A stretch of 64,000 nt of DNA from Candidatus Nomurabacteria bacterium RIFCSPHIGHO2_12_FULL_42_19 (GTDB taxonomy: Bacteria; Patescibacteriota; Minisyncoccia; Phycocordibacterales; UBA9973). The notes under the pieces were generated by a model. The model searched no databases, was not told the DNA's origin, and saw nothing but the letters and a program-made list of their open reading frames with translations. Below, one piece after another: positions 1 to 64,000 of this stretch. The position numbers and the translations under genes are program-made. The DNA lies in NCBI GenBank assembly GCA_001786955.1, contig MFUM01000009.1, positions 552 to 64,551 on the forward strand, given 5' to 3'. Each line of letters starts with the position of its first letter. Within the stretch, counting starts at the first letter, position 1.

Positions 1-66
1 TTGGTTAAAAGCGCAGAAGCAAAAATTATTACGCAAAAAAGAATTACTCTGGATCTGAAGAGAAAA

Positions 67-423
67 CTATATTTCATTGTTAGCAAGCTTAAGGCTGCCA
101 AGAGACTTGCGGACCGCAAAAGTTGCCTTAGTTTCTTTGAATCCCATAGAGGACGAGAGAGCCAGATCAATGCTATCAAGAGAAGACAAATAAGAAAGTT
201 CCAGATTTCCGACTTCGGCGGAAAGGGCAAGCACCTCTTTTTCCAAAGCCTTTCTCTGGATAATATCAAAAACCATATTTCCCAAAATAAAAACATATAA
301 AAGAGCCAGCCCGCCCAAAATGGAAAACATCGCATTCAATATGATTTTTTGAACTTCAATATTATTATTCGTAATATCTACATTCCGGATACGTGTTTTT
401 AGTTGTAAAGTCATGTGTCTCAT
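67..423 (-). CDS. FtsL-like cell division membrane protein (single TM plus coiled coil), downstream of rsmH
   Basis: 118 aa with a hydrophobic segment ILNAMFSILGGLALLYVFILGNMVF followed by a heptad-like region. Its start overlaps the rsmH stop by 4 nt (ATGA), which matches the canonical mraZ-rsmH-ftsL order. Confidence 0.45.
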   Translation of the reverse strand: MRHMTLQLKTRIRNVDITNNNIEVQKIILNAMFSILGGLALLYVFILGNMVFDIIQRKALEKEVLALSAEVGNLELSYLSSLDSIDLALSSSMGFKETKATFAVRKSLGSLKLANNEI

Positions 424-1331
424 ATTTTTTCCAAAATTCTTAATTTAGCACTACGGGCTCTTGGGTTATTTTTTAATTCTTCTTCGCTAACCAAAACCGG
501 TTTCTTGTTTATTAAAAATGCTTCTCCCCCGTCTTTTTTCTCTCTAAAAAACTTTTTCACTATCCGGTCTTCCAGGCTGTGAAAGCTTATCACCGACATC
601 CTCCCGCCCGTTTTCAATGCATCAAATCCCTTTTCAAGTCCTGTTTTTAAAACTCCCAGTTCGTCATTGACCGCTATTCGTAATGCCTGAAATGTTCTGG
701 TGGCAAAATGGATTCTTCCTCTGCGGTATCCAGCCGGCACTGCTTCTCTTATTATCTGCACTAAATCAAAAGTGCTTTTGATTTTTCTCTTGTGCCTCGC
801 GTCCACTATTCCTTTGGCTATTCTGCGGCTGTATCGCTCCTCGCCGTAGCCATAAATAATGTCTGCCAGATTTTCTTCTCCCCAGGTGTTCACGACATCA
901 TCGGCCGTGACAAAATATTCGGATGGATTCCCGCCTGCGCCGAGGCTTCGGCGGGCAGGTTCTTTCATCGTCATGAGCAAGGGCTCATCTTTCATAAAAG
1001 AAAATCCTCGTCCGGAATTCTCCAATTGGTCGGAGCTCAAACCTAAGTCAAAAATAATCCCGTCCACACTATCCATTTTTATATCCAAATCACGAAAATT
1101 TTTGTTTATAAAAACGATATCGCAACCCTTGAACTTATCCTTGGCTTTTTCAAAAACACTTTTGTCCTGGTCGAGGGCAATAATTTTTACGCTTGGACAT
1201 CTTTTACAAATCTCCAGACTGTGCCCTCCTCCGCCAAAAGTGGCATCTACTATCACAAGATTCTCATTCCCCGCCTTCTGCGGGGCAAGTAGGCCGTCTA
1301 TTGTTTCATTTAAAAGAACTGTTTTATGCAT
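420..1331 (-). CDS. rsmH: 16S rRNA (cytosine1402-N4)-methyltransferase RsmH (MraW)
   Basis: 303 aa with the N-terminal motif ETIDGL...VDATFGGGGHS that is typical of MraW SAM-dependent methyltransferases. It is followed by mraZ on the same strand. Confidence 0.9.
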   Translation of the reverse strand: MHKTVLLNETIDGLLAPQKAGNENLVIVDATFGGGGHSLEICKRCPSVKIIALDQDKSVFEKAKDKFKGCDIVFINKNFRDLDIKMDSVDGIIFDLGLSSDQLENSGRGFSFMKDEPLLMTMKEPARRSLGAGGNPSEYFVTADDVVNTWGEENLADIIYGYGEERYSRRIAKGIVDARHKRKIKSTFDLVQIIREAVPAGYRRGRIHFATRTFQALRIAVNDELGVLKTGLEKGFDALKTGGRMSVISFHSLEDRIVKKFFREKKDGGEAFLINKKPVLVSEEELKNNPRARSAKLRILEKI

Positions 1332-1761
1332 TTCCCAGTTTCTCCGCCAACTGTTCCGCTTCTTTGGCCACTTTTTCTTTTTGCTGCGACCATGCTTTTT
1401 CGTTCCAAACTTCCACTCTGTCTTTAACTCCGATAATTGCCGCTTTGTCCCGGAGCCGGATGCCTTCCTGTAGAAACTCCGGTATTAGCATTCTCCCGAT
1501 TGAATCAATCTCCACTTCGGCCGCTCGCCCGAACATATATCTGTTAAAATTTCTTTGGTCAGCCTTGAGAAAGGAAAGATCGGAATCCGAATCAGAAAGT
1601 TTTTTGCTTACCTTCGCCCATTCGGCAGTTGTAAAAATAAACAAACATTGACCCAGGCCCGGCGTAATAATAATTTTCTTGCCCATCTCTTTGCGGAATT
1701 TTACCGGCAAGGAAACTCTGTTCTTTTCGTCTATCGTATGTATGTATTCGCCGATTAACAT
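1324..1761 (-). CDS. mraZ: Transcriptional regulator MraZ
   Basis: 145 aa with duplicated MraZ halves (HTIDEKNRVSLPVKFR ... GRMLIPEFL). It overlaps the rsmH start by 8 nt. Confidence 0.9.
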   Translation of the reverse strand: MLIGEYIHTIDEKNRVSLPVKFRKEMGKKIIITPGLGQCLFIFTTAEWAKVSKKLSDSDSDLSFLKADQRNFNRYMFGRAAEVEIDSIGRMLIPEFLQEGIRLRDKAAIIGVKDRVEVWNEKAWSQQKEKVAKEAEQLAEKLGNA

Positions 1762-1996
1762 AAAATTATTTCGCCTGCCCCGTACTCAAAAATTTATGCA
1801 TTCGATTGATTTTTGTAGTATTGGGGTTATTAACACTTTTCCCACCTTTTCCCACTTGATTAACATTATAAACCCCGCCTAAAAATAACACCAAGCCCCA
1901 CCTGTGGATAACTTTAACTTTAACTTTTGTTTTGAATATCACGAAAAATTAGGCAAAAAGGCCTTAAGGTTGTAATCTATTTTTGGAGGCAACCAT

Positions 1997-2236
1997 ATGC
2001 TGATTCGTGTATTGAAGGCCCCCGCAGAGGTACGCTCTGCGGAGGCGGCTTTCTTTAGCCGCCTGGGGATTGCAGTGTCATTCTTGGACATGACAAACTT
2101 TCCCTGGGTTATTGGGGTCAGTGAGTGGTCGGATGACCATATCCAGTTACTCGCCAAATTCGGGGTCGTCGTCGAAGTGGTGGAAACAAGGCTAAGGCCA
2201 AGACCCTGGTTGGCGGGTGTGGATTACGTCGAGTAG
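1997..2236 (+). CDS. Hypothetical protein on a GC-rich islet (about 58 percent GC against about 40 percent around it)
   Basis: 79-aa ORF with a GGAGG Shine-Dalgarno 7 nt upstream of the ATG. An 11-bp GC stem (ccccgccgtgt / acacggcgggg) follows at 2250-2279. The composition is clearly atypical for the window. Confidence 0.3.
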   Translation: MLIRVLKAPAEVRSAEAAFFSRLGIAVSFLDMTNFPWVIGVSEWSDDHIQLLAKFGVVVEVVETRLRPRPWLAGVDYVE

Positions 2237-2384
2237 GCGATTCCCTGCCTGCCCCGCCGTGTGACATTTGACACGGCGGGGCGAAGAAAGTAGTTCTTTT
2301 ATTAAAATAAGTAATCATTAAAAGCGCTCCGACGACCTCTGGTTCTCGGAGTGTTGTTATTTTTTATAGACAAAAAATAGCGAT

Positions 2385-2573
2385 ATGGTGTATACTATTT
2401 ATATGGAAAGCTCATCAATGAATTCAGAAAAATCACGTTGCCAGAGTTGTGGACGCCAAGAAATAAACAAGGACGGCCGTTGTATATGCGGACATTTACA
2501 GTGGCCCGGTAAACCATTTAGAGTAATTACCATTCCTCCGAATCCCGAAAAACCAAAAGAAGATCTAAAATAA
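2385..2573 (+). CDS. Small zinc-ribbon protein (CxxC...CxC)
   Basis: 62 aa (or 56 aa from the Met at 2403) carrying CQSCG and CICGH. A TATACT -10-like hexamer lies upstream and a strong terminator directly downstream. Confidence 0.35.
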   Translation: MVYTIYMESSSMNSEKSRCQSCGRQEINKDGRCICGHLQWPGKPFRVITIPPNPEKPKEDLK

Positions 2574-2596
2574 AAAATCCCTTCAGGGGATTTTTT
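2574..2596. terminator. Bidirectional rho-independent terminator between the zinc-ribbon ORF (+) and lysS (-)
   Basis: aaaatccc-ttcag-gggatttt gives an 8-bp stem with an A-run on the left and a T-run on the right. Confidence 0.7.
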
Positions 2597-2598
2597 AT

Positions 2599-4059
2599 TT
2601 ATTCCTGTTTCGGTCTCATCAGCGGAAAAAGCTGGGTCTCGCGGAGCGGTTTGTCCGCCAATATAGAAAATAATCTTTCTCCGAAACCAAAGCCGCAGGT
2701 TGGCGGCATACCGTATTCCAGCATTTCCACAAATTCATCGTCCTGCATCATCGCTTCAGTGTCCCCTTTTTCAATAAGTTTTTGCTGGGAGATAAATCTT
2801 TCTTCCTGGTCCAAAGGGTCGTTCAATTCCGAATATCCGTTACCAACTTCACTGCCCGCGATAAGAGGTTGAAATCTTTCCGTAGTGAGCGGATTATCAC
2901 GGTTTACTTTGGAAAGCGGGGCAATCAAAATAGGATGATGCACCAGAAAAGCGGGACCTGATATTTGTTTGCGGCAATATTTCCATAACGAGTCCGTCAA
3001 CCTTTCTCGATTGTCGCCGTCGTATTTTACGCCAAGTTTATCCAATTTCTTTTTCATATCTTTTTCGCTGGCAGTAAGCACGTCAATCCCGGTCATTTCT
3101 TTTGTTTTTTCGACATAGTCGATTTTCTCCCATTCATCCGAGAGATCAAAAGATTGCCCGTGGGAAGTAAATTTAGTCGTACCGAAAACCTCTTTGGCAA
3201 TTTTTATATACATCTCCCGGACCAGTTCCATTCCGTCATTATAATTCGCATAAGCCCAATAGAATTCCATATTGGTAAACTCCTGGGTATGCTCCAGGCT
3301 GGTGCCTTCATTCCTGTATGCCCGCCCGATTTCAAAAGTTTTCGGAAAACCGGCAGCCATCAGCCGCTTCTGCCACAGCTCGCCGATAGAGATGCGCAAA
3401 AAAACATCCAAGTCGTAATCGTTGTGATGGGTTTTGAACGGGGTCGCTTCGGCTCCGCCGGTCGTGGTTTCCAAAGTAGGAGTCTCTACTTCCAAAAATC
3501 CTTTCTCTTTCATGAAGTCCCGCGTAACATCCCAGAATTTTGATTTTTTTATTACCAAGTCGCGCAATTCGGGATTCATTAAAATATCCAAGTAGCGTTT
3601 CCTGTACCTTTCTTCCACATCCTGAAGCCCGTGCCATTTCTCCGGCAAGGGACGCAGGCTTTTGGAAAGCATTCTCCAGTCAGCCGCTTCCAGCGTCTTC
3701 TCTCCGCGGTTGGTTTTGAAAAAAGTTCCCTGTATTTCCACAAAGTCGCCAATATCAGCCACTTCGTTCCAAAAATCAAATTTCCCGTCTCCCAAAATGT
3801 CTTTTTTAAGCAATCCCTGAAAAGTCCCCGTGCCGTCATTTAAAGTGATAAAAACAATCGCGCCCTGCCCGCGAATAGACATTATCCGCCCCGCTATCCA
3901 TTTTATCTCTTTGCTTTTTTCCAAATCTTCAAAACTATCTATCGCTTCTTTGAGGGAAATTTCTCTTTTGGATTCAGCTGGATACGGATTCACTCCCTTA
4001 TCTTTAAGGAGTTTGAGTTTTTTTATTCTGGCGTTCCTAATTTCATCGATTGAAGACAT
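2599..4059 (-). CDS. lysS: Lysyl-tRNA synthetase, class II
   Basis: 486 aa with an N-terminal OB anticodon-binding domain and class II catalytic motifs (e.g. FEIGRAYRNEG, GFGFGERL). Confidence 0.93.
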   Translation of the reverse strand: MSSIDEIRNARIKKLKLLKDKGVNPYPAESKREISLKEAIDSFEDLEKSKEIKWIAGRIMSIRGQGAIVFITLNDGTGTFQGLLKKDILGDGKFDFWNEVADIGDFVEIQGTFFKTNRGEKTLEAADWRMLSKSLRPLPEKWHGLQDVEERYRKRYLDILMNPELRDLVIKKSKFWDVTRDFMKEKGFLEVETPTLETTTGGAEATPFKTHHNDYDLDVFLRISIGELWQKRLMAAGFPKTFEIGRAYRNEGTSLEHTQEFTNMEFYWAYANYNDGMELVREMYIKIAKEVFGTTKFTSHGQSFDLSDEWEKIDYVEKTKEMTGIDVLTASEKDMKKKLDKLGVKYDGDNRERLTDSLWKYCRKQISGPAFLVHHPILIAPLSKVNRDNPLTTERFQPLIAGSEVGNGYSELNDPLDQEERFISQQKLIEKGDTEAMMQDDEFVEMLEYGMPPTCGFGFGERLFSILADKPLRETQLFPLMRPKQE

Positions 4060-4079
4060 TTTTAAATTGTAGCATAAAA

Positions 4080-4547
4080 CTAAGATACGTTCACGATTTT
4101 ATAATTTACTACGCCATTTGGAGTTTTAAAGGAAACTTTATCGCCTTTCTTTTTGCCGAACAATGCCTCGCCAAACGGGGACCGGTTGGAAATTTTTCCT
4201 TTTATCATATCCGCTTCCTCAGAGCCTACTATAACATAATTTTTCTCTTCTTTAGTGCCTTCTTTTTGGACGATTACTTTGGAGCCGATTTCAATCACAT
4301 CTCCCCCGCCTCCTTGGACGGTTTCTGAAGACCGTAAAATTTGCTCTATTTTGACAATGCGCGCTTCCAGCTTACCCTGGTCTTCGCGGGTTTGGTGGTA
4401 TTCCGCGTTTTCCGACAAGTCGCCCAAAGATTTGGCGTATTCCAAGGCTTCTAAAATTTCTTTTCTCTTCGGCCCCTTCAGGTCTCTGAGCTCGGCTTCC
4501 AGCATTTTTCTTTTTTCTTCAGTTATATAATCTCCCGCCTGGTTCAT
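4080..4547 (-). CDS. greA: Transcription elongation factor GreA
   Basis: 155 aa with an N-terminal coiled coil (ELRDLKG ... ENAEYHQTREDQGKLEARI) and a C-terminal FKBP-like domain. Confidence 0.9.
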   Translation of the reverse strand: MNQAGDYITEEKRKMLEAELRDLKGPKRKEILEALEYAKSLGDLSENAEYHQTREDQGKLEARIVKIEQILRSSETVQGGGGDVIEIGSKVIVQKEGTKEEKNYVIVGSEEADMIKGKISNRSPFGEALFGKKKGDKVSFKTPNGVVNYKIVNVS

Positions 4548-4602
4548 ATACGCATATTATATTTTTTTACGAAAAAGTCAATGAAAAAAATTACAGAAAC
4601 TT

Positions 4603-4673
4603 GCCCACACACTTATATTTTGATAATTTTAAAAAACACACTTTAAGCGCAATTAAAATATAAGTGTGTGGGC
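4603..4673. repeat. 19-bp perfect inverted repeat in the greA/rpsU divergent region
   Basis: gcccacacacttatatttt (4603-4621) and aaaatataagtgtgtgggc (4655-4673) with a 33-nt spacer. A related 11-bp version (acacttatttt / aaaataagtgt) sits at 47038-47079 upstream of ychF. Confidence 0.6.
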
Positions 4674-4707
4674 TTGCTAAAAAAAATTTTTATGATAATA
4701 TCATGGG

Positions 4708-4935
4708 ATGGCAAGAACGGTAATCGAGGTGAAGAAAAATCCAAATGAAAATAATTCAAGCGTTTTACGCCGTTTTTCGCGCCGGATTCAGGAATCGGGC
4801 ATTATCCGCAAAGTCAAAGGCACCCGTTATAATGTTCGGAAAGAATCAAAGCTCAAAGTGAAAAAAAGCGCTTTAAAGAGAATGGGCCGGAGAAAAGAAA
4901 TAGAAAAACTCCGTAAGCTCGGCAAGATGAAGTAA
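4708..4935 (+). CDS. rpsU: 30S ribosomal protein S21
   Basis: 75 aa, highly basic, with the motif LRRFSRRIQESGI...KRMGRRK typical of bS21. Confidence 0.8.
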   Translation: MARTVIEVKKNPNENNSSVLRRFSRRIQESGIIRKVKGTRYNVRKESKLKVKKSALKRMGRRKEIEKLRKLGKMK

Positions 4936-4937
4936 AC

Positions 4938-5345
4938 ATGGAGGATAATTTTTCAATAATGAAAAACAACATTTTGGGGAAAAAATATTCCCTGTCAATC
5001 GCCTACGTCAGCGAAAAAACATCTAGAGAAATAAATAAGGAATATAAAAATAAAAACAAGCCCGCGAATATTTTGTCTTTTCCGCTCCGTAAAAATAAGG
5101 GCGAAATTGTGCTTTGCCCGACAGTCATAAAGCGGGAGGCTAAAAGTTTTGGAAAAACTTTTAGCCGGTATTTGGGCTTTTTAGTTATCCACGGAATGCT
5201 TCATTTGAAAGGAATGGAACATAGTAGTAGAATGGAAGAAGCGGAGAAAAAATATGATCAGAAATATTTCTGTCGGGATAGACGTAGGGTCGTCCATGAC
5301 GCGGGTCGTGGTCGGGGAGTTTTTAAAGGGAGAAAAAAATCCTAA
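4938..5345 (+). CDS. ybeY: Endoribonuclease YbeY (rRNA maturation factor)
   Basis: Zinc-binding motif HGMLHLKGMEH (HxxxHxxxxxH). The ORF runs about 92 nt into ftsA, and the tail of the reading frame is Arg-rich and probably not conserved. Confidence 0.75.
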   Translation: MEDNFSIMKNNILGKKYSLSIAYVSEKTSREINKEYKNKNKPANILSFPLRKNKGEIVLCPTVIKREAKSFGKTFSRYLGFLVIHGMLHLKGMEHSSRMEEAEKKYDQKYFCRDRRRVVHDAGRGRGVFKGRKKS

Positions 5346-6417
5346 GATTATCGGCGTGGGCGAAAATGCCACTCTCGGTGTCAGGCATGGTTATGTTGTA
5401 AATTCGGCTCTGGCCGCCGTTTCGGTAAAAAATGCCGTCGCTATGGCGGAAAAATTTTCGGGTGTGAAAATAAAGCGCGCTTTTGTTTCGCTGAGCGGCA
5501 CGACTTTGCGTGGAGAAATGAGTTCAGGTTCGACGATTATTTCCAAAGCCGACGGCGAGGTAACCAGCCTGGACGCCAATAAGGCGCTGCAGGATTGTGA
5601 AGACAATTTGAGCCTGGGCAATAAAAAAATCGTTCATATGTATCCCATCGCTTTCCGGCTTGACGGTAAAGAGGTATTGGGCCGGCTGGAAGGCATGCGC
5701 GGAACCAAGCTTGAGGCTAAAGCTCTTTTTGTCACATATTCTATCCAGCATCTGGAAGACCTGCTCGGGGCTATCGCGGAAGCCGGAGTGGAAACGATAG
5801 ACGTGGTTGCGGCGCCGATAGCCATTAATAATATCGCCCTGTCGGAAAAACAAAAAATAGTCGGAGTGGCGCTGGTTGACATCGGAGACCAAACGACTTC
5901 CCTTTCTGTTTTTGAAAACGGATTATTGGTATCAATCTACACTTTCTCCATCGGCTCTTCGGAAATTACCAACGACATTGCCCTTGGTTTTAAAATTTCA
6001 TTAGAAAAAGCGGAAAGCTTAAAACTTGGAAACATCGAGGAAGAATTTTCAAAGAAAAAACTTGACGAAATTATTGAAGCGCGCCTTTGCGACATTTTTG
6101 AATCAATAGAAAACAATTTAAAAAAAATAAAGAGGTCGGAGCTCTTGCCGGCCGGCATAGTTTTCGTGGGCGGCGGTTCAAACATTCCCGGTCTGGCGGA
6201 ATTGTCAAAATCCATCCTGAAACTCCCTTCCAGCCTGGGATCTACGGAAATTTTTGGCAACGCCAAAACCAAACTTCGCGATTCGTCGTGGTTTACGGCT
6301 TTGGGACTCTTGACTTCAGGCAAAGACAACGGAAGCTACTCGGGAAGCTCGCTCAAAAACTTTTTTAAGGACCTAAAAAACACAATGAAATCAAGCATGA
6401 AACAGCTAATGCCGTAG
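5254..6417 (+). CDS. ftsA: Cell division protein FtsA
   Basis: 387 aa with the actin-like N-terminus ISVGIDVGSSMTRVVVGE. It lies directly upstream of ftsZ. Confidence 0.9.
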   Translation: MIRNISVGIDVGSSMTRVVVGEFLKGEKNPKIIGVGENATLGVRHGYVVNSALAAVSVKNAVAMAEKFSGVKIKRAFVSLSGTTLRGEMSSGSTIISKADGEVTSLDANKALQDCEDNLSLGNKKIVHMYPIAFRLDGKEVLGRLEGMRGTKLEAKALFVTYSIQHLEDLLGAIAEAGVETIDVVAAPIAINNIALSEKQKIVGVALVDIGDQTTSLSVFENGLLVSIYTFSIGSSEITNDIALGFKISLEKAESLKLGNIEEEFSKKKLDEIIEARLCDIFESIENNLKKIKRSELLPAGIVFVGGGSNIPGLAELSKSILKLPSSLGSTEIFGNAKTKLRDSSWFTALGLLTSGKDNGSYSGSSLKNFFKDLKNTMKSSMKQLMP

Positions 6418-6471
6418 CGGATATAATTTTTAATTTGTAATTTGCAATTTTCAAAAAAGTAAAAAGCCTGT

Positions 6472-6512
6472 CCCGTACCAAACTTGTTTTGGTTCGGGAT
6501 TTGCTTTTTTTT
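6472..6512 (+). terminator. Putative attenuator/terminator hairpin between ftsA and ftsZ
   Basis: 11-bp stem with one mismatch (cccgtaccaaa / tttggttcggg) followed by atttgc and then eight T. Confidence 0.45.
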
Positions 6513-6526
6513 GCCCTGGTGGTAGT

Positions 6527-7765
6527 ATGTCTCCATATAAGTTAAGCGATTTTTTATTAAAAATAAGCACTAAAATCATGCCAAAAATCAACCAGGAAAT
6601 AGAGAGTTTTGCCCGCATTATGGTCGTTGGAATCGGAGGCTCGGGAAAGAATACTATCAATCACATGATAAATTCCAAAGTCAAAGGAGTCTCTTTCATC
6701 TGCATGAATACCGACACGCAGGACCTGCACCACTCTCTGGCGGAGAAAAAAATCCACATCGGAAAAAATCTGACCAAAGGTCTGGGTTCGGGAATGGATC
6801 CGGAAATCGGCAAGAAGGCGGCTGAAGAAACAAAATCTGAAATCCAGGATGTCATCAAGGGAGGTGATATGATTTTTATTGCCTGCGGAATGGGCGGAGG
6901 CACCGGCACGGGCGCCGCTCCGATTGTCGCCCGCGCAGCCAAAGAACAAGGCATCCTGACAGTAGCGGTTACGACCAAGCCTTTTTTCTTTGAAGGCAGC
7001 CACCGGATGAAAATAGCGGAAAAAGGGATTGAAGATTTGGCCAAAGAGGTAGATGCCATAATCATCATTCCGAATGATAAATTGCTCCAATTGGCCGACA
7101 AAAACACTAATTTTAAAGATGCTTTTGCCAGATGTGACGATGTCCTGCGCCAGGCAGTAGAAGGCATTTCCGACCTGATTACCACTCCGGGTGTTATTAA
7201 TGTGGACTTTGCAGACATTAAAGCGATTATGGCAAATGCCGGCTCGGCTCTTATGGGCATCGGCAGTGCTTCAGGCGAAAAACGAGCCGAAAAGGCGGCT
7301 CTGGCAGCCATCAACTCGCCATTGCTTGAGGTTTCCATTCACGGCGCCAAGGGAGTACTTTTCGCTATTTCCGGCGGAGATGATCTGACAATTCACGAAA
7401 TTCAAGAAGCGGCAAAAATAATCACCGAGTCGATTGACAAAGACGCCAAGGTAATCTTTGGGACGATTCGCGACGAAAAATTAAAAAAAGGTGAAATAAA
7501 AGTTACCGTCATTGCTACCAGTTTCCCTGCCGACACGCCCCGCAAGAGCCTTTTTGGCGGAACCGGCGTGGGTCAGACGCTTCTCAAAGACGAGAACCCA
7601 GCGGTGGCTAAAAAAGAAATACACAATAGCATCCAGAGCGGAAACATCGGCAGCAGCGATTTCATTAAAAAAGGAGACAAGAAAGATGCCAAGGAAGAAA
7701 TCATAGAAGATGACGGCGACGACTGGAGCGCTGTTCCGGCATTTTTGAGGAGAAATAAAAAATAA
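6527..7765 (+). CDS. ftsZ: Cell division GTPase FtsZ
   Basis: Tubulin signature GGGTGTG and MVVGIGGSGKNTIN, with an acidic C-terminal tail. The true start may be the Met at MPKINQ. Confidence 0.93.
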   Translation: MSPYKLSDFLLKISTKIMPKINQEIESFARIMVVGIGGSGKNTINHMINSKVKGVSFICMNTDTQDLHHSLAEKKIHIGKNLTKGLGSGMDPEIGKKAAEETKSEIQDVIKGGDMIFIACGMGGGTGTGAAPIVARAAKEQGILTVAVTTKPFFFEGSHRMKIAEKGIEDLAKEVDAIIIIPNDKLLQLADKNTNFKDAFARCDDVLRQAVEGISDLITTPGVINVDFADIKAIMANAGSALMGIGSASGEKRAEKAALAAINSPLLEVSIHGAKGVLFAISGGDDLTIHEIQEAAKIITESIDKDAKVIFGTIRDEKLKKGEIKVTVIATSFPADTPRKSLFGGTGVGQTLLKDENPAVAKKEIHNSIQSGNIGSSDFIKKGDKKDAKEEIIEDDGDDWSAVPAFLRRNKK

Positions 7766-7787
7766 TTTTTTAAAATAAACTTTTGCA

Positions 7788-7851
7788 GGGGTTTTGAGGC
7801 TGTCGAGCCGAAAACTTCAGGATTTTTTAAGCTTTAAAAAATCCGTACCGG
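7788..7851 (+). repeat. Copy 1 of a roughly 64-nt conserved structured element, with A/T-rich inverted-repeat flanks at 7768-7784 and 7852-7871
   Basis: GGGGTTTTGAG-ggctgtcgagcc-GAAAACTTCAGGATTTTTTAAgctttAAAAAATCCGTACCGG. It is near-identical to 59556-59619 except for compensatory changes in the inner hairpin (ggct/agcc versus gcgc/gcgc). Confidence 0.7.
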
Positions 7852-7897
7852 AAAAAGTTAATTTTTAAAAATTTAACAAGTAGTGTAGAATATAAAG

Positions 7898-8824
7898 ATG
7901 ATTTATGAACTGATCATTATCGGGGGCGGGCCGGCCGGGGCGGCCGCTTCTGTCTACGCCGCCCGCAAAAAACTCAAGACCCTTTTTATAACATCCGAAT
8001 GGGGCGGGCAATCCGTCGTTTCCGAACAGATTTACAACTGGATTGGCACTCCTTCCCTGTCCGGAACGGAATTGGCGGAAAATTTTAAAAAGCATGTTTC
8101 GGCAAATGCCGGAGAAAGCTTGGAGATTAAAGAAGGTGAAAAAGTAATTTCGCTCACAAAGAATGCGGAAGGATTTTTAGTAAAGACGGATGGAAATAAA
8201 GAATTCGGTTCTAAAACAATTTTGATTGCCAGCGGCAGCGGACGCAGGAAACTCGTTGCCAAAAACGCGGACAAGCTTGAACACAAAGGCCTGACTTATT
8301 GCGCGTCTTGCGATGGGCCTCTTTTTGAGGGCATGGATGTTGCTGTCATCGGCGGGGGCAATGCCGGGTTTGAAACGGCCGCCCAGCTCCTGGCCTATTG
8401 CAAATCCGTCACGCTCATTAACCGAAGCGATTCTTTCCGCGCAGACCAGATAACAATAGAAAAAGTTTTAAAAAATCCGAAAATAACAGCAATTAAAAAT
8501 GTGGATATTTTGGAAGTTAGGGGCGATAGATTTGTGGAGGGGTTGATTTATGAAGATAAGGTTACCGGCGAGCAGAAAGAACTCAAAGTTTCGGGCATTT
8601 TCGTGGAAATCGGGCAAATTCCAAATACCGATTTTGCCAAAGGGCTGGTGCCCCTTGATGAAATAGGCAGGATAAAAATCGACGCCTGGTCGCAAAAAAC
8701 CGAAATTCCGGGCATCTGGGCGGCCGGAGACTGCACTAATGTCCTTTATCACCAGAACAACATCGCCGCCGGCGACGCCGTCCGCGCGCTGGAAGATATC
8801 TATCTGGCGATACATGCCCGGTAG
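7898..8824 (+). CDS. trxB: Thioredoxin-disulfide reductase
   Basis: FAD motif IIGGGPAGAAASVYAAR, redox-active CASCDG, and a second Rossmann motif AVIGGGNAG. Confidence 0.85.
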   Translation: MIYELIIIGGGPAGAAASVYAARKKLKTLFITSEWGGQSVVSEQIYNWIGTPSLSGTELAENFKKHVSANAGESLEIKEGEKVISLTKNAEGFLVKTDGNKEFGSKTILIASGSGRRKLVAKNADKLEHKGLTYCASCDGPLFEGMDVAVIGGGNAGFETAAQLLAYCKSVTLINRSDSFRADQITIEKVLKNPKITAIKNVDILEVRGDRFVEGLIYEDKVTGEQKELKVSGIFVEIGQIPNTDFAKGLVPLDEIGRIKIDAWSQKTEIPGIWAAGDCTNVLYHQNNIAAGDAVRALEDIYLAIHAR

Positions 8825-8842
8825 CGGAGCGAAATCAGAGTC

Positions 8843-9520
8843 TTGTTGCCGGATATGCAAAATAATATGATTTCAATCATCATTCCCGTTTATAATGAAG
8901 AAAAAACTATTTTTCGCGTCCTGGAATCCGTCAAAGAAGCATTCAGGGATGTTGAATACGAGATAGTGGTTGTTGATGACGGGTCAAAAGACAATACCCC
9001 GATTATCTGCGCGGCATATAAAAATATCCAATACATACAATTGCCTCAGAATCACGGCAAGGGTTTTGCTTTGCGGACAGGATTTGCGCGCGCCCAAGGT
9101 TCATTTATCGCAATCCAAGATGCCGACTTGGAATATAATCCGTCAGTATTGCGAAAACTTTACAATCAGACGAAAGAGAACATCGTCATATATGGCAAGC
9201 GCGGCAGAAAACAGGGTTATTTATTAAATAGAATCGGCAACATATTCCTGTCATGGGTTTGTAATATTTTATACCGTTCTCGTCTCTCCGATATTTATAC
9301 CTGCTATAAAATCATTCCCGGCAAAATTTTGCGGCTGCTGAGACTTTCCGCCGACGGATTTGAGATAGAAGCGGAAATTACGGCAAAATTGCTGCGCGCG
9401 GGCGTATTGATAGTAGAGATACCCATAATTTATTCTCCGCGCACTTTTAAAGACGGCAAGCACATCCGCGCCCGCGACGGAATCAAGGGAATATGGACAT
9501 TGATAAGAAACAGATTTTAA
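8843..9520 (+). CDS. Family 2 glycosyltransferase (dolichyl/polyprenyl-phosphate sugar synthase-like)
   Basis: ISIIIPVYNEE ... VVVDDGSKDNT ... QDADLEY, which is a GT-A fold with a DXD motif. Confidence 0.8.
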   Translation: MLPDMQNNMISIIIPVYNEEKTIFRVLESVKEAFRDVEYEIVVVDDGSKDNTPIICAAYKNIQYIQLPQNHGKGFALRTGFARAQGSFIAIQDADLEYNPSVLRKLYNQTKENIVIYGKRGRKQGYLLNRIGNIFLSWVCNILYRSRLSDIYTCYKIIPGKILRLLRLSADGFEIEAEITAKLLRAGVLIVEIPIIYSPRTFKDGKHIRARDGIKGIWTLIRNRF

Positions 9521-9524
9521 AAAG

Positions 9525-9606
9525 CGGAGGGTACAGGACTTGAACCTGTAAGGGATTGCTCCCGCTGGTTTTCGAAACCAGTGCCATACCATTAGGCGAA
9601 CCCTCC
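9525..9606 (-). tRNA. tRNA-Ser (anticodon CGA), type II with a long variable arm
   Basis: The reverse complement folds with acceptor GGAGGGT/ACCCTCC, a 3-bp D stem, anticodon stem CTGGT/ACCAG with loop TTCGAAA, variable arm GGGA-GCAA-TCCC and T arm ACAGG-TTCAAGT-CCTGT. No CCA is encoded. Confidence 0.8.
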
Positions 9607-9613
9607 CTGTTTT

Positions 9614-10249
9614 TCAATCTAACACATTCTGTTCCAGTAATTCAATCACTTCTTCGTCGGATACCTGCGGAAAATTTTGATAATAAGACCCGACCGCGCC
9701 GAGATATTTCCGCTCGTCTTTTAAAATTACAACTTTATCCGCTTCAGCGCGAAGAATTTCCACAAGTTCATGCGGGGCAACCGGCACTGCCGCTAAAAGT
9801 TCCTTGGGCTGCTCTTTGCGAAGCGAGTGGAGCGCGGCCCGCAGGGTAAGTCCCGTCGCAACCCCGTCATCCACGACAATTGCGATTTTATTTTTGGGCG
9901 AGTGATGTTCTTGGTTTTTCAGATATGTTTTTCTGCGCCGTTTTGCCTCTTCCCGCTCTTTTTTTATCTCTATTTCCAGCCATGCAGGGTCAAGCATTGC
10001 CCGCGCGGCTTCATCGCAAAACGGTTCTCCTTCTTCGGTGACGGCGCAAACGGCATACTCCGGGTTGTCCGGATGCCCGATTTTTCTGGCAATAACCAAA
10101 TCAAGAGGCAGATGCAGAAAATGCGCTATTTCAAAACCAAGCACTGCTCCCCCGCGCGGCAGCGCATAGACAACCGCATCCGTATCGCGATATTGAATAA
10201 GCTGTTCCGCAAGCAATTCTCCCGCTTCTTTTCTGTCTTTAAACATCAA
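9614..10249 (-). CDS. Putative phosphoribosyltransferase (PRTase family, COG1926-like)
   Basis: 211 aa with the PRPP-binding-like motif IAIVVDDGVATGLT. GC is locally elevated. Confidence 0.65.
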   Translation of the reverse strand: MMFKDRKEAGELLAEQLIQYRDTDAVVYALPRGGAVLGFEIAHFLHLPLDLVIARKIGHPDNPEYAVCAVTEEGEPFCDEAARAMLDPAWLEIEIKKEREEAKRRRKTYLKNQEHHSPKNKIAIVVDDGVATGLTLRAALHSLRKEQPKELLAAVPVAPHELVEILRAEADKVVILKDERKYLGAVGSYYQNFPQVSDEEVIELLEQNVLD

Positions 10250-10260
10250 AATAATCTTTT

Positions 10261-10512
10261 TTACTCCGCCGGATAAATTACCGCTCCTTCTTTTGTTTTC
10301 TGGGAAAGCTGAATCGCTACCTCATCTCCTTTTTTGCCGGAACTGACAGCCAGGTGGTTGACTTGCATTGAACCGACGGTTTCTTCAAATTCCGAATCGC
10401 CTTTTTTGACTTTTATTTTATCCCCAACCTTAAGGCTGCCGCTGAGTTTTACCACTGCCACCTGCGCTTTGTCATACCAGTGATTTACTTTTCCGATTTC
10501 TTTTTGTGCCAT
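10261..10512 (-). CDS. Hypothetical small protein (beta-barrel/KOW-like pattern)
   Basis: 83 aa with repeated KVGDKIKV and KGDEVAI patterns. No recognisable catalytic motif. Confidence 0.35.
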   Translation of the reverse strand: MAQKEIGKVNHWYDKAQVAVVKLSGSLKVGDKIKVKKGDSEFEETVGSMQVNHLAVSSGKKGDEVAIQLSQKTKEGAVIYPAE

Positions 10513-10637
10513 ATATTATATATATTTATCTACATAATAATGTATTCGACCCCCTCCCTTGGAGAGTTTAACCTGCTTTGGTGATGTAATTATACCATTT
10601 TGCGGTTTTTTCAAAAAACAAATAAGGCTCAAAAAAA

Positions 10638-10663
10638 ACAGCCCCCGAGAGGGTTGTTTTTTT
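10638..10663. terminator. Bidirectional terminator-like hairpin
   Basis: acagccc-ccgaga-gggttgt stem with an A-run before it and a T-run after it. Confidence 0.5.
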
Positions 10664-10891
10664 GCAATAATCTCCGAAATTTATTTTCCTATTTACAAGT
10701 GCACGGGTCATTGCCGCAAACAGGGCATTTTGGCTCGTCCATATTCTTTGATAAATAAATAATAATTGTATTGACAGACATGTCGACTAAAACGTGCCTG
10801 TCGTACTTCTATACTATAGCAAAAAAGAAATATTTAATCTAATTTTCGTTTTGTGCGCGTATCGCGTAGTTTTTATTTTATAAGAACGAAG

Positions 10892-10966
10892 TGGTGACCC
10901 TACTGGGAATCGCACCCAGATTACCAGCTTGAAAAGCTGATGTCCTAACTATTAGACGATAGGGCC
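10892..10966 (-). tRNA. tRNA-Glu (anticodon TTC), CCA encoded
   Basis: Reverse complement is GGCCCTATCGTCTAATAGTTAGGACATCAGCTTTTCAAGCTGGTAATCTGGGTGCGATTCCCAGTAGGGTCACCA. The anticodon loop is TTTTCAA and the T loop is TGCGATT. Confidence 0.85.
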
Positions 10967-10989
10967 AATGCAAGATATAATAACATTTT

Positions 10990-11583
10990 ATGGACAAAAC
11001 GCAAAAACTCGAAAATCTGCACAAGAAATGGATAGCGGAATGCCAGTGCGAATTGAAAAAAACCGCGACCCAGGCGGTACCGGGCGTCGGCAATGCCGAG
11101 GCGGAAATAGTTTTTATCGGCGAGGCGCCGGGAAAATCGGAAGATGAAAAAGGCGAACCTTTTGTCGGCGCGGCGGGAAAATTCTTGGACGAAATGCTGG
11201 CGGAAATAAAATTGAGACGAGAAAACATATATATCACGAACATCGTAAAATACCGCCCACCGAACAATCGCGATCCCTTGCCGGAGGAAAAAGCATCGTG
11301 CCGGGAGTGGCTCCTGGAAGAGCTGAAAATAATTTCGCCCAAGCTGATAATATTCCTGGGCCGTCACGCGATGAATAATTTTTTTCCCGACCAGCAAATA
11401 TCCGGAGCTCACGGAAAATTATTAATCAAGCCATTTAAGGGCATGTCTACTAAATACTTCTTCTCTCTTTATCATCCGGCTGCGGCTCTGTATGACGGTT
11501 CAATGCGCGAGACTTTAATGGAAGATTTCAAAAAAATCCCGAAGGTTTTGGAAGAAATCGAAAAACGCCAAAAAAACAAATAA
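10990..11583 (+). CDS. Uracil-DNA glycosylase, family 4
   Basis: GEAPGKSEDEKGEPFVGAAGKFL motif, and a C-terminal HPAA motif (LYHPAAALY). Confidence 0.85.
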   Translation: MDKTQKLENLHKKWIAECQCELKKTATQAVPGVGNAEAEIVFIGEAPGKSEDEKGEPFVGAAGKFLDEMLAEIKLRRENIYITNIVKYRPPNNRDPLPEEKASCREWLLEELKIISPKLIIFLGRHAMNNFFPDQQISGAHGKLLIKPFKGMSTKYFFSLYHPAAALYDGSMRETLMEDFKKIPKVLEEIEKRQKNK

Positions 11584-11593
11584 TCATATTTTT

Positions 11594-12985
11594 ATGGAAA
11601 ATAAAAACACGCATAGGGATATATGGATCGTGGCATTGGCTATAATTTCTTTCGCCTTGTGGAAACTTTCTTCACTGCAATTCAGGTTCGGCGATGAAAA
11701 CGTCTATTTCTATATGTCGGACGCCATTTTGCGTGGATTTATCCCATATAAGGATTTTTTCTTCGCCGACCCTCCGTTTTTCATATATATGATGGCAATT
11801 TTCAAGGCTATTTTCGGTTCGCATATTATTCTCTTCAAAACTCTCCCGATATTATTTGACAGCCTGTCCGCAATTTTAATTTATCTCCTGCTCCGGAAGA
11901 ATAATATTTTTGCGGCGCTCGGCCCCATTTTTTATCTTTTCTCTTTTACCATCCTTTCCACTTCGGATTATGTCACCGGCGCGGAAGTGATGATGTTTTT
12001 CATTCTTCTGGCTCTCTATTCCGACCAAAACAAAAAACATTTCTGGTCCGGAGCATTTTGGGCGCTCGCCTGCCTTTCCAAATTATATGCCGGACCGGCT
12101 TTGCTCGGTTTTTTGTTCTATAAACTCATTTCCAAAGAATTTTTGCCTGCTAGAAATATCATCTTGGGAGGGCTGGCCGCTACTATCGTAATATTGTTGC
12201 CATTTTTTATCTTAGCCCCGCATCAAGTCTTTTATGATTTAATCATTCATCAGTTCAACCGGCCGACCGGCATCAATAAATGGAATATTTTAAGCGTCTT
12301 CGCTCGGTTTGAATGGCTGCTTATAATCTCAAGCCTTCTCGGGATGTTTATCGCCAAAAATAAATCGTGGATTTATCCGTTGATTTTTTCCGCCGTATTT
12401 TTTTTATTATATAAAGACCTTTATTATTTATACCTGCATCTTTTATTGCCGTTTATTATATTTCTGGCGGTTGAATTCGCGGCATTTCTGAATAAAAAAC
12501 GGGAGGAAATTGCCTGGGCATTTATTGTATTTTACATTTTCGTTTCCTTCTATTCAATTTCCGGATATGTGAATACTTACGGGCCGCAGGGAATTTTTAA
12601 CCAGCCGGAAGAAATTGCGGAAGCTTTAAAAACCGCCCCGGAAGATTTCCCGGCCTATGGCGCGCAGGAAATAGCTCCGCTTGTCGCCCTGATGTCCGGC
12701 AGGAAAATTTTCGGCAATGTTATAGACACCAATACGCAAAACTTTGCCGCCGAGACGCAAAATCTTGATTTAATATCCGAAAAAGCGACGAAAAACGGCA
12801 TATACCTTGTTGCGCGCGTGGCAAATTATCCGGAACAAAATATGCAGGACACCGGTTTTGAAGGCTATTTTAATAAAAAAATATTTGACAGCTCGTGCAA
12901 ATTTTATAAATCTTTTGACAGAAATTCCCCGGGCGACCCCTTGAACCAGGTGACAATTTATAAATGTTATAAAACAGCCGACTAA
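11594..12985 (+). CDS. Integral-membrane GT-C glycosyltransferase (PMT/ArnT-like, family 39-like)
   Basis: 463 aa, multi-pass, with a DE motif in the first loop (RFGDENVYFY) and a soluble C-terminal domain. Confidence 0.55.
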   Translation: MENKNTHRDIWIVALAIISFALWKLSSLQFRFGDENVYFYMSDAILRGFIPYKDFFFADPPFFIYMMAIFKAIFGSHIILFKTLPILFDSLSAILIYLLLRKNNIFAALGPIFYLFSFTILSTSDYVTGAEVMMFFILLALYSDQNKKHFWSGAFWALACLSKLYAGPALLGFLFYKLISKEFLPARNIILGGLAATIVILLPFFILAPHQVFYDLIIHQFNRPTGINKWNILSVFARFEWLLIISSLLGMFIAKNKSWIYPLIFSAVFFLLYKDLYYLYLHLLLPFIIFLAVEFAAFLNKKREEIAWAFIVFYIFVSFYSISGYVNTYGPQGIFNQPEEIAEALKTAPEDFPAYGAQEIAPLVALMSGRKIFGNVIDTNTQNFAAETQNLDLISEKATKNGIYLVARVANYPEQNMQDTGFEGYFNKKIFDSSCKFYKSFDRNSPGDPLNQVTIYKCYKTAD

Positions 12986-13023
12986 AAATTGATAATGCCG
13001 CTTTAATTCTATATACTGCAGAC

Positions 13024-13785
13024 ATGATTCAAAAAAATAAAATCAAAATAATAATCCTAGCCGCCGGAAAAAGCGCCAGAATGAAAATGGACGAGCCGAA
13101 AGCGCTCGCAATGCTTAAAAACAAGCCATTTTTGCGGCATATTCTTGATACTATTAAAAAACTGGATTCCGGAATAAAACCAATTATTGTCGTAGGCCAT
13201 AAAAAAGAACGCATCAAAGAAGTGCTGGGAAACGAACATATTTACGCGGAACAGAGCGAACAGCTTGGCACCGGACACGCGGTTATGTCCGCCAGAAAAG
13301 CAATTAATGATAATCCCGAAATAATCCTTGTCATTTCGGCCGACCAGCCGCTAATTTCCAAAGAAACGATTGAAGGCATAATTTCCGTTCACGCGGAAAA
13401 GAATCCAACTATGACGATAGCTACAGTCCTGGTGCCTGACTTTGAAGATTGGAGAACCGGGTTGAATCACTTCGGCAGGATAATTCGCGGAACCGATAAT
13501 CTGGTCAAAAAAATCGTCGAGTTCAAGGATGCGAACGATGAAGAGAAAAAAATCAAAGAGTTGAATCTCGCTTTGTATGCATTCGACGCAGAATGGCTTT
13601 GGGATAATATTAATAAGATTAAAAATAAAAATGCGCAGGCCGAATATTATCTGACAGATCTTATCAAGATGGCATGCGACCAGCAGAAAAAGATTGAAGC
13701 CGTGCCGGTGGTAAATATCATAGAAGCATTGCAGCCAAATTCAAAAGAAGAACTTGAAATATTAGAGAAATTAGCAGTAGAATAG
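13024..13785 (+). CDS. Sugar-1-phosphate nucleotidyltransferase (GlmU N-terminal-like, no acetyltransferase domain)
   Basis: IIILAAGKSARMKMDEPKALAML resembles the GlmU/RmlA G-x-G-T-R-M motif. 253 aa. Confidence 0.7.
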   Translation: MIQKNKIKIIILAAGKSARMKMDEPKALAMLKNKPFLRHILDTIKKLDSGIKPIIVVGHKKERIKEVLGNEHIYAEQSEQLGTGHAVMSARKAINDNPEIILVISADQPLISKETIEGIISVHAEKNPTMTIATVLVPDFEDWRTGLNHFGRIIRGTDNLVKKIVEFKDANDEEKKIKELNLALYAFDAEWLWDNINKIKNKNAQAEYYLTDLIKMACDQQKKIEAVPVVNIIEALQPNSKEELEILEKLAVE

Positions 13786-13786
13786 A

Positions 13787-15010
13787 ATGATGCAAAATCC
13801 CTATCAAAACGCCATGGCGCAGTTGGACAAAGTTGCTAAGATTATAAATTTTGGCGACGAGTTTATCGCCCGCCTCCGCCAACCCGACCGGGACATCAGA
13901 ATTTCAATTCCGGTTAAAATGGACAATGGCTCTCAAAAAATTTTTGAAGGATATAGGGTGGAATATAATAATGCCCTGGGGCCCTATAAAGGCGGAATCA
14001 GATACCATTCCGATACCGAGATAAACGAAGTGAAAGCGTTGGCTTTCTGGATGGCGCTTAAATGCGCGGTCGCCGGCATTCCGATGGGCGGAGGCAAAGG
14101 CGGGATAACCGTTGACCCGAAAGAATTGTCTAAGAATGAACTGGAAAGGCTTTCGCGCGGGTGGGTGCAAAAGCTCGCAGATGTGTTGGGCCCGCATAAA
14201 GATATCCCCGCGCCGGATGTGAATACCACGCCCGAGATAATGGCTTGGATGGCGGATGAATATAAAAAATTAACGGGCGAAGAAAATGGAGCGACCTTTA
14301 CCGGCAAGCCGCTCGACAAGGGCGGTTCGGCGGGCCGAGGCTCGGCTACGGGCCTCGGCGGATTTTATGTTTTTGACTCATTGAGAGCGCAAATCGGGCT
14401 TCCAGAAAAATGCAGAGTCGCAATTCAGGGTTTCGGCAATGTCGGCGGAAATGCCGCGCGTATTTTTGCTGAAAACGGACATACGGTAATGGCCGTTTCT
14501 GATTCAAAAAGCGCGATTGTAAAAGATAGCGGGCTGGATTTGAATGAAGTTGAAGTTCATAAGAAAAAAACCGGAAGCTTGAAAGATTTTCCCGGCGCTG
14601 AAAATATAACAAATGCCGAACTTTTAGAACTTTCCTGCGACCTTCTGGTGCCGGCCGCGTTTGAAAACGTGATAACTGGCATTAATGCGGAAAAAATCAA
14701 AGCTAAGGCCATCCTGGAGCTTGCCAATGGCCCGATAAATCCGGAGGCTGATGAGATTTTATTCAAAAAAGGTGTTCCTGTTGTGCCGGATATTTTGGCA
14801 AATTCCGGAGGCGTAACAGTATCTTATTTTGAATGGGACCAGAATTTAAAGAACGAGCATTGGAGTGAAAAAGAAGTTTTTGACAAATTAAAACCAATGA
14901 TGAATGACGCCGCTCAAAAAATATTTAAAAAATCCCAAGAAACAAAAACATACCTGCGCATGGGCGCTTTCATCCTGGCGCTTGAAAAAATCAAGGAAAA
15001 AATGCAATAG
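13787..15010 (+). CDS. gdhA: Glutamate dehydrogenase (Glu/Leu/Phe/Val dehydrogenase family)
   Basis: GPYKGGIRYH...GIPMGGGKGG catalytic Lys box and the NAD(P) Rossmann motif GFGNVGG. Confidence 0.9.
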   Translation: MMQNPYQNAMAQLDKVAKIINFGDEFIARLRQPDRDIRISIPVKMDNGSQKIFEGYRVEYNNALGPYKGGIRYHSDTEINEVKALAFWMALKCAVAGIPMGGGKGGITVDPKELSKNELERLSRGWVQKLADVLGPHKDIPAPDVNTTPEIMAWMADEYKKLTGEENGATFTGKPLDKGGSAGRGSATGLGGFYVFDSLRAQIGLPEKCRVAIQGFGNVGGNAARIFAENGHTVMAVSDSKSAIVKDSGLDLNEVEVHKKKTGSLKDFPGAENITNAELLELSCDLLVPAAFENVITGINAEKIKAKAILELANGPINPEADEILFKKGVPVVPDILANSGGVTVSYFEWDQNLKNEHWSEKEVFDKLKPMMNDAAQKIFKKSQETKTYLRMGAFILALEKIKEKMQ

Positions 15011-15021
15011 TCAGATATTAA

Positions 15022-15062
15022 ATAGCGAAAATACTAAGAACTCTGCGATAGCAGAAAGTTTA
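15022..15062. repeat. 40-nt palindromic repeat (copy 1) between the gdhA stop and the Cas2-like stop
   Basis: aatactaagaactctgcgatagcagaaagtttagtaatt has an outer stem tactaa/ttagta and an inner stem tctgc/gcaga. A direct-repeat partner lies at 15581-15621. Confidence 0.65.
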
Positions 15063-15076
15063 GTAATTTTCATGGT

Positions 15077-15436
15077 TCACTTTTTAAAATCGTACTCTTT
15101 TGCCAACTTGAAAATCTTGAAACCGTTTTTTATTTTTATCTTTTCAATGTAGTCTAGAAATTCTTTAGGTAACGGAGATGGTCCAACCCATACACTTTTT
15201 TGAATCATAGAATAATTAAATTTTTTCAAATGCCAGCGGAGCCATTCCCTTTCGGCTTTTTTAGTTTCCGGAATATCGAACATCACTATTAGATTTTTGG
15301 GAGCGTTTTGGTCAAATTTGAAATGAAATTGTTTTAAAGAATCTATTTTCTTTTTTATATATTTTTGACCTTTAAGAGTTATCATCAGCCCCGCATCACT
15401 ATGTTCTATAAAACCAGTTTTACGAATGTAGGACAA
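15077..15436 (-). CDS. Orphan Cas2-like protein (Cas2/VapD-fold C-terminal region with a roughly 45-aa N-terminal extension)
   Basis: The C-terminal segment LIVMFDIPETKKAEREWLRWHLKKFNYSMIQKSVWVG matches the Cas2 pattern hydrophobic strand-D-I-...-RR-LRR-L-K-...-G-x-x-Q-SVF. No cas1 or CRISPR array is present in the window. Confidence 0.35.
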   Translation of the reverse strand: MSYIRKTGFIEHSDAGLMITLKGQKYIKKKIDSLKQFHFKFDQNAPKNLIVMFDIPETKKAEREWLRWHLKKFNYSMIQKSVWVGPSPLPKEFLDYIEKIKIKNGFKIFKLAKEYDFKK

Positions 15437-15580
15437 AGTTCCGCTTAAACAATTCTAAGAATAATTTTTGAATTTTGGAATACCAAAAAGATTCACACGG
15501 CTTCCTTTATATCTCAAAGACGTGGCACTTAACTCTTTTAAAATTTCATAAACAAGGCTCACGAGTTATATTATATCACA

Positions 15581-15621
15581 AATACTAATAAATCTGCGAT
15601 AGCAGAGTTATTAGTAAATAA
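15581..15621. repeat. 40-nt palindromic repeat (copy 2) upstream of the Cas2-like gene and of tRNA-Val
   Basis: aatactaataaatctgcgatagcagagttattagtaaat has the same core ctgcgatagcaga and the same tactaa/ttagta arms as copy 1. Confidence 0.65.
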
Positions 15622-15694
15622 TAGTTTGTTAATTAAAACATTATTTTCCTGTACTTATTTGAAAAATTAATGGAAAATGCTATAAATAAACAAT

Positions 15695-15767
15695 GGGCGG
15701 TTAGCTCAGTTGGTAGAGCGTGTCTTTGACGTAGACAAGGCCACAGGTCCGAATCCTGTACCGCCCA
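15695..15767 (+). tRNA. tRNA-Val (anticodon GAC)
   Basis: GGGCGGTTAGCTCAGTTGGTAGAGCG-TGTCT-TTGACGT-AGACA-AGGCC-ACAGG-TCCGAAT-CCTGT-ACCGCCC-A. It ends 1 nt before the tsaD ATG. Confidence 0.85.
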
Positions 15768-15768
15768 C

Positions 15769-16845
15769 ATGAGAATTTTAAGCATTGAAACATCCTGCGA
15801 CGACACGGGGATAAGCATAATGGAGGCAAAAGGGGGCGTTCTAAACGCTTCTTTTAAAATCCTGGCAAATAATTCAAATTCACAAATAAAAATCCACATT
15901 CCTTATGGCGGAGTTTATCCGGCATTGGCCAAAAGAGAACATAATAAAAATTTGCCGATTCTTCTGGAAAAAACATTAAAAGAAGCGAAATTAAAAAATA
16001 GAAAATCTCCCGTGGATTTGATTGTCGTCACTCACGGACCGGGGCTGGAAATCGCGCTTTGGACAGGCATTGTTTTCGCCAAAGAATTGGCAAAAAAATG
16101 GAATGTTCCTTTGATGCCCGTAAATCATATGGAGGGGCATATATTTTCAGTATTTGGAAAACAAAAAGGTGAATTTTTAATACCTAAAATAAAGTTCCCT
16201 GCTCTTTCTTTGCTGGTTTCCGGAGGACATACGGAATTGGTTTTGATGAAAAATTTTATGCAATATAAAATCATAGGCGAAACTCTGGATGATGCTGTCG
16301 GGGAAACATTTGACAAGGTCGCAAGAATGCTCGGCCTTCTCTATCCCGGCGGGCCGGAGATTTCCAAACTGGCCGAATTTCTACGGCGAAAAGAAAAACA
16401 AGCTTCGGAGATTAGTTTTTCGGTAACTCTCCCCCGCCCTATGCTTTATTCTAAAAACTTTGATTTCTCTTTTTCGGGACTTAAAACCGCTGTTCTATAT
16501 TTGATCAGAGACATTGGCAAACCGGATGAAAAGACAAAAGCGCAAATTGCCCTGGAATTTGAAAACGCGGTTATTGAATGTCTCGTTCACAAGACAGCCA
16601 AAGCCGTTGAAAAACACGGGATTAAAACTTTAATTGTTGCCGGCGGAGTTGCCGCCAACAAACATCTAAGAAATGAAGTGAAAAAACTTGAAGATAAAAA
16701 AATAAAATTATTTTTTCCGATTAAAGAACTTTCAACTGACAATTCTATCATGATTGGTATAGCTGGATATTTTAACTATATCAAAAACAAAAAGAAAACT
16801 CTAAAAGCAGGCAACATCAAAGCAACTGGCAATCTAAGGCTTTAA
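15769..16845 (+). CDS. tsaD: tRNA N6-adenosine threonylcarbamoyltransferase TsaD (Kae1/Gcp)
   Basis: N-terminus MRILSIETSCDDTGISIM and an ASKH-fold metal site (HMEGH). Confidence 0.9.
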   Translation: MRILSIETSCDDTGISIMEAKGGVLNASFKILANNSNSQIKIHIPYGGVYPALAKREHNKNLPILLEKTLKEAKLKNRKSPVDLIVVTHGPGLEIALWTGIVFAKELAKKWNVPLMPVNHMEGHIFSVFGKQKGEFLIPKIKFPALSLLVSGGHTELVLMKNFMQYKIIGETLDDAVGETFDKVARMLGLLYPGGPEISKLAEFLRRKEKQASEISFSVTLPRPMLYSKNFDFSFSGLKTAVLYLIRDIGKPDEKTKAQIALEFENAVIECLVHKTAKAVEKHGIKTLIVAGGVAANKHLRNEVKKLEDKKIKLFFPIKELSTDNSIMIGIAGYFNYIKNKKKTLKAGNIKATGNLRL

Positions 16846-16866
16846 TATGATATTATTTGAGGATGG

Positions 16867-16947
16867 ATCCCGTTAGAGATAACGAGATACATGTTTTGAG
16901 GTTTAAAATAATAACTATAATAAAATTATGAAAATCTCTAACGGGAT
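16867..16947 (+). promoter_or_regulatory. valS leader hairpin pairing the 5' UTR with codons 3-7
   Basis: atcccgttagagat (16867-16880) is the exact reverse complement of atctctaacgggat (16934-16947). The GAGG Shine-Dalgarno and the ATG fall in the loop. Confidence 0.45.
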
Positions 16948-19072
16948 GGAAGACAAACTGCTCAAGCCTTATGACCCGAAAACAACCGAAGAAAGAATCT
17001 ATAAGCTTTGGGAAGAAAGTGGTTTTTTTAACCCGGATAATCTGCCCGGCGATAGAAAAAATCCGTTTACTATCATAATGCCTCCGGTAAATGCCAACGG
17101 CTCTCTGCACGCCGGACACGGTCTGGTAATGACTATTGAAGACATAATGGTGCGCTATAAGAGGATGCAGGGGTTTAAAACGCTTTGGCTTCCGGGCTTA
17201 GATCATGCCGGTTTTGAAACTCAAGTGGTCTATGAAAAAAAACTTGAAAAAGAAGGACGCACGAGATTCGAGATGGACCCAAAGGAACTTTACAAAGAAA
17301 TTTTGGATTTCACTCTTGTCAATTCAAAAAATATAAAATCCCAAATAAGAAAAATGGGGGCATCATGCGACTGGTCTCGGGAAAAATTTACTCTGGATGA
17401 AAATGTGGTAAAAGCCGTTTACCAAACATTTAAAAGAATGTATGAAGATGGTTTGGTATACCGGGGAAATAGAATCATCAGCTGGTGTTCAAAACATCAA
17501 ACTTCTTTTTCGGACTTGGAAATCACAGACGAGGAGCGTACGGATAGTTTTTATTATTTAAAATACGGGCCTTTTACTATCGCAACTTCCCGTCCGGAAA
17601 CAAAATTCGGAGACAAATATGTGGTAATGCATCCGGACGACAAGCGTTATCAGAATTATACCGATGGACAAAAAATAAAACTGGAATGGATAAACGGGCC
17701 GATAGAAGCTACGGTGATAAAAGACAAAATGATTGATATGGAATTCGGCACAGGGGTAATGACCATCACTCCCTGGCACGATACAGCTGACTTTGAAATT
17801 GCCGAAAGGCATAAATTAGATAAAGAGCAAATAATTGACGAAAATGGAAAACTTCTTCCGATTGCAGGAGAATTCGCAGGTCAGCATATAAAAAAGGCCA
17901 GACCGTCAATTATTGAAAAACTTCAAAAAAAGGGCTTGGTAGTTAAGATAGATGAAAATTACAAGCATGTTGTCCGAACATGCTATAAATGCGGAACCGT
18001 TATAGAACCCCAAATAAAAAGCCAGTGGTTTGTGAAAATGAAGCCTCTAGCGGAAAAAGCATTAGAGAAAATAAATAATGGGGAGATTAATTATATTCCG
18101 GAACATTATAAAAAAATTACGACATATTGGCTCGATAACATTATGGATTGGAATATTTCCAGACAAATCGTCTGGGGTATTTCTATTCCGGCAAAAATCT
18201 GCATAGAATGCAAGCATGGCATGGTGGATTTGGAAAATAATATTTCAAAATGCACCAAATGCGGTGGAAGAATAATCCAAGACAGCGACACCTTTGACAC
18301 ATGGTTTTCATCCGGACAGTGGCCTTTTATCACTCTTGGCTATCCGGATAATAACGACTTTAAAACATTTTATCCCACAGATGTTATGGAAACCGGAGGT
18401 GATATTATTTTTTTCTGGGTTGCCCGGATGATTATGCTTGGATTTTATATTACAGGGGAAATCCCTTTCAAGACAGTCTATCTGCATGGAATGGTCCTTG
18501 ATGCCAAAAGCCAGAAAATGAGCAAGAGTAAGGGAAATGTAATTGACCCACTCATTCTTACGGAACAATTCGGTACGGATGCTTTCAGGATGGGAGTGGT
18601 CGTCGGTAACACCGTGGGAACATCTTTAGCGCTTTCTCCCGATAAAATCAGAGGATATAAAAACTTTGCGAATAAAATTTGGAATGCCGCCCGTTTTGTT
18701 TTAGACAACACAAAAGATTATACGATTCCCGAAAATCCCAAGTATGATGAAGAAGATGCCAAGTCGAATAAAGAACTGAAGGAGTTAATGAAAGAAATCA
18801 CGAAAGAAATGGACGAATATAAATTCTATCTCGTCGCGGAAAAACTTTATCATTATTTCTGGCACACTTTCGCCGATATTATTATAGAAAGGTCAAAGAA
18901 GAAAATCTTGAAAAACAAAAATGCCGATTCGGCTAAAGCTTTGCTCTTTACACACTTGATTACCCTTCTAAAAGTTCTACATCCATTTATCCCCTTCGTC
19001 ACGGAAGAAATTTGGTCGATGATGCCTGGAAAAAATAAAAACCTATTAATGATTGAAAAATGGCCTTCTTAG
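16928..19072 (+). CDS. valS: Valyl-tRNA synthetase (compact form lacking the C-terminal coiled coil)
   Basis: Class I motifs PPVNANGSLHAGH (HIGH variant) and KMSKSKGN, plus GLDHAGFETQ typical of ValRS. 714 aa. Confidence 0.8.
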   Translation: MKISNGMEDKLLKPYDPKTTEERIYKLWEESGFFNPDNLPGDRKNPFTIIMPPVNANGSLHAGHGLVMTIEDIMVRYKRMQGFKTLWLPGLDHAGFETQVVYEKKLEKEGRTRFEMDPKELYKEILDFTLVNSKNIKSQIRKMGASCDWSREKFTLDENVVKAVYQTFKRMYEDGLVYRGNRIISWCSKHQTSFSDLEITDEERTDSFYYLKYGPFTIATSRPETKFGDKYVVMHPDDKRYQNYTDGQKIKLEWINGPIEATVIKDKMIDMEFGTGVMTITPWHDTADFEIAERHKLDKEQIIDENGKLLPIAGEFAGQHIKKARPSIIEKLQKKGLVVKIDENYKHVVRTCYKCGTVIEPQIKSQWFVKMKPLAEKALEKINNGEINYIPEHYKKITTYWLDNIMDWNISRQIVWGISIPAKICIECKHGMVDLENNISKCTKCGGRIIQDSDTFDTWFSSGQWPFITLGYPDNNDFKTFYPTDVMETGGDIIFFWVARMIMLGFYITGEIPFKTVYLHGMVLDAKSQKMSKSKGNVIDPLILTEQFGTDAFRMGVVVGNTVGTSLALSPDKIRGYKNFANKIWNAARFVLDNTKDYTIPENPKYDEEDAKSNKELKELMKEITKEMDEYKFYLVAEKLYHYFWHTFADIIIERSKKKILKNKNADSAKALLFTHLITLLKVLHPFIPFVTEEIWSMMPGKNKNLLMIEKWPS

Positions 19073-19758
19073 CAAACGATCCAAAAATCCTAGGCTTGGC
19101 GTTTTTGGGCGGAATTATTCCTTCTCTTTTGTGGCTATGGTTTTGGTTAAAAGAAGACGAAGAAAACCCCGAACCGAAAGGATTGCTCGCTTTAGTGTTT
19201 GTGATGGGTATGCTGGCTGTTGTGGTCGTCTTGCCGGTCCAAAAATTCATACAAGCCCATATAGGCTCATCCGAAGGCCAGCTGGTCCTCTGGGCCGGCG
19301 CGGAAGAAATATTGAAATATCTCGCCGTACTAATCATTCTCTTCAAGACAAATCATGCCAATGAACCCATAGATTGGCCGATTTATCTCATTACCGCGGC
19401 TCTAGGTTTTGCCGCATTGGAAAACTCCCTGTTCTTGATTAAGCCGCTTTCAGTAAGCGGGGCAACGGTAGGCCTGCTTACGGGCCAGCTCAGGTTTCTC
19501 GGGTCTACCCTTCTCCATACTGTTTCAAGCGGAACGATAGGCATTACTATAGGAATTTCGTTCTATATGGACGAATTTAGGAGAAAATGGTTTCTTTTTG
19601 TCGGTTTTTTGGTCGCTATTGCCTTGCATAGCGCCTTTAATTTTTTTATAATAAGGAATGACGGAAATGACTTTTTGAAAGTATTCGCGTTTTTGTGGGT
19701 CGTCACGATTATCGTTATGCTGCTTTTTGAAAAAGTGAGAAGGATGAGTACAAATTAA
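19060..19758 (+). CDS. PrsW-family intramembrane protease
   Basis: Multi-pass protein with EExxK (AGAEEILKY) and conserved His pairs (LLHTVSSG, ALHSAFNF). Confidence 0.65.
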   Translation: MAFLANDPKILGLAFLGGIIPSLLWLWFWLKEDEENPEPKGLLALVFVMGMLAVVVVLPVQKFIQAHIGSSEGQLVLWAGAEEILKYLAVLIILFKTNHANEPIDWPIYLITAALGFAALENSLFLIKPLSVSGATVGLLTGQLRFLGSTLLHTVSSGTIGITIGISFYMDEFRRKWFLFVGFLVAIALHSAFNFFIIRNDGNDFLKVFAFLWVVTIIVMLLFEKVRRMSTN

Positions 19759-19784
19759 AAGTTAATCGTTGCTTAAGAAAAATT

Positions 19785-20273
19785 ATGGAAAATAAAAAAA
19801 GAAGTTTTTTTGAAAGATTGACCGGAAGCATGAGTATGGAGGAAGAAAATTTAGAACCGAAAAAGGAGCATCTGATAAAAGGGGTCAAGTCGGAAAACGG
19901 AGATAAGAAAAATGGCAATCATTGGATTGAAGAGGAAAATGATGAGGCAGAATTGTCGGTTGATGTTTATCAGACGCCTACTGATATCATCATTCAGACA
20001 ATGGTTGCCGGAGTCAAGCCGGAGGATTTGGAATTATCGATTGCCCGGGATATGATTACCATTCGCGGACAGCGCGAGGAAAGCAGGACTATCGATGAAG
20101 ATAATTACTTTACAAAAGAGCTTTATTGGGGAAGATTTTCCCGCACTATATCACTCCCGGCGGAAGTGGAGCCGGAAGAAGTTGAAGCGACCGAAAAACA
20201 CGGCCTTCTAACTATCAAGCTTCAAAAAGTGGACAAAGAAAAGAAAAACAGTGTCCGGGTCAGGTCAATCTAG
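19785..20273 (+). CDS. Small heat-shock protein, Hsp20/alpha-crystallin family
   Basis: The alpha-crystallin domain VDVYQT...ITIRGQRE...GRFSRTISLPA and a C-terminal IxI-like motif. Confidence 0.85.
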   Translation: MENKKRSFFERLTGSMSMEEENLEPKKEHLIKGVKSENGDKKNGNHWIEEENDEAELSVDVYQTPTDIIIQTMVAGVKPEDLELSIARDMITIRGQREESRTIDEDNYFTKELYWGRFSRTISLPAEVEPEEVEATEKHGLLTIKLQKVDKEKKNSVRVRSI

Positions 20274-21517
20274 AAAGACCGGTTCGTGTTTTTTATCTCA
20301 ACTTTTTTAAGATAGAATATCCCAACAGTAGTAAAAATAGCCATAAACATTACGGCAATTCTATAACGTATTGGACCAAGGCCAATAAAAAGTGAAGTTA
20401 TCAAGCCCCATGACAACGGCCCGACGAGCGTTGAAATACGCTCGGCCAGAGTGTAAAAACTGAAACCAAAATTTAGTTTTTCTTTCGGACACAATGCCGT
20501 CATTGCTGCTCGTGACACCGTCCAGGTTGCACCAAAGAAAAAGCCCATCATAATAGATAAAATTATAAAAACAACAAAGTTGGAAATTATGCCCATAAGT
20601 GGAAATATTACTACCCAACTTCCAAGAATTATCATGAGAGCTTTTTTAAGACCAATTTTATCCGCCAGCCAACCGGTGAAAAATGCACCAATAGCTGAAG
20701 TAGCTAATATACCTATAAGAAGCATTGCTTTTGTACTATCAGAAACACCAAAAACTCTCTGCATGTATATGGAAAAATTATTTTGAGTTGTTATAATTGC
20801 ATCATTAAAAAAGAAAAAGGAAAGAAGGAATAGTCTTATATTTGGTTCTTTTATAAGTTCTTTAAACTGACCCCAGAAATTCTTATACTCTTCTTTCAAG
20901 CTAATTTTATTATAAGCTACTTCCGGTTTTGGTAATTTGAAAAACAAAAGCATTGGTATTGAGAGAATAAAAAATATAATAGTGGCTGGAAGAAATGTCT
21001 GTGCGCGACCAGCTTCACCAACAAGGTAGACTGCACCACTGGCAAGCGGTAGAGTTATTAAAAGTCCAGTAATTTGCCCTAGCCAATTTCCAGTTTGACC
21101 GATACCCGATATTCTTCCCCACCTTTCCGGTGGAGCAATATGATGTAAAAGCGCATTATAAAAAACAAAAGAAAACTGATAAAGATAGTTTGCGATTATA
21201 AAAAACAGGACTGCTAAAAATACTTGATGGGAAAAAAAGAGAGTTATAAATGACACGCCAAGAAAAGACAGGAAGGTCAAAACCGTAATCCAATTAAGAT
21301 AGTTTTGCTGTTTTCCATTTTTATCGGCAATACTTCCTAGAATTGGAGCGGTCAAAAGAAGCAAAATAGAACCAATTGTAAAAATCATATTATACCAAAA
21401 ATCAGAAACTCCCCTATCCACGACTAACCATTGCGAGAAATATAAAAAAAAGACAATAGTAGTTATTGAATTTGCAAAATCATAGAGAGCCCAAAAGAAA
21501 ATATTTTTCTTATTCAT
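20270..21517 (-). CDS. MFS transporter
   Basis: 415 aa with roughly 12 predicted TM segments and the MFS-like loop motif GSIADKNGK. Confidence 0.7.
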   Translation of the reverse strand: MNKKNIFFWALYDFANSITTIVFFLYFSQWLVVDRGVSDFWYNMIFTIGSILLLLTAPILGSIADKNGKQQNYLNWITVLTFLSFLGVSFITLFFSHQVFLAVLFFIIANYLYQFSFVFYNALLHHIAPPERWGRISGIGQTGNWLGQITGLLITLPLASGAVYLVGEAGRAQTFLPATIIFFILSIPMLLFFKLPKPEVAYNKISLKEEYKNFWGQFKELIKEPNIRLFLLSFFFFNDAIITTQNNFSIYMQRVFGVSDSTKAMLLIGILATSAIGAFFTGWLADKIGLKKALMIILGSWVVIFPLMGIISNFVVFIILSIMMGFFFGATWTVSRAAMTALCPKEKLNFGFSFYTLAERISTLVGPLSWGLITSLFIGLGPIRYRIAVMFMAIFTTVGIFYLKKVEIKNTNRSF

Positions 21518-21522
21518 TTTTG

Positions 21523-21594
21523 TGCCTGGGGGCAGAATCGCACTGCCGACCTATCCCTCTTCAGGGGAGAGCTCTACTACTGAGCTACCCAGGC
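21523..21594 (-). tRNA. tRNA-Phe (anticodon GAA)
   Basis: Reverse complement is GCCTGGG-TA-GCTC-AGTAGTA-GAGC-T-CTCCC-CTGAAGA-GGGAT-AGGTC-GGCAG-TGCGATT-CTGCC-CCCAGGC-A. Confidence 0.85.
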
Positions 21595-21615
21595 ATGGTT
21601 ATTTAATAAACAACT

Positions 21616-21697
21616 ATGCCTGGGTATTTATATACCGAATGAGTCCCGACGCATTTAGGTCGGGAAGCCGACTGAAACGTCGGCTCTACCCAGGCAT
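21616..21697 (+). repeat. Family-1 double-hairpin element copy A, enclosed by an 11-bp inverted repeat that copies the tRNA-Phe 5' end
   Basis: atgcctgggta (21616-21626) and tacccaggcat (21687-21697) flank hairpin 1 tcccgac-gcatttag-gtcggga (21644-21665) and hairpin 2 agccgac-tgaaac-gtcggct (21666-21685). Confidence 0.75.
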
Positions 21698-21957
21698 CAC
21701 GATTTTATCTTGATAAAACCGTCTTTAATTATACTAGCAATATAATCATGTCTTTTCAACTTTTTTAGCTTAAATTCAATACTTCTAGCTTCTTTTAAGG
21801 TTTGATATTTTTGAGAAAAAATTAGTTTTAGTTTCCCTAATCTTTTAGTTGAAGGGGTATAGCCACCTAAATGGTGTTGCATTCTATCGTCCAAATCAAC
21901 AGTGCTACCTATGTAATACTTTCCATCTTCATTTTGTAATATATAAACAAATGCCAT
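21697..21957 (-). CDS. GIY-YIG nuclease, YhbQ/UPF0213-like small protein
   Basis: FVYILQNEDGKYYIGSTVDLDDRMQHH gives the GIY...YIG motif plus the Arg/His catalytic region. 86 aa. Confidence 0.75.
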   Translation of the reverse strand: MAFVYILQNEDGKYYIGSTVDLDDRMQHHLGGYTPSTKRLGKLKLIFSQKYQTLKEARSIEFKLKKLKRHDYIASIIKDGFIKIKS

Positions 21958-21966
21958 AAAACTGAG

Positions 21967-22020
21967 TCCCGACGCCCTTTGGGGTCGGGAGGCCGACCTA
22001 GCGTCGGCCCTACCCAGGCA
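21967..22020 (+). repeat. Family-1 double-hairpin element copy B, ending in a third copy of the tRNA-Phe 5'-end 11-mer
   Basis: tcccgac-gccctttgggg-tcggga, then ggccgac-ctagc-gtcggcc, then ctacccaggca. Outer pairs covary relative to copy A (a-t changed to g-c). Confidence 0.75.
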
Positions 22021-22025
22021 ATTAC

Positions 22026-22271
22026 CTATTGGTTAAGCTGTCTAAAATTATTGAGCATATCGCCTGCCCCGCTATATACGCCTACTAACTGTTCCAAATA
22101 CGGCTGGATAAAATAATATGCGCCGATTGCGGAGCCGATTATAAACGCCCAATACAAGAAACTCATAATGCGCGACAGGCGCATAGAGCGATGCAACGAA
22201 CGCAACATACCGTTATTTTCTTCGGCCAGTTTGAAAGTGGCCTCAAGCAACTTCTTGGATTCAGGATCCAT
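22026..22271 (-). CDS. Hypothetical small membrane protein
   Basis: 81 aa with one hydrophobic helix (IMSFLYWAFIIGSAIGAYYFI). Confidence 0.3.
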   Translation of the reverse strand: MDPESKKLLEATFKLAEENNGMLRSLHRSMRLSRIMSFLYWAFIIGSAIGAYYFIQPYLEQLVGVYSGAGDMLNNFRQLNQ

Positions 22272-22338
22272 GAGTATAATTTAACATAAAATTTTAGAAA
22301 ATAAAAGAGATATTATTGCTCCTGGTGCAGAGTAATTA

Positions 22339-22539
22339 TTATCTTATCCTTTCCATAATCTTATTAAGCCAATATCTATATTCTCCTTGCTCAATCCATT
22401 TATTTTTCAAAGCCTCGGCTAAATTTGGCACATCATAAGTTCCTTTTTCTAATGAATCTAGAAATGCCTCCTTGGCCTGTTCTTCTGGGCTAAGGGTTCT
22501 TTGGTCCGGGCTTGGTTCCATTTGTGATTTCCCATTCAT
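22339..22539 (-). CDS. Hypothetical small protein
   Basis: 66-aa ORF with no recognisable motif. Confidence 0.25.
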   Translation of the reverse strand: MNGKSQMEPSPDQRTLSPEEQAKEAFLDSLEKGTYDVPNLAEALKNKWIEQGEYRYWLNKIMERIR

Positions 22540-22582
22540 GGAAGTATTTTATCACATTTTTTTAAAAAAATCAATAAACGTG

Positions 22583-22654
22583 TGCCCTCGGCAGGAATTG
22601 AACCTACATCTATTCCTTAGGACGGAACTGTTCTATCCGTTGAACTACGAGGGC
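22583..22654 (-). tRNA. tRNA-Arg (anticodon CCT)
   Basis: Reverse complement is GCCCTCG-TA-GTTC-AACGGATA-GAAC-A-GTTCC-GTCCTAA-GGAAT-AGAT-GTAGG-TTCAATT-CCTGC-CGAGGGC-A. Confidence 0.8.
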
Positions 22655-22684
22655 ATATGGGAGCAATAATATATTAAGAATAGA

Positions 22685-22918
22685 TTAAAGTCCAAGCAGT
22701 TTAGCTATTTTCGGCCTGTCAAAACCGACAATAATTTCATTGCCGATGATTATGACCGGTACGCCCATCTGTCCGCTTTTTTCCATCATTTCTTTTCTTT
22801 TCTCAAGATCGCTGGCAACATTATGTTCCGTATAAGCGACATTGTTTGCCTTAAAAAAATCTTTGGCCATGTGACAAAAGTGGCAGGTTGGGGTCGAATA
22901 AATGGTTACGTTTTGCAT
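22685..22918 (-). CDS. Glutaredoxin-like protein (NrdH/YruB-like)
   Basis: 77 aa with a CxxC active site (TCHFCH) and a GVPVIIIGN thioredoxin-fold motif. Confidence 0.7.
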   Translation of the reverse strand: MQNVTIYSTPTCHFCHMAKDFFKANNVAYTEHNVASDLEKRKEMMEKSGQMGVPVIIIGNEIIVGFDRPKIAKLLGL

Positions 22919-22998
22919 AATTTTGAAAAATTAATTATTAATGAGTTTGCATTATAGCATACTTGCCCAAAAGGTAAAATAAAGTTATATTTTTTAGA

Positions 22999-23073
22999 TG
23001 CGAGTATGGTCTAGTGGTAGAATGCGACCTTCCCAAGGTTGAGACGGGGGTTCGATTCCCCCTACTCGCACCA
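22999..23073 (+). tRNA. tRNA-Gly (anticodon CCC), CCA encoded
   Basis: GCGAGTA...anticodon stem CGACC/GGTTG with loop TTCCCAA, T arm GGGGG-TTCGATT-CCCCC, acceptor TACTCGC-A-CCA. The D stem is weak. Confidence 0.7.
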
Positions 23074-23081
23074 GAAATATT

Positions 23082-25508
23082 TTAACCTTTTTGCTCTTTG
23101 TTGCTTAGCGCCATAATGATTTTAATGACCGTATCCGGATTAAGCGACATGCTCTCTATTCCCTCGGATACGAGGAATTGCGCGAATTCCGGATAGTCCG
23201 ACGGCGCTTGGCCACAAATACCGATATATTTATTTTTCTCTCTGCATTTGTGGATAATTTCGGCAATAAATTTCTTGACCGAAGGATTGTTTTCATTCGC
23301 GATATGAGTCACGATGCCGGAATCGCGGTCTAGTCCCAGGGTAAGCTGGGTCAAATCATTAGAGCCAATCGACATGCCGTCAAAAACTTCAAGAAATTCA
23401 TCCGCCAGAAGAATATTTGACGGAATTTCACACATTACGTAAATTTTCAAACTTTTGTCGTTGGCGCGGTCCAATCCATGTTCTTTCATTATTTCCACCA
23501 CTTTTTTCCCCTCTTCGGGCGTCCGGCAAAACGGAATCATCGGGACAACATTTATAAAACCCATATCTTCGCGCACTTTTTTCATCGCCATGCATTCAAG
23601 GCCGAAGGCCATTTTGAATTTCGGGTCATAATAACGGGATGCGCCGCGCCAGCCCAGCATTGGATTTTCTTCGTGCGGTTCATATAAAATACCGCCTAAA
23701 AGCGTGCGGTATTCATTTGTTTTAAAATCCGAAAAACGGATAATCACTTCATTCGGATAAAAGGTAGCCGCAATTTTTGCAATTCCCAAAGCAAGCTCGT
23801 CCACATAAAATTGCGTTTTATCTTCATACAAAGGCGTTAATTTTTCAATTTCTCCAAGTAATTTTCGTATGGCGGGAGTTTTTTTCCCCTCTTTCAATTT
23901 CTTGTAATCAATCAAGGCATTCGGATGAACGCGGATATGCGAAGCAATAATGAATTCCAACCTCCCCAAGCCAACCCCCTGCGCCGGAAGATAGTGATTT
24001 TTAAAAGCCTCGTCCGGAGAGCCGATATTTACCATAATTTTTGTCGCTATTTTGGGTATTTTGTCCAAATGATGCTCCATTATCTCAAACGGAATAATGC
24101 CCTCATAGACATTGCCCACCTGTCCCGGAGAAGCATCGACTGTCACTTCCTGCCCATTTTTCAACACTTTGGTGCTGACGCCGGTGCCAACGATGCAAGG
24201 AATGCCGAGCTCGCGCGATACGATGGCGGCATGAGAAGTGCGCCCTCCTTTATCCGTCACAATGGCTCCAGCAATTTTCATAATTGGTTCCCAGTCCGGA
24301 TCGGTAATTTCGGTTACCAGTACTTCTCCCTTTTTAAACAACGAAATATTTTTGGCATTGCGCAAAACACGGACCTTCCCGCTGCCGATTTTCGCCCCAA
24401 CCGCAATGCCGCTTGCCAATATCTTGCTTGTTTTTTGCAGTTTATATTCTTTCAGCACATTTTTGTCTTCTCCGGAAATAACCGTTTCCGGACGCGCCTG
24501 CACGATAAAAAGTTCGCCGGTTTTCCCGTCTTTGGCCCATTCAATATCCATCGGCTGATAATGTCCGTGCTTTTTTGAAAAATATTTTTCTATCTGGAAA
24601 CACCATTTTGCAAGCCGGACGGTTTCTTCGTCTGTAATGCAAAATTTTTGCTGATCCGGCAATGAAACTTTTTCCTGCTTCGTCCCATCTTTCGCATAAA
24701 CAAGCTTGATATTTTTCTTGCCGATATTTTTGCCAATGATAGGGTTTTGAACGCCATTTTCCAGCATCGGCTTAAAAACTATAAATTCATCGGGAATGAT
24801 TTTGCCCTGCACGATAAACTCGCCAAGACCGTATATGCCATTTATTAAAATAACTTTGTCAAAACCGGTTTCCGTATCAATAGTAAATGCCACACCCGAA
24901 GACGCAAGGTCAGAACGCACCATAAGCTGGATACCGACAGAAAGAGCCGCATCAAAATGGGAAAATCCCTTATCGGCCCGATATGAAATGGCCCGGTCGG
25001 TAAAAAGCGAAGCAATGCATTTTTTTGTCGCAATAAGAATATTTTCAATGCCATGGACATTGAGATAAGTCTCCTGCTGGCCGGCAAAAGAAGCGCCGGG
25101 AAGGTCTTCGGCTGTGGCCGATGAGCGGACGGCTACATCGCTGTTTTTTCCGTATTTTTCCCCTAATTTTTCATATGACCTGGCAACTGCGTCTTGCAGG
25201 TTCTGGGGCAAAACAGCCTCCAAGATTGCTTCACGGACTTTTTTCCCGCGAATTTGAAGATTGTGAATATCCTTCGTATTAATATCGGAAAGAATTTCTT
25301 TTATTTTTTCATCTAAACCTGTTTCTTTAAAAAAATGCCGGTAGGCATCAGCTGTCAGAGCAAAACCATCCGGCACACGGACACCAAGTGGCACAAGATT
25401 GGAATACATTTCCCCCAATGCGGCATTTTTGCCTCCCACGCTCGGAACATCGGCAATCCCCACTTCGCCATACCATTTCACAAAATTCTCTTTTTTTTCT
25501 TCTGCCAT
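23082..25508 (-). CDS. ppsA: Phosphoenolpyruvate synthase (pyruvate, water dikinase)
   Basis: 808 aa with an N-terminal ATP-grasp region, a phosphohistidine domain (GGRTSHAAIVSRELGIPCIVG) and a C-terminal PEP-utilising TIM barrel. Confidence 0.9.
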   Translation of the reverse strand: MAEEKKENFVKWYGEVGIADVPSVGGKNAALGEMYSNLVPLGVRVPDGFALTADAYRHFFKETGLDEKIKEILSDINTKDIHNLQIRGKKVREAILEAVLPQNLQDAVARSYEKLGEKYGKNSDVAVRSSATAEDLPGASFAGQQETYLNVHGIENILIATKKCIASLFTDRAISYRADKGFSHFDAALSVGIQLMVRSDLASSGVAFTIDTETGFDKVILINGIYGLGEFIVQGKIIPDEFIVFKPMLENGVQNPIIGKNIGKKNIKLVYAKDGTKQEKVSLPDQQKFCITDEETVRLAKWCFQIEKYFSKKHGHYQPMDIEWAKDGKTGELFIVQARPETVISGEDKNVLKEYKLQKTSKILASGIAVGAKIGSGKVRVLRNAKNISLFKKGEVLVTEITDPDWEPIMKIAGAIVTDKGGRTSHAAIVSRELGIPCIVGTGVSTKVLKNGQEVTVDASPGQVGNVYEGIIPFEIMEHHLDKIPKIATKIMVNIGSPDEAFKNHYLPAQGVGLGRLEFIIASHIRVHPNALIDYKKLKEGKKTPAIRKLLGEIEKLTPLYEDKTQFYVDELALGIAKIAATFYPNEVIIRFSDFKTNEYRTLLGGILYEPHEENPMLGWRGASRYYDPKFKMAFGLECMAMKKVREDMGFINVVPMIPFCRTPEEGKKVVEIMKEHGLDRANDKSLKIYVMCEIPSNILLADEFLEVFDGMSIGSNDLTQLTLGLDRDSGIVTHIANENNPSVKKFIAEIIHKCREKNKYIGICGQAPSDYPEFAQFLVSEGIESMSLNPDTVIKIIMALSNKEQKG

Positions 25509-25518
25509 AAAAAATACT

Positions 25519-26781
25519 TTAATAATTGGTAATCTGTATTAACCTTTTGTATTTTACCATTCTTTCGGGTTTTGTCGGAGCGCCGGCTTTTAATCCAAAA
25601 CAATTAAAGGCATAAGCCAAATCAGCGATAAAATCATCGTCGGTTTCTTCGCCCCGGTGGCTGATAATTATTTCAATGTTATTTTCCCGGGCCAATCTCA
25701 TTGTTTCAAGGGTTTCGGTCAGTGTGCCGATTTGATTTGGCTTGATGATTACCGCATTTATACTCCCCTTTTCTATCGCTTTTTTAAGAAGCGTCTTATT
25801 TGAAACAGTTAAATCATCCCCCACTATCAATGAGTTCCTGTTTTTCTCCTTCAGTTCCCTGAAACTTTCAAAATCTTCTTCGTCAAACGGATCTTCAATG
25901 GAAAATAAATTAAATTCGTTAATCAGAGATTCATAGAGCTCCATCAGTTCTTTTTTGGAAATATCTTCCCCGCTGATTTTATAAATGCCATTCCCGCTTG
26001 CGCGGACAGGTTCATAAAAAGACGAAGCGGCGGCATCCAGAGCCAGCCGAACTTTATCCTGCAAATTATTTTGCCTGATAGCCTCAGTTAAAAAAACAAG
26101 CGGCTTCCAAACATCCGCGACTTTCAGGGCGAAACCTCCCTCGTCGCCCAATATAAGAGATTCTTCTCCCAAATCCCTGCCAATAATTTTTCTCAGCGTA
26201 TCCTGTATTTTAATTCCAATACCGACAGCTTCGGAAATATTCTCCGTATCGGGCATGATAAGATATTCCTGAAAAGCTAAAACACTGCCGGCGTGCTTGC
26301 CGCCTTCAAGCAGATTCATAAAAAGATATGGTGCTTTGCGCGAGGGTTTTATTTCCGCCAGAGTTTGCAAATATTGATACACTTCTTGGCCGGTAACTTT
26401 GGCCGCTGCTTTTACGCAGGCAATACTGACACCAATCATGGAATTACCGCCTAAATTGTTTTTATTCGGAGTGCCGTCCAGTTCAAGCATAATTTTATCT
26501 ACTTCTTTTTGGTTTAAAATATCTTTGCCGATCAGGGCTTTTGATATTATTTCATTTACGTTAAAAATCGCCTTTCTGTTTTCCATGACTCGCGCCTCAT
26601 GAATGCCCGTGCTTGCTCCGGACGGTACGGAAAAACTATCCGATATATCCCCGGCCCCCGCCTTCGCTAAAGCTTCGGACGGGCAAGCAAACACTGTCAC
26701 TTTTATTGTCGGATTTCCTCGCGAATCTTTAATTTCTTCCGCTTCGATTTTACTAATCGGATAATTAAATTCCGGAATCAT
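25519..26781 (-). CDS. eno: Enolase
   Basis: SVPSGASTGIHEA plus C-terminal barrel motifs (IKPNQIGTLTE). Somewhat divergent. Confidence 0.85.
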   Translation of the reverse strand: MIPEFNYPISKIEAEEIKDSRGNPTIKVTVFACPSEALAKAGAGDISDSFSVPSGASTGIHEARVMENRKAIFNVNEIISKALIGKDILNQKEVDKIMLELDGTPNKNNLGGNSMIGVSIACVKAAAKVTGQEVYQYLQTLAEIKPSRKAPYLFMNLLEGGKHAGSVLAFQEYLIMPDTENISEAVGIGIKIQDTLRKIIGRDLGEESLILGDEGGFALKVADVWKPLVFLTEAIRQNNLQDKVRLALDAAASSFYEPVRASGNGIYKISGEDISKKELMELYESLINEFNLFSIEDPFDEEDFESFRELKEKNRNSLIVGDDLTVSNKTLLKKAIEKGSINAVIIKPNQIGTLTETLETMRLARENNIEIIISHRGEETDDDFIADLAYAFNCFGLKAGAPTKPERMVKYKRLIQITNY

Positions 26782-26820
26782 ATACTTCTAATTTTACCAC
26801 ATTTTTGATACTATTAAAAT

Positions 26821-27960
26821 ATGTTGAACGAACTAATTACTGCCAGAAACTACATAATACACCTAAAATATAAATGGATTTTAAAGCCTATTTTTTTTAA
26901 AATTGACCCGGAGATAATTCACGACTGGATGACTGTTTTCTTGCACTTTTTGGGAAAATACGCCCTAACCAGGAAAATAGCTTATTTCTGCTTCGGTTAT
27001 TCAAACTCAATGCTTGAACAAAATATTCTGGGCATAAATTTCAAAAATCCCGTCGGTCTTTCGGCCGGTTTTGATAAAAACGCGGCATTGATAGATATTG
27101 CCCCCTCTTTAGGTTTTGGCTTTACGGAAGTCGGTTCAATTACCGGCGAACCGTGTCCGGGCAATCCCAAACCGCGCCTTTGGCGGTTAAAAAAATCAAA
27201 ATCTTTGGCTGTTTATTACGGCTTGACAAATAACGGCTGTGAAAATATTTCTGAAAAATTAACCGGAAAAAGTTTTACTATTCCGGTAGGCATTAATATC
27301 GCGAAAACCAACTGCAAAGAAACAGCTGACACCGCTAGAGCTATTGCGGATTATTTCAAAGCCTATAAAATTTTCACCAATATCGGCGGCTACATGACGA
27401 TAAATATCAGTTGCCCGAATGCTTTCGGCGGCCAGCCTTTTACTGATAATGCCAAGCTTAATGCATTGTTGGAAAAAATTATGTCTATTCCCAAAAGGAA
27501 GCCAATTTTTTTAAAAATATCGCCGGATTTAAATAAAAAAGAAGTTGACGATATAATCGATATCGCGTCTAAATTCAAGATTGACGGGTTTATCTGCACC
27601 AACCTGACAAAAAATCGCAACAATAAAAATATTATGGATAAAGTGGTTCCGGAACAAGGCGGGCTAAGCGGGAAAGTTTTAGACAGTTTGTCCGACGATT
27701 TAATTAGATATGTTTATAAAAAAACCAATGACCCGCGCCAGGGCGGGGCAGGCAAATTTATCATTATCGGTTCCGGCGGAGTATTTAATGCAGAAGACGC
27801 TTATAGGAAAATCAAGTTGGGTGCAAGCCTTATAGAACTCATCACAGGGATGATTTTTGAGGGACCTCAGCTAATCAGCGATATAAACTTGGGACTGGTT
27901 AAACTTCTAAAAAAAGACGGCTATAAAAACATTTCCGAAGCAATCGGGAAAAAAAATTAA
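26821..27960 (+). CDS. pyrD: Dihydroorotate dehydrogenase (quinone), class 2
   Basis: GINFKNPVGLSAGFDKN ... FTEVGSIT plus an N-terminal membrane-association extension. Confidence 0.85.
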   Translation: MLNELITARNYIIHLKYKWILKPIFFKIDPEIIHDWMTVFLHFLGKYALTRKIAYFCFGYSNSMLEQNILGINFKNPVGLSAGFDKNAALIDIAPSLGFGFTEVGSITGEPCPGNPKPRLWRLKKSKSLAVYYGLTNNGCENISEKLTGKSFTIPVGINIAKTNCKETADTARAIADYFKAYKIFTNIGGYMTINISCPNAFGGQPFTDNAKLNALLEKIMSIPKRKPIFLKISPDLNKKEVDDIIDIASKFKIDGFICTNLTKNRNNKNIMDKVVPEQGGLSGKVLDSLSDDLIRYVYKKTNDPRQGGAGKFIIIGSGGVFNAEDAYRKIKLGASLIELITGMIFEGPQLISDINLGLVKLLKKDGYKNISEAIGKKN

Positions 27961-28007
27961 AAACAGAAAACAAAATCTAAATTCTTTAATATACAATATA
28001 TGATATA

Positions 28008-28565
28008 TTAAGGAAAAGTTTTATTTATTTTATCATAACCAAGTTCTATTGCACGATTGACGGACTTCCTCAAAAAGTATCTCCAGTGGTCACGGTCTTC
28101 GTTCCTGGTGTGGGACTCCCAATTGGACAAAATTTCTTCCGGAGTCGCCCAAGCCAAGGTAAATTTTTCATGCTCTTCGAGTCTGGTCGGTATTAAATTA
28201 TTGCTTTTAAGTATCACTAGAAAACAGGTGGCATCCGCGATACGGTCTACGTTTTTTAAAGTATTGTGAAAATGACACAAGGCCTCAGCTATTTTTTCAA
28301 CATGCAAAAAATCATGCAAACCGCTCTCTTCGGTAATTTCTCTTAAGACCCCGTTTTTTATATCTTCTTCGGAACTTACACCTCCTCCAAAAAGACCAAA
28401 TTTACCATCATCTTGCTTCTTGCTAACGGCATATTTTTGTGTTTGTGGGTCAAAAATAACCCCGCATCCACCGTCTCTCCGTTCTTCATTTTTTCTCTTA
28501 ATTCCAAATTCCGGAATATTACTCGAATCATTCATATAATGATTTATAGTTTTCTTAATATACAA
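28008..28565 (-). CDS. NUDIX hydrolase
   Basis: Nudix box GGGVSSEEDIKNGVLREITEESG. Confidence 0.7.
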   Translation of the reverse strand: MYIKKTINHYMNDSSNIPEFGIKRKNEERRDGGCGVIFDPQTQKYAVSKKQDDGKFGLFGGGVSSEEDIKNGVLREITEESGLHDFLHVEKIAEALCHFHNTLKNVDRIADATCFLVILKSNNLIPTRLEEHEKFTLAWATPEEILSNWESHTRNEDRDHWRYFLRKSVNRAIELGYDKINKTFP

Positions 28566-28587
28566 TATACTGTATGTTAAAGATTTT

Positions 28588-29925
28588 CTATTTTTTAGTC
28601 AATAAAATCATCAAATCGGAAACGTTGGCACCGGTGGGACCGGTCATAATCATATTCCCGGTTTTTTGGAAAAATGTATAGGAATCAAATCTTTCCAGAT
28701 ATTCCCCCGCATCTAGCCCAAATTTTTCTCCTTTTTCTAATGTTTTTTTATCAACAATTGCCCCGGCAACATCGCTATTATCCATACCGTCGGACGCAAA
28801 TGATATAAAAACAGAGTTTTCATCAACCATTTTCATTTTTATGGCCTGAAGTCCCATATGAAGGCTTCTGCCTCCTTTTCCTTTTTTATCCTTAATTTCA
28901 ATGCTTGGCTCTCCGGCGGCCAAGCTAACGAAGCCAGAAAAGGGTTTTTGAGTGGTCTGGGGATTTTTTCCGAGGACCCGAAAAAATCCTTTTCTGGCTT
29001 CGTTATGAATAGAAAAAATTTTTTTTAATGCTCCGCCAATTTCATCATATAATTCAGTTGAAATTATCTTGGGTTTCAAGCCAAATTCTTCTCCTTTTTT
29101 CGCCATCGCCTCTACCGCCGTTTTATTGGAAACCAAGACAAAATTACGGACTTTTTCAAAATATTTATCTTCTTTCGGTGTTTCTGTCAAATCAAAATGC
29201 CCTAAATCATATTTCCTAATTATCGTTTCCGCATCCGCAACCGTCGTCTCGTCTTTATAGGTCGGCCCGGACGCCACATCGCAAAAACGATCCCCCGGTA
29301 TATCGGAAAAAATAAGGCCGATAACCGTTGCCGGATAAGCAATTTTAGCCAAGCCGCCGCCTTTGAGTAATGAAAGGTGTTTTCTAACCGTATTGATTTC
29401 GGTTATTGTCTTGCCTGTTTTTAAAAATGAATCATAAAGTTTTATCCCCTGCTCGCATTCTTCTTCCGTATAGCAGAGCAAGGCCGAACCCCCGCCCGAA
29501 ACCAAAACAATTACTAAATCTTCTTTGTCGGAATCTTTTATTGTTTCATATATTTTTTCTCCGCCTTCCAGGTTTATTTCGGACGGCCTCGGATGGGTGC
29601 CAGCAAAAATTTCAATATATCTGCTGGGAATTTTTTGAAGGCCGATAACGGCGCCTTCTTTGATTCTGGATCCTAAGATTTTTTCCAATGCGACAGCCGC
29701 ATCGCAGGAAGCTTTGCCAAAACCGACTACTTTTATATTTTTAAATTTAGATAAATCAAAACTTTCCCCCATAACGTTTATAACATTACCTTCCAACTTG
29801 AGAGAACGGGAAATTGCTTCCTTGGTATCAATGGCATCTAGTCCCGCTTCGGCGATTAAAAGCGCCTTCTCCCTATTCGGACTTGTCGCCAGTTCATTAA
29901 AATTTTTTATCCAACGCTTGTCCAT
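28588..29925 (-). CDS. Glycerate kinase, MOFRL family (glycerate 2-kinase)
   Basis: 445 aa. The N-terminal DUF4147-like region and the C-terminal MOFRL region (GGGSALL, GPTGANVSD) are typical. Confidence 0.75.
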   Translation of the reverse strand: MDKRWIKNFNELATSPNREKALLIAEAGLDAIDTKEAISRSLKLEGNVINVMGESFDLSKFKNIKVVGFGKASCDAAVALEKILGSRIKEGAVIGLQKIPSRYIEIFAGTHPRPSEINLEGGEKIYETIKDSDKEDLVIVLVSGGGSALLCYTEEECEQGIKLYDSFLKTGKTITEINTVRKHLSLLKGGGLAKIAYPATVIGLIFSDIPGDRFCDVASGPTYKDETTVADAETIIRKYDLGHFDLTETPKEDKYFEKVRNFVLVSNKTAVEAMAKKGEEFGLKPKIISTELYDEIGGALKKIFSIHNEARKGFFRVLGKNPQTTQKPFSGFVSLAAGEPSIEIKDKKGKGGRSLHMGLQAIKMKMVDENSVFISFASDGMDNSDVAGAIVDKKTLEKGEKFGLDAGEYLERFDSYTFFQKTGNMIMTGPTGANVSDLMILLTKK

Positions 29926-29927
29926 TT

Positions 29928-30947
29928 TTATTTAATTAAATTAATCGGGTTTCCAGAAATAAAGCTTTTTATATTATCTATGGTTGTCTGTTGTATTGAT
30001 GCTATCGCTTCTCGGGTATAAAAGGCCATATGGGGAGACACCATCACATTCGGCATTTTTATCAGTTCGTGGTTCAAGGCAACAATTTTTTTTATTTCTT
30101 CGTTTTCGGCATTTTGGACATTCTGGAGCTGCTTCTCTCCTTCAAGCACATCAAGCCCCGCTCCAGCGATAATTCCCTCTTTAAGACCTCTAATCAAGGC
30201 TTCGGTATCTACAAGTTCCCCGCGGGCAGTATTAATCAGATAAACACCTTTTTTCATCATGGAAATATTTTCTTTGTTTATCAGATGATGATTTTCTTTG
30301 GTATAGGGAATGTGCAGGGTTATAATGTCGGATTGCGAAACCACCTCGGCAAAGCTTTTGTATTCAAAATTGTTTTCTTTGACAAACGCCGCATCCGGAT
30401 ACAAATCAAACGCCAACACATTCATTTCAAATCCTTTTGCAATTTTAATAACGTTCTTGCCAATCTTTCCCGTGCCAATAACGCCCAAAGTTTTGCCTTC
30501 CAAATTAAAACCCTCCATCCATGGCAAGTAATTATAATTAAGCGTTTCCTTGAGGTATGTGTTTGATGTTGCAATCTTCCTGGACAGATTGAGCATCAAA
30601 CCAAATGCAAACTCGGCGACGGTGTGAGAACCGTAAGCCGGCACGCTGGCCACCCTAATTCCTTTACCAAAAGCATATTCGCAATCAATGTGGTTAAATC
30701 CAGTAGAGCGCGTGGTTATAAATTTCAAATTCACCATTTTATCAATAGTGTTTTTGTTTATATCGGAATCTACAAAAACTGAAATAATATCGGCATCTTT
30801 CGCCAAATCAGCATTATTCTCAGTTAATCTTTCCTCATAAAAAACTAGTTCAGAACCGCTCAAGGATTGTGAGAAAACAGATTGTTCCGCTTTCGGCACT
30901 TCAAAAAATATAATTTTCATAACTTTATTATAACCCAATATTACCAC
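29928..30947 (-). CDS. D-isomer-specific 2-hydroxyacid dehydrogenase (D-lactate/hydroxypyruvate reductase-like)
   Basis: NAD motif GVIGTGKIGKNV, and the catalytic Arg/Glu/His region (TARGELVD ... SPHMAFYT). Confidence 0.85.
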   Translation of the reverse strand: MVILGYNKVMKIIFFEVPKAEQSVFSQSLSGSELVFYEERLTENNADLAKDADIISVFVDSDINKNTIDKMVNLKFITTRSTGFNHIDCEYAFGKGIRVASVPAYGSHTVAEFAFGLMLNLSRKIATSNTYLKETLNYNYLPWMEGFNLEGKTLGVIGTGKIGKNVIKIAKGFEMNVLAFDLYPDAAFVKENNFEYKSFAEVVSQSDIITLHIPYTKENHHLINKENISMMKKGVYLINTARGELVDTEALIRGLKEGIIAGAGLDVLEGEKQLQNVQNAENEEIKKIVALNHELIKMPNVMVSPHMAFYTREAIASIQQTTIDNIKSFISGNPINLIK

Positions 30948-31354
30948 TTAAGCCAATTTGCAAAAAAGGAAAAAACTCCTGAAGAAGAATCGGTTTTTGG
31001 GACTATGGGCGGATTTTTATCTTCCACCACCACAATCACACCTTCCCCTTCTTTTGCTAGGCCAAAATTTTCCCGGAAAAATTTTTCTTTCCCCTGGTCT
31101 GTTCCCAGGCTGTTTATATCGGATGAATATTTTTCCTTCTGCTGCTTGAGCGCGGCAACTTTATCTTCGGCAATTTTTTTATTCCTGCCGGTTTCTTCCA
31201 TCTTGCCCCAAAAACCCAGAATATTCCAGGCAAAAATCAGTATTAAAATTCCAAAAAATATCAGGACAGGTTTTGATCGCATTGTATTTGTCCACACTCT
31301 CTTTTGTTGAAAATTTATCATGATGTGATACATTAAGTATATGCTTTTCAACAA
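30941..31354 (-). CDS. Septum formation initiator, FtsB/DivIC-like
   Basis: One TM helix followed by a coiled coil (KIAEDKVAALKQQKEKYSSDINSL). The probable true start is the Met at MRSKPVLIFF. Confidence 0.5.
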   Translation of the reverse strand: MLKSIYLMYHIMINFQQKRVWTNTMRSKPVLIFFGILILIFAWNILGFWGKMEETGRNKKIAEDKVAALKQQKEKYSSDINSLGTDQGKEKFFRENFGLAKEGEGVIVVVEDKNPPIVPKTDSSSGVFSFFANWLKW

Positions 31355-31464
31355 AAAACATCAAAAGAAAATCCAGGTCGTCTGGGCGGTGGTTAGCGTA
31401 TTGATTATTATCAGCATGATATTGCTGTATTCCCCGATATTCGGATAAAAAATTTAATCGGGGT

Positions 31465-33459
31465 TTATTCCCCGGCGCGCATCATCTTCAGAAACACATC
31501 TTGGGGAATGTTTACCCTGCCTCTTTCTTTCATTTTTTTCTTTCCCTTTTTCTGTTTTTCGCGAAGTTTCATTTTGCGGGTAATATCTCCCCCATACATG
31601 TGCTGGGTTACATCTTTTTTCATGCCGGAAAGAGTGCGGGAAGAAATGATGCGCCCGAGCGCCTTGCCTTGAATTTTTAAAGTAAACATCTGCCGGGGCA
31701 GCAGGCTTTCCAGTTTTTCAACCGCTTTTTCGGCTTCTTCGGCCGCTCTTTTTTTAGAAACAACCCGGGAAAAAGCCGGCACGATTTCATCGGCGACTAT
31801 CAGGTCAAGTCTGGTAACATTCGCTTCGCGCATTTCCCCTATTTCATAAGATATGGAGCCATAGCCCGATGAAACGCTTTTTAATTCATCAAAGAAATTT
31901 CTCATAAGTTCACGGAGGGGCATTTCTACAGATATAGTTGAACGGTTATCCCCGAAATTTTCCGTGTTGCCAACCTCCCCTTCGTGGTCAAAAAGCAATT
32001 GCATGATATTGCCGATATATTTTACCGGAGTGATGATTTTCAATCGGACCCAAGGTTCGAATACGGCCTCTATATTGCCGTCATCAGGAAAAAAATACGG
32101 AGAATAAACCCGCACACTTTTTCTCTGGTCGTTTTTCAAACGCGCTTCTGGCGCAACCAGAGAATTAGTGTGCGGGTAAATCTTTTCTTGATTGCTATTT
32201 TTCATTAAAACCTCGTAGGTGATGGATGGAGTAGTGATTACTAAATCCAAATTAAACTCGCGTTTCAGCCTTTCCGTGATGATTTCAAGATGGAGCATTC
32301 CTAAAAATCCGCATCTGAATCCCCGGCCCAGTGAACCGGAAGATTCTTCTTCGTATGAAAAAGCCGAATCGGAAAGCTTTAGTTTCCCCAATGAAAGCTT
32401 TAATTCCGCAAAATCATCCGCATCTTCCGGAAAAACCGAAGCCCAGACAACCGGCAAGGGTTGCATATAGCCCTCAAAAGCCGGCAATGGATTTTTAAAC
32501 ATAGTAATAGTATCTCCCACCGAAGCTATACCCGGTTTCTTTATGCCGGTAACGATATAGCCCGTTTCTCCCGAAGAAAGAAAATCGGCGGGTGTTTCTT
32601 CGGGGGAAAAAGTTCCGACTTCTAGAGCGGTGAATTTTTCGCCCGAAACTGCAAAAAGCAAAGATTCGCCTTTTGTCATCTTGCCGTCAAATACCCGCAC
32701 AAAAACTATTACTCCCCGATGATTTGAATATTTAAAATCAAAAACCAATGCACGGAGCACCCCCTCCGCCTTTGGCACCTCCCCCTTGGCAAGGAGGAGG
32801 GTGGAAGTCGGCTCCGGAACACGTTTTACGACTTCCTGCAGAAGATTCTCCACTCCTTCTCCGGTACGCCCGGAGACCAGCAAAATTTCATTTGGATCGC
32901 AGTTTAAAAGCTTTACAACTTCTTCTTTAACTTCATTTATTCTGGCTAAAGGGGAATCAATTTTAGAGAGCACTGGAATGATTTTAAGGCCATCCAAGCG
33001 CGCCATAGCAAGCGTGGTAAGCGTCTGAGCCTGCACCCCCTGAGTTGAATCTATAAGCAAAATAGAGCCCTCTACGGCCTTTAGGGCGCGGGACACTTCG
33101 TAGGAGAAATCTATATGCCCGGGAGTATCAATTAGATTTAAAATGTAAACCCCATCCTCAGCCTTCCCCGAGGGGGAAGGAATTTGCCCCTCTCCTTTGG
33201 GGAGGGGTTGGGGAGGGGTGTATTTCATGCGGACGGGCTGCATTTTGATGGTAATTCCCCTTTCGCGCTCAAGTTCCATGGAATCCAGAACCTGCTCGCG
33301 CATCTTGCGTGTTTCTATGGTGTGTGTAATTTCAAGCATTCTATCCGCTAAGGTGCTCTTGCCGTGGTCAATATGCGCGATGATAGAAAAATTTCTGATG
33401 TGTTTTATATCCATAAATAAATTTTTTAATCCAAAAATCCGCCGGTTTGGTGGTTCCAT
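31465..33459 (-). CDS. lepA: Elongation factor 4 (LepA), carrying an in-frame 19-aa insertion between G2 and G3
   Basis: IIAHIDHGKST...DTPGH...NKID and the LepA-specific C-terminal domain. TPPQPLPKGEGQIPSPSGK, between RGITIKMQPVRMKY and AEDGVYILNLIDTPGH, is absent from canonical LepA. Confidence 0.9.
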   Translation of the reverse strand: MEPPNRRIFGLKNLFMDIKHIRNFSIIAHIDHGKSTLADRMLEITHTIETRKMREQVLDSMELERERGITIKMQPVRMKYTPPQPLPKGEGQIPSPSGKAEDGVYILNLIDTPGHIDFSYEVSRALKAVEGSILLIDSTQGVQAQTLTTLAMARLDGLKIIPVLSKIDSPLARINEVKEEVVKLLNCDPNEILLVSGRTGEGVENLLQEVVKRVPEPTSTLLLAKGEVPKAEGVLRALVFDFKYSNHRGVIVFVRVFDGKMTKGESLLFAVSGEKFTALEVGTFSPEETPADFLSSGETGYIVTGIKKPGIASVGDTITMFKNPLPAFEGYMQPLPVVWASVFPEDADDFAELKLSLGKLKLSDSAFSYEEESSGSLGRGFRCGFLGMLHLEIITERLKREFNLDLVITTPSITYEVLMKNSNQEKIYPHTNSLVAPEARLKNDQRKSVRVYSPYFFPDDGNIEAVFEPWVRLKIITPVKYIGNIMQLLFDHEGEVGNTENFGDNRSTISVEMPLRELMRNFFDELKSVSSGYGSISYEIGEMREANVTRLDLIVADEIVPAFSRVVSKKRAAEEAEKAVEKLESLLPRQMFTLKIQGKALGRIISSRTLSGMKKDVTQHMYGGDITRKMKLREKQKKGKKKMKERGRVNIPQDVFLKMMRAGE
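33162..33220. repeat. Family-2 GC-rich double-hairpin element copy E, lying inside the lepA CDS in frame
   Basis: ccttcccc-gag-ggggaagg, then aatttg, then cccctctcc-ttt-ggggagggg (one G-U pair), then ttggggagggg. The 57 nt match the 19 extra LepA codons. Confidence 0.7.
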
Positions 33460-35186
33460 AAGTTGGCATACATACCATTTTTTTCCAGCAATTCTTTGTG
33501 TGTTCCTTCCTCTACTATCTGCCCTTTATCTAAGACAATAATTCTATCCATTTTCTGAATAGTAGAAAGTCTGTGCGCTATCACTATCGTCGTCTTGCCT
33601 TTCATCAATTCGTTGAAAGCATCCTGAATATAATGCTCGCTGACGCTATCAAGTGAACTAGTCGCTTCATCCAGCATCAATATCGGAGAATCTTTGAGCA
33701 TGGCGCGGGCTATGGCTACTCTTTGCCTTTCGCCTCCTGAAAGTTTAATCCCCCGCTCTCCAACCAAAGTGTCGTAGCCATGGGGTAATTTAGAAATAAA
33801 TTCATGGGCATGGGCTTTTTTGGCAACGTCAATAATTTCTCCTTCACTTGCATTTGGTTTGCTGTAAGCGATATTATCTCTAATACTTCGGTGAAACAAA
33901 ATCGGCTCTTGGGATATATAAGAGATGTGTTTTCGTAAATTATCCTGAGTTATTTTTCTTATATCCTGACCGTCAATTAGAATTTCACCGCTAGTTATGT
34001 CAACAAATCGCATAAGAAGTTTGGTAATCGTTGATTTACCTCCGCCGGAATGCCCGACAAGTCCGACTTTTTCGCCTTTTTTTATGCTTAAGGAAAAATT
34101 GTGAAAAACTTCCACATTACCTTCATATTGGAAATCAATGTTATTTATTTCAATATTGCCATCTTTTATTCTGCATTTTTCCGGACGAGGCAAATCAAGA
34201 ACATCAGGCGTGCGTTTAAATATGTCAACCATCTCTTTCATGTCCGAGGATGCTTCGGTAAACTTGACTAATGCACGCCCTAAATCCCAAAAATAATTTC
34301 CTATGGTTATGGAATAACTTTGAATCAAAACAAACATTCCGGCCGTTATCTTTCCGGAAATCCAGAGTTCAACAGCCAAGAATAAACAGATAATTTGGAC
34401 TGACACAGTAAGAACGGACTGTACGATTAATTGTCGATTAGAAAAATTCCATGCTCGCAATCGTAGAAAATGTACCTCCTCTGTTGCTTCTCCAAATCTA
34501 TCTATTTCCCTCATCGAAGCGGAGGAAGATTTGGTAGATAGAATGTTGGTTAATGCATCAGCAAGATATCCGGTAATCCGTGAATCTGCGTCAGCTTTTT
34601 CTATATAATATCTGATTTTTCTCTTAGATAGAAAAACCGCAATAAATACGTAAATGGAATAAATGCCAAGAAATACGTATGCTATGGGGGGAGATTGAAT
34701 AAAAAAAACAATAAAAATTGCAACAAAAGCAACCAACGGATTCCAAAAATTATCAATAGCCATATCATGCATAGATTCAAAAGATTTTACGAATTTCTTC
34801 GTTTTGTTTACCAGAGAACCAGAAAAATTATCCGCAAAAAAAAGGTAAGAATGGTTTTGCAACTTACTGAAAGCAAGATTATCCAAATCTCTCATTACAT
34901 TCGATTGAAATTCTGAAAGCATAAATTGACCGAATCTTACTAAAACATTAGCAATAATGAAGGTAAATGCTATAAAGGCAACATAATGAAAAAGGGAGTC
35001 GGCTAATACATGCCTATCTATATTGGTATTTGCGACCAAATCAACAATTTTTTTATAAAAAATTGGTACAACAGTGTTAGACAATAAAGGCCTGGCGGCA
35101 TAAAGAAGAAATATGCCGTAAAACTGCCATTTATATTTAGAAATGGTAGGCCAGATATAGGAAAATGAATCTTTAAAATTAAACAT
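33426..35186 (-). CDS. ABC transporter, fused permease/ATPase exporter (MsbA-like)
   Basis: Six TM helices followed by Walker A GHSGGGKST, signature LSGGERQR and Walker B ILMLDEATS. Confidence 0.85.
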   Translation of the reverse strand: MFNFKDSFSYIWPTISKYKWQFYGIFLLYAARPLLSNTVVPIFYKKIVDLVANTNIDRHVLADSLFHYVAFIAFTFIIANVLVRFGQFMLSEFQSNVMRDLDNLAFSKLQNHSYLFFADNFSGSLVNKTKKFVKSFESMHDMAIDNFWNPLVAFVAIFIVFFIQSPPIAYVFLGIYSIYVFIAVFLSKRKIRYYIEKADADSRITGYLADALTNILSTKSSSASMREIDRFGEATEEVHFLRLRAWNFSNRQLIVQSVLTVSVQIICLFLAVELWISGKITAGMFVLIQSYSITIGNYFWDLGRALVKFTEASSDMKEMVDIFKRTPDVLDLPRPEKCRIKDGNIEINNIDFQYEGNVEVFHNFSLSIKKGEKVGLVGHSGGGKSTITKLLMRFVDITSGEILIDGQDIRKITQDNLRKHISYISQEPILFHRSIRDNIAYSKPNASEGEIIDVAKKAHAHEFISKLPHGYDTLVGERGIKLSGGERQRVAIARAMLKDSPILMLDEATSSLDSVSEHYIQDAFNELMKGKTTIVIAHRLSTIQKMDRIIVLDKGQIVEEGTHKELLEKNGMYANLWNHQTGGFLD

Positions 35187-35242
35187 AAAAATCGGCTTGG
35201 ATAAGCTTTTTCGATTCTAGCAGAAAAAGCCCATATTTCAAA

Positions 35243-35561
35243 CCCCCACACCTTTTGTTTTATGGCTTCAGATCATATAATAGTCATTATGTACTATGTA
35301 TATATTTTGAAGAGCTTGAAAGATGAAAAATTATATATTGGTTCAACCAATGATCTGAAGCGAAGACTTTCGGAACACAATAATGGACTTAATCGTTCAA
35401 CGAAAGCGAGGCGGCCTTTCGAACTGAGATATTATGAAGCTTGTGCCAGTAAATATGATGCAAGAAAAAGAGAATATGCGCTAAAAAAAGACGGTAAAGC
35501 CTTAGGCCAATTAAAAAGAAGAATCTCCGAAAGTCTTCAATAAAAACGAAAGGTGTGGGGG
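35243..35561. mobile_element. GIY-YIG gene cassette bounded by a 19-bp inverted repeat (1 mismatch)
   Basis: cccccacaccttttgtttt (35243-35261) and aaaacgaaaggtgtggggg (35543-35561) flank the 35262-35543 ORF exactly. The left arm ends at the ATG. The right arm begins at the stop and ends 1 nt before the murJ stop. Confidence 0.55.
35262..35543 (+). CDS. GIY-YIG nuclease, YhbQ/UPF0213-like small protein (paralog of 21697-21957)
   Basis: YYVYILKSLKDEKLYIGSTNDLKRRLSEH. 93 aa. Confidence 0.75.
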   Translation: MASDHIIVIMYYVYILKSLKDEKLYIGSTNDLKRRLSEHNNGLNRSTKARRPFELRYYEACASKYDARKREYALKKDGKALGQLKRRISESLQ

Positions 35562-37277
35562 TCAAAGCTCTTCCTGGGACGGCGCGATGACTTCTGCGCG
35601 CCAGAATTTTGTTTTCAGAGTCTTGATGAGGTCATTCAATTCTTCGCTTTTAAGCAGATACAAAACTACAATGGCGGCCATTATGCCTAAAATCCCGGAA
35701 ATGAAGCCTTGTAAAAATACGCCCCAGAATGTTGTCGTGCCAAAAACCGGGGAAAATGCGTTCAGGCTCAAATAAGACACCAATCCTAAAAAAAACGACG
35801 CGCCTAAACTTTGAAAAAAGGTTTTGGTAATAAAAGATTCATCCGGCATAAAATCTCTCTTTATAAAAATCCAGTGCAAAATAAAATTTAAAATAGTTCC
35901 GATGGAATATGCGAGCGGAAGCATCAATACTTCGGTCCCGGCAATGTCGTTCACTTTAAGCAGTGATTCCATAAAATAACGGAACAAGAGCGCGTTTTTA
36001 AAAAAATAAATAAATACATAAGACAAGATTATAATCAGGACAGAACAGGAAAAATTCACCAAGAGTGGGCGCTTGGTATTGCCGGTCGCATAATAAGAGC
36101 GGGACAAAAGAGCAATCATTCCCTGCGCGAGAATTGAAACGGAAAAAATCGCGAGACCGGCCGCCACCAGACGGGTATCGTCCCAAGAAAAAGACCCGGA
36201 ACCGAGAATCACGCGCACAATCTGCGCCCGCAGCACGATGAAGAGAAAGATTACGGGAAGCGACCAAAAGACGATTGCCCGGGCAGTTGACTTTAAATGT
36301 TTTTTAAATTCGTCCTTCCGGCCACCGGAAAAAGATTTTGCCAAAGTGGGAAAGGCCGCCACCGCGTAAGATATGCCGATAATGTTCAGCGGCACCGACT
36401 GAAGATTGAATGAGAAATTAAATATGGAAATGGAGCCGCTTTTTAAAAACGAAGCCAGGGCAATAATGCTGATTAGGGCGATGTTGTTAAAAGCGAGGCC
36501 CAGGGTTCTGGGAAATGAAGCTGCTGCCGCCTGTTTAATATCCTTAAAATTGACTGAAGGCGAAAATTTAAGCGTAAATCCGCAAGAGCGAGACGCATAA
36601 AATTGTATTCCAAGATGCATCAGGGCGCCAAGCACGACGCCTATCGCCAGCCCGTAAATTCCAAAAATCGGATAAAAAAATAAAACACCGGCGATAATTC
36701 CTAAGTTGTAAAAAATCGGGCTTAAAGAATAGATAAAAAACTTGTGAAAAAGCTGGGTTACCGTGCCGAAAAGATTGGAAAGACCCATTAAAATCGGAGA
36801 GAGCAGCATTATCCGTGAAAGTAAAATAAGTTTCTCTTGGAAAAGCGGAGCAAAGCCCGGAGCAATAAGAGGAGCTAAATATGGCATGAGAAAAAAAGCA
36901 GCAAGAGAAACAAATATCATCAAGCTGAAAAAAACGGTAAAAATGTCATTCAAATATTTTTGGGCTTCAGAAGTTGCTTTCCCCCCGTCCCCGCCTACTC
37001 CCGAACCATCGTGAGAGCGGGCAGGCATTTTTGCCGCCATAAAAGGTATGAGCACCGTTACGGAAGCCAACGATGCTATGCAGATAAAAATCAGGTCCGG
37101 CACACGAAAAGCGGCATAATAAGCATCCAGAGAGGAAGAAGGCCCGATAAAATGCGCGATGGAACGGTCGCGGAAAAGGGCCAAAATTTGAGAAAATAAA
37201 GTAAAACAGCCCAAAAGGAGCGCGGCCTGGTTGATATTCCCATATTCTTTGCCGAAAATTCTTAGGATTTTCTCCAT
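35562..37277 (-). CDS. murJ: Lipid II flippase MurJ (MviN)
   Basis: 571 aa with 14 predicted TM segments. The N-terminus LLGCFTLFSQILALFRDRSIAHFIG matches MurJ. Confidence 0.8.
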   Translation of the reverse strand: MEKILRIFGKEYGNINQAALLLGCFTLFSQILALFRDRSIAHFIGPSSSLDAYYAAFRVPDLIFICIASLASVTVLIPFMAAKMPARSHDGSGVGGDGGKATSEAQKYLNDIFTVFFSLMIFVSLAAFFLMPYLAPLIAPGFAPLFQEKLILLSRIMLLSPILMGLSNLFGTVTQLFHKFFIYSLSPIFYNLGIIAGVLFFYPIFGIYGLAIGVVLGALMHLGIQFYASRSCGFTLKFSPSVNFKDIKQAAAASFPRTLGLAFNNIALISIIALASFLKSGSISIFNFSFNLQSVPLNIIGISYAVAAFPTLAKSFSGGRKDEFKKHLKSTARAIVFWSLPVIFLFIVLRAQIVRVILGSGSFSWDDTRLVAAGLAIFSVSILAQGMIALLSRSYYATGNTKRPLLVNFSCSVLIIILSYVFIYFFKNALLFRYFMESLLKVNDIAGTEVLMLPLAYSIGTILNFILHWIFIKRDFMPDESFITKTFFQSLGASFFLGLVSYLSLNAFSPVFGTTTFWGVFLQGFISGILGIMAAIVVLYLLKSEELNDLIKTLKTKFWRAEVIAPSQEEL

Positions 37278-37289
37278 CCTATTATAAAT

Positions 37290-39353
37290 TTATTGTTTAG
37301 CTTTATCGGGTGCGGGTGCGGGTGTAGAATTTTTTAAGGAATCAACATATTGTATTAAATTTTTATCGGCAGGAGCAAGAGACAGGGCAGCCTGCGCATA
37401 AGAAAGCGCTCCGCTGTTATTGCCTTCGCTTTTTGCTATCTGGGAAAGAGTAATCAGAGCATCAATGTAATCTTGTTTAAGGGAAAGAGCTTCTTTTGCA
37501 TAATCTTTAGCCTCTTTAACTTTTCCATCAACAAATGACGCGCCTGCCATAGCAAGCTTGAGGCCCGGATTTAACGGATTTAAGCTGGAAGCGGCCCGGT
37601 AAGCTTCAACGGCTTTGCTATAGGCATCTTTGACCCCCAGCGACCCGACTGACTGATACACGGAGCCAAGCAACTGAAAATTCAGATAATTTGAAGGATC
37701 GTAAGCTGCCGCCAATTGCGCGCTATTTACAACTTGGTCGAAACTTGCCTGTAAATCCGCCTTATCTGTGTCGGACAATTCCGATTTTTTGTTGGCTATA
37801 GTATTTAATTTCACAAGATATATCTGCGAATAAGTGCGCAAATACAAATCATTCGAGTATAAGGAAAGGGCTTTGCCGATAAAATCTTCCGCCGCTGTTT
37901 CCGTTGACGCAAAAACCGCCTTTCCAAAATATGAAATGGAGGCAAAGCGCTCTATATATCTGAATGAAGCGGCGATAGAAAAAATTATCACAAGAATAAG
38001 GGCAAGTATGGAGAAAAAACTTTTTCTATGGTCGTTTAAAAATGACATTGATATTTCTTTATCCGAATTAGAAGCAGCCAGCCCGATGAATACCCCGGTA
38101 AAAGCAAGCGACAATAAAAATATTACCGCTCCCGTGGAATAAAAGAATGAAGAAATAAATAAATAAAGAGACAGCACGAAGAATGCCATCATTTCCCAAT
38201 TTATTCCATTTTTAATGCTGGAAAATACCGATTTTACGCCGATAGCCAAAAATAGGACGAAAAAAACAAGCCAGGCAAGAATGCCAAGATAGCCGGTAGT
38301 AGCGGTCAGGGTAGGCAATGATCCGGAGCCTGAACTAAAAGAAACATCCCAAAACTGGGTATTGTTTATAGCAGCGGGCTTATACATTGACCATGCTTCT
38401 GTAAACCTGTTCGGGCCAATGCCAAAAACAGGATCTTTGGCAAGCACTCCCTTGGTTATTGACATGGTGGCTCCAAAAGAAGGACTGACTTCAGTATTTG
38501 ATATCTGCAAGCGGTTCGGAATGAAGCCCCCGACAAAACCCGCCGACATAAAAAATAATAAAGATATCATCACGACAATAAAGGAAACCATGGGAAAAGG
38601 CTTTTTTTCTTCTTCATTTTCATTTCTTTGGAAAGTAATTGAAACTTTATAAACAAAAATTATAAGGCTGGAAATTCCAAGAAGCAGCCAAACCAGCGGG
38701 AAGTTTACGGAAGCCGCCAACAGTATTGAAAGTAAAATGAATATTTCCAATAAGACTTTTTCCATTTTAGAAATTGGAAAAAATTCAATCACCAAAAGAA
38801 ACATCAGCCCGGAAAATCCGGCAAAAAGCCCCAGCGCGTTCCAGGACCCTAAAACATTGCCAGTTTTGCCTGCCAAGATTCCCAACGACAAAATCGTAGG
38901 CATGAACAAATGGGCGCTTTGGAAAATTAAAACAAAAGCTGAAGATAATATCATTCCAAGCAAGACTATCTTTGCCCGTTTGGGAGTTCTAAAAATAATA
39001 GAAGAAAAGAGCATTAAAACAAAAGCCGAAAGGATAAACCAGAAAGACCCGATATCAAACATGGTGCCAAACAAAGACACTTGCGATGTTCCTGAAAAAA
39101 GAGCTGAAAGCAGGAATACCAAGGTTATGCCAAATCCCGATACTAATAACCAGGATCTTGGAAAAACTATCCGTCCATCTGAAAATCGGGCTATTGCCCA
39201 AAAAACCACGGAAACCGCAAGTCCCAAAACCAAAAGCAGACCTTTTGAAGTTTCAACCGGAATATTGGTAAAAGGTAAACAGAAAATCGGCAACAATACC
39301 ACAACCAAGAATAGTGATAAAAATGAGAGCCTGTCAAATATATTTGAATGCAT
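37290..39353 (-). CDS. Polytopic membrane protein with C-terminal TPR repeats (O-antigen ligase/polymerase-like)
   Basis: 687 aa with more than 10 TM helices followed by TPR-like repeats (AYRAASSLNP..., AKEALSLKQDYIDALITLSQIA...). Confidence 0.45.
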   Translation of the reverse strand: MHSNIFDRLSFLSLFLVVVLLPIFCLPFTNIPVETSKGLLLVLGLAVSVVFWAIARFSDGRIVFPRSWLLVSGFGITLVFLLSALFSGTSQVSLFGTMFDIGSFWFILSAFVLMLFSSIIFRTPKRAKIVLLGMILSSAFVLIFQSAHLFMPTILSLGILAGKTGNVLGSWNALGLFAGFSGLMFLLVIEFFPISKMEKVLLEIFILLSILLAASVNFPLVWLLLGISSLIIFVYKVSITFQRNENEEEKKPFPMVSFIVVMISLLFFMSAGFVGGFIPNRLQISNTEVSPSFGATMSITKGVLAKDPVFGIGPNRFTEAWSMYKPAAINNTQFWDVSFSSGSGSLPTLTATTGYLGILAWLVFFVLFLAIGVKSVFSSIKNGINWEMMAFFVLSLYLFISSFFYSTGAVIFLLSLAFTGVFIGLAASNSDKEISMSFLNDHRKSFFSILALILVIIFSIAASFRYIERFASISYFGKAVFASTETAAEDFIGKALSLYSNDLYLRTYSQIYLVKLNTIANKKSELSDTDKADLQASFDQVVNSAQLAAAYDPSNYLNFQLLGSVYQSVGSLGVKDAYSKAVEAYRAASSLNPLNPGLKLAMAGASFVDGKVKEAKDYAKEALSLKQDYIDALITLSQIAKSEGNNSGALSYAQAALSLAPADKNLIQYVDSLKNSTPAPAPDKAKQ

Positions 39354-39439
39354 AAGCTTTTTTAAAAAAACTAATAAAAATAACGACTATGTTTGATGCT
39401 TAATTATATATAATATAATGCCAAAAGACAAACGCTATA

Positions 39440-42433
39440 CTAAACAACTATGTTGATAAGTTTGTCCTTCACATAAACCACCTTTTTTACGTGTTTCCCG
39501 GCTATTTGTTTCAAAATAGCTTCATTCTCAAGGGTTTTTTTCTTCACTATTTCTTCATTATCATCGGTTTGTATTATAATTTCGGTTCTGACTTTACCAT
39601 TTACTTGCACCACAATTTTTATTTCTTCGTCTTCTATCAAATCAGGAGACCACTCCGGCCAGCTGGAAAGATAAATAGTGTTTTTTTCGCCAAGCATATT
39701 CCACAACTCTTCCGCCACATGCGGCGCAAATGGCGCAAGAATTTGCAGAAATTTCTTGTAATCTTTCAAATCTAAAGTCGGACTTTTTTGAAGATCTAGA
39801 GCAAAGGCAGATTCCATCTTCGTCGCTAAAATCATCATACTGGAAATTGCAGTATTGAAATGCATCTCTTCAATGTCTTCTGAGACTTTTTTGATGGTTT
39901 TATGAAGAATTTTTTTTAATGAAAGAAAATCGGAAGAATTTTGAATGGTCTGGTTGAGACCGCTCTTATTTTGAACACTAGCGCGGGCGACCCGAGGACC
40001 TGAAAAATTTTTCTGATTTTCTGAAATTTTAATACCTAGTCTCCAAACCTTTTCAATAAACCTCCTGGCTCCGATAATGCTTTCTGTCGACCAGGCGACT
40101 GACTGGCTAAATGGCCCCATAAACATTTCATAGACCCGTAGCGTATCCGCGCCGTATGTTTTTACAATTTCGTCCGGATTAATCACATTCCCCAAGCTTT
40201 TGGACATCTTTACTCCCCCTTCACCCAAAATCATGCCATGCGAAGTGCGTTTTTTGTACGGCTCGGTCGTGGGCACTAATCCCAAGTCAAACAAGAATTT
40301 ATGCCAAAAACGTGAATATAAAAGATGGAGTGTTGTGTGTTCATTGCCCCCGTTATACCAATCCACCGGTGTCCAATATTTTAAATTTTTCTTGCTCGCA
40401 AATTCTTTATTGTTTTTCGAATCAGCATAACGAAGATAGTACCAGCTAGAACCTGCCCAGTTCGGCATCGTATCGGTTTCTCTTTTGGCTTTGCCTTTGC
40501 ATTTCGGACATTGGACATTAACCCATTTTGCAATATTGGCAAGCGGTGATTCTCCGCTCTCCGTTGGCTGATAATTTTTTACTTTTGGAAGCTTTACCGG
40601 TAAGTCCTTCTCCGGCACCGGAACCATTCCACAATCTTCACAATGAATTACCGGTATTGGCTCACCCCAGTATCGTTGCCTGGAAAAAACCCAATCGCGA
40701 AGCTTGAAAGTGGTTTTTTCTTTCCCCCCGACAAACTTTATGATTTCCTTTTTTGCTTTTTCAGAATCCATTCTGTCAAATTTACCAGAATTTACGAGCA
40801 ATCCTGACCCTACATATGCAATTTCTTTTATTTTGCCTAGAAAACCATTCCAAATTGAATCCCGTTCCGAAAGACTTAAAAAATCATATACTTCGTTTTT
40901 CTTCTTCCATAAAACATTGTGCTTTGCATTCTCCTCTGGAGAAATAGGTATCTGTTCCCCGTTTTGAAGTTCAAAATATAGATAACGAAACCGAGCGAGT
41001 ACGTTTGTTTTTTTCATCTGATGATAAAAATTAACAAACGAGAAACCGCCAACTTGTCGAATAAATTTTGTATTTGTGTACCCTGATTCTTCCCGAATTT
41101 CTCGTTTCCCTGTTTCAATAAAATCTTCCCCTTTTTCAATTCCGCCAGAAACCATTGAGCGAACGTCAATATGATTTTTCCATTGGATGCACAGATATTC
41201 ATCCTTATCCCAGTGTTTAACAATGCACATCACAGCATCACGGTCTACATACGGCATATCGTTGCGAACTATCTGTCCAGGTATAGGACTTTTAGAGACA
41301 GGCGCAACTACTTGGCGAATCGGCAAATCGTATTTTTTCGCAAATTCAAAATCTCTTTCGTCGTGCGCCGGCACAGCCATAATCGCTCCTGTGCCGTAAG
41401 ATGCAAGCACATAATCCGCTACCCAAACAGGAATCTCCTCCTTAGTCGCCGGGTTAACTGCTTTTACTCCCTTTAATTCAATACCTGTTTTTATTTTATC
41501 GGGAGCTGTCCTTTCGATTTCCGTCTTTTTTTTATTTGCTCCGATATATTGCAACACTTCGGCCCAATTTGAAATTCTAGATTTAACTTTGGAAATCAGT
41601 GTATGTTCAGGAGAAAGCACTAAATAAGTTGCTCCGAAGATAGTATCTGGACGAGTGGTAAAAACCTTAATTTTTTCAAGATTTGGTATATTTTCTTTCG
41701 CGCACGGGCAAAAACTGAATTCTATTTCCGCCCCCTCGCTCTTTCCTATCCAATTCCTCTGCGCGAGCTTTATTTGCGGCAGATAGTCTACGTCGTCTAA
41801 ATCTTTATCCAGCCTCTCGGCATATTTTGTAATCGCGAGCATCCATTGTTCTTTTTCCCTTTTCACGACCGGCGTCCCGCAGCGTTCGCAGTTTCCGCCG
41901 ACTACTTCTTCATTCGCCAGGCCAATTTTGCATGATGGACACCAATTAATAGCCATCTTGGCTTTATACGCCAGGCCTTTTTTAAAAAACTGCAAAAATA
42001 TCCATTGCGTCCATTTATAATATTTGGGGTCAGTGGTATTCACTTCCCGAGACCAATCAAAGGAGATACCAAGCGATTTTATTTGCTGGCGGAAATTATC
42101 GCTATTTTTTTTTGTGACAAAATGCGGGTCCTTGCCTGTTTTTATTGCGTAATTTTCCGTCGGTAAACCAAATGCATCCCAGCCGATTGGATAAAGCACA
42201 TTATAACCCTCCAATCTCCTTTTTCTAGATATTATATCCATGCCGATATACGGCCGCGGATGCCCGACGTGCAGCCCGTCGCCCGAAGGATACGGAAATT
42301 CAATCAGACTGTAATATTTAGGTTTCTTAGAAAAATCTTCGGCATGATAAATTCCGATCTTTTCCCATTCTCTCTGCCATTTTGTTTCCAGTTTTTTATG
42401 GTCGTATTCTTTCATGGTGGATTTATAATACAC
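39440..42433 (-). CDS. leuS: Leucyl-tRNA synthetase with an embedded Nudix-hydrolase domain
   Basis: HVGHP (HIGH), KMSKS, both zinc knuckles (CPSCK...CERCG and CEDCG...CPKCKG) and the editing-domain motifs TTRPDT and GTGAIMAVPAHD. About 155 extra residues sit between KYDLPIRQVV and GSGLLVNSGKFD and contain the Nudix box GGIEKGEDFIETGKREIREESGY. Confidence 0.9.
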   Translation of the reverse strand: MYYKSTMKEYDHKKLETKWQREWEKIGIYHAEDFSKKPKYYSLIEFPYPSGDGLHVGHPRPYIGMDIISRKRRLEGYNVLYPIGWDAFGLPTENYAIKTGKDPHFVTKKNSDNFRQQIKSLGISFDWSREVNTTDPKYYKWTQWIFLQFFKKGLAYKAKMAINWCPSCKIGLANEEVVGGNCERCGTPVVKREKEQWMLAITKYAERLDKDLDDVDYLPQIKLAQRNWIGKSEGAEIEFSFCPCAKENIPNLEKIKVFTTRPDTIFGATYLVLSPEHTLISKVKSRISNWAEVLQYIGANKKKTEIERTAPDKIKTGIELKGVKAVNPATKEEIPVWVADYVLASYGTGAIMAVPAHDERDFEFAKKYDLPIRQVVAPVSKSPIPGQIVRNDMPYVDRDAVMCIVKHWDKDEYLCIQWKNHIDVRSMVSGGIEKGEDFIETGKREIREESGYTNTKFIRQVGGFSFVNFYHQMKKTNVLARFRYLYFELQNGEQIPISPEENAKHNVLWKKKNEVYDFLSLSERDSIWNGFLGKIKEIAYVGSGLLVNSGKFDRMDSEKAKKEIIKFVGGKEKTTFKLRDWVFSRQRYWGEPIPVIHCEDCGMVPVPEKDLPVKLPKVKNYQPTESGESPLANIAKWVNVQCPKCKGKAKRETDTMPNWAGSSWYYLRYADSKNNKEFASKKNLKYWTPVDWYNGGNEHTTLHLLYSRFWHKFLFDLGLVPTTEPYKKRTSHGMILGEGGVKMSKSLGNVINPDEIVKTYGADTLRVYEMFMGPFSQSVAWSTESIIGARRFIEKVWRLGIKISENQKNFSGPRVARASVQNKSGLNQTIQNSSDFLSLKKILHKTIKKVSEDIEEMHFNTAISSMMILATKMESAFALDLQKSPTLDLKDYKKFLQILAPFAPHVAEELWNMLGEKNTIYLSSWPEWSPDLIEDEEIKIVVQVNGKVRTEIIIQTDDNEEIVKKKTLENEAILKQIAGKHVKKVVYVKDKLINIVV

Positions 42434-42482
42434 AAAAAACCGCCTTTTTGCAAAAGCTGTTTTTTGTTATTTTTTGAATCAA

Positions 42483-43457
42483 TTAGGCTTTAATATATTT
42501 CTTATTGATTGTAATTGACACATATCCAAGACCGATAAATATAAAGCCGAGAAGAATAAGAGCTACTGGCCAGCCGACTGAATCTGCAAAATATTCACTT
42601 GTGATATAAGAAACATGCGCAATAAGGAAAAGAGTGCTAACCACCAATACAGCGCGACTCTTTATGTAAGCTGACAAGAAAAGGCCTCCAATCACGATAA
42701 TAAAATAGAGCATTTGCCATGGCACTGAACCGAAAACCTGTGAGAACGCAGCCCCAAGAAAGCCGGCGATGCCAAAGAAATACAAAACTTCCACCAATTT
42801 ATCATTCCATCCGCCTCGAAAAGAATATGCAAGCAAAAGATAACTGGCTCCCACTACCATCGTCAAATATGCGTATAAATCCCCGTGCATATAGAATGAA
42901 CCGTCAGTAATCGATTCAACGACAAGATAAATGAAAGCCGTGCCGTTTGCTATCGTAAAAAAAGTCAGAATAGCACTTTTATGGATAGAATTTATTAATA
43001 AATAAAAGACAAAAATAGCCCCGAAGGTTAGAGCAACGGGCCACAAAGAAACAAAGTCCAAACCGAGCTCCGAAAGAGTTACCATCGCTCCCCCGGGAAC
43101 GAGTAAACCTCCCATGAAATGGAAAACCGACCCAATATGATCCTCCGGCTTTTGTTTAAGTAAGAATGACCCGATAGCGGTAAGAAGAAAACCGAGGCCC
43201 AATGTAACTGATATGCGTCCAAGAGACCCTATATCATTCCAAATCTGAAAAACAAAAATAATAATCCCGATAACCACAATAGCCGCGCCTAAAACATACA
43301 ACATCTTGGTCACAGAAAAATGCGTCTCCCCTTTAGCATCTGCCACCCTCTTTTGCGCTCCCGGAGGAAAATTTAGCTGACTTAGAACGTACTCACGGCT
43401 TATCTCACCCGTGGCTACTTTAGCCAAAAGTTCCTTTATTAATTCTTCTTTATTCAT
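42483..43457 (-). CDS. Hypothetical polytopic membrane protein
   Basis: 324 aa with a soluble N-terminal region followed by about 8 TM helices. Confidence 0.35.
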   Translation of the reverse strand: MNKEELIKELLAKVATGEISREYVLSQLNFPPGAQKRVADAKGETHFSVTKMLYVLGAAIVVIGIIIFVFQIWNDIGSLGRISVTLGLGFLLTAIGSFLLKQKPEDHIGSVFHFMGGLLVPGGAMVTLSELGLDFVSLWPVALTFGAIFVFYLLINSIHKSAILTFFTIANGTAFIYLVVESITDGSFYMHGDLYAYLTMVVGASYLLLAYSFRGGWNDKLVEVLYFFGIAGFLGAAFSQVFGSVPWQMLYFIIVIGGLFLSAYIKSRAVLVVSTLFLIAHVSYITSEYFADSVGWPVALILLGFIFIGLGYVSITINKKYIKA

Positions 43458-43489
43458 AAAATTTAATAGCTAATAATAATTAATTCCGC

Positions 43490-44116
43490 TTAATTTCTCC
43501 CGGGCAATACCCATCCTATAAATTGAAAATTATTTTGGTAATAATATCGATCACTGCTATTTATAAGATTCAGTTTGCTTTTACTTCTTCCTTTCATAAG
43601 ATAATAACCATATGAGGAAGAATTCCCCCCGAAAGGAAAGAAGAAATCACCTCCATTGTTGTAGTTGCTGGAAACTGTAACGCTGTCAGGCGATGTTAAA
43701 AGACTGTTCAGCATCAATGCTTCTGCTTCCGCAAGAGTTATTTCTCTACTCTCATTCTTCTTGGTGTCGTGCAAGAAGATACGAGCGGCATAGTTTTCTT
43801 TAATATCCGGTATCTTGTCTTTATCTGAATCTTGAACCGGATCAACGGTATTGACAGTAAATTTATTATTTACAACTGAATAGCGTTTCTGTAGATAGTT
43901 ATCACAATTGTATGAATAGTAGTAGTTTGTACCGTCAGTACATGATGTATAAACAAAATTATAATCAGTAGAAAGAAAAAGTGACGGAAGATAAGTACTC
44001 AAGGCAACAACAATTATTAATACTATCGGCAGTATAAAAGCAAACAATATGGCAAAATTTCTCTTTATAAATTCTTTCATACTGATATTATACACTCCAA
44101 ACAGCCGTATTGGCAA
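43490..44116 (-). CDS. Hypothetical membrane-anchored protein (Tyr/Asn-rich ectodomain)
   Basis: N-terminal TM helix followed by a low-complexity ectodomain (YYYSYNCDNY). The probable true start is the Met at MKEFIKRNF. Confidence 0.3.
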   Translation of the reverse strand: MPIRLFGVYNISMKEFIKRNFAILFAFILPIVLIIVVALSTYLPSLFLSTDYNFVYTSCTDGTNYYYSYNCDNYLQKRYSVVNNKFTVNTVDPVQDSDKDKIPDIKENYAARIFLHDTKKNESREITLAEAEALMLNSLLTSPDSVTVSSNYNNGGDFFFPFGGNSSSYGYYLMKGRSKSKLNLINSSDRYYYQNNFQFIGWVLPGRN

Positions 44117-45077
44117 GGGGAATTATACGCTTATTTGATTTTTCCAGAACGCAAAGCTCGCCGGCTTCAACGCTACCTCCGAAATTCTTCATAGTATCTT
44201 CTAGTGCATAACAGAGAGCAAGAGAAGAAGAGTCAATCGCATAAGAAGTCAGAATAACAAAAAGTGGTTTATCGCTTAAAACTTTTTTCACTTGAGAAAG
44301 AAGCTTCGGCAACATTTCTTCTATTTTCCAAATCTCTCCTTTGGGTCCGCGGCCAAACTTCGGCGGATCCATAATGACAGCGTCGTATTTATTGCCTCTT
44401 TTCTCTTCTCTTTCTAAGAATTTAATGGCATCATCTTCTATCACTCGCATCGATGCTTCGGCTAGCCCAGTATTCAATTTTTGATTTTCTTTGGCCCAAT
44501 TTAAAACTTGCTTGGAAGCGTCCAAATGTGTTACCTCCGCTCCGGCCCGGAGCGCAAACAGGCTCGCCACTCCGGTATAACCGAAAAGATTTAGAAACTT
44601 AAGCCTTGAAGCAGAGGAAAATTTCTTTGTCGCGTAAGTCCCACCCGGTACTCCGGGAAGGGTAAAGCGCGAAGAAATTTTCTTCTGCGAAATGGCTGAA
44701 CTAATTTTCTTCTCAATAAAATCCCAATGCGCCGCCTGCTCCGGGAAAAATCCCAAATGCCGGAAAGGCGTGGGCGAAGCAAAAAATTTAATTCCTCTGT
44801 ATTCCATTTCCCACTTTTTGTCAAAGTCCGCCTTTGACATTTTCCAACCCGCTTTCGCACCTACTTTGGAACTCCAAAATTTACCATCCGATTTTTGCCA
44901 TTCATTTTTTAGCGTCTTTGGCCAAACCGCTTCTTCATAAGGCCGCACAAAAGTGTATGGACCGAATCTTTCCAGCTTCTCTCCTCCGCCCGTATCCAAA
45001 AGCTCGTAATCGGTTTTACCCGCCATAGCACCAGCGGAGGAGGGCCAATTTTCTGAATAAAAAATTTTGATTTCCAT
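44088..45077 (-). CDS. Class I SAM-dependent RNA methyltransferase (RlmI/RlmK-like)
   Basis: SAM-binding motif LNLFGYTGVASLFA and the catalytic motif DPPKF. Confidence 0.7.
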   Translation of the reverse strand: MEIKIFYSENWPSSAGAMAGKTDYELLDTGGGEKLERFGPYTFVRPYEEAVWPKTLKNEWQKSDGKFWSSKVGAKAGWKMSKADFDKKWEMEYRGIKFFASPTPFRHLGFFPEQAAHWDFIEKKISSAISQKKISSRFTLPGVPGGTYATKKFSSASRLKFLNLFGYTGVASLFALRAGAEVTHLDASKQVLNWAKENQKLNTGLAEASMRVIEDDAIKFLEREEKRGNKYDAVIMDPPKFGRGPKGEIWKIEEMLPKLLSQVKKVLSDKPLFVILTSYAIDSSSLALCYALEDTMKNFGGSVEAGELCVLEKSNKRIIPLANTAVWSV

Positions 45078-45078
45078 A

Positions 45079-46185
45079 TTATTTTTTTACATAAACACCT
45101 TGTAAATAAGAAACAACGGGAAGAAACAAGCATATCGCTGAAACTGTTATCAGGCTCACCTTGGGAGAAGTTGTAAAATAAAAGACCAACAAGCCAATCA
45201 TAAGCGTTGCAAAATAACCTATGTTTAAAAATAATTCTCTTAAAGCCATCGTTCTTTCAATTCCGATATCTTTGTAATAATCAATATTAAAAGTAAGCCA
45301 AAAGGGACTGGCAAGCGATATAGACAAGCTGCCTATGCCGGCGAAAATGTGCCAATAATAAGAATTTTCCGCAAAACCGAGAGGTAGGAAACTTGCAACC
45401 GCCAAAACACTGAATACATAGAAAAATATTTTTCTGTCTTTCATTTTATCCGATATATGGCCATTAATTATGGAAGCAATTGCTGTCATTAAGGCCAAAT
45501 ATCCGAAAAAGTTGCCAAATTGCCTCGGAGTCTTTATAAAAAATAACGTAAATATGGGAATAAAAGAATAATTTATTCTTAACATTATCCCCTGAAAAAA
45601 AGTTGACCAGTTGAACTTATTTTCAAAAAAATAATTTCTAACGTTTATTGTATAGTCAAAAGAGGGCAAAAATCTAAGCAGCATGATTGGAACAACGTAC
45701 ATGGCGGCTCCTGTCAAAAATACGGTTTCAAAACCAAATTTTTCAGCTACGATGCCGGTAAGTGGCTGGAGGGTTATACCTAATATCGGTGTAATCAAAT
45801 AATACATTCCGCTATGGAGCCCCCGGCTGTCTTCGTGGCTGAACTTAAAATGCATTGCGTTGTAAGGAATCCAAAAAAAAATTATATTCAATCCTGAAAA
45901 AAGTCCGGATAAATAAAGTTGATAACTGCCGAATATTTTTATCAAAACAAAAGCCTGTAGAATGCTGAATAATATGCCCCCAAAAATAGAATATTTGGCA
46001 TTTATTTTTATTTTTGGGAAAAAGAATATGCCCGCCAAGGCAACAAGACAAGCAACCATGTAATAGATAAGCAATTCGGCAAAACCAAAACCATTCCTAG
46101 ATAGCCAAAATACGATTAGCGTCTGGGCAAAAAACATTGACGCCATATAGGTAAAAAAGAAAATATAAATTCGTCTTAATATCAT
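45079..46185 (-). CDS. MFS-like transporter
   Basis: 368 aa with about 12 TM helices. Confidence 0.5.
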   Translation of the reverse strand: MILRRIYIFFFTYMASMFFAQTLIVFWLSRNGFGFAELLIYYMVACLVALAGIFFFPKIKINAKYSIFGGILFSILQAFVLIKIFGSYQLYLSGLFSGLNIIFFWIPYNAMHFKFSHEDSRGLHSGMYYLITPILGITLQPLTGIVAEKFGFETVFLTGAAMYVVPIMLLRFLPSFDYTINVRNYFFENKFNWSTFFQGIMLRINYSFIPIFTLFFIKTPRQFGNFFGYLALMTAIASIINGHISDKMKDRKIFFYVFSVLAVASFLPLGFAENSYYWHIFAGIGSLSISLASPFWLTFNIDYYKDIGIERTMALRELFLNIGYFATLMIGLLVFYFTTSPKVSLITVSAICLFLPVVSYLQGVYVKK

Positions 46186-46188
46186 AAA

Positions 46189-47028
46189 TTAAATTAAAAA
46201 CTCTATTACGTCACCGTCTTTGACTATATACTCTTTGCCTTCAGTGCGGACCCAGCCGTGCTCACGCGCCTTGGCAAAAGAACCGGCTTCCACCAGCTTG
46301 TCATAGGCCACGACCTCCGCCCGGATAAACTTATCCCGGAAATCCGTATGGATTGATTTGCCGGCAAATGGCGCGGTCGCTCCGCGGACTGTCGTCCAGG
46401 CCCTTGATTCATCTTCTCCGGTGGTAAAAAAAGTAATCAGATTGAGTAAGTCATAACTCGCTTTAATCAAGTTATCCAGACCAGTGCCGAAAATAGGGTC
46501 AACTTCTATATACGGGCCCGGAAGTTTTGAAATAAAATCCCGTTTCACATTTTCTGCAGCCTCCGATGTGTTCAATACATACAAAGTCGGCTTTTTAATC
46601 CCTGCCTGCTCCAATTCAAAATTAATAACTTCTATATCAAAAAGCGGGTCAATAGCCTCATGCACATGAATCATCGCCTTATCTTCAAAAATTCGCACCA
46701 CTTCAATAATCGCGTCCACTTCACGAATGTGGGAGAGAAATTTATTGCCAAGCCCGGCGCCGGTACTCGCGCCTTTGACCAGACCGGCGATATCTACAAA
46801 TTCTACTATCGCGGGAATAGTTTTTTTGGACTTGGAAATTGCCGAGAGTTTGGTCAGGCGCTCATCCGGCACCGGCACGATGCCGACCGACGGATCAATC
46901 GTGCAGAACGGATAATTTTCCGCCGGCACACCTTTTTTCGTCAGCGCGTTAAAAAGCGTGGACTTCCCCACGTTTGGCAGACCGACAATCCCTATACTTA
47001 ATGACATATAGAAAATATACCTCAACAC
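46189..47028 (-). CDS. ychF: Ribosome-binding ATPase YchF (compact form)
   Basis: G1 GIVGLPNVGKSTLFNA and a C-terminal TGS domain. Only 279 aa against a typical 360, so the helical insert is missing. The probable start is the Met at MSLSIG (47010). Confidence 0.85.
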   Translation of the reverse strand: MLRYIFYMSLSIGIVGLPNVGKSTLFNALTKKGVPAENYPFCTIDPSVGIVPVPDERLTKLSAISKSKKTIPAIVEFVDIAGLVKGASTGAGLGNKFLSHIREVDAIIEVVRIFEDKAMIHVHEAIDPLFDIEVINFELEQAGIKKPTLYVLNTSEAAENVKRDFISKLPGPYIEVDPIFGTGLDNLIKASYDLLNLITFFTTGEDESRAWTTVRGATAPFAGKSIHTDFRDKFIRAEVVAYDKLVEAGSFAKAREHGWVRTEGKEYIVKDGDVIEFLI

Positions 47029-47346
47029 TTATTTTTTTCCAAGCCCTAAAACCCTAAAATAAGTGTATAGATATAGCAAAAATAAGCGCCAAAAACAAAG
47101 CAGGTCCCGTACTGAGCCCTGCCTGTCGACAGACAGGTTTGCTCTTATGAAGTTATCCCCATAGTCTTAATATTATAAAGAATGAAAAGTGTTATAATTG
47201 AGAGTTGGAAAGAGGAGAGGATTAACGCTCTTGCTCTAGGTTCATAAAAAGGTCGACTACACTAACCAATTCGAAGGAATTGGGATTTCGAAAAAATCCT
47301 TCAAAATTATAAACTTCTCTAATTTAATAACTAAAATAAAAAAATT

Positions 47347-48864
47347 ATGAAAAAATTCAACAAAGCTTCAATTATTTTTGTTTCTCTGGCTCTCGGCTTA
47401 GTTTTGCCGGTTTCCGCATTGGCGGCTACGACGCCTTCTCTCGGAGCAGCGGCAACCTATGGCATTCTCAGCAGTACCTACACCAACACAGTGGCAGGAA
47501 CTACAGTCAACGGAGACGTCGGGTTTACCACCGGACCGGCCGTTGCCCCCGCTGGCACGCATACAAACTACGGAAGTGGCGCCCCATATTCTACGGCGGG
47601 CTCGGCTCAGGGTAGCGCTTTATCCGCTTTGGCTTCTCAGGCATGCACCTTCACTTTTGCGCCTGGAGCGATTAATCTTTCTACCGACACGACTCACGGC
47701 CCTATCGGCGTATACACCCCTGGGGTGTATTGCAGTACGGGGGCGATGAATGTGGGGGGGCCGCTCACTCTCAGCGGCAGTGGAACATATGTTTTTAGGC
47801 CTGTGGGCGCGCTTGATTCAACCGCCGGGGCAATTGTCTCATTGTCCGGCGCATCAGCTTGTGATGTTTTTTGGACGCCGAGCGCGGCTACGACGCTGGC
47901 TGCTAATACAACTTTTGTGGGAACGGTAATTGACAATTCCGGTATTACGGTGGGCGCTAACACCACCTGGAATGGAAGGGCTTTGGCCTTCGGTGGAACA
48001 GTCACGACAGCTACTGATACCATTACCGCGCCAACTTGTTCTACTCCAACTCCAACTCCAACACCGACCCCAACACCAGTTCTAGTTCCACCCTTAATCA
48101 GCATTACCAAAGTCCCATCTTTGCTGGCACTACTGGCTGCTGGAGGCGGATCGGTTGCGTTTGATTATGCAGTTTCGAACATTGGAACCGTTGCAATGAG
48201 CAACGTCACGGTTGCCGATAATAAATGTTCTCCTGTAACCTTTCTTTCCGGCGATACTAATGGTAATTTAACGCTTGAAGTCACTGAAACATGGAATTAC
48301 CGCTGCACCGCGAATGTCTCGCAAACCACTACCAATACGGTAACTGCGACCGGTCAGGCCAATGGTTTTACCGCTACTGATACCGCCGAGGCAACGGTTG
48401 TTGTCGGCGCTGCGCTTCCGCCGCCATTAATTCATCTGGTAAAAAAGCCAAGCGTATTACTTCTTCCCGCTTCCGGCGGAGCGGTTACCTACACATATAC
48501 GGTAACTAATCCGGGCACAGTCGCTCTGAATGATGTCAGTGTTGCTGATAATAAATGCAGTCCGGTTTCCGGCCGTTCCGGCGATGTTAATAGCAACAAT
48601 ATGCTTGATGTCTCGGAGACGTGGGTTTATTCCTGTCAAATGAATTTGACCCAAACGACAACCAACACTGGGACAGCGCAAGGAAGCGCTAATGGCTTTA
48701 CCGTTACCGATCTATCGCTGGCTACAGTTGTGGTATCTGCTCCCGCTCTTCCTAAAACCGGATTTCCTCCGGAAGAAAATACTCTTTGGAATATCATTCT
48801 TCCAGCCGGAATTCTTGGCGCTCTATTCTCATTCTACTTGGCTCGAAAAAAAGAACTAATCTAG
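47347..48864 (+). CDS. Sortase-substrate surface protein: signal peptide, ice-binding-like (DUF3494) beta-helix, TP linker, 2 x DUF11 and LPKTG anchor
   Basis: N-terminal LGAAATYGILSSTYTNTVAGTTVNGDVGFTTGPA matches the IBP/DUF3494 start. The (TP)5 linker is followed by two VTNxGTVAL...VADNKCSP...ETW.Y.C repeats. The C-terminus is LPKTG, then a hydrophobic stretch, then RKKELI. Confidence 0.7.
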   Translation: MKKFNKASIIFVSLALGLVLPVSALAATTPSLGAAATYGILSSTYTNTVAGTTVNGDVGFTTGPAVAPAGTHTNYGSGAPYSTAGSAQGSALSALASQACTFTFAPGAINLSTDTTHGPIGVYTPGVYCSTGAMNVGGPLTLSGSGTYVFRPVGALDSTAGAIVSLSGASACDVFWTPSAATTLAANTTFVGTVIDNSGITVGANTTWNGRALAFGGTVTTATDTITAPTCSTPTPTPTPTPTPVLVPPLISITKVPSLLALLAAGGGSVAFDYAVSNIGTVAMSNVTVADNKCSPVTFLSGDTNGNLTLEVTETWNYRCTANVSQTTTNTVTATGQANGFTATDTAEATVVVGAALPPPLIHLVKKPSVLLLPASGGAVTYTYTVTNPGTVALNDVSVADNKCSPVSGRSGDVNSNNMLDVSETWVYSCQMNLTQTTTNTGTAQGSANGFTVTDLSLATVVVSAPALPKTGFPPEENTLWNIILPAGILGALFSFYLARKKELI

Positions 48865-48877
48865 TCCAAGCATAAAT

Positions 48878-50830
48878 ATGAATCTATATATAAAAAAATT
48901 GAATAAAAATTCAATAATAATAATATTCGCGCTTTTCTTGGTTTTTACCGGATACAATAATATTGTGCGAGCCGCAACCGGGGGAGGTACAGCCACGATT
49001 GCGGTAGATGGCGGTGCTCAGGGCGCGGGTGTGACCGTTGTACAATCCACCTCACATACTTTTACCGCTGTTTTGACGATTAATGTAAGCGGAATGACTC
49101 TCGGTGCGGCAAGCCCAACTTTTACCATTCCGACCGGTTTTACCGCGCCGAATGCTAGTCCTGTCGCTGTCGCAGGTGATGTAAATGCCGATGGAAAATG
49201 GTCTGTTGTGTCAGGCACGGGTTCTTGTGTTGTGGACTCCGCTCCCGGTTCTCCCAATACCACCGCTACAGGACAAGTAATTACTGTTGACATAACAGCA
49301 GATTGCGCAAATGGCGATACAATTACTCTTACCTATAAAGGAACATCTAATGTGGCAATGGGGGCGACAGCTCTGACTGTTAGTACGGCTGATGCCGGGG
49401 ACCCAGGCCCGGTTACGCCGCTTCTTGCCGGTTCGCCGACAATTACTGTTACTGCCGCCGATGTCACTGCTCCGACTGTTGCCGTTACCATGGACGATGA
49501 CGCTTTGAATATCGGCGATACATCTTTGGTCACCTTCACCTTTTCGGAAACTCCGGTAGAATTTGCTACGGCCGATGTTACCGTTGCTAATGGTTCAATC
49601 GGAGCGATAGACACTAGCAACCCGCTCGTGCAGACCGCGACTTATACCCCGACGAATGGCATCACGGACGCAACAAATGTCATTACTGTCGGCACCGCTT
49701 GGACGGACGCGGCTTTAAATGCTGGTGTTGGCGATGATTCGCCGAATTACACGATTGATACTACCGCGGCAACCGAAACTATTACTGTCATTAAATTAGT
49801 GGTCGGAGGAACAAAAGTTGTTGCTGATTTTCCTTTGTTTGTAAATGCTTCGGGAGTTACCTCTGGTGTTGCCAATAGCTTTCCCGTGCCTGCCACCTAT
49901 ACTGTAACAGAAACCTCTAACACAAATTATACCGCCAGTTTTTCCGGTTTTTGTCCGGGCGGTGTCATAAGCCTTACCCTGGGTACTCCCAAAATTTGCA
50001 CTATCACTAATACTTATGCCATACCCCCCGTATCTGGAAGTGTAAGTTTGTCTTCGGCGCCAGTCCCGCCTTTAATCGACGTGTTAAAAGTGCCCAGCCC
50101 TTTGGCCTTGCCAAGTGGTCCCGGTCCAGTGACATACACCTATACGCTTCGCAATATCGGAACGGTTCCGGTAACCAATATAACTATGGCGGGCGATAGT
50201 TGCAGCCCTATAATCTTTGTCTCCGGCGATGCTAATGCCAATGCCAAACTCGAGGTGAACGAAAGATGGGTCTATCGCTGCACGACAACACTCTCACAAA
50301 CTCATACAAATGTCGTCACCACAACCGGATGGGCTAATGGAATAAGCGCGGTTGACATCGCAACCGCCACAGTTGTTGTCGGAGCGTCAATCGTGCCACC
50401 CTTGATCCACGTAACAAAAGTCCCGAACACATTTTTGCTTTCTTCTCCCGGTGGAGCGGTTACTTACACATATACCGTGACCAATCCCGGCACAGTGCCA
50501 TTAAGCAATGTCAGCGTTACCGATGATAAATGCACCGGCTTGCCAGGCCGTGTTCTGGGACATCCGGGAGACCTTAATAAAAATAACCTGTTGGAAACCA
50601 ATGAGACCTGGAGTTTTGTCTGCCAAACAAATCTTACGCAAACAACGACAAATACCGTCACGGCCAGCGGCGATGCCAATGGCCTCACGGCCAGAGATTT
50701 CGCAATTGCGACCGTCGTTGTATCTGCCCCCGGTTTTCCGAAAACGGGATTTCCTTCTGAAGAAAAAAAAGGTTTGTGGAATTATGCTATGAACCTTCTG
50801 GAGAATCTATGGAATTTAAGTTTTCATTAA
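48878..50830 (+). CDS. Surface protein: signal peptide, Ig-like region, 2 x DUF11 and an FPKTG motif with an atypical tail
   Basis: Two repeats homologous to those in the preceding protein. The C-terminus is FPKTGFPSEEKK followed by a non-hydrophobic tail that overlaps the sortase start. Confidence 0.6.
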   Translation: MNLYIKKLNKNSIIIIFALFLVFTGYNNIVRAATGGGTATIAVDGGAQGAGVTVVQSTSHTFTAVLTINVSGMTLGAASPTFTIPTGFTAPNASPVAVAGDVNADGKWSVVSGTGSCVVDSAPGSPNTTATGQVITVDITADCANGDTITLTYKGTSNVAMGATALTVSTADAGDPGPVTPLLAGSPTITVTAADVTAPTVAVTMDDDALNIGDTSLVTFTFSETPVEFATADVTVANGSIGAIDTSNPLVQTATYTPTNGITDATNVITVGTAWTDAALNAGVGDDSPNYTIDTTAATETITVIKLVVGGTKVVADFPLFVNASGVTSGVANSFPVPATYTVTETSNTNYTASFSGFCPGGVISLTLGTPKICTITNTYAIPPVSGSVSLSSAPVPPLIDVLKVPSPLALPSGPGPVTYTYTLRNIGTVPVTNITMAGDSCSPIIFVSGDANANAKLEVNERWVYRCTTTLSQTHTNVVTTTGWANGISAVDIATATVVVGASIVPPLIHVTKVPNTFLLSSPGGAVTYTYTVTNPGTVPLSNVSVTDDKCTGLPGRVLGHPGDLNKNNLLETNETWSFVCQTNLTQTTTNTVTASGDANGLTARDFAIATVVVSAPGFPKTGFPSEEKKGLWNYAMNLLENLWNLSFH

Positions 50831-51399
50831 AATGGTCATTGCTTATTATTGGTATTGCGGGAATTGCATTCTCCGCAATAATTGTTTCATTCCCGGCTTC
50901 GGATTTGTCAGCCCGTAATCTTTCCCAGAGCATCTCTTTTGAAATGCAGACCAGTCCGGGACTTCCAGCCCGTCTTAAAATTCCAAAAATTAATGTTAAT
51001 ACTGTTGTTGAATATGTAGGTCTCACGCCAGAAGGGGCAATGGGCGTGCCCAAAGGGCCTGCCGGTGTAGCTTGGTATAAGCTCGGGCCGCGCCCCGGGG
51101 AAAAAGGCAGTGCTGTTATAGCCGGACATTCCGGCTATAAAGATAAAAAACCGGCAGTCTTTGATAACTTACATAAATTGGTTAAGGGGGATAAAATATA
51201 TGTTGAAGATGAATTTGGGATAATTGCCACTTTCGTGGTACGTGAAAAACGACTATACGATCCAAATGTAGACGCTTCAGACGTGTTTGGTTCAAGCGAC
51301 GGAAAAGCACACCTTAATCTTGTTACCTGCGAAGGGGTCTGGGATGAAGTTACTAAAAGTCGTTCCAAGCGGCTGGTAGTCTTTGCGGATAAAGAATAA
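50809..51399 (+). CDS. Sortase (transpeptidase)
   Basis: N-terminal signal-anchor, catalytic His (VIAGHSG), the TLxTC motif NLVTCEG and a conserved Arg. The ORF track starts at GTG 50776, but ATG 50809 is preferred. Confidence 0.8.
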   Translation: MEFKFSLKWSLLIIGIAGIAFSAIIVSFPASDLSARNLSQSISFEMQTSPGLPARLKIPKINVNTVVEYVGLTPEGAMGVPKGPAGVAWYKLGPRPGEKGSAVIAGHSGYKDKKPAVFDNLHKLVKGDKIYVEDEFGIIATFVVREKRLYDPNVDASDVFGSSDGKAHLNLVTCEGVWDEVTKSRSKRLVVFADKE

Positions 51400-51409
51400 A
51401 TTACAAAAA

Positions 51410-51793
51410 CTAATTCCCAAAATTAATCTGGAAACTATACATTCCCATTCCGCATATTCCCTGCAATGGTTCCCCCGCTTTTGGAATTCCGAGATCAATT
51501 TCCGTTTCTCCCGTTTGGGGTAAAATCTTCTGAAAATTGACAGAACGAATCACAAGCGCCGCCGAGCAATCATATGTGCTTTCCGTTTTGACAATAAGTT
51601 TTGTCGGTATCCCCGCTTTTGCGGCAGAGATTCCCGGAGAATAACCGCCCTTGGCATTTATCGTGATGTATTGAATGCCATTTCTTATTTCAATATTGTT
51701 CTGTGCCGATTCGGAATCCGATTCGCCGGTAAAAATAATGCCCATGACAACAATTAGGCCGAGCGTAATAATAATCAAAACTGTTTTATTCAT
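51410..51793 (-). CDS. Secreted hypothetical protein with Cys/Met motifs (DCSAAL, ICGMGMY)
   Basis: 127 aa with a signal peptide. It sits in the copper/thiol gene cluster and contains no His. Confidence 0.3.
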   Translation of the reverse strand: MNKTVLIIITLGLIVVMGIIFTGESDSESAQNNIEIRNGIQYITINAKGGYSPGISAAKAGIPTKLIVKTESTYDCSAALVIRSVNFQKILPQTGETEIDLGIPKAGEPLQGICGMGMYSFQINFGN

Positions 51794-51843
51794 TGATTTT
51801 GCAAATCACGTCGCGCAAGTTCGATTAAAGCGCGACGCTTAAA

Positions 51844-52893
51844 TTATACATTAAACAGCGGATTAATAATTCCCAATCCGGCAAGTCCCGCAAGCAATGC
51901 AAACAAGCCAAGCCCGACTACCACCACTCCCGCGGATTTGAAAAATAATGGCGCGTGTTTTGAATGCGCAAAAGATGCCGGCCCGAATGATAACAGCAGG
52001 AGCATTGGCAATGTCCCCAGGGCAAACGCAAACATAATCAAAAATCCCGATAGAAGCGAACCGCTTCCCAATGCGGCAACCTGCATTGACTGGGTAAATC
52101 CGCAGGGCAGGAAAAACGTGCCGAAACCGACTAAAAGAGGTGTGAAAGTTTTGTGTTCTATTTTTCTAAAAACAGAAAAAACTTTTTGAAAAATTCCGGA
52201 AGGAAATGTAACTTTGTTTTTTGCAAATAACCCCAGTAAATTAAAACCAAGCAACAACATAACTAGAGACGCGGCGATTCCCAGTATCGCCGTAAACGTG
52301 AAGTTGATGCCTATCGCATTGCCGGCCAATCCGAGAGTTCCGCCCAAAATCGCAAAGCTGAAAAGCCGGCCTAAATGAAAAAGAATAAAATTCTTTTTAT
52401 CGCTGACATTATCCTGCGATACTTTCGCCGAGAGAGATAAAACCAAACCCCCGACGATAGCCAGGCAGCTGGAAACCGAAGCAATGAGCCCGATAATAAA
52501 GCTTGTTGCCGGTGTAGTTTTGCCCCCAATACCGAGATTGAGAATTCCCGATTTCTGTAATAGAAAAAAGAGCGCTAAAAATACAAGCCCAATCGGTATA
52601 GCTTTCCAAATCACATCATCTGCCTGCGCAGACAGGTCATTTTCTTTTTCTATCAATCTTTTCTCTACTGAAAGAATGTAGTTATTTGGCTTTAATTTAT
52701 TTGTTAAAAAAGTAGCCACTTCTTCAGCATCCTGATTGTTGTCAGTTTCAATTTCAACAATTTCTTTTTTTAAATCAACTCGCGCGTTTTTTACAAAATC
52801 CTGCTCTTTCAAAATATCTTCAATTAGGATTTTGCATGACGCGCAGTGAGTGCCAGTGACGTGAAATGTATATTTTTTCAACATTGAACACAC
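51844..52893 (-). CDS. HMA-domain protein fused to a DsbD_2/CcdA-like membrane domain
   Basis: N-terminal GTHCASCK (the MxCxxC heavy-metal-associated fold) followed by 6-8 TM helices with conserved Cys (SSCLAIVGG, FLPCGFTQ). Confidence 0.55.
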   Translation of the reverse strand: MCSMLKKYTFHVTGTHCASCKILIEDILKEQDFVKNARVDLKKEIVEIETDNNQDAEEVATFLTNKLKPNNYILSVEKRLIEKENDLSAQADDVIWKAIPIGLVFLALFFLLQKSGILNLGIGGKTTPATSFIIGLIASVSSCLAIVGGLVLSLSAKVSQDNVSDKKNFILFHLGRLFSFAILGGTLGLAGNAIGINFTFTAILGIAASLVMLLLGFNLLGLFAKNKVTFPSGIFQKVFSVFRKIEHKTFTPLLVGFGTFFLPCGFTQSMQVAALGSGSLLSGFLIMFAFALGTLPMLLLLSFGPASFAHSKHAPLFFKSAGVVVVGLGLFALLAGLAGLGIINPLFNV

Positions 52894-52909
52894 AGTTTAT
52901 CACGAAGAA

Positions 52910-53854
52910 TTATGCGCCGCAACTTCCGCCTCCTTTTTGTTCTTGTGGTTGTATTTGCGACAAGACTCCCTGATATCCCGACGCGCTGGAAAATTCGGCT
53001 GAGAGGATTTTCTTCGGGTCAGCGGTGTTCCAATCCATATTTTTGGATTTAAAAAAAACCGCGACGGCTTTATATTGGCCCGGGAACCAAAGAGTATTTA
53101 CCTGCAGCGCAACTTTATACATATCCGTTTCGGAAACTCCCTGTGAAGCCATAAGTTCCAACAATCCGAGCATCGCCATGCCGTGGTTGCAGTCCGGAAA
53201 ATAGGTGGAATTATCGCAGCAGGGCCTATATATATCCTTAGAAACTTTTTCAATCAGCATCTGCTGTTCCGGCGTAAGCGTTATAAATGAATGCATGCCG
53301 TAATGCGCCATTGCATTTCCTTTTGCCAGTGTCCAGCCGCCGGTAGATGCGAAATTCCCCGCCTTCGCCAAGGCTTCCGCCGTCACTGAAGTTTTGGCGG
53401 ACAAGTCGGCGGGCAAGCCCGCATCGCCATATGTTACCATTGGTCCTTCTGTAAGAATCGGATTTTTGTTTCCCAATCCAAGAGCCCAAAGCATATTCAG
53501 CATTACGCCGGAATTTTCGGAATTAATTACGAGATTCCCGTTATCAGAATTGTAAAGTAATTTTTTGTCCGACTCGGAAAGCCCGCCGCGTCCGCTGTAA
53601 AGATTTTCAAATTTTTCCTTGTCAATCACTCCAGCTTCCGTCATTTTTACTCCCATATCCCCCCATCGGACCGGCAGCTCTGTTCCATTTTTGAGGGAAA
53701 TTTCATCTTGCGGATTCAGCCGCGCCGGATGCCATAAAATTTCCTGGCTCTTTAATCGCGCCGTATAAATCCAAGCTCCGGAAATCAAAGCCGCCACGAT
53801 AATAATGCTCACTATCGGGGGTAGATTTTTTTCTTTTTTTGTTTCATTTTCCAT
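52910..53854 (-). CDS. Hypothetical membrane-anchored periplasmic protein with a Cys cluster (PCCDNSTYFPDCNHG)
   Basis: 314 aa with an N-terminal TM helix and a C-terminal GGGSCGA. No family was recognised. Confidence 0.3.
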   Translation of the reverse strand: MENETKKEKNLPPIVSIIIVAALISGAWIYTARLKSQEILWHPARLNPQDEISLKNGTELPVRWGDMGVKMTEAGVIDKEKFENLYSGRGGLSESDKKLLYNSDNGNLVINSENSGVMLNMLWALGLGNKNPILTEGPMVTYGDAGLPADLSAKTSVTAEALAKAGNFASTGGWTLAKGNAMAHYGMHSFITLTPEQQMLIEKVSKDIYRPCCDNSTYFPDCNHGMAMLGLLELMASQGVSETDMYKVALQVNTLWFPGQYKAVAVFFKSKNMDWNTADPKKILSAEFSSASGYQGVLSQIQPQEQKGGGSCGA

Positions 53855-53872
53855 GTTTTTCTTGTAATTTAA

Positions 53873-53913
53873 CCCCGACGCCTTTGGGTCGGGGTCCCGA
53901 CTTTTCGTCGGGA
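53873..53913. repeat. Family-1 double-hairpin element copy C (intergenic)
   Basis: ccccgac-gcctttgg-gtcgggg followed by tcccgac-ttttc-gtcggga. Confidence 0.75.
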
Positions 53914-53923
53914 TTAGTAATTT

Positions 53924-54226
53924 TTAACAGCAGTTATCCAACCGTTTTTTAATTTCTTCGGCTTTTGGACTTTCTGTCCTATTTTTACGCTTTAAGAATA
54001 ATTTTTTCAGCTCTGTTACGATGCCGCCTATTGACATACCCATCAAAATTGCGGTAATAAATTCATAGCGGGGCACGGACAAAAGTCCAAACCACATGCC
54101 AGAGAGCATCCATGCCCAGGTTAGAGTTACTCCGGCGCAAATTGAACATACTTGTATGGGCAATTTTTTATTAAGAACCCATATGACACACGTAAGAATG
54201 AGAACTGACAATAATGCGATAATCAT
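53924..54226 (-). CDS. Small membrane protein with Cys motifs (CSICAG, C-terminal DNCC)
   Basis: 100 aa with two TM helices. Confidence 0.3.
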   Translation of the reverse strand: MIIALLSVLILTCVIWVLNKKLPIQVCSICAGVTLTWAWMLSGMWFGLLSVPRYEFITAILMGMSIGGIVTELKKLFLKRKNRTESPKAEEIKKRLDNCC

Positions 54227-54227
54227 A

Positions 54228-55007
54228 TTAGATGAAGAAAATTAAGATGCCGATAATAATCATGACAATTCCCGCCCAGAGCCTGAGCCCGTTCATATTG
54301 TCGCGCTTCCATACCTGCATTTTATCAACCAATAATTTATCTGCCGATATAAACAACACGGCTACCAGCGGCAGAATTAGAATCAGATTGTAGAGCAATA
54401 GATAATTAAATCCGCTCACATAAGTCATCTGGTCGCGCAGGAGCCCGATGACCATCAAATATGGCCCGCCCATGCATGGGAACTGGCAGATGCCAACCAA
54501 AAACCCCAGCCCGAATACTGCCGGAAAGGAAGCTTTGTCCATTAATTTTCCCATGCCAGCGTGAGCAATTCCTGGAATCTTGAGTTTGATGGGGAATGTC
54601 GGGAAGAAACGATTGAGAAGATTGAGCACACCGAAGATAATGAGAAGCGTTGCTCCCAATTTTCCCATAAAATGCGGAGTGTTGAACAGATGTAGCACTT
54701 TCAGTATTCCCAGGCCAATAAGAAAATACGCGGCGAATATTCCGGCAATGTATGTTCCGCCTAGTCTGAGAATTTTTCCCCGGCTCATTTGGATTCCGAA
54801 GAGAAATGCAATAGTGATGAGGAGAATTGAGAATGAACAGGGATGCACGCTATCCAGGACGGCAGCCACCAAAACAAGCGGCAAAAGCCAGGTCCCCTGC
54901 TTGCTCAAACTCCAGATGATTGAGGAAGTTGCCGGAGCGTTTTTGAGAATAACTATGCCGACGATGACGGCAAGTATAATGCAGATTGTAATAATGATTC
55001 TTTTCAT
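54228..55007 (-). CDS. ccdA: Cytochrome c-type biogenesis/thiol-disulfide transporter CcdA (DsbD family)
   Basis: Conserved Cys in TM1 (HPCSF) and in TM4 (CQFPCMGGPY). Confidence 0.65.
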   Translation of the reverse strand: MKRIIITICIILAVIVGIVILKNAPATSSIIWSLSKQGTWLLPLVLVAAVLDSVHPCSFSILLITIAFLFGIQMSRGKILRLGGTYIAGIFAAYFLIGLGILKVLHLFNTPHFMGKLGATLLIIFGVLNLLNRFFPTFPIKLKIPGIAHAGMGKLMDKASFPAVFGLGFLVGICQFPCMGGPYLMVIGLLRDQMTYVSGFNYLLLYNLILILPLVAVLFISADKLLVDKMQVWKRDNMNGLRLWAGIVMIIIGILIFFI

Positions 55008-55009
55008 AA

Positions 55010-55543
55010 TTAAGGAGTTACATTTGCCTTGATTTCGAATTGAAGCTTGTTGCCATTATCGTCTTCAAGGTAGACAAAACGGTCAATCCTCCCGACACCG
55101 GCCGGACCGTGAGCATTCGGGTCATAGACAACCTCAATGTCCGTCGATTGTCCGGCTTTTATCGTCTCGTTCAGCTTTGGAACAAACCCCATGCCTGGCA
55201 TGCCAAAAGGCCCGTTTTTATTTCCGTCCGAACGGACAAAATACGCCACCGTGCACATGCAGGAGGTTGTTAAACTTGGAAAGTTGACATCTTTGTCCGT
55301 TCCGTTAGTCACTTTAAACATTTTGCTGACATTCCCATTTTTCATGGAAATCGTGCCAAAATCATAGAGCGTTTCGGGTGCAATCAGTTGATTTTCCCCG
55401 CCCGCGGCATTTTGCGCAGCGCTGTCGGCAAGTATTTTGATTGGTTCATTTTTATTGGAAGCTTTGCTTCTTCCGGTCAGCCACAAGAAACCGAACAAAC
55501 CTACCACAATAAATGTCCACACGATAACCTGTTTAGTTTTCAT
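55010..55543 (-). CDS. DUF1573-domain protein
   Basis: FKVTNGTDKDVNFPSLTTSCMCT matches the DUF1573 signature (…SCGCT). Confidence 0.55.
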   Translation of the reverse strand: MKTKQVIVWTFIVVGLFGFLWLTGRSKASNKNEPIKILADSAAQNAAGGENQLIAPETLYDFGTISMKNGNVSKMFKVTNGTDKDVNFPSLTTSCMCTVAYFVRSDGNKNGPFGMPGMGFVPKLNETIKAGQSTDIEVVYDPNAHGPAGVGRIDRFVYLEDDNGNKLQFEIKANVTP

Positions 55544-55574
55544 AGAATTTATTTAATTAACGCTGTTAAAGAGA

Positions 55575-55979
55575 TTACACAGCGTAAACAGACGGACTAT
55601 TTTCAAAAAGCGAGAGCCATTTGATTATTTTATCTAAGTGGTTATATGATGTTTTATTATAGAAAAAAAGTTTCCACTTATAAAAAAGGAAGGGTTTTTG
55701 ATTGGAAAATACTTGTCCGCCCAAAAAATATAAAATCATCCCAAAAATCAGAAACGAAAAAAGAAACAGCGATGGGAAAATTGCGCTTGAGAATTGGCGC
55801 CAATTGTTGATATGGTCAAAGCTGTTTTCACATATTGAATAGCCGTTTTGAGCGTAGGGGCAATCTACCATAGGCGCTTCGGCTATATGGCTGAACTTGA
55901 ACAAGCCGAAAATTCCTATGCTTATATAAATAAGCAAAACAAAAGCGCCGATGAATAATTTTATATTGCGCAAACTCAT
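55575..55979 (-). CDS. Hypothetical membrane protein with a periplasmic Cys pair (DCPYAQNGYSIC)
   Basis: 134 aa with three TM helices. Confidence 0.3.
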   Translation of the reverse strand: MSLRNIKLFIGAFVLLIYISIGIFGLFKFSHIAEAPMVDCPYAQNGYSICENSFDHINNWRQFSSAIFPSLFLFSFLIFGMILYFLGGQVFSNQKPFLFYKWKLFFYNKTSYNHLDKIIKWLSLFENSPSVYAV

Positions 55980-55984
55980 ATTTA

Positions 55985-56110
55985 TTATTTATTAATTTGT
56001 TTATACAGCCAGATACCGAGCAGAATCAGGTCTATTATCACTATCCAAGCAACGACAGAACCAAATCCCCCGCCCATCATCCCGCTATACCCATATCCAT
56101 ATCCCATCAT
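55985..56110 (-). CDS. Possible 41-aa Gly/Tyr-rich membrane peptide (MMGYGYGYSGMMGGGFGSVVAWIVIIDLILLGIWLYKQINK)
   Basis: An unannotated ORF shorter than 60 aa, in the same orientation as the flanking operon genes, with a single TM helix. Confidence 0.2.
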   Translation of the reverse strand: MMGYGYGYSGMMGGGFGSVVAWIVIIDLILLGIWLYKQINK

Positions 56111-56158
56111 ACAGAGATTATATCATATTATTTGTAATAAATCGACCTCCAAGAAATA

Positions 56159-56362
56159 CTACTGGTTTTTATTATCAATACCGAATGCGGTATGAAGCCA
56201 GCACCAGCCCAAAAAGCTTTCAATAAGGGCAATCAAGGCCACAATAAAGATAAGCATATTATAAGCGCTGTTGTCGAATTGCGGGGCAAGCGGACTGAGC
56301 CAGACTATTCCCAGAACAAACCTAAATATTCTGTCTAATTTTCCCAAGTTGTGATTTGTCAT
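56159..56362 (-). CDS. DUF2892 (YgaP-like) small membrane protein
   Basis: LGKLDRIFRFVLG motif with two TM helices. Confidence 0.5.
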   Translation of the reverse strand: MTNHNLGKLDRIFRFVLGIVWLSPLAPQFDNSAYNMLIFIVALIALIESFLGWCWLHTAFGIDNKNQ

Positions 56363-56407
56363 AAAATTCTAAAATTAATAACAATTTTCGACCTTTTGTA
56401 TTTTAAC

Positions 56408-56791
56408 CTATTTTGCGTTATCAATAATATTCCGAATAATTTGGTCAATCTCTTTCGGCCTCTCTCCAAAATTGGCTTGCGGGAAAAAATGAGGGAGAAT
56501 AATCGGGCGCATGCCGGAAATGAAAGTTTGACCGTCTTTGACATACACATTTATCTTGCAGGGCAGACAAAGCCCGATTTTAATGTCAATGTTCAAAAAT
56601 TCATCGGCAAATTTCGCGCTGCAAAATTCAACTATCTTAAAAGGTTCTCTGACAAAACCTTTCTCACCCAAGGTTTTTTGTACATCATGAACATACAAAA
56701 CCCGCATACCAGCTTTAGCGATTTCATCTTGCACATCTTGAACTGCTTCATCAAAAGTTTTTGTTGTAATTAGAGTATAATCAAATTCCAT
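56408..56791 (-). CDS. DUF302-domain protein
   Basis: 127 aa with the DUF302 pattern. These are frequently encoded in copper/heavy-metal operons. Confidence 0.6.
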   Translation of the reverse strand: MEFDYTLITTKTFDEAVQDVQDEIAKAGMRVLYVHDVQKTLGEKGFVREPFKIVEFCSAKFADEFLNIDIKIGLCLPCKINVYVKDGQTFISGMRPIILPHFFPQANFGERPKEIDQIIRNIIDNAK

Positions 56792-56809
56792 ATGTTTATT
56801 TTATTAATT

Positions 56810-59137
56810 TTATAATTTCTTACTTTTAATACGCAAAGAATTCCCGACCACCGATACACTGGACATTGCCATGGCAAATCCTGCAAAGACCGGTGAAAGA
56901 AGCCAGCCGAATATTGGATAAAATAATCCGGCTGCCAAAGGGATACCTACTATATTATATATGAAAGCCCAGAAAAGATTTTGCTTGATTCCCCGCATTG
57001 TTATTTTTGAAAGTTTTATCGCTTTTACAAGTTTTGAAATATCTCCGCCGAGAAGCGTAATGCCGGCTGACTCAATGGCCACATCGGTTCCCGTGCCCAT
57101 GGCAATACCCACGTCGGCCTGCGCCAGAGCCGGAGCATCATTCACGCCATCGCCAGCCATAGCGACAATATGTCCTTTTTCTTGTAATTCTTTAATCTTC
57201 AGCAGCTTGTCCGCCGGCAGGACATGAGCGACAATATCGTCAATGCCGACCAGCGACGCCATATATTTTGCCGCTTTTTTGTCGTCTCCGGTAAGCATAA
57301 TTATTTTGATACCGAGCTTATGAAGGTCGAGAACAGCTTGTTTTGATTCAGTTTTTATTTCATCTGCCACCATTACAAAACCGAGAACTTTTTCTTTAGT
57401 TGCAAGAATAATCGGGGTTTTACCCTGCGCCGTATATTGTTCCAATTTTAAATTATCAAAAGGAAGCTTTAAGTCTTCTATAAGTTTTGCATTTCCGGCA
57501 AAATATTCTTTCCCATCTATTGTTCCTTTTATGCCTTTTCCTTGTATACTCTCAAAATTAAAAACATTTTTTAGTGGAATATTTTTTCTTGCCCCGGAGG
57601 AAGTACCCTTTCCTTCGGGGTCTTGCGCATAATTGACAATCGCATGGGCAATCGGATGTTCTGATTTTTTCTCAAGCGACGCAAGGATTGATATGATTTC
57701 TTCGTTTTTAGTGTTGATAGAAAGACTAACAAGGTCAACGAGAGTCGGCTTGCCGATAGTAATCGTCCCGGTTTTATCAACAATAACTGTATCGACTTTA
57801 TGAAGCTTCTCAAGCGTCGCCGCGTCTTTAATTAAAATACCTTCTCTGGCGCCTTTGCCGACCCCCACAATGATTGCCGTGGGTGTCGCTAAGCCCAATG
57901 CGCAGGGACAAGCAATAACGAGCACTCCCACAAAAGAGACAAGACCGTATGATAATGCCTGCGAAAATCCGAGCGGGCCGGTTCCAAAAAGAAGCCAGGC
58001 GCCAAGAGCAATGAACGAGACAATAAGCACGATTGGCACAAAGATGCTTGATATTTTATCGGCCAGGGCCTGAATCGGCGCTTTGCTACCCTGGGCCTCC
58101 TCCACCATTTTTATTATATGCGCGAGCAGTGTTTCTGAGCCGACTTTTGTTGCCTTGAATGTGAACGACCCGGTTGTGTTTATGGTAGCGGCAACCACAT
58201 TATCTCCGACTTTTTTTTGAGCCGGCATCGGTTCTCCGGTAACCATTGATTCGTCAATAAACGAGCCTCCTTCGGTAATTACTCCATCAACAGGAATTTT
58301 TGCTCCCGGTTTTACGATAATCAAATCACCGTGTTTTACCTCATTTACGGGTATTTCCATTTCTTTTCCGTTTTGAATGACTAAGGCGGTTTTCGCCTGG
58401 AGATTCAAAAGTTTTTCTATGGCATCACCGGTTTTTAATTTTGATTTGGCTTCCAAATATTTACCAAGCGCAATAAAGGTAATAACGATAATCGTTACAT
58501 CATAATAAGTTGCATCAACATTTATGAATTGTCTGAGCGGTTCTTCAAATGCGGCAACTGCAAAACTGTACAGATATGCGGTCAATGTGCCGATACCGAT
58601 AAGTGTATCCATATTCGCTTTGCCGTAACGGAGAAAACGGTAAAAACCGAGAAGATACGGTTTGCCCACGACAAAAAGAATATATGTGGCCATTAAAGGC
58701 AGAAGATGGTGGAAAAATTCCTTAATCACATAGCTCATTGCGGGAACCATATTGTATTGCGCCAAAATGTCCCAGCCTAAAATTAAGGCGCTGATTATCG
58801 CAAGCGGGATTGCAGAGATGACTTTTATTTTCATATCTTTGATTTCCGCCAGCTTTTCAGCTTTGGATTGATTAAATCCGAGATGCGCTGCATGTTCGTC
58901 AGCGGACATATTCATAGATTCTGCGGTTGGAATTATTAAAGAGTAGCCAAGCGGTTCTATTTTTTTAGAAAGGGCTTCCGGGTTGGTTTTTGATTCGTTA
59001 AAAGATATTTTCGCCATTTCTGTCCCATAATTTACCTCAACAGAATCAACGCCGTCAATTTTCTTTATATCTTTTTCAATGATAGCGGCACATGAGGCGC
59101 AGTGCATTCCTTTAATTTTATATGTTTCTTTTTTCAT
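56810..59137 (-). CDS. copA: Copper-translocating P1B-type ATPase
   Basis: N-terminal HMA ([12 protein letters not shown]), CPC in TM6 ([11 protein letters not shown]), DKTGTIT, HP motif, and GDGVNDAP. Confidence 0.9.
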
Positions 59138-59156
59138 AATTTTTACCCCCTCCTCG

Positions 59157-59220
59157 CCTCCCCCAAAGGGAGAGGTCTTGAATTCTTTCCCTCTCCTTTG
59201 AGGAGGGTCAGGGAGGGGTT
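59157..59220. repeat. Family-2 GC-rich double-hairpin element copy F, in the csoR-copA intergenic region
   Basis: cctcccc-caaa-gggagagg, then a spacer, then ccctctcc-ttt-gaggaggg, then tca-gggagggg. The architecture is the same as the lepA copy. Confidence 0.7.
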
Positions 59221-59483
59221 TATTTTCTCTTTAGCTTGTAAACTTTCAATATTTCTTTTGTTGCTTCTCCGGTCCGGCCTTTTTGGATTTGATTGACCAG
59301 GCAAGTCCCCAAATGGCTTGCCATAAGTTCATCTTCAATATTAGAAAGCCCCTGCTTCACAGCTGAAGTCTGGGTAATAATATCAATGCAATATACTCCT
59401 TCATTTATCATTTTCTGCAGGCCGCGAACCTGACCTTCAATAATCTTAAGCCGGCGGACCAGTTTTGATTTATTATCATGCAT
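59220..59483 (-). CDS. csoR: CsoR/RcnR-family metal-sensing repressor (copper-sensitive operon repressor)
   Basis: 87 aa with the DUF156 pattern and the Cys/His ligands YCIDII...SHLGTC. Confidence 0.8.
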
Positions 59484-59492
59484 ATTCAGAGT

Positions 59493-59513
59493 ATATACCC
59501 CCTGGGGGTATAT
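59493..59513. promoter_or_regulatory. Putative CsoR operator
   Basis: Perfect 21-bp palindrome atatacccccTgggggtatat centred 20 nt upstream of the csoR ATG. It matches the known CsoR operator architecture (GC-run pseudo-palindrome TACCC-N-GGGTA). Confidence 0.6.
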
Positions 59514-59555
59514 GTCAAGACAGATGCTTGTTGAAAACTAAAAAAAGGTTTTTAA

Positions 59556-59619
59556 GGGGTTTTGAGCGCGGCGGCGCGAAAACTTCAGGATTTTTTAAAC
59601 TTCAAAAAATCCGTACCGG
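59556..59619 (+). repeat. Copy 2 of the roughly 64-nt conserved structured element, inside a 15-17-bp inverted-repeat shell (59530-59546 / 59629-59645)
   Basis: GGGGTTTTGAG-cgcggcggcgc-GAAAACTTCAGGATTTTTTAAacttcAAAAAATCCGTACCGG. Outer inverted repeat is gttgaaaactaaaaa / tttttagttttcaac. Confidence 0.7.
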
Positions 59620-59648
59620 CAAAAATCTTGTTTTTAGTTTTCAACTTA

Positions 59649-60875
59649 TTAGATTACCCCCATTTCTCTGCCCACCTCGGACAAAATTTTAAGCGCCTGG
59701 TCAATCTGTTCGCGGGTATGCGCAGCGGAAATTTGGAAACGCAATCGCGCGGTGCCTTCCGGCACGACCGGAAACCACAACCCCACTACAAAAAGTCCAT
59801 TCGCCAAAAGTTTTTTGCTCATTTCCTGCGTCTTGGCGGCATCCCCCAGCATTACCGGCACGATTGGATGAATGCCGTCCAATACTTCAAAACCCAATTT
59901 TTTCGCCCCATTTCTGAAATATTCCGAGTTTTCTTTTACCTTAATTAAAAGCTCCGGCTTTTCTTTTAATAAATCCAAAGCCCTGATGGAAGCCATAACC
60001 ACCGATGGCGGCACGGAATTCGAAAAAAGATAAGTGCGGGATTTCTGGCGGAGCAATTCTATGATTTCTTTTTTGCCGGCAATGTATCCGCCGACCGCCC
60101 CGCCCAGCGCCTTGCCAAAAGTTCCGGAAAGAACGTCAATCTTCCCGTGCAGGCCGAAATGCTCCGGCGTGCCGGCGCCGCTCTTGCCCAAAACTCCGAT
60201 GGCGTGCGCATCATCCACGAATAAAAGCGCTTCGTATTTTTCCGCCAGTTCTTTCAGTTTCGGCAATTGTGCCAGATATCCTTCCATGGAAAAAACTCCG
60301 TCCGACACGATAATTTTAAAACGATATCCTTTGCCTTGGTCTTCCACAAGCATTTTCTCTAGGGCGACCAAGTCTCCGTGCGAATAAATTCTTTTAACCA
60401 TATTTTCCTTTTTACAAAGTTTAAAAGCGTCAATGATGCTGGCATGGTTAAGTTCGTCGCTGTAAATAGCATCCATATGCTCCCCTTCTGCCCCAAAAGC
60501 TTCATTGGTAAGAGTCGCGAAAAAACCCAGATTCGCCATAAAATTGGTGGAATATAAGATGCTGTCATTCACTTCCAGAAATTCGGCTAATTTTTTTTCC
60601 AAAGTTTTATGGATAGTTTCCGTGCCGGAAATAAAGCGCACCGATGACAAGCCGAAGCCATATTTATCTATCGCGTCTTTGCCGGCTTTTGTAATTTCCG
60701 GATGATTCGCCAATCCCAGATAATTATTTGCGGCGAACATCAAGACCTTCTTGCCGGCAATTTCCACTTCCGCTCCCTGAGTTCCCTCCAGTTCTCTTTC
60801 CATCTTGAATTTCCCGGCTTTTTTCAACGTCTCCAGTTCTTTTTCTATATCTTCCGCAAGTTTCTTAGAATACAT
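59649..60875 (-). CDS. kbl: 2-amino-3-ketobutyrate CoA ligase (glycine C-acetyltransferase)
   Basis: PLP-dependent aminotransferase class II. The pattern GxxFSMEG resembles the PLP-lysine region, and the N-terminus is Kbl/BioF-like. Confidence 0.8.
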   Translation of the reverse strand: MYSKKLAEDIEKELETLKKAGKFKMERELEGTQGAEVEIAGKKVLMFAANNYLGLANHPEITKAGKDAIDKYGFGLSSVRFISGTETIHKTLEKKLAEFLEVNDSILYSTNFMANLGFFATLTNEAFGAEGEHMDAIYSDELNHASIIDAFKLCKKENMVKRIYSHGDLVALEKMLVEDQGKGYRFKIIVSDGVFSMEGYLAQLPKLKELAEKYEALLFVDDAHAIGVLGKSGAGTPEHFGLHGKIDVLSGTFGKALGGAVGGYIAGKKEIIELLRQKSRTYLFSNSVPPSVVMASIRALDLLKEKPELLIKVKENSEYFRNGAKKLGFEVLDGIHPIVPVMLGDAAKTQEMSKKLLANGLFVVGLWFPVVPEGTARLRFQISAAHTREQIDQALKILSEVGREMGVI

Positions 60876-60888
60876 ATTCTTGATTATA

Positions 60889-61875
60889 TCATTTTAATTT
60901 ATCTTTTAAATTTTTCAGCATTTCCGCAGTCATTTTTTCCAGATTAAATTCGGGCTTCCAGCCCCAGTCTGCGCGGGCCGCGCTGTCATCAATGCTTTTC
61001 GGCCAGGAATCGGCAATCTTTTGGCGGAGATCCGGCATATAGTTTATTTCAAAAGAAGGAATATGTTTTTTGATTTCTTCGGCAATTTCCCGCGGCGAGA
61101 AACTCATGGCGGACAAATTATACGCCATGCGGGATTGCACTTTCTCAACCGGAACCTCCATTATTTCTATCGTGGCGCGGATTGCATCATCCATATACAT
61201 CATCGGGAGATAAGTATTCTCTGAAAGAAAACATGTATATTTTCCCTGTTTCAATGCTTCGTAATATATTTCCACGGCATAGTCGGTAGTGCCCCCTCCC
61301 GGTTCGCTCTTCCAGCTGATAAGCCCCGGATAACGCACGCTACGGACATCAAGACCAAAGCGCCTATTGTAATATTGGCACAATAATTCTCCGGTATATT
61401 TCGTAATTCCATACATAGTAGTCGGTTCAATAATTGTTTTTTGCGGAGTATTTTCTCTGGGAGCTGTCACGCCAAAGACGGCGATAGAACTCGGCCAGAA
61501 TAATTTAATTTTTTCATCCACGCTCAAGTCAAGAATTTGCCGCAGGCTTCCCATATTAAGTTCCCAGGCAAGTTTTGGATTTTTCTCGCCGGTTGCCGAC
61601 AGCAACGCCGCTAGCAAATAGATTGTTGTTATTTTTTTCCCGACGCTTTCGGTCGGGACCCCGACCCCAGAGGGCGTCGGGGCTTTCACTAGAGCACGAA
61701 CAGCCTCCGCATCCATTGCATCTAATATCGCAAAAGGGCCGGTACCTAAGAGTAGCGGATGTTCTTCTTTAATGTCGGTGGCCAAAACATTCTCATTGCC
61801 GTATTTTTTCCGCAACGCCAAAGTTAGCTCTACCCCTATTTGCCCGCATGCTCCGATGACTAAAATCTTTTCCAT
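60889..61875 (-). CDS. tdh: L-threonine 3-dehydrogenase (NAD-dependent epimerase/dehydratase-type), carrying an in-frame repeat insertion
   Basis: Rossmann motif ILVIGACGQIG and catalytic YxxxK (YGITKYTGE). It is adjacent to kbl. The 16-aa segment APTPSGVGVPTESVGK between LVK and KITTIYLLAALLSA is absent from homologs. Confidence 0.8.
   Translation of the reverse strand: MEKILVIGACGQIGVELTLALRKKYGNENVLATDIKEEHPLLLGTGPFAILDAMDAEAVRALVKAPTPSGVGVPTESVGKKITTIYLLAALLSATGEKNPKLAWELNMGSLRQILDLSVDEKIKLFWPSSIAVFGVTAPRENTPQKTIIEPTTMYGITKYTGELLCQYYNRRFGLDVRSVRYPGLISWKSEPGGGTTDYAVEIYYEALKQGKYTCFLSENTYLPMMYMDDAIRATIEIMEVPVEKVQSRMAYNLSAMSFSPREIAEEIKKHIPSFEINYMPDLRQKIADSWPKSIDDSAARADWGWKPEFNLEKMTAEMLKNLKDKLK
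61638..61682. repeat. Family-1 double-hairpin element copy D, inside the tdh CDS in frame
   Basis: tcccgac-gctttcg-gtcggga followed by ccccgac-cccagagggc-gtcgggg. The reverse complement translates as PTPSGVGVPTESVG in the tdh frame. Confidence 0.75.
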
Positions 61876-61891
61876 AATTTTATATTATACA

Positions 61892-62470
61892 TCATTTGGT
61901 CATAACCAAAGAAAACTCATCCGAAGCTTCTTCCAGAACTTGAAAACCGAGAGCTGAAGCAAGTTTAAAGCTGCCAGGATTGCCTCTTTTAACGGCAATC
62001 CAAAGCTTGATTTCGGAACCGGTATTCTTGACGTTTTGCGTATAAATATTCATCACAAAATCGGTAAAATTTTTCATAAGCCCTTTGCCCCGGAAAGGGT
62101 TGTAGGACCGCCATGCGGCGGTGTGCCAATTTGCTTTATTTGAAAGTAGGGGTTCCGGCCCGAACCAGGCTATCGCGGCCAAAATATCGGTCTGCTTGTG
62201 AACAAGAGCAAACGGTGTGCGGTTTTTTTTATACCAATCTTCATATAATCCCTCGCCGAAACGCTTCTTGTCTCCGGTATTTTTTTGCAAATCAACATCT
62301 TTTTTGTCCAGAGAAAGCTGTTTCAGTTGCTCCGCGTATTTTTTATCCAATCCGATGAAAACGCCGAATTCTTCGCCGTCTCTCCCGATAGCGTCGGCAA
62401 TATGAATAGAATTATAAATAGGTAATGGCAGGGAGAAACCAGGTATGTTGTTTTGAGGGGTGATTTTCAT
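61892..62470 (-). CDS. GNAT-family N-acetyltransferase
   Basis: C-terminal motif WIAVKRGNPGSFKLASALGF resembles the acetyl-CoA binding motif A region. Confidence 0.5.
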   Translation of the reverse strand: MKITPQNNIPGFSLPLPIYNSIHIADAIGRDGEEFGVFIGLDKKYAEQLKQLSLDKKDVDLQKNTGDKKRFGEGLYEDWYKKNRTPFALVHKQTDILAAIAWFGPEPLLSNKANWHTAAWRSYNPFRGKGLMKNFTDFVMNIYTQNVKNTGSEIKLWIAVKRGNPGSFKLASALGFQVLEEASDEFSLVMTK

Positions 62471-62532
62471 TTGATTTGATTTTATGATTTGATTTTACGA
62501 AAGATGCCGCGCAACCGTCCATTTTAGCGTGG

Positions 62533-64000
62533 CTACTCTACTGTTACGCTCTTGGCTAGATTGCGGGGCTTGTCTATCCCGCACCCGCGCAAAGACGCAA
62601 TATGGTAAGCCAATAATTGCAGCGGAATGGAAGCGGTAAACGCCAGCATTATATCGGAAGTTTCCGGGATTTCTATGGAGTAATCGGCGATTTTTTTGGC
62701 ACGAGTATCGCCTTTGGTAATTATAGCGATAATTGTCCCGTTGCGCGCCTTGACTTCCATCATATTGCTGATTATCTTCTCATAAGAAGAGCCCTTGTTG
62801 GCGATAAAAAGAACCGGCATATTGTCATCCACCAGGGCTATCGGGCCATGTTTCATTTCTCCGGAAGCGTAGCCTTCCGCATGAATATAAGAAATTTCTT
62901 TTAATTTTAGCGCCCCTTCCAAAGCCAGTGGAAAACCGTATCCCCGCCCCAGATAAATAAAATTTTCCGTATTCTTGAATTTTTTCGCAACTTTTTTTAT
63001 AGCGGCTTCCGCCAAAAATGCCTGCTCGACTTTCTTGGGAATATTTTCCAATTCCGTCAGGATTGCAATCATCTTTTTCTTGTTCAATAATTTTTTCTCG
63101 GACGCGATAAAGAGGCACATCAGCATCAGCACGGCAATTTGCGCGGTAAAAGCCTTGGTGGAAGCCACTCCGATTTCCGGACCCGCATGAGTATACAAGC
63201 CGGCATGCGCAATACGGGAAATAGATGAGCCGACAACATTACAGATGCCAAAAATCGTCGCGCCTTTTTCTTTGGCCAGTTTTACGGCCGCCAAGGTATC
63301 AGCTGTTTCGCCCGACTGCGAAATGGCAATAACCAGGTCATTTTCATAAATTACCGGATTGCGATAACGGAATTCCGAAGCATATTCCACCACCGTCGGC
63401 ACTTTGGTTAATTCTTCAAAAAAATACTTCGCTTCAAGGCCAGCGTGGAATGATGTCCCGCAGGCGAGAATTATTATGCGTTTGGCGTCAAGCAGTTTTT
63501 CTTTGTCCTTTTCTATGCCACCCAATTTGACCGTCCCTTCGTTCGCATTAATCCTCCCGCGCATGCTGTCCCCAATGGAGCGGGGCTGTTCAAAAATTTC
63601 CTTGAGCATAAAGTGTGGAAAACCGCCTTTTTCCAGCTCCTCAATTTTCATCTTCGTTTTCTGGATGTAAGGATTTCTGGTTTCATTATCTATGGTTTTT
63701 ATTACAAGCGCTCCGCCTTTAATCATTGCCATCTCCCTGTCTTCCAGATAAATAACTTTATCGGTATATTCAATAATCGGAGTCGCGTCCGAAGCGACAA
63801 AAAATTCATTGTCTCCCACGCCGATGACGGCCGGACTTCCTATTTTTGCCACGACGATAGTATCGGGCTCATCTTTGGATAAAACTAAAATCGCGTAAGC
63901 GCCCACCACTTCCAGCAATGCCAGACGCACCGCTTCGTCAATGGAGACTTTAGCGTTTTTTTTTATATCTTCAATCAAATTCGCCAGAACTTCCGTGTCG
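62533..64000 (-). CDS. glmS: Glutamine--fructose-6-phosphate aminotransferase (isomerising), 5'-partial (N-terminus lies beyond the window)
   Basis: Two SIS domains and the C-terminal KPRNLAKSVTVE. The frame stays open to the window edge. Confidence 0.85.
   Translation of the reverse strand, partial: DTEVLANLIEDIKKNAKVSIDEAVRLALLEVVGAYAILVLSKDEPDTIVVAKIGSPAVIGVGDNEFFVASDATPIIEYTDKVIYLEDREMAMIKGGALVIKTIDNETRNPYIQKTKMKIEELEKGGFPHFMLKEIFEQPRSIGDSMRGRINANEGTVKLGGIEKDKEKLLDAKRIIILACGTSFHAGLEAKYFFEELTKVPTVVEYASEFRYRNPVIYENDLVIAISQSGETADTLAAVKLAKEKGATIFGICNVVGSSISRIAHAGLYTHAGPEIGVASTKAFTAQIAVLMLMCLFIASEKKLLNKKKMIAILTELENIPKKVEQAFLAEAAIKKVAKKFKNTENFIYLGRGYGFPLALEGALKLKEISYIHAEGYASGEMKHGPIALVDDNMPVLFIANKGSSYEKIISNMMEVKARNGTIIAIITKGDTRAKKIADYSIEIPETSDIMLAFTASIPLQLLAYHIASLRGCGIDKPRNLAKSVTVE

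Follow-up and report, generated by a model that had tools for sequence, protein, structure and literature searches.

What is the 64-nt sequence that lies between ftsZ and trxB in a Nomurabacteria (CPR) genome, and that recurs almost unchanged between kbl and a csoR-type repressor gene? CPR bacteria have tiny genomes, and very few non-coding elements have been described in them. We studied the two copies in a 64,000-nt stretch of this genome (the window). An initial annotation of the window had described each copy as a pair of hairpins within a shell of inverted repeats. It had pointed out that copy 1 is in the sense orientation relative to its neighbors and that copy 2 is antisense, and it favored a miniature-inverted-repeat DNA element over a cis-regulatory RNA. 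Our analysis bears out the flanking genes and, given their strands, the opposite orientations of the two copies. The nature of the element turned out to be less simple.

The two copies in the window and their fold

Both of the annotated elements were found again. The 34-nt pattern GGGGTTTTGAG-N11-GAAAACTTCAGG, with up to 3 mismatches, matches the window only at 7788–7821 and 59556–59589, both on the + strand, and it has no matches in 100 dinucleotide shuffles of the window. A covariance model, run across the 64 kb with filters off, found only two full copies, with scores of 104.5 and 103.9 bits. The inner hairpins of the two copies differ by compensatory changes (GGCT/AGCC in copy 1 versus GCGC/GCGC in copy 2), as had been claimed, and this hairpin also covaries across the family alignment described below. 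The second hairpin is the same in both copies, with different loops (AAGCTTT in copy 1 versus AAACTTC in copy 2).

On its own, the 64-mer is predicted to fold into two hairpins (P2 and P3). With its flanks, it folds into a three-way junction that is closed by a basal stem (P1). The predicted folding energy is -30.3 kcal/mol for copy 1 (z = -3.5, for the 121-nt stretch at 7760–7880) and -42.6 kcal/mol for copy 2 (z = -5.2, for the 131-nt stretch at 59520–59650). For both window copies, the fold of the + strand is more stable than that of the - strand, and DNA parameters give the same fold as RNA parameters. The inverted repeats of the annotated "shell" do exist, but they are not a separate layer: they are the arms of P1, which runs into the GG...CC of the core. 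Table 1 gives the locations of these features.

Table 1. Features of the two copies and their neighboring genes (window coordinates)
Feature	Location	Strand	Details
ftsZ	6527–7765	+	5' neighbor of copy 1
Copy 1, P1 5' arm	7764–7784	+	Starts 1 nt inside the ftsZ stop codon (TAA, 7763–7765); pairs with 7853–7873 in the RNA and DNA folds
Copy 1, conserved core (64 nt)	7788–7851	+	Matches the pattern and the covariance model; aligns with 87 other copies
Copy 1, P2	7793–7814	+	UUU/AAA; tandem G.A (7796–7797 with 7810–7811); 4-bp tip GGCU/AGCC; loop GUCG; register and tip covary
Copy 1, P3	7820–7844	+	GGAUUUUUU / AAAAAAUCC; 7-nt loop AAGCUUU
Copy 1, P1 3' arm	7853–7873	+	Followed by the extended -10 of trxB (TAGTGTAGAAT) and the ATG at 7898
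trxB	7898–8824	+	3' neighbor of copy 1; ATG at 7898
csoR-type repressor gene	59220–59483	-	Neighbor of copy 2
Copy 2, P1 5' arm	59530–59553	+	GTTGAAAACTAAAAAAAGGTTTTT; pairs with 59621–59645; distal part compensated in the orthologous copy in L202
Copy 2, conserved core (64 nt)	59556–59619	+	Matches the pattern and the covariance model; antisense to kbl and csoR
Copy 2, P2	59561–59582	+	UUU/AAA; tandem G.A (59564–59565 with 59578–59579); tip GCGC/GCGC; loop GGCG
Copy 2, P3	59588–59612	+	Loop AAACUUC
Copy 2, P1 3' arm	59621–59645	+	AAAAATCTTGTTTTTAGTTTTCAAC; ends 3 nt before the kbl stop codon
kbl	59649–60875	-	Neighbor of copy 2

Across the family, P2 consists of three U-A pairs and a tandem G.A/A.G below a covarying tip of 4 bp, which is capped by a GNCG loop; P3 is an A/U-rich hairpin with an AAGCUUC loop. 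For the outer part of P2, RNAfold prefers a different register (5 bp and a 2x1 loop). We rejected it because covariation supports the tandem-G.A register alone. The evidence for this register comes from copies that were found by the covariance model, not by the pattern: for instance, columns 21 and 39 of this alignment (A2) pair as TA in 96 copies, CG in 9, and GC in 4. The initial annotation had the tip of the inner hairpin right, but the outer part pairs one base out of its register. In one variant, the tandem G.A is displaced by two base pairs. We also considered a K-turn reading of P2, whose canonical form lacks the 3-nt bulge, and rejected it.

The pairing is strongly supported. Across the main alignment, 99.3% of the cells in P2 and P3 are paired and there are 97 double-sided changes, as compared to 21.8 ± 3.4 in shuffles (none of 500 reached 97). 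Compensatory variants of P3 include ACCUUUU/AAAAGGU and AUUUUUC/GAAAAAU. RNAalifold independently predicts P1, P2, and P3, with compensatory changes in 15 of 29 pairs. The conserved nucleotides in the junction and the loops are the tandem G.A, GNCG, AAGCUUC, and GUA, and the helices P2a and P3 are conserved in sequence as well as in pairing. More diverged relatives have the same architecture with other helix sequences. Some copies contain extra hairpins, but only at the loop of P3 or between P2 and P3. We looked for an autonomous version of the element with a large insert; the inserts in P3 of L002 and L117 are hairpins of about 110–120 nt, without genes.

P1 is a stem of about 20–25 bp (the median gapless length across copies is 22 bp). 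Its sequence is different at almost every locus, yet the arms are always complementary: cognate arms have a mean duplex energy of -30.4 kcal/mol, versus -12.8 kcal/mol with the 3' arm of another copy. Beyond the proximal 5–14 nt, the arms are specific to their locus, both in the two window copies and in most of the rest. The arms of the two window copies are unrelated to each other beyond TTTT...AAAA, and the proximal P1 of copy 1 (AAAATAAACTTTT) is common to a subfamily at other loci and in other genomes. The distal part of P1 tends to be A-rich in the 5' arm and T-rich in the 3' arm. A run of at least four T's is found at the 3' boundary of 54 of 111 copies and a run of at least four A's at the 5' boundary of 67, as compared to 27 and 25 for the reversed polarity.

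Spread, gain, and loss of the element

An exact-pattern scan of one genome per species found at least 117 loci. At least 105 of these are true copies, in Paceibacteria MAGs. There are often several copies per genome, and up to 3 within 8 kb. Among the matches listed, the hosts are Paceibacterota, Nomurabacteria, Vogelbacteria, Yonathbacteria, and MAGs labelled as Patescibacteria or Saccharibacteria, and some of the copies are at contig ends. Our main alignment contains 89 distinct copies, from among the matches listed. Its core is almost invariant across species, and outside the core only the junction-proximal columns are conserved. Twenty positions of the core were fixed by the search pattern, so these carry no weight. 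The initial annotation had allowed that relatives might hold no further copies, or that the two copies might derive from a very recent duplication. In fact there are many more copies, and a recent duplication does not account for the two in the window: they have different flanks, and orthologues of each are found in other species.

This family was previously uncatalogued. As the initial annotation had suggested, we searched Rfam, and there was no relevant match for the window (at the gathering score), for the region of copy 1 (E ≤ 10), or for three further loci (E ≤ 1). A tRNA/tmRNA scan of the window identified unrelated tRNAs only. A 19-nt core pattern had no matches in viral contigs, and a full-text search of the literature found no paper that describes the element.

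The element is gained and lost between genes. Because the synteny of ftsZ and trxB is widespread, we were able to collect 83 further ftsZ-trxB loci. Just after the ftsZ stop codon, about 20 of these relatives carry the element, which may point either way. In about 45 there is nothing but the stop codon, a TTGAC -35 box, and the extended -10 TAGTGTATAAT for trxB, with no hairpin or remnant. (The trxB promoter in the window was identified by comparison to two empty sites, L118 and L120.) Some of the remaining loci have unrelated palindromic inserts. On a tree of FtsZ, the filled sites are scattered, frequently with an empty site as the sister. P1 and the core are present or absent together, as one unit. 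Comparing the filled and empty ftsZ-trxB sites, we could not discern a TSD; the flanks are AT-rich and near-palindromic. We also considered that the core might insert into the loop of a pre-existing terminator, which may still hold at other loci, but the empty ftsZ-trxB sites have no hairpin.

Once at a site, the element can persist. At the ftsZ site, the copies from the window and from L134, L172, L147, L131, and L191 share the P2 tip GGCT/AGCC, and their proximal arms are related. Compensatory changes distinguish them in P1, P2a, and P3, and L134 has a U.G intermediate. The four-fold degenerate sites of ftsZ are just 27–51% identical (saturated), versus 79–94% for the adjacent core in the same genomes. 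Similarly, between kbl and csoR, L201 (whose Kbl is 98% identical) has the same element, and L202 (whose Kbl is 88% identical) has an orthologous copy in the same orientation. The copy in L202 keeps an A:C opposition on the mRNA strand, which is a G:U on the element's strand.

The element also occurs within a protein-coding gene. In L032, a complete element lies in frame inside a gene for an 862-amino-acid M1 aminopeptidase. Homologues of this protein come in short forms of 817–827 amino acids, which lack the segment, and in long forms, which have an insert of 37–50 amino acids at the same position. Six of the long forms (P0241, P0244, P0257, P0273, P0276, and P0322) contain a recognizable translation of the element (...INFLRG...SGFFKLQKIRTGKKF...), and the inserts in other long forms are more diverged. 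In four of these genes, the DNA folds as P1, P2, and P3, with compensated arms. The aminopeptidases are 68–75% identical outside of the insert; their four-fold degenerate sites are 27–39% identical, and the cores of the elements are 83–95% identical. On the + strand, two frames of the consensus core are open; on the - strand, all three contain stop codons.

Among the matches listed, 94 copies could be classified by the directions of their neighbors: 32 are between convergent genes, 31 are antisense to genes in tandem, 19 are sense to genes in tandem, and 12 are between divergent genes. Of these 94 copies, 82 abut the 3' end of at least one gene. The arms often start within a few bases of stop codons, and the element often fills the entire spacer between convergent genes. 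In different species, the element recurs at the same housekeeping junctions (after ftsZ, between recA and efp, after rpsI, and after rplL) or beside the same kinds of genes (rny, the gene for a Xer-type recombinase, and dusB-like genes). When we clustered the 193 flanking ORFs, we found only housekeeping families, with no transposase or other candidate partner.

In line with the preference of the initial annotation, the element is not a gene-specific cis-regulatory RNA. We rejected a leader or riboswitch reading since the copies lie in all four orientation contexts, beside unrelated neighbors, and in differing orientations in different species at the same site. The patchy presence at syntenic sites and the in-frame copy in a coding sequence point the same way.

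The alternative that the initial annotation preferred, a miniature inverted-repeat element, is partly right: this is a dispersed, multi-copy DNA element, small and non-coding, and its presence at syntenic sites is polymorphic. It is not a classical TIR-type MITE. In a classical MITE, the TIRs would be recognized by a DDE transposase, a TSD would form upon cutting or copying, and the conserved center would be mere cargo. In one group of genomes, the element does lie between conserved outer TIRs (TTGAATTACGAAACTC), and these TIR-bearing copies alone are flanked by 8–9-bp direct repeats (ATGGATTA in L047, GTAAATAAT in L112, and ATAAATTC in L117). The same TIRs frame other payloads in these genomes, and the positions of some copies at contig ends are typical of repeats. 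However, TIRs are not conserved among copies of the family: it is the center that is conserved and not the ends, and the arms are locus-specific. Within the TIR-bearing subfamily, the stretch from the TIRs to the core varies but stays complementary, which a single master copy would not yield. (As this variable complementary segment is internal, it also does not fit with insertion of the core into the loop of a terminator.) This makes a classical MITE quite unlikely as an account of the family; at the ftsZ site, with its AT-rich flanks, no TSD is discernible either. The nesting implies that a classical MITE can carry the junction module, whose identity does not depend on such a MITE.

Selection on one strand and the proposed role

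On the GGGG... strand, the non-Watson-Crick oppositions in P1 are G:T 85 times and A:C 25 times (p = 8e-9). The ratio is about 3:1 in every context (27:8 for sense copies, 27:9 for antisense, 20:5 for convergent, and 9:2 for divergent). P2 and P3 show 16:6. This asymmetry implies that it is the single-stranded fold of the GGGG... strand that matters. The ratio is highest, at 79:21, in the junction-proximal 12 bp of P1, and in the locus-specific distal part it is 23:11 (p = 0.06). Since the asymmetry is weaker in the distal part, some of it may have been inherited from founder copies.

The strand-asymmetric mismatches, together with the conservation of orthologous copies far above neutral, argue that the single-stranded fold of one strand is under selection. 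The purely DNA-level reading of the initial annotation is thus too simple. The active form may be RNA or single-stranded DNA.

One alternative is that the element is a host-functional structured RNA, such as a protein-binding element in 3' untranslated regions, a processing element, or a new self-cleaving ribozyme, which was dispersed because many transcripts benefit from it and whose mobility is incidental. This would explain the three-way junction with covariation in all of the helices, the conserved nucleotides in the junction and loops, the confinement of hairpin expansions to loops and junctions, the constant architecture of the divergent variants, the tolerance of G.U on one strand, and the conservation of orthologous sites far above neutral, even inside a coding sequence. 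However, at about a third of the loci, the folding strand is antisense to both neighbors, with no room for or sign of a promoter. (Upstream of copy 2 on the + strand, we saw no convincing -35 or -10 box by eye.) The sequence conservation of P2a and P3 is unusual for ribozymes, and neither an Rfam match nor a hammerhead CUGA box was found. Also, the presence and absence at syntenic sites and the insertion in frame into a coding sequence point to inserted DNA. We consider a host RNA unlikely. As a separate observation, the 5' arm contains -10-like hexamers, which are inseparable from its AT-richness and from the symmetry of the arms.

Another possibility is that the element is a DNA site for the host, a cruciform or single-stranded DNA that is bound by a chromosome-maintenance, recombination, or replication protein, and that may lie in any orientation and within coding DNA. 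The orientation of the copies is indeed independent of transcription, the element occurs inside a coding sequence, single-stranded DNA is predicted to fold equally well, and conservation of the core is strong across families. The tandem G.A has a Y-GA-R context on each of its strands, which favors sheared G.A pairs in DNA as in RNA. But as to orientation relative to replication, local GC skew reveals only a weak bias toward the C-rich strand (61:31), with gene direction as a confounder, and the two window copies disagree, since skew and gene direction are opposite in their two regions. Furthermore, the number of copies varies widely between genomes, the sites are dispensable, and we know of no partner protein for such a site. 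This explanation seems very unlikely.

The placement of the copies at gene ends raises the question of whether they are just ordinary bidirectional intrinsic terminators that happen to have an unusually conserved hairpin tip, without any mobility. Besides the gene-end placement, with the element often filling a convergent spacer, the sites after rplL, rpsI, ftsZ, and recA and the polarity of the A- and T-tracts (enriched about 2-fold) fit this view. On the other hand, the element has an AT-rich basal stem and, as its loop, a branched core of 60 nt, and its sites are not called by a consensus terminator scan. In L005 and L070, there are separate GC-rich terminators just upstream of the element. 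The in-frame copy inside a conserved gene and the syntenic sites that lack any hairpin are also inconsistent with ordinary terminators, and the G:T bias follows neither the mRNA strand nor the direction of the flanking genes. Mere terminators are highly improbable. A terminator-like role is plausible from the sequence, as an additional effect of an element of another kind.

The multi-copy dispersal, the presence or absence of whole units, the insertion into a coding sequence, the nesting within MITEs, and the positions at contig ends show that this is inserted, repeat-type DNA. The persistence at syntenic sites, the conservation above neutral, the compensatory evolution in all of the helices, and the tolerance of wobble pairs on one strand show selection on the single-stranded fold and on the core. 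Our best explanation, to which we give about an even chance, is that this is an old, non-autonomous, structured palindromic element of Paceibacteria, of about 105–120 bp, similar in kind to RPEs and REPINs (see below) and possibly terminator-like at gene ends. Some observations count against it: the flanking ORFs include no transposase or other candidate partner, window-type copies lack a demonstrable TSD, and no active transposition was seen. Also, purely selfish DNA would not be expected to persist for so long with such strong conservation, which makes a host function inseparable from selection at the level of the element.

We picture such an element as follows. One strand, reading GGGGTTTTGAG..., folds into the three-way junction. 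Genomes gain and lose P1 and core as a single unit, as we observed at ftsZ-trxB. The element lands mostly at the 3' ends of genes, and once in frame within a coding gene, as the locations of the copies show. Afterwards it stays at one site across species while selection keeps the core and the three helices, as seen in the orthologous copies. We speculate that the fold and the core are recognized on single-stranded nucleic acid by a putative trans-acting protein, for copying or processing. The hairpin, with its A-tract upstream and T-tract downstream, would be tolerated and is probably used as a bidirectional terminator-like structure or as a structure that protects 3' ends.

A bolder form of this idea, which we offer tentatively and would not bet on, is that the junction is a new class of functional single-stranded module, restricted to Paceibacteria. 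Either it would be the structure recognized within a putative, vertically inherited partnership of element and enzyme (a CPR counterpart of REPIN-RAYT that acts on a branched fold), or it would be an RNA that is catalytic or binds a protein. Both ways, it would be selected by the host at dozens of loci, including inside a conserved enzyme's gene.

In any case, this is an abundant and easily recognized structured repeat across many lineages of Paceibacteria. A partner enzyme, if there is one, would define a new system of mobilization or processing, in organisms that so far cannot be grown in isolation. In practical terms, assemblies break at the element, which leaves it at contig ends, and it gives rise to spurious extensions of ORFs. 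It could be used as a marker for strain-level insertion polymorphism, and the copies are a data set on the evolution of stems under selection.

Comparison with known systems

Box C/D motifs and spacers are features of TIGR stem arrays (PMC12045711). We rejected a CRISPR- or TIGR-type array, as the copies in the window are solitary and 52 kb apart and lack box C/D and spacers.

The element resembles the hammerhead ribozyme (RF00008/RF00163) in having a three-way junction, in having the tip of P2 (corresponding to stem II) preceded by GA and followed by GAAA, which gives a tandem G.A, and in having a GUA triplet that directly precedes the 3' strand of the closing stem. The likeness goes no further. 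The element has an extra UUU/AAA helix and a UUCA linker, and it lacks the CUGA box. We rejected a hammerhead because the CUGANGA core is absent (the corresponding strand is GGUUUUGA in all copies) and there is no match to the Rfam models.

Intrinsic terminators are hairpins at the ends of genes whose stems evolve by compensatory substitutions (PMC5381666). Our element is similar in its location at 3' ends, its compensatory stem, and its flanking A- and T-tracts. It differs in its 64-nt branched tip, its presence/absence polymorphism, its insertion into a coding sequence, and a strand bias that is blind to the direction of genes.

Bacterial MITEs such as Correia, ERIC, and BOX are small, multi-copy, and intergenic; they form a long hairpin when transcribed, and some act as terminators or processing sites (PMC3184786). 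Our element is also small, multi-copy, and mostly intergenic, and in some genomes it is nested in a true MITE with TIRs and TSDs. However, window-type copies lack conserved TIRs and a demonstrable TSD, and the conservation of the element spans many species instead of a single lineage of genomes.

In REPINs and REP sequences, compensatory changes on both sides of the hairpin are common, and a single-stranded fold has been proposed as the form that is recognized for mobilization (PMC3116915). Our element is likewise dispersed, hairpin-forming, and non-autonomous, and its hairpins are maintained by compensatory changes. But in REPINs, the arms (the REP sequences) are conserved and the tip or spacer is variable, and in our element it is the reverse. 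Also, REPINs are extragenic, while our element is found within a coding sequence as well.

Rickettsia palindromic elements (RPEs) were reportedly described by Ogata et al. in 2000. These are palindromic repeats of about 100–150 bp, dispersed in a small genome both between genes and in frame within genes; those in genes add an extra translated segment to the protein. RPEs do not encode a transposase, and their mechanism of mobilization is unknown. Our element is similarly palindromic and dispersed, both between genes and in frame inside a conserved gene, but this is a likeness of kind and not of lineage. It comes from another phylum, so that sequence homology to an RPE family would not be expected. 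Its 64-nt junction core is nearly invariant across many species, and its basal stem is locus-specific and covarying, with tolerance of G:T on one strand. To our knowledge, a nearly invariant core, a covarying stem, and one-strand G:T tolerance have not been reported for RPEs. We favor a non-autonomous palindromic element because the insertion behavior is RPE-like and because the persistence and the compensatory arms are REPIN-like. This element unites in-frame insertion like that of RPEs, persistence and compensatory evolution like those of REPINs, and a conserved branched core that resembles a recognition module.

Palindromic repeats in the ftsZ-trxB spacer

Several families of small palindromic repeats share a hot spot, the spacer between ftsZ and trxB. 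At four loci from other genomes (L125, L137, L169, and L176), this spacer holds a palindromic insert of about 85 nt (…GCAACAGCGCTCGGACAATAGGCAAATAAATTTGCCTTTGCTCCTC…GTTGC) that is distinct from the element, and in several relatives this insert lies inside or beside the -10 region of trxB. A third type of insert, found in the spacer of L129, L151, L154, and L162, is made of short CTAGGC/GCCTAG-like repeats that form a long imperfect palindrome.

Shared termini, paired copies, and added hairpins

MITE-like elements at three loci have a common TIR, (T)TGAATTACGAAAC… (see table). Because this TIR frames unrelated internal sequences, we suggest that a single transposase moves several payloads in the genomes that carry it. 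Separately, two direct copies of the element, both of the TIR subfamily, enclose 1.4 kb that contains two ORFs, of 167 and 205 amino acids (L103:1-1539); this may be a small repeat-flanked cassette.

At three loci, a canonical copy of the element has a divergent variant (AGAGACTTGGGAGCGCGACGGCGCGAGCACGAGGAATTTTTT…; 31-42 bits) head-to-head with it, about 25 nt away. Other copies contain extra hairpins of 10-120 nt, and every time the insertion is in a loop or a junction.

Elements and inserted hairpins at loci from other genomes
Feature	Locus	Position	Remarks
MITE-like element	L044	545-655	~7-bp direct repeat TTCTTAA
MITE-like element	L103	226-370	
MITE-like element	L047	5476-5600	
Head-to-head pair	L012	2501-2588(-) / 2614-2702(+)	convergent neighbour genes
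Head-to-head pair	L095	6907-6993(-) / 7016-7104(+)	convergent neighbour genes
Head-to-head pair	L109	6574-6662(-) / 6683-6771(+)	tandem neighbour genes
Secondary hairpin	L002, L117		P3 loop
Secondary hairpin	L063, L097, L099		between P2 and P3
Secondary hairpin	L006, L108, L110		P3 loop

The element and coding sequence

The M1 aminopeptidases of L208:101-2815 and the proteins P0242, P0248, P0303, and P0308, which are also M1 aminopeptidases, carry a more diverged insert (…FLSRLSQAVEPRRSDFSAEKYATAKK…) at the same position. The insert DNA of L208 retains the three-way junction fold with different helix sequences. We also noticed a mechanically called ORF (L091:5031-6494) that begins within a copy of the element (N-terminus …GVLSAAARKLQDFLSFKKSVP…); such repeats can mislead annotation in this way, and the 5' extension is probably spurious.

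Other palindromes and hairpins in the window

A small hairpin at 6355-6386, TTTTTTAGG-N-CCTTAAAAAA, resembles P1 without the core and lies inside the 3' end of an ftsA-like ORF (5254-6417). The covariance model matches it weakly, at 11.7 and 10.6 bits (E about 0.5-1), and these matches are probably due to chance. A perfect palindrome at 59493-59513, ATATACCCCCTGGGGGTATAT, overlaps the csoR promoter (TTGACA…TATACT, - strand) and is also conserved at L201 and L202; it is probably a CsoR operator. Finally, the hairpin at 2568-2600 (AAATAAAAAATCCCTTCAGGGGATTTTTTATTT, 15 pairs) resembles a classical bidirectional terminator, and it illustrates how a simple terminator appears in this genome.

Follow-up and report, generated by a model that had tools for sequence, protein, structure and literature searches.

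A probable autoregulated PaaX-like protein with a Cas2-fold domain, bracketed by its candidate binding sites and interrupted by a nonsense codon in a Nomurabacteria genome

Results

The window, by which we mean the whole 64-kb stretch of DNA analysed here, carries on its minus strand a 119-residue open reading frame (15077-15436, TTG start) that is real, as first described, and that is annotated as protein P0093 in public assemblies. The original prediction gave this protein an N-terminal extension of some 45 residues; the frame in fact begins further upstream, with a GTG at 15562-15560, and an in-frame TAG at 15457-15455 breaks it, the annotated frame being the remnant 3' of the nonsense codon. 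Translation and homology together define a gene at 15077-15562, minus strand (stop codon 15079-15077), for a 161-residue winged-helix plus Cas2-like (PaaX_M) protein in which the CAG of Gln36 has become TAG (Q36*), cutting the winged helix short. The nearest homologue, P0001, is also 161 residues long, shares 98% identity over 161 residues and has Gln (CAG) at codon 36. The Q36* allele contains in addition the substitution T150I, at a position where Thr is at least 90% conserved, and it recurs in three other metagenome samples (L190-L192), for a total of four assemblies; the intact allele is found in L001-L003. Reassignment of TAG to a sense codon was considered and rejected, because the neighboring gdh gene also terminates with TAG, which must therefore be a stop codon here. 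The best reading of the gene in this genome is thus that of a pseudogene, inactivated by Q36* and carrying T150I besides. Both of the palindromic sites that flank it are still intact despite the broken gene, so that its loss would be recent.

On one side the gene is followed by gdh and an NTP-transferase gene, and on the other lie tRNA-Val, tsaD and valS. The divergent tRNA-Val(GAC) gene (15695-15768, plus strand) abuts the tsaD ATG at 15769 and belongs to the context rather than to the unit under study. Synteny with tRNA-Val/tsaD is kept throughout the window's orthologue group, and because of this the earlier suggestion of a small mobile unit is unsupported at this locus, although it could conceivably hold for the family, since orphan copies of the sites exist elsewhere. 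At two loci (L011 and L012) the neighbors are instead a UvrD-like helicase gene and pheS, and the pairing of sites and gene is still there.

The two flanking palindromes were initially described as copies of about 40 nt. Both exist; the coordinates given were shifted by a few bases and the functional unit measures 34 bp, with the downstream site TACTAAGAACTCTGCGATAGCAGAAAGTTTAGTA at 15032-15065 and the upstream site TACTAATAAATCTGCGATAGCAGAGTTATTAGTA, the proposed operator, at 15583-15616. The end of the upstream copy lies 78 nt from the start of tRNA-Val, close to where it had been placed. In each site the outer hexamers are complementary at 6 of 6 positions and the architecture is hexamer-N4-TCTGC-N4-GCAGA-N4-hexamer, the upstream site reading TACTAA-TAAA-TCTGC-GATA-GCAGA-GTTA-TTAGTA on the plus strand. 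An exact 14-mer, TCTGCGATAGCAGA, forms the core of both (15042-15055 and 15593-15606). The search for further copies of the core that had been proposed returned no other exact 14-mer in the 64 kb; for the 13-mer core at up to 2 mismatches, 0.71 matches are expected by chance.

In order to establish what kind of protein is encoded, profiles and predicted structures were compared. The protein matches Pfam PF20803 (PaaX_M) with 51.5 bits (E 1e-13; cut-off 24 bits), a score above that of E. coli PaaX itself (33.5 bits), and the 119-residue frame alone gives E 6e-14. The Cas2 models are passed marginally, PF09827 with 24.6 bits (cut-off 23.8) and NCBIfam TIGR01573 with 25.8 bits (cut-off 24.5); the 119-residue frame alone reaches 25.6 bits with PF09827, and a homologue, P0115, falls under the cut-off at 23.4 bits. 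Neither PF07848, the PaaX N-domain, nor PF08223, PaaX_C, was matched in the Pfam profile search, and the protein ends about 10 residues past the Cas2-like fold. An hhalign comparison with the N-domain of E. coli PaaX was weak (E 0.098). A single-sequence search of the PDB returned no match and a PDB profile search yielded only a weak match to the winged helix of S19e. An AF2 model computed from a 73-sequence alignment (pLDDT 88), which supersedes an earlier one from a shallow alignment (pLDDT 65, weak Foldseek results), shows a winged helix-turn-helix followed by a beta-alpha-beta-beta-alpha-beta fold. Foldseek finds matches spanning both domains only in two PaaX-family structures, 3kfw and 8a39; taken singly, the N-domain matches the winged helices of operator-bound CggR and of MarR-type proteins, and the C-domain matches Cas2 chains with probabilities of 0.87-0.97. 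In its overall layout, a winged helix joined to a Cas2-like domain, the protein is of the PaaX type.

The Cas2-like C-terminal signature noticed at the outset is thus real, and the fold agrees with it. The Asp of the FDIPE motif, D96, sits at the catalytic position of Cas2 and VapD; it does not vary among 73 sequences with identities as low as 27%, and R105, R109, S123 and W125 are equally invariant. In the AF2 model this Asp closes beta-strand 1, where its catalytic role is putative. E. coli PaaX lacks an Asp at this position. The assignment to Cas2 therefore stands insofar as the fold is shared, but PaaX_M fits much better (51 bits vs 24-26 bits).

Cas2 is a subunit of CRISPR adaptation and VapD is an RNase toxin, and two further readings of the locus build on such proteins, a degenerate CRISPR-Cas remnant comprising a true Cas2 and two leftover repeats, or the VapD-like toxin of a toxin-antitoxin pair. 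The marginal Cas2 scores, the CRISPR-like size of the repeat and the name 'CRISPR-associated endonuclease Cas2' in some NCBI records of homologues speak for them, and the protein shares with Cas2 and VapD the ferredoxin-like beta-alpha-beta-beta-alpha-beta fold, the signature Asp ending strand 1 and a QKSV strand. Here, however, PaaX_M is the profile nearest to the domain, which is joined to a DNA-binding winged helix. The absence of cas1 and of a CRISPR array, noted from the start, holds for the 64-kb window; beyond it there is no cas1 among annotated neighbors at 15 places that encode the protein, and no CRISPR-like array at about 190 related loci (a repeat of 98-nt period in L080 was left aside). 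Two sites surround a single gene, and the "spacer" between them is at every locus the gene itself, which sets the spacing. The gene is monocistronic between its two sites with no small partner gene adjoining. Both readings are hardly credible on this evidence, and of the earlier alternatives, a regulator with a duplicated operator or a Cas2/VapD-like toxin, it is the regulator that the comparative evidence backs.

The family comprises 1816 close homologues and is restricted, among the matches seen, to Patescibacteria (Nomurabacteria/Paceibacteria). Searches of the literature for PaaX with Cas2, for Cas2-like proteins with regulators and for Patescibacteria with PaaX returned no account of it.

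The pairing of sites with the gene was quantified over related loci, counting cores with up to 2 mismatches, for which control windows match at 4.4%. Among 77 loci from GTDB genomes with both flanks available the core is present on both sides of the gene in 61, on one side in 11 and on neither in 5. Taken separately, the upstream flank holds a homologous site in 67 of 78 related loci and the downstream flank in 69 of 79. Of the sites located in 1.23 Mb of sequence surrounding the gene, 116 adjoin it and 7 lie elsewhere. The distance between upstream and downstream sites varies from 539 to 622 bp, as set by the gene between them; rigid DNA looping between the two is unsupported, these distances not being helically phased.

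The upstream site stands in a defined relation to the promoter. An extended -10 element, TGaTATAAT, can be read on the minus strand at 15570-15578; its TATAAT (15575-15570) lies 7 nt ahead of the GTG, so that the mRNA would be leaderless. For want of a -35 match, this promoter was missed by a simple sigma-70 scan. Of 67 homologue loci, 54 have a -10-like hexamer at 6-7 nt from the start codon (TATAAT in 33 and TATACT in 17, preceded by TG in 32). Over 67 loci the hexamer-N22-hexamer palindrome keeps a fixed distance to the -10 box, the end of the core lying either 16-17 nt or 25-28 nt away, two classes that are separated by about one helical turn. The downstream site, in turn, begins 11 nt past the stop codon of the regulator and 21 nt past that of the convergent gdh. 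It is followed by a T-run on both strands, resembling a bidirectional terminator, its RNA folds with -15.3 and -16.4 kcal/mol (z-scores of -4.8 and -4.6), and it was scored terminator-like.

Conservation within the sites is of two types. Positions 3-7 from the site center are conserved in sequence (1.2-2 bits), whereas positions 12-17 are 85-100% Watson-Crick complementary (pairing expected, 0.34-0.71) and yet hold just 0.3-1.2 bits; positions 8-10 pair at chance level. The two flanks of a given gene usually share their outer hexamer, which changes from subfamily to subfamily, and even paralogs of one genome differ, as in MFTH01 (TACTTA at L024, TGTTAA at L027) and JAENWX (CTCTAC at L066, GGCAAC at L080). 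The start of the recognition helix varies along with the hexamer (NSLSGT/TACTNN, SSLRGT/TGTTAN, RSIRTT/TGACAC, ESIYNT/CTATAC, GSLKSG/GGTAGC, KSVQIT/GGCAAC), an association that is confounded by phylogeny. A mutual-information scan of protein columns against hexamer positions did not single out the recognition helix, shared ancestry inflating every variable column, and no statistically clean recognition code is therefore claimed.

These data also bear on a plainer view of the palindromes, as common intrinsic terminators of this lineage that insulate a small gene without any specific link to its product. Both sites have A-rich left and T-rich right flanks and drew terminator-like calls, and sites between convergent genes at two loci where the gene is not adjacent (L058 and L083) are flanked by an A-run and a T-run. 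Plain terminators would not, however, be expected to flank one gene family in 116 of 123 cases, to sit upstream in fixed promoter geometry, or to have hexamers that differ between paralogs of the same genome and agree across the two sides of each gene, and other genes use unrelated hairpins. We regard this explanation as very improbable.

Discussion

The probable explanation, and the one that we favor on comparative grounds, is that of an autoregulated mini-PaaX bracketed by cognate sites, present in this genome as a pseudogene. Binding, repression and termination, and which domain reads the core, we infer from sequence. The two 34-bp palindromes would be the putative binding sites of the regulator itself: in a dimer, each winged helix would contact one outer hexamer (hexamer-N22-hexamer), and the conserved Cas2-like domains would cover the inner TCTGC-N4-GCAGA, which hardly varies. 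The upstream site spans roughly -54 to -20 of the extended -10, leaderless promoter, and because of this overlap its occupancy should block RNA polymerase, an autorepression that may be likened to that of PaaX at its own Px promoter. As RNA, the downstream site would form a hairpin with a U-run that probably terminates both the gene and the convergent gdh transcript; as DNA it may be a second binding site, serving as roadblock or insulation.

PaaX is the phenylacetyl-CoA-responsive repressor of E. coli and Pseudomonas. The resemblance extends from the protein to its site. As in PaaX (COG3327; structures 8A39, 3L09 and 3KFW), a winged helix precedes a central Cas2-like dimerisation domain (PF20803), and the putative operator consists of two 6-bp inverted repeats set far apart, by N22 here and by N27 in E. 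coli PaaX. By analogy, the overlap of the site with the regulator's own promoter would imply autorepression here as well. In E. coli the site recognized by PaaX is TGATTC-N27-GAATCA, and PaaX represses the promoter of its own gene through steric hindrance (PMC9493321). In our own analysis TGATTC-N27-GAATCG was located just upstream of paaA in K-12. The differences are also considerable. PaaX has 316 residues whereas the present protein has 161, with no match to PaaX_C or PF07848, and there are no paa genes near the gene. The near-invariant inner palindrome within the operator spacer, the second site after the gene and the invariant Asp at the Cas2 position are likewise features that set the family apart from PaaX.

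Patescibacteria have tiny genomes with very few recognisable transcription factors, and are known for lacking CRISPR components. The 161-residue protein is among their most conserved small proteins, its Cas2-like half being almost invariant, and it provides an example of the Cas2 fold employed outside CRISPR. The Cas2 labels in public records would inflate counts of CRISPR components in these organisms. The comparative data suggest a recognition scheme in which the inner core is fixed and the outer hexamers vary with the recognition helix, so that paralogs in the same cell would be insulated from one another.

The dispersed copies of the site require separate consideration. By the original prediction's own standard, repeats at many loci unrelated to the gene would count against it; the window has none, but in metagenomes of related organisms they do occur, 52 of 92 exact-pattern sites being orphans (52 of 98 in a relaxed scan). 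They occupy short intergenic gaps beside unrelated genes (ScpB, alr, purL/purQ, ComM, RseP and Cys-rich paralog arrays), beginning 2-20 nt past stop codons. Their polarity is striking: in 28 of 29 flank-distinct groups the sense strand has TATC at the center. Orphans from separate loci are, moreover, near-identical at spacer and center positions whose bases differ from one subfamily to another. Neither the orientation of orphans with transcription nor this near-identity is accounted for by a symmetric dimer sitting on duplex DNA. Nor is the invariant Asp needed for a purely dimerising role. Orphan polarity and this Asp together mean that the protein may have a nuclease or REP-like role.

REP elements of Gammaproteobacteria are imperfect palindromes of about 35 bp that lie, oriented, in short intergenic gaps after stop codons, in tens to hundreds of copies per genome, and the RAYT gene, for a HUH/Y1 transposase, is bracketed by two of them. 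The present palindromes are similarly placed and oriented, and the gene is similarly bracketed. In a REPtron-like system the winged helix would guide a Cas2-like, metal-dependent nuclease or nickase to dispersed polar palindromes, orphans arising by copying or excision. Consistent with this are the abundance of orphans beside housekeeping genes, their polarity and uniformity, idiosyncratic bases common to sites within one contig (AACATAAGTA in both L133 and L148), the variation among strains in the genes downstream of the ScpB site, and the invariance of D96, R105, R109, S123 and W125. The differences from REP/RAYT are that the protein is a winged helix plus PaaX_M rather than a HUH/Y1 transposase and that copies number a handful per genome, at an orphan density of about 0.6 per 100 kb around the genes and zero in the window. 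Recent copying is not evidenced: paralogs are 55-70% identical with no identical multi-copy genes, no target-site duplications were seen at the sites, a scan of viral contigs found no relatives, and the window's orthologue group has kept its synteny. In a comparison of filled and empty sites the orthologues at hand had diverged too far for insertion boundaries to be drawn, and an apparent cassette insertion at L149 was set aside, its 55-nt duplication being a common assembly k-mer length. Selection against terminators within operons can, moreover, account for the polarity: in 24 of 27 orphans the hairpin is weaker on the sense strand (mean T-tail 2.4 sense vs 5.1 antisense). We consider such a system unlikely, if worth weighing. 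The narrower proposition of a winged-helix-guided Cas2-fold nuclease, nickase or hairpin processor tied to the dispersed polar 34-bp element is, to our minds, slightly more doubtful still; there the Cas2-like dimer would read or cut TCTGC-N4-GCAGA and the variable arms would provide paralog-specific addressing. If true, a nuclease acting on dispersed polar palindromes would constitute a novel type of repeat-protein system, a REPtron-like system of the Candidate Phyla Radiation with a Cas2-like protein replacing the transposase, and would bear on how Cas2-like proteins came to act with palindromic repeats.

The element might alternatively operate as RNA, with transcript hairpins bound or cleaved by the Cas2/VapD-like domain in the control of mRNA processing or stability. 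Some Cas2 and VapD proteins are RNases, as PDB titles also indicate. The sites that are transcribed, downstream and orphan, favor UAUC in the loop by strand, they start just beyond stop codons and their hairpins are stable (z-scores of -4.6 to -6.3), although no Rfam family was matched in a search of these hairpins. The upstream site, however, precedes the inferred transcription start and its fixed distance to the -10 box constitutes a DNA-level constraint. Pairing at positions 8-10 is not kept, operon orphans are oriented with the weaker hairpin on the sense strand, and the winged helix matches DNA-bound regulators. An RNA-level role is improbable in light of these points. The autoregulated mini-PaaX that we prefer is supported further by the hexamers, which in the orphans at L045, L058 and L083 are those of the resident gene.

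Gene and protein family

The 119-aa ORF of the original prediction is present (15077-15436, minus strand, TTG start), but it is only part of a longer gene, since minus-strand translation leaves the frame open upstream as far as a GTG at 15562-15560, save for one TAG at 15457-15455. The best database match, P0001, is a 161-aa protein of 98% identity with Gln at the interrupted codon, so that the change in the window is CAG to TAG, and because the neighboring gdh gene itself ends in TAG this codon is a genuine stop. The identical nonsense allele, base for base, recurs in L190-L192, three more metagenome assemblies, each of a different sample, whereas L001-L003, from another three samples, have the intact allele; the truncation is accordingly a strain variant and no read error. 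The window allele carries in addition T150I, in place of a Thr with conservation of 90% or more. The locus holds a mini-PaaX gene that was inactivated recently, mini-PaaX being our name for a conserved protein of Patescibacteria in which a winged helix is joined to a Cas2-like domain.

Mini-PaaX proteins make up a large, tightly conserved family, with 1816 homologues in a 90%-clustered database, mostly of 161 aa and from Nomurabacteria/Paceibacteria, and 2657 representatives at E ≤1e-3 in a 50%-clustered library; no description of it was found in the literature searched. A Cas2 signature had been read in its C-terminal half, and the Cas2 models PF09827 and TIGR01573 do exceed their cut-offs, by just ∼1 bit, but the Pfam assignment is PF20803, 'PaaX protein central Cas2-like domain' (51.5 bits, E 1e-13). 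PaaX of E. coli K-12 comprises three domains, PF07848, PF20803 (33.5 bits) and PF08223, of which Pfam detects PF20803 alone in mini-PaaX. An AlphaFold model computed from a 73-sequence alignment (pLDDT 88) predicts a winged helix (helices 3-12 and 36-48, wing 52-61), a linker helix (63-74) and a beta-alpha-beta-beta-alpha-beta domain (91-152). Foldseek E-values are weak (0.01-0.1); at this level the C-domain alone matches Cas2 proteins and the N-domain alone operator-bound CggR and MarR-type winged helices, but the PDB entries aligned over both domains are PaaX-family structures only, Rv0674 (3kfw) and E. coli W PaaX (8a39). At identities as low as 27%, no variation is seen at D96, R105, R109, S123, W125 and G127; D96 lies within FDIPE at the Cas2 catalytic position, where E. 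coli PaaX reads LLLLSEGL, without the Asp. Public records name homologues, all automatically, as 'DNA-binding transcriptional regulator PaaX', as 'CRISPR-associated endonuclease Cas2' (several NCBI records for proteins such as P0018, P0084, P0089 and P0115) or as hypothetical, and the Cas2 naming is probably over-annotation from the marginal TIGR01573 match.

Flanking palindromes

Both repeats first noticed beside the gene are real, taking the form of 34-bp palindromes at 15032-15065 and 15583-15616 with fully complementary outer hexamers and the 14-mer TCTGCGATAGCAGA at each center; a search of the 64-kb window for further exact copies of this 14-mer returned these two occurrences and none beyond. 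At all the homologue loci looked at initially, the core TCTGC-N4-GCAGA is found upstream of the gene and again shortly past its 3′ end, even at two (L011 and L012) whose neighbors are entirely different. Among 80 loci from GTDB species genomes, both flanks were available in 77, and the core (≤2 mismatches) is found on both sides in 61 of these, on one side in 11 and on neither in 5, with 4.4% of random 125-nt windows of the same loci reaching that core score. Over the 1.23 Mb that surrounds the genes, 116 well-formed sites adjoin the gene and 7 lie elsewhere. The two flanking palindromes are very probably copies of the protein's own 34-bp binding site.

Alignment of 136 sites on their centers establishes that positions 3-7 are conserved (1.2-2 bits), that pairing at positions 8-10 is no commoner than expected by chance, that positions 12-17 are 85-100% Watson-Crick complementary (expected pairing 0.34-0.71) at only 0.3-1.2 bits, and that pairing falls off past position 18; this gives hexamer-N4-TCTGC-N4-GCAGA-N4-hexamer as the unit. 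Three types of central tetranucleotide occur, TATC/GATA, CATG and AGGT/ACCT; they go with the protein subfamily, and any one gene has a single type on its two sides. The outer hexamer is likewise mostly the same up- and downstream of one gene and varies among subfamilies, tracking the residues with which the predicted recognition helix begins: NSLSGT, the window's type, is found with TACTNN, SSLRGT with TGTTAN, RSIRTT with TGACAC, ESIYNT with CTATAC, GSLKSG with GGTAGC and KSVQIT with GGCAAC. Where a genome holds two or three paralogs each has its own, different hexamer. A mutual-information scan did not separate the helix-hexamer association from shared ancestry, and for this reason we keep the apparent 'code' as a strong lead that is not proven. 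In locus L092 two CATG-type sites (2175 and 2713) lie 538 bp apart and enclose no intact mini-PaaX homologue; the resident gene is 7 kb away, and the pair may mark a decayed paralog.

Proposed promoter and terminator

A −10-like hexamer follows the palindrome in 67 upstream sites (TATAAT in 33, TATACT in 17), with TG one base upstream in 32 of them and the start codon 6-7 nt past the hexamer in 54, implying a leaderless mRNA. Distances from core end to −10 box fall into two classes, 16-17 and 25-28 nt, about one helical turn apart. In the window an extended −10, TGaTATAAT (15578-15570, minus strand), is followed by 7 nt and then GTG; a simple sigma-70 scan makes no promoter call here because there is no −35 match. 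The upstream site spans about −54 to −20, so that a protein on it would block RNA polymerase, and the site would serve a leaderless promoter as its autoregulatory operator.

The downstream site begins 11 nt past the regulator's stop codon in the window, and across loci the core starts 7-71 nt past it. A T-run follows the site on both strands, and RNA from either strand is predicted to fold with about −15 to −18 kcal/mol (z-scores −4.6 to −6.3). Since the site lies between the convergent regulator and gdh, it plausibly combines the roles of a second binding site and a bidirectional terminator. We consider it probable, taking these features together, that the upstream site is an autoregulatory operator, the downstream site a terminator-like second site and the gene a broken mini-PaaX with its own sites.

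PaaX itself represses its own promoter by steric hindrance from an operator TGATTC-N27-GAATCA (PMC9493321), and TGATTC-N27-GAATCG stands immediately upstream of paaA in E. coli K-12. The architecture of the putative mini-PaaX operator matches the published one, and domain order and the geometry of the proposed operator are alike in the two systems, whereas two of the three PaaX domains fail the Pfam test in mini-PaaX and a paa context is lacking. Mini-PaaX is not a full PaaX, yet from these sequence comparisons it appears PaaX-like in its working.

For the loci searched we reject a CRISPR system. The array search in the window and related loci returned none, setting aside a 98-nt-period repeat in L080, and the annotated neighboring genes at 15 homologue places include no cas1, bearing out what had been noted for the window; what fills the would-be 'spacer' from one repeat to the other is in all cases the mini-PaaX gene. 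Of the original interpretations, that of a regulator with a duplicated operator is supported, as a putative assignment, and that of a CRISPR remnant is not.

Sites away from the gene

A metagenome scan with TACT-N6-TCTGCKATMGCAGA-N6-AGTA returned 97 stretches, from which 80 loci were fetched; 40 of their 92 sites adjoin a mini-PaaX homologue and 52 are orphans. An estimate centered on the genes, with about 0.6 orphans for each 100 kb, agrees with the scan, giving a handful per genome, roughly equal to the gene-flanking copies; the 64-kb window contains none. Orphans occupy very short gaps, mostly between co-directional genes and mostly 2-20 nt past a stop codon and 3-16 nt ahead of the next start codon (for example L128:1306 and 3092, L152:5751 and 8780, L148:10822, within L093-L172). 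Their neighbors are unrelated housekeeping genes: ScpB, alanine racemase, purL/purQ, ComM, RseP and tandem Cys-rich paralogs. Polarity is strong: read in the sense direction of the upstream gene, the center is TATC in 28 of 29 flank-distinct groups, which between them represent ∼12 distinct families of upstream genes. The spacer to its left is mostly NAAC, and what follows the site is in most cases AAA and not a T-run. For 24 of 27 orphans the antisense RNA hairpin is the stronger of the two, and the T-tail averages 2.4 sense vs 5.1 antisense.

The simplest account is that intra-operon sites are tolerated in the non-terminating orientation alone. It leaves unaccounted for, however, both the fixed loop orientation and the near-identity of spacer and center bases among orphans at different loci, bases that do vary between subfamilies, and a copying or ssDNA/RNA-level process for this reason stays in play. 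A nuclease, REP-like or RNA-level role for mini-PaaX would fit these polar orphans, an inner core that does not vary and D96, likewise invariant at the position that is catalytic in Cas2; the likeness to REP/RAYT is in layout alone, protein class and copy number being different, and we regard such a role as unlikely next to that of an autoregulator.

In L149 (reverse complement, 941 and 1801) a gene for a 264-aa membrane protein sits between two exact 55-nt repeats, each made up of 21 nt from the 3′ end of ScpB together with the 34-bp site; at L128:1306 this 55-nt stretch is present once. The arrangement resembles a cassette insertion and may be an assembly artefact, 55 nt being a common assembly k-mer length. 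At L150:9137 and 11049 and in L148/L171 after Cys-rich paralogs stand other post-stop palindromes, with TACTAT/ATAGTA-type arms around inner cores unlike that of the 34-bp site (ACGGCCGT, TACGATCGTG), and also a degenerate CATG-type copy, CAGCCATGGCGT, with ACACATTT arms; the resemblance suggests a wider family of such palindromic elements.

Other features

The tRNA-Val gene (15695-15768) directly abuts the tsaD ATG at 15769 (window 15695-15771), so that tRNA 3′-end processing would give a tsaD mRNA with no leader or one of 1 nt; gene callers run TsaD through the tRNA in homologue loci (386-423 aa vs about 341-358). The start codon of valS, at 16928, lies between the two arms, 53 nt apart, of a perfect 14-nt inverted repeat, ATCCCGTTAGAGAT / ATCTCTAACGGGAT (16867-16880 / 16934-16947). 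The sole other repeat of at least 18 nt in the window is CGAAAACTTCAGGATTTTTTAA, an exact 22-nt match at 7809-7830 and 59577-59598, ∼52 kb apart. In L080 (47-262) the 20-mer CGAGATACCATTTCTCTATC occurs three times with a 98-nt period, which points to a tandem repeat.

Follow-up and report, generated by a model that had tools for sequence, protein, structure and literature searches.

A GIY-YIG nuclease gene at the 5' ends of tRNA genes in Patescibacteria: a probable homing-like cassette

The 86-aa GIY-YIG nuclease gene preceding tRNA-Phe in the window, i.e., the whole stretch of 64,000 nt that was analyzed, probably (roughly 0.7) belongs to a selfish, homing-endonuclease-like cassette, which by sequence comparison invades the 5' ends of tRNA genes and regenerates the tRNA. 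As is typical of homing genes, it is present or absent at one conserved site among close relatives, with a clean empty site, and its homologs display a cycle of invasion, decay, and loss.

The insertion at tRNA-Phe and its empty counterpart

On the transcribed minus strand, the insertion is preceded by an 81-aa gene (22026 to 22271) without a match in the Pfam search, which served as the synteny anchor. Six nucleotides past its stop codon, at the original place of the tRNA 5' end, an exact copy of tRNA-Phe nt -1 to 10 (TGCCTGGGTAG) is located at 22010 to 22020 as the left part of unit B. Between nt 10 and 11 of this left copy sits hairpin block B (21967 to 22009), which reads GGCCGAC-GCTAG-GTCGGCC, T, CCCGAC-CCCAAAGGGC-GTCGGG, A. 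It is followed by CTCAGT (21961 to 21966), with which the left tRNA copy resumes (nt 11 to 16) according to the window tRNA and the empty site of the relative L095, and then by TTT and the ATG of the nuclease open reading frame (ORF) (21697 to 21957). At other loci, the segment after the hairpin tracks the tRNA type, with CTCAAT for Asn and CTCATT for Ala. What remains on the left of the original start of the tRNA gene (nt -1 to 16) is thus a dead piece, interrupted after nt 10 by the 44-nt double-hairpin block.

Immediately past the TGA stop of the ORF, the second exact copy of the 11-mer (21686 to 21696) opens unit A, a copy of unit B without the ORF, with hairpin block A at 21640 to 21685 (AGCCGAC-GTTTCA-GTCGGCT, T, CCCGAC-CTAAATGC-GTCGGG, A, plus CTCA). 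At its end, unit A carries the tRNA leader and 5' end once more as a fold-back copy. A palindrome with 20-nt arms (21586 to 21626; repeat search, 20 nt, 90%) was detected there, in which 21607 to 21626 is an inverted copy of 21586 to 21605 (tRNA leader plus nt 1 to 9), and its outer 11 nt also pair with 21687 to 21697 (11 nt, 100%), closing unit A. The intact tRNA-Phe(GAA) at 21522 to 21594, identified by ARAGORN and Rfam RF00005 (61.2 bits, 71/71 model positions matched), has as its 5' end the right-hand copy of the duplication.

The sequence-only reading had reported the 11-mer three times in the same orientation, and this was borne out. On the plus strand, CTACCCAGGCA, corresponding to tRNA-Phe position -1 plus nt 1 to 10, occurs exactly three times (21585 to 21595, 21686 to 21696, and 22010 to 22020), with an inverted copy carrying one mismatch at 21617 to 21627; at least four matches were obtained in 0/100 dinucleotide shuffles (mean 0.42). 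The repeat search returned two direct repeats of about 57 nt each, composed of the 11-mer, two hairpins, and ACTCA, and a perfect 11-nt inverted repeat (21616 to 21626/21687 to 21697). The 11-mer had been described as the end of each repeat; on the transcribed minus strand it is the start, and each repeat consists of a 5' piece of tRNA-Phe (nt -1 to 15/16) with the double hairpin after nt 10. An assembly artifact was ruled out because 801 nt of the locus are 100% identical in 10 independently assembled contigs encoding the same protein (L001 to L010), an identity that leaves no polymorphism information in this region. The three-copy arrangement is real and nonrandom.

In L095, with flanks about 96 to 98% (95.7 to 98%) identical to those of the window, a 425-nt insertion is absent, a single 11-mer is present, as the proposed search for empty sites had anticipated, and the intact tRNA-Phe comes straight after the upstream gene. 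The empty site reads TAG GTAATT|GCCTGGGTAGCTCAG, the left flank being the same as in the window. The junctions of the window/L095 blastn alignment overlap on the 11 nt. In about 60 further relatives the 81-aa gene is directly followed by tRNA-Phe, and among approximately 68 informative loci found via the 81-aa gene, most have tRNA-Phe abutting without a GIY-YIG gene. On this comparison, the ancestral order is read as 81-aa gene, 6 nt, and tRNA-Phe, with 425 nt gained in the window. The junction is a hot spot; in other relatives an HNH endonuclease gene occupies it. No clear co-conversion gradient was seen beside the insertion between the window and L095; a divergent tract lies 200 to 500 nt upstream (22200 to 22520), and the 160 nt beside the insertion are 90 to 95% identical. 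Within the Nomurabacteria clade, the cassette keeps the same gene neighborhood at dS of about 1.

The nuclease and its family across Patescibacteria

The 86-aa ORF matched Pfam PF01541 with 53.7 bits (E 2.7e-14), above the curated cut-off of 22.6, and has the conserved catalytic Tyr/Tyr/Arg/His-Tyr/Glu residues of the GIY-YIG superfamily; Y5, Y15, G17, R25, H29, and E61 are invariant among 40 homologs. Within the superfamily it is UPF0213/YhbQ-like, a single domain of about 85 to 100 aa for which BH0048 and EF2693 are closest in sequence and fold. The profile search against PDB gave 1zg2 (E 1.2e-10) and 1ywl (E 5.4e-8), and Foldseek with the AlphaFold model (pLDDT 87) ranked the same two structures first, followed by Slx1 and UvrC-N. 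The ORF is regarded as functional because dN/dS values of 0.07 to 0.27 for cassette ORFs indicate strong purifying selection and the catalytic residues are invariant. The branch comprises 621 clusters at 50% identity (E <= 1e-10). The scan of viral contigs yielded only two distant matches with 34% identity, which does not support a phage origin. A group I intron-encoded endonuclease was rejected: no Rfam intron model matched in the window or, with E up to 10, in 21400 to 22300, and TIGR01453 scored 26 bits against a cut-off of 56. At gathering thresholds, Rfam found six tRNAs and nothing else in the whole window, and nothing beyond tRNAs in 21400 to 22300 at E up to 10.

The family was analyzed in a set of 83 distinct homologous ORFs from Patescibacteria. 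A same-strand tRNA gene follows the ORF in 73/83, representing 11 amino-acid types and one tRNA with a stop anticodon. The stop codon of the ORF is the tRNA's own U8-A9-G10 in 33 of the 83, the tRNA starts 0 to 16 nt past the ORF's own stop in 28, and a gap of 17 to 200 nt separates the two in 12. The claim that the nuclease is cargo was not supported; it is unlikely to be a passive passenger, since it is the only gene of the insert and its family resides at tRNA 5' ends in 73/83 cases.

A recurring module across Patescibacteria consists of a tRNA 5' fragment, a hairpin block, the ORF, and the intact tRNA, and is hosted by tRNA genes for Phe, Thr, Val, Ile, Lys, Asn, Met, Ala, Arg, and Gly. 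Within 150 nt upstream of the ATG, an exact copy of nt 1 to 7 of the cassette's own tRNA was present at 49% of loci versus 0.9% for foreign 7-mers, and an exact 10-mer copy was found upstream of 42/85 GIY-adjacent tRNAs versus 4/199 others (p = 8e-22). The left fragment follows the cassette's own tRNA. The boundaries of the duplicated segment vary from -15 to -1 on the left and from +10 to +26 on the right, and tRNA 5' duplications without any hairpin were found at four loci (L052, L130, L137, and L169). A transposon with a fixed target-site duplication was rejected on the variable boundaries and the interruption by hairpins.

The protein tree mixes tRNA types, the nearest neighbor sharing the type in only 47/73; this neighbor-joining tree of 86 aa is poorly resolved and was used solely for the mixing of types. 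One metagenome-assembled genome carries two copies, at tRNA-Phe and tRNA-Thr (L049 and L076). The closest pair across tRNA types is only 79% identical, indicating no very recent jump among the loci compared, and no chimeric acceptor stems were observed, although simple repair during a jump to another tRNA would produce them. Repeated insertion or tandem duplication at a tRNA end, as originally proposed, agrees with unit A in the window and L016 and with tandem or truncated units in L044, L031, and L065. The second unit of L044 still has a truncated N-terminus (MPFFYIL*), the ORF-less unit A recurs in L016/L097, and L155 carries a decayed cassette copy. Together with the empty site, the cassette was seen in intact, tandem, truncated (L044), and decayed (L155) states. 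The heptamer TAGCTCA at tRNA nt 8 to 14 is present in 83% of adjacent tRNAs versus 31% of others, a target bias that only hints indirectly at cleavage of the gene-less allele by the enzyme.

Mechanism and alternative explanations

Under the homing-like explanation, the nuclease would cut cassette-free tRNA genes carrying the common D-arm sequence TAGCTCAG(T)TGGTAGAGC, and double-strand-break repair templated on the occupied copy would copy the cassette, as in homing. Now and then, the homology provided by the shared D-arm could let the cassette jump to another type of tRNA. Only products regenerating a whole tRNA would survive, and the 5' duplication would be explained in this way. The ORF is probably transcribed as the pre-tRNA 5' leader from the host's upstream promoter, because the gap between the ORF and the tRNA is too short for a promoter; RNase P would part the ORF from the tRNA, and the overlap cases would lose the stop codon. 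The hairpin block may be a semi-independent palindromic module that disrupts the D-arm motif of the remaining fragment, and possibly a binding or regulatory site of the nuclease. Re-invasion or unequal recombination would generate tandem units, ORF decay would follow, and the 11-nt repeats could recombine to restore the empty site.

Several observations temper the homing-like explanation. The 86-aa protein is without a separate DNA-binding domain, unlike characterized GIY-YIG homing enzymes. A simple immunity in which the insertion destroys the target fails, because the regenerated tRNA keeps an intact D-arm. With its synteny conserved at a dS near 1, the cassette could equally well be a long-term, vertically inherited resident or still be homing. 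Two further candidate features were rejected. A conserved internal tRNA promoter in the 3' end of the ORF had one consensus match in the window (21759 to 21731) versus 2.8 in shuffled sequences, and synonymous sites in the ORF 3' region were not unusually conserved (82 ORFs). For pairing of the left copy with the tRNA 3' acceptor strand, 6/8 single mismatches, read by eye from the sequences and not scripted, keep G.U, a proportion indistinguishable from transition bias.

The hairpin blocks were found upstream of 75/82 family ORFs (91%) versus 0/75 control windows. In 755 kb of loci, 273 hairpins were detected versus about 10 in shuffles, and a GIY-YIG gene adjoins 231 of the 273 (85%). The core CCGAC/GTCGG is the same throughout and the outer pairs show covariation; G.T and C.A mismatches are equally frequent, favoring neither strand. 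The block interrupts the tRNA fragment at nt 10/11 or 15/16, is found in either orientation with an identical loop sequence (TGAAAC and GTTTCA), and is nested within the loop of another block in L041 and L084. Fragment-plus-hairpin units lacking the ORF precede tRNA-Arg in L016 and L019. Solo blocks of the same family also occur in other loci, and two lie in the 64-kb window, one intergenic double hairpin at 53874 to 53912 and one at 61639 to 61681 within the L-threonine 3-dehydrogenase (TDH) gene, where it keeps the reading frame and lengthens the protein by 14 aa; solved TDH structures have a 14-residue gap exactly at its insertion point.

A conserved core with dispersed solo copies is characteristic of the palindrome families of REP/RAYT systems, and REPs with a GTAG tag beside the stem are known (PMC3733652). 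It is conceivable, if rather unlikely, that the double hairpin is itself a REP- or MITE-like mobile unit and the GIY-YIG protein its trans-acting nuclease, as RAYT is for REPs. The tRNA 5' fragments would then be preferred landing sites (after xTAG or CTCAG), with the ORF travelling along. The solo, nested, inverted, and ORF-less blocks and the proximity of the nuclease gene to most hairpins are what such mobility would produce. Against it, the hairpin-free duplications show that the hairpin is not needed for duplication, two solo blocks per 64 kb are far below REP-like abundance and lack a TAG or CTCAG flank, and GIY-YIG enzymes are hydrolytic, strand-transfer chemistry not being known for them. 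This reading is partly compatible with the homing-like one. A further reading, also rather unlikely, is an unrecognized two-part mobile system of Patescibacteria, in which the 86-aa nuclease would specifically recognize and move the CCGAC/GTCGG double hairpins, use the universally conserved tRNA D-arm as a landing pad, and ride on the pre-tRNA for expression. Such a system would be a hydrolytic-nuclease counterpart of RAYT/REP, with hairpins spreading into intergenic regions and in frame into genes; if true, tRNA loci and proteins would be reshaped across a whole phylum.

A domesticated gene whose cellular role is tied to the cotranscribed tRNA (processing, repair, or quality control), with the repeats as immobile relics, is a doubtful alternative. 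It would agree with the low dN/dS at dS of about 1, the synteny conserved in several Nomurabacteria species, the extremely tight coupling of ORF and tRNA, and the near absence of the family from viral contigs. The closest relative, however, is cleanly without the gene, as are most relatives, and the family occupies more than 10 tRNA types with several copies per genome, tandem and decayed copies included, and an HNH nuclease gene sits at the same spot elsewhere.

The sequence-only reading had suggested site-specific integration at the tRNA end. An insertion it is, flanked by direct repeats of a tRNA segment with one copy in the empty site, but the repeats are tRNA 5' fragments (nt 1 to 15/25) split by hairpins and are not att-like. 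An integrase encoded elsewhere, acting on an att site with the tRNA 5' 11-mer and carrying the nuclease as cargo, is highly improbable: neither the insert nor its vicinity contains an integrase, the only ORF in the 425 nt is the GIY-YIG gene, the passenger always belongs to the same ORF family, and the duplication, which is of variable length and broken by the hairpin block, lies at the 5' end and not at the 3' end.

There is equally little to recommend 21616 to 21697 as a functional tRNA-like or decoy RNA: it does fold as a closed three-way junction (-43.9 kcal/mol, z -6.5) whose closing stem is the tRNA-Phe acceptor 5' strand, but any two perfect GC hairpins would be expected to fold at low energy, the equally frequent mismatch types favor no strand, and neither ARAGORN nor Rfam, even at E up to 10, matched unit A. 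The proposed tRNA-like junction stands as a fold in the window and the L016 lineage only (L016/L097), and its closing arm is not a tRNA 3' end, being the inverted tRNA leader plus 5' end (TA-CCCAGGCAT).

Related systems and a second cassette

Among known systems, SegB resembles the cassette in being an intron-less GIY-YIG gene by tRNA genes with presence or absence among close relatives. This free-standing homing endonuclease gene lies in the T4 tRNA gene cluster of T4-like phages, and its spread by cutting of the gene-less allele followed by repair was shown (PMC2330249; PMC2988022); for the cassette such spread is inferred. SegB is larger, has a DNA-binding region, is phage-borne, and lies between tRNA genes, whereas the cassette encodes an 86-aa catalytic domain only, is chromosomal in Patescibacteria, and sits inside the 5' part of the tRNA gene, which is duplicated. 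It also differs by its fusion to the tRNA start, with U8A9G10 as the stop in 33/83, and by the double hairpin upstream of most ORFs.

The UPF0213/YhbQ-like proteins (COG2827; 1zg2 BH0048 and 1ywl EF2693), together with the Slx1 domain, are the best match to the protein, with size and catalytic residues in common, but identity to the UPF0213 relatives is only about 30%. In the literature searched, UPF0213 proteins were found neither with an assigned biological role nor in connection with tRNA genes or hairpins. These proteins are annotated across bacteria, and one large branch would gain a concrete, testable biology.

In bacteria of the candidate phyla radiation (CPR), rRNA genes carry homing-endonuclease insertions, some of the GIY-YIG type that are not recognizable introns, and tRNA genes and hairpin blocks are not mentioned there (PMC11270868). 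The phylum and the location of nuclease genes in essential structural RNA genes are shared with the cassette. The rRNA insertions, however, sit inside the gene and need removal from the RNA, while the cassette would need no splicing because the tRNA is regenerated by duplication. To the homes of selfish nuclease genes in Patescibacteria, tRNA genes would now be added beside rRNA genes. Essential single-copy tRNA genes would be colonized without being killed, the 5' end being regenerated and the invariant U8-A9-G10 borrowed as a stop.

Integrative elements directed at tRNA genes are kilobases long, employ a tyrosine or serine recombinase, and make use of the 3' end. The cassette shares with them a targeted tRNA gene kept intact by a duplicated segment and the direct repeats left behind, but it uses the 5' end, has no recombinase, and measures about 0.35 to 0.45 kb. 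Rickettsia-type palindromic elements insert in frame into genes, and REP/REPIN elements occur with RAYT transposases, some REPs being GTAG-tagged (PMC3733652, PMC3116915 for REP/REPIN). Like both, the hairpin blocks are short GC-rich palindromes with a conserved core that are paired, flank a small nuclease gene, and have solo copies. Unlike REP/RAYT, the nuclease is GIY-YIG and not a Y1 (HUH) transposase, the copy number is low, and the blocks are mainly at a tRNA 5' fragment. In the non-paywalled literature searched, neither GIY-YIG cassettes linked to tRNAs nor these hairpins were found described for CPR bacteria. The homing-like cassette would explain the stray tRNA 5' fragments and GC-rich hairpins by Patescibacteria tRNA genes, a potential source of confusion in annotation. 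Its nuclease is minimal, and either the conserved tRNA D-arm or a defined hairpin may be what it targets.

A second, different GIY-YIG mini-cassette lies on the plus strand of the window at 35242 to 35562, with the ORF at 35262/35289 to 35543. Its protein (Pfam E 4e-20) is 40% identical to the first. The bracketing of this paralog by an inverted repeat was confirmed and is conserved across genomes, although the exact repeat measures 14 nt and not the 19 nt first reported. The arms, ACCCCCACACCTTT (35242 to 35255) and AAAGGTGTGGGGGT (35549 to 35562), are similar to terminal inverted repeats and are conserved in sequence in L177, L180, and L182 amid unrelated neighboring genes.

Locus anatomy and the empty tRNA-Phe site

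The 11-mer CTACCCAGGCA has exactly three exact matches on the plus strand of the window (21585, 21686, and 22010), plus an inverted copy (21617-21627) that differs at one position; four or more matches occurred in 0 of 100 shuffles. The tRNA-Phe(GAA) gene (21522-21594) is on the minus strand, so the 11-mer reads T + GCCTGGGTAG on the transcribed strand, that is, tRNA-Phe position -1 plus nt 1-10. All repeats described in the sequence-only reading, direct and inverted, were recovered. The 86-aa GIY-YIG domain ORF (21697-21957, minus strand; Pfam E 2.7e-14) lies within this arrangement. Ten independently assembled contigs, including one from GenBank assembly GCA_001786115.1, are 100% identical over 801 nt of the locus, which is therefore real sequence.

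Read 5' to 3' on the minus strand, the locus begins with the stop codon of the 81-aa gene p81, GTAAT, and unit B (TGCCTGGGTAG, hairpin GGCCGAC..GTCGGCC, T, hairpin CCCGAC..GTCGGG, A, and CTCAGT). TTT and the ATG of the GIY-YIG ORF follow, and after its TGA stop comes unit A (TGCCTGGGTAG, hairpin AGCCGAC..GTCGGCT, T, hairpin CCCGAC..GTCGGG, A, and CTCA), then 13 nt, TACCCAGGCAT, 19 nt, and A-TGCCTGGGTAG-CTCAGTAGTAGAGC..., the start of the intact tRNA-Phe. Without the 44-nt hairpin block, the units read TGCCTGGGTAG-CTCAG(T), matching tRNA-Phe nt -1 to 15/16, so each direct repeat is a tRNA 5' fragment that hairpins split after nt 10. The arm closing unit A, TACCCAGGCAT, belongs to a palindrome with 20-nt arms formed with the tRNA leader and nt 1-9. 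At the position of CC in a true tRNA 3' end it has TA, and it is hence a fold-back copy of the tRNA 5' end. In tRNAs, T/psi-55 is nearly universal and the usual T loop is TTCGAAT; the tRNA-Phe of the window and of the related locus L016 has an unusual T-arm, GGCAG-TGCGATT-CTGCC, with G at the expected T/psi-55 and the usual loop absent.

Metagenome contigs were searched with the p81 protein, yielding 80 related loci (here and below, L-numbers denote loci collected for comparison). In most of about 68 informative loci, p81 is followed by tRNA-Phe within 6-50 nt, and at these sites there was no GIY-YIG gene, hairpin, or duplicate. The closest relative, L095, matches the window at 95.7% identity over 1081 nt on the downstream side and at 98% on the upstream side, and reads ...TAG GTAATT|GCCTGGGTAGCTCAGTAGTAGAGCTCTCCC at the site. 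The blastn junctions between the two share exactly the 11-mer as overlap, so the window holds a 425-nt insertion between 11-nt direct repeats. In the 240 nt immediately downstream of the insertion 238 positions are identical, and identity is 90-95% in the 160 nt upstream. The comparison favours insertion or precise loss, and the left 11-mer (22010-22020) is the original place of the tRNA 5' end. The sequence-only reading, which proposed integration at a tRNA end or a tRNA-like RNA, stands in part: an empty site with a single 11-mer was present in L095, as it anticipated, but the arm closing unit A is not a tRNA 3' end.

This tRNA-rich region is variable as a whole. L095 carries a 1.7-kb insertion (270-1993; about 22577-22587 in the window) at the 3' end of tRNA-Arg(CCT), with two ORFs, one encoding 242 aa and the other a probable membrane protein of 237 aa, and about 11 nt aligning at both sides; the place of a 66-aa ORF of the window (22339-22539) is taken in L095 by an unrelated 75-aa ORF.

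The ORF-tRNA module across CPR lineages

A profile search using one genome per species returned 80 loci in many CPR lineages, and protein homologs at 53-84% identity were all small and all from Patescibacteria/CPR. Spacing was counted over 83 distinct ORFs, the window and further loci included, and a same-strand tRNA follows 73 of them. The ORF stop codon is the tRNA's own U8-A9-G10 (TAG) in 33, with conserved C-terminal Lys-Pro codons built from tRNA nt 1-4. The tRNA starts 0-16 nt past the ORF's own stop in 28 and after a gap of 17-200 nt in 12; no tRNA was called for ten, five of which lie on contigs ending within 350 nt past the ORF. The partners are tRNA-Thr (24), Phe (17), Val (8), Asn (6), Ile (5), Lys (5), Met (3), Arg (2), Ala (1), and Gly (1). 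In L074 (2755-2828), ARAGORN called the downstream tRNA, with anticodon UUA, a 'tRNA-Stop'; a miscalled tRNA-Lys and a suppressor-like tRNA are both conceivable. A more distant paralog in L016 (436-690), 42% identical to the window protein, stops 5 nt before tRNA-Gly(CCC) and is itself preceded by two CCGAC hairpins, so the tRNA-linked habit reaches beyond the sampled subfamily.

The nearest solved relatives of the protein are the UPF0213 proteins BH0048 (E 1e-10) and EF2693 (5e-8); the AlphaFold model (pLDDT 87) also matched these two first, followed by Slx1 and the UvrC N-terminal domain, so the earlier label "YhbQ-like" is sound. At E <= 1e-10 the profile matched 621 clusters (50% identity), all of small proteins.

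A copy of the partner tRNA's own 5' end lies about 60-110 nt upstream of the ATG. An exact match to nt 1-7 was found in 49% of loci, compared to 0.9% for 7-mers of other loci, and an exact 10-mer copy within 500 nt upstream in 42/85 GIY-adjacent tRNAs, compared to 4/199 others (Fisher p = 8e-22). The left copies track the tRNA sequence, as shown by tRNA-Phe loci: GCCAAGATAG (L012), GCCGAGATAG (L017), GCCGGGGTAG (L019), and GCTCAGATAG (L072). Two layouts were distinguished among 45 left copies: nt 1-10, the hairpin block, then A + CTCAG... (32 copies), and nt 1-15, an oppositely oriented hairpin block, then TTGGTAGAGC (nt 16-25; 11 copies); two copies fit neither. What follows the hairpins depends on the tRNA type (CTCAAT for Asn, CTCATT for Ala). 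The duplication reaches 6-15 nt upstream of nt 1 in L023, L050, L059, and L065, and its variable length argues against a fixed staggered cut. The 5' duplications in L052, L130, L137, and L169 have neither hairpins nor ORF; the hairpin is therefore not required for duplication.

Units of tRNA 5' fragment plus hairpin without ORF lie upstream of tRNA-Arg(CCT) in L016 (1322-1370) and L019 (2038-2090, minus strand). In L052 (at about 1453), L137/L139, L130, and L169, a duplicate of nt 1-21 or 1-28 without any hairpin precedes tRNA-Met, tRNA-Gly(CCC), and tRNA-Phe by 65-76 nt, and L168 has a minihelix of the acceptor stem only, GCCAAGGTA-CGCTG-TCTTGGCA. All of these may be footprints of lost insertions.

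Hairpin blocks and cassette turnover

Of 82 ORFs, 75 had one or more CCGAC..GTCGG hairpins in the 150 nt before the ATG and 70 had at least two, compared to 0/75 control windows. The 755 kb of collected loci contain 273 hairpins (about 10 in shuffles), 231 of them within 260 nt of a GIY-YIG match. The stem core C-CGAC/GTCG-G is invariant, with covariation at two outer pairs (CG/TA/GC and TA/CG/AT). Since G.T mismatches are as frequent as C.A mismatches, there is no strand preference. Hairpins are nested within one another's loops in L041 and L084, an identical hairpin occurs in both orientations (loop TGAAAC or GTTTCA), and solo blocks exist; the hairpins thus act as discrete elements. One solo double block in the window (53874-53912; CCCCGAC..GTCGGGG T CCCGAC..GTCGGGA) is intergenic, flanked on both sides by minus-strand genes, and has neither a tRNA fragment nor a GIY-YIG gene nearby. 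Another (61639-61681) lies in frame in the L-threonine 3-dehydrogenase (TDH) gene (ORF 60889-61875, minus strand), where it inserts 14 residues (about APTPSGVGVPTESV) exactly at a 14-residue gap in solved TDH homologs, resembling Rickettsia palindromic elements, which also insert into genes. Single hairpins with the same core in L059, L074, and L080 are followed by T-runs and look terminator-like.

Tandem, truncated, and decayed units are part of the evidence for a selfish life cycle. The ORF-less unit A also occurs in L016/L097, the second unit of L044 retains ATG-CCA-TTT-TTT-TAC-ATA-CTA-TAA (MPFFYIL*), L031 has three copies of its own 10-mer, and about 40 nt of an ORF 3' end precede the left copy in L065. 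Decay has reduced L155 to the left copy, half a hairpin, and the last 27 codons. Switching of partners is indicated by the protein tree, in which tRNA types are mixed, with a nearest neighbour of the same type in 47/73; the closest pair across types is 79% identical, and one MAG holds copies at tRNA-Phe (L049) and tRNA-Thr (L076). Invariant catalytic residues and dN/dS of 0.07-0.27 at dS 0.6-1.7 in the tRNA-Phe clade indicate at the sequence level a functional ORF. Viral contigs gave only two distant matches to the protein, which does not support a phage-borne cassette.

Nuclease genes have a hot spot at the tRNA-Phe 5' junction: between p81 and tRNA-Phe, L143, L146, L147, L149, and L160 carry a gene for an HNH endonuclease (PF01844, about 125-140 aa) in reverse orientation, with a TGCCTGGGT fragment kept to its left in L149. 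In L170 (498-1250), a gene for a 250-aa HTH protein at this junction reads into the tRNA.

Proposed mechanism and a second mini-element

Insertion in the 5' part of a tRNA gene with a duplication regenerating the tRNA, tight ORF-tRNA fusion with a hairpin block alongside and many tRNA partners, and gain, decay, and loss of the cassette were all observed. They are best explained by a tRNA-invading GIY-YIG cassette with an associated hairpin module, to which we assign a probability of about 0.7 as a kind of element; the mechanistic steps are more tentative. Spread would be of the homing type, the nuclease cutting cassette-free tRNA genes and repair copying the cassette from an occupied copy. A near-universal D-arm sequence at nt 8-14 is present in 83% of partner tRNAs, compared to 31% of others, and could serve as target and/or as homology enabling occasional jumps. 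The ORF may be expressed as the 5' leader of the pre-tRNA, as there is no promoter room between the two; RNase P would free the tRNA; where ORF and tRNA overlap (33 cases), this would also take away the stop codon and could thereby limit expression of the nuclease. The hairpin block, a putative binding or regulatory site, interrupts the TAG|CTCAG|TTGG motif of the leftover fragment. Tandem units might arise by re-invasion or unequal exchange, and recombination between 11-mers would restore the empty site.

The cassette is best classed as a free-standing homing-endonuclease-like selfish gene of unusual, widespread architecture. In function it comes closest to SegB, a free-standing GIY-YIG homing endonuclease within the T4 tRNA gene cluster (PMC2330249). 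Homing-endonuclease insertions, some GIY-YIG and non-intron, are known in CPR rRNA genes (PMC11270868), and the hairpins resemble REPs, some of which sit in genes and flank their own transposase gene (PMC3733652). No description of tRNA-linked GIY-YIG cassettes or these hairpins was found in the open-access full-text literature searched.

The second GIY-YIG ORF of the window (35262/35289-35543) shares 40% identity with the first. Its family is larger (764 matches at E <= 1e-8), and it lies within a bracketed element (35242-35562) with no tRNA close by. Its inverted repeat is exact over 14 nt, with TIR-like arms ACCCCCACACCTTT / AAAGGTGTGGGGGT. The arm sequence (CCCCCACACCTTT...) and a promoter-like TTGTTT..TATAAT inside the left arm are conserved in three other genomes (L177, L180, and L182), where the neighbouring genes are unrelated. 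The whole seems to be a separate mini-element, about 340 bp long. The bracketing, earlier taken to support mobility of both nuclease cassettes, holds for mobility in general but not for a shared mechanism, the second being a different kind of GIY-YIG mini-cassette.
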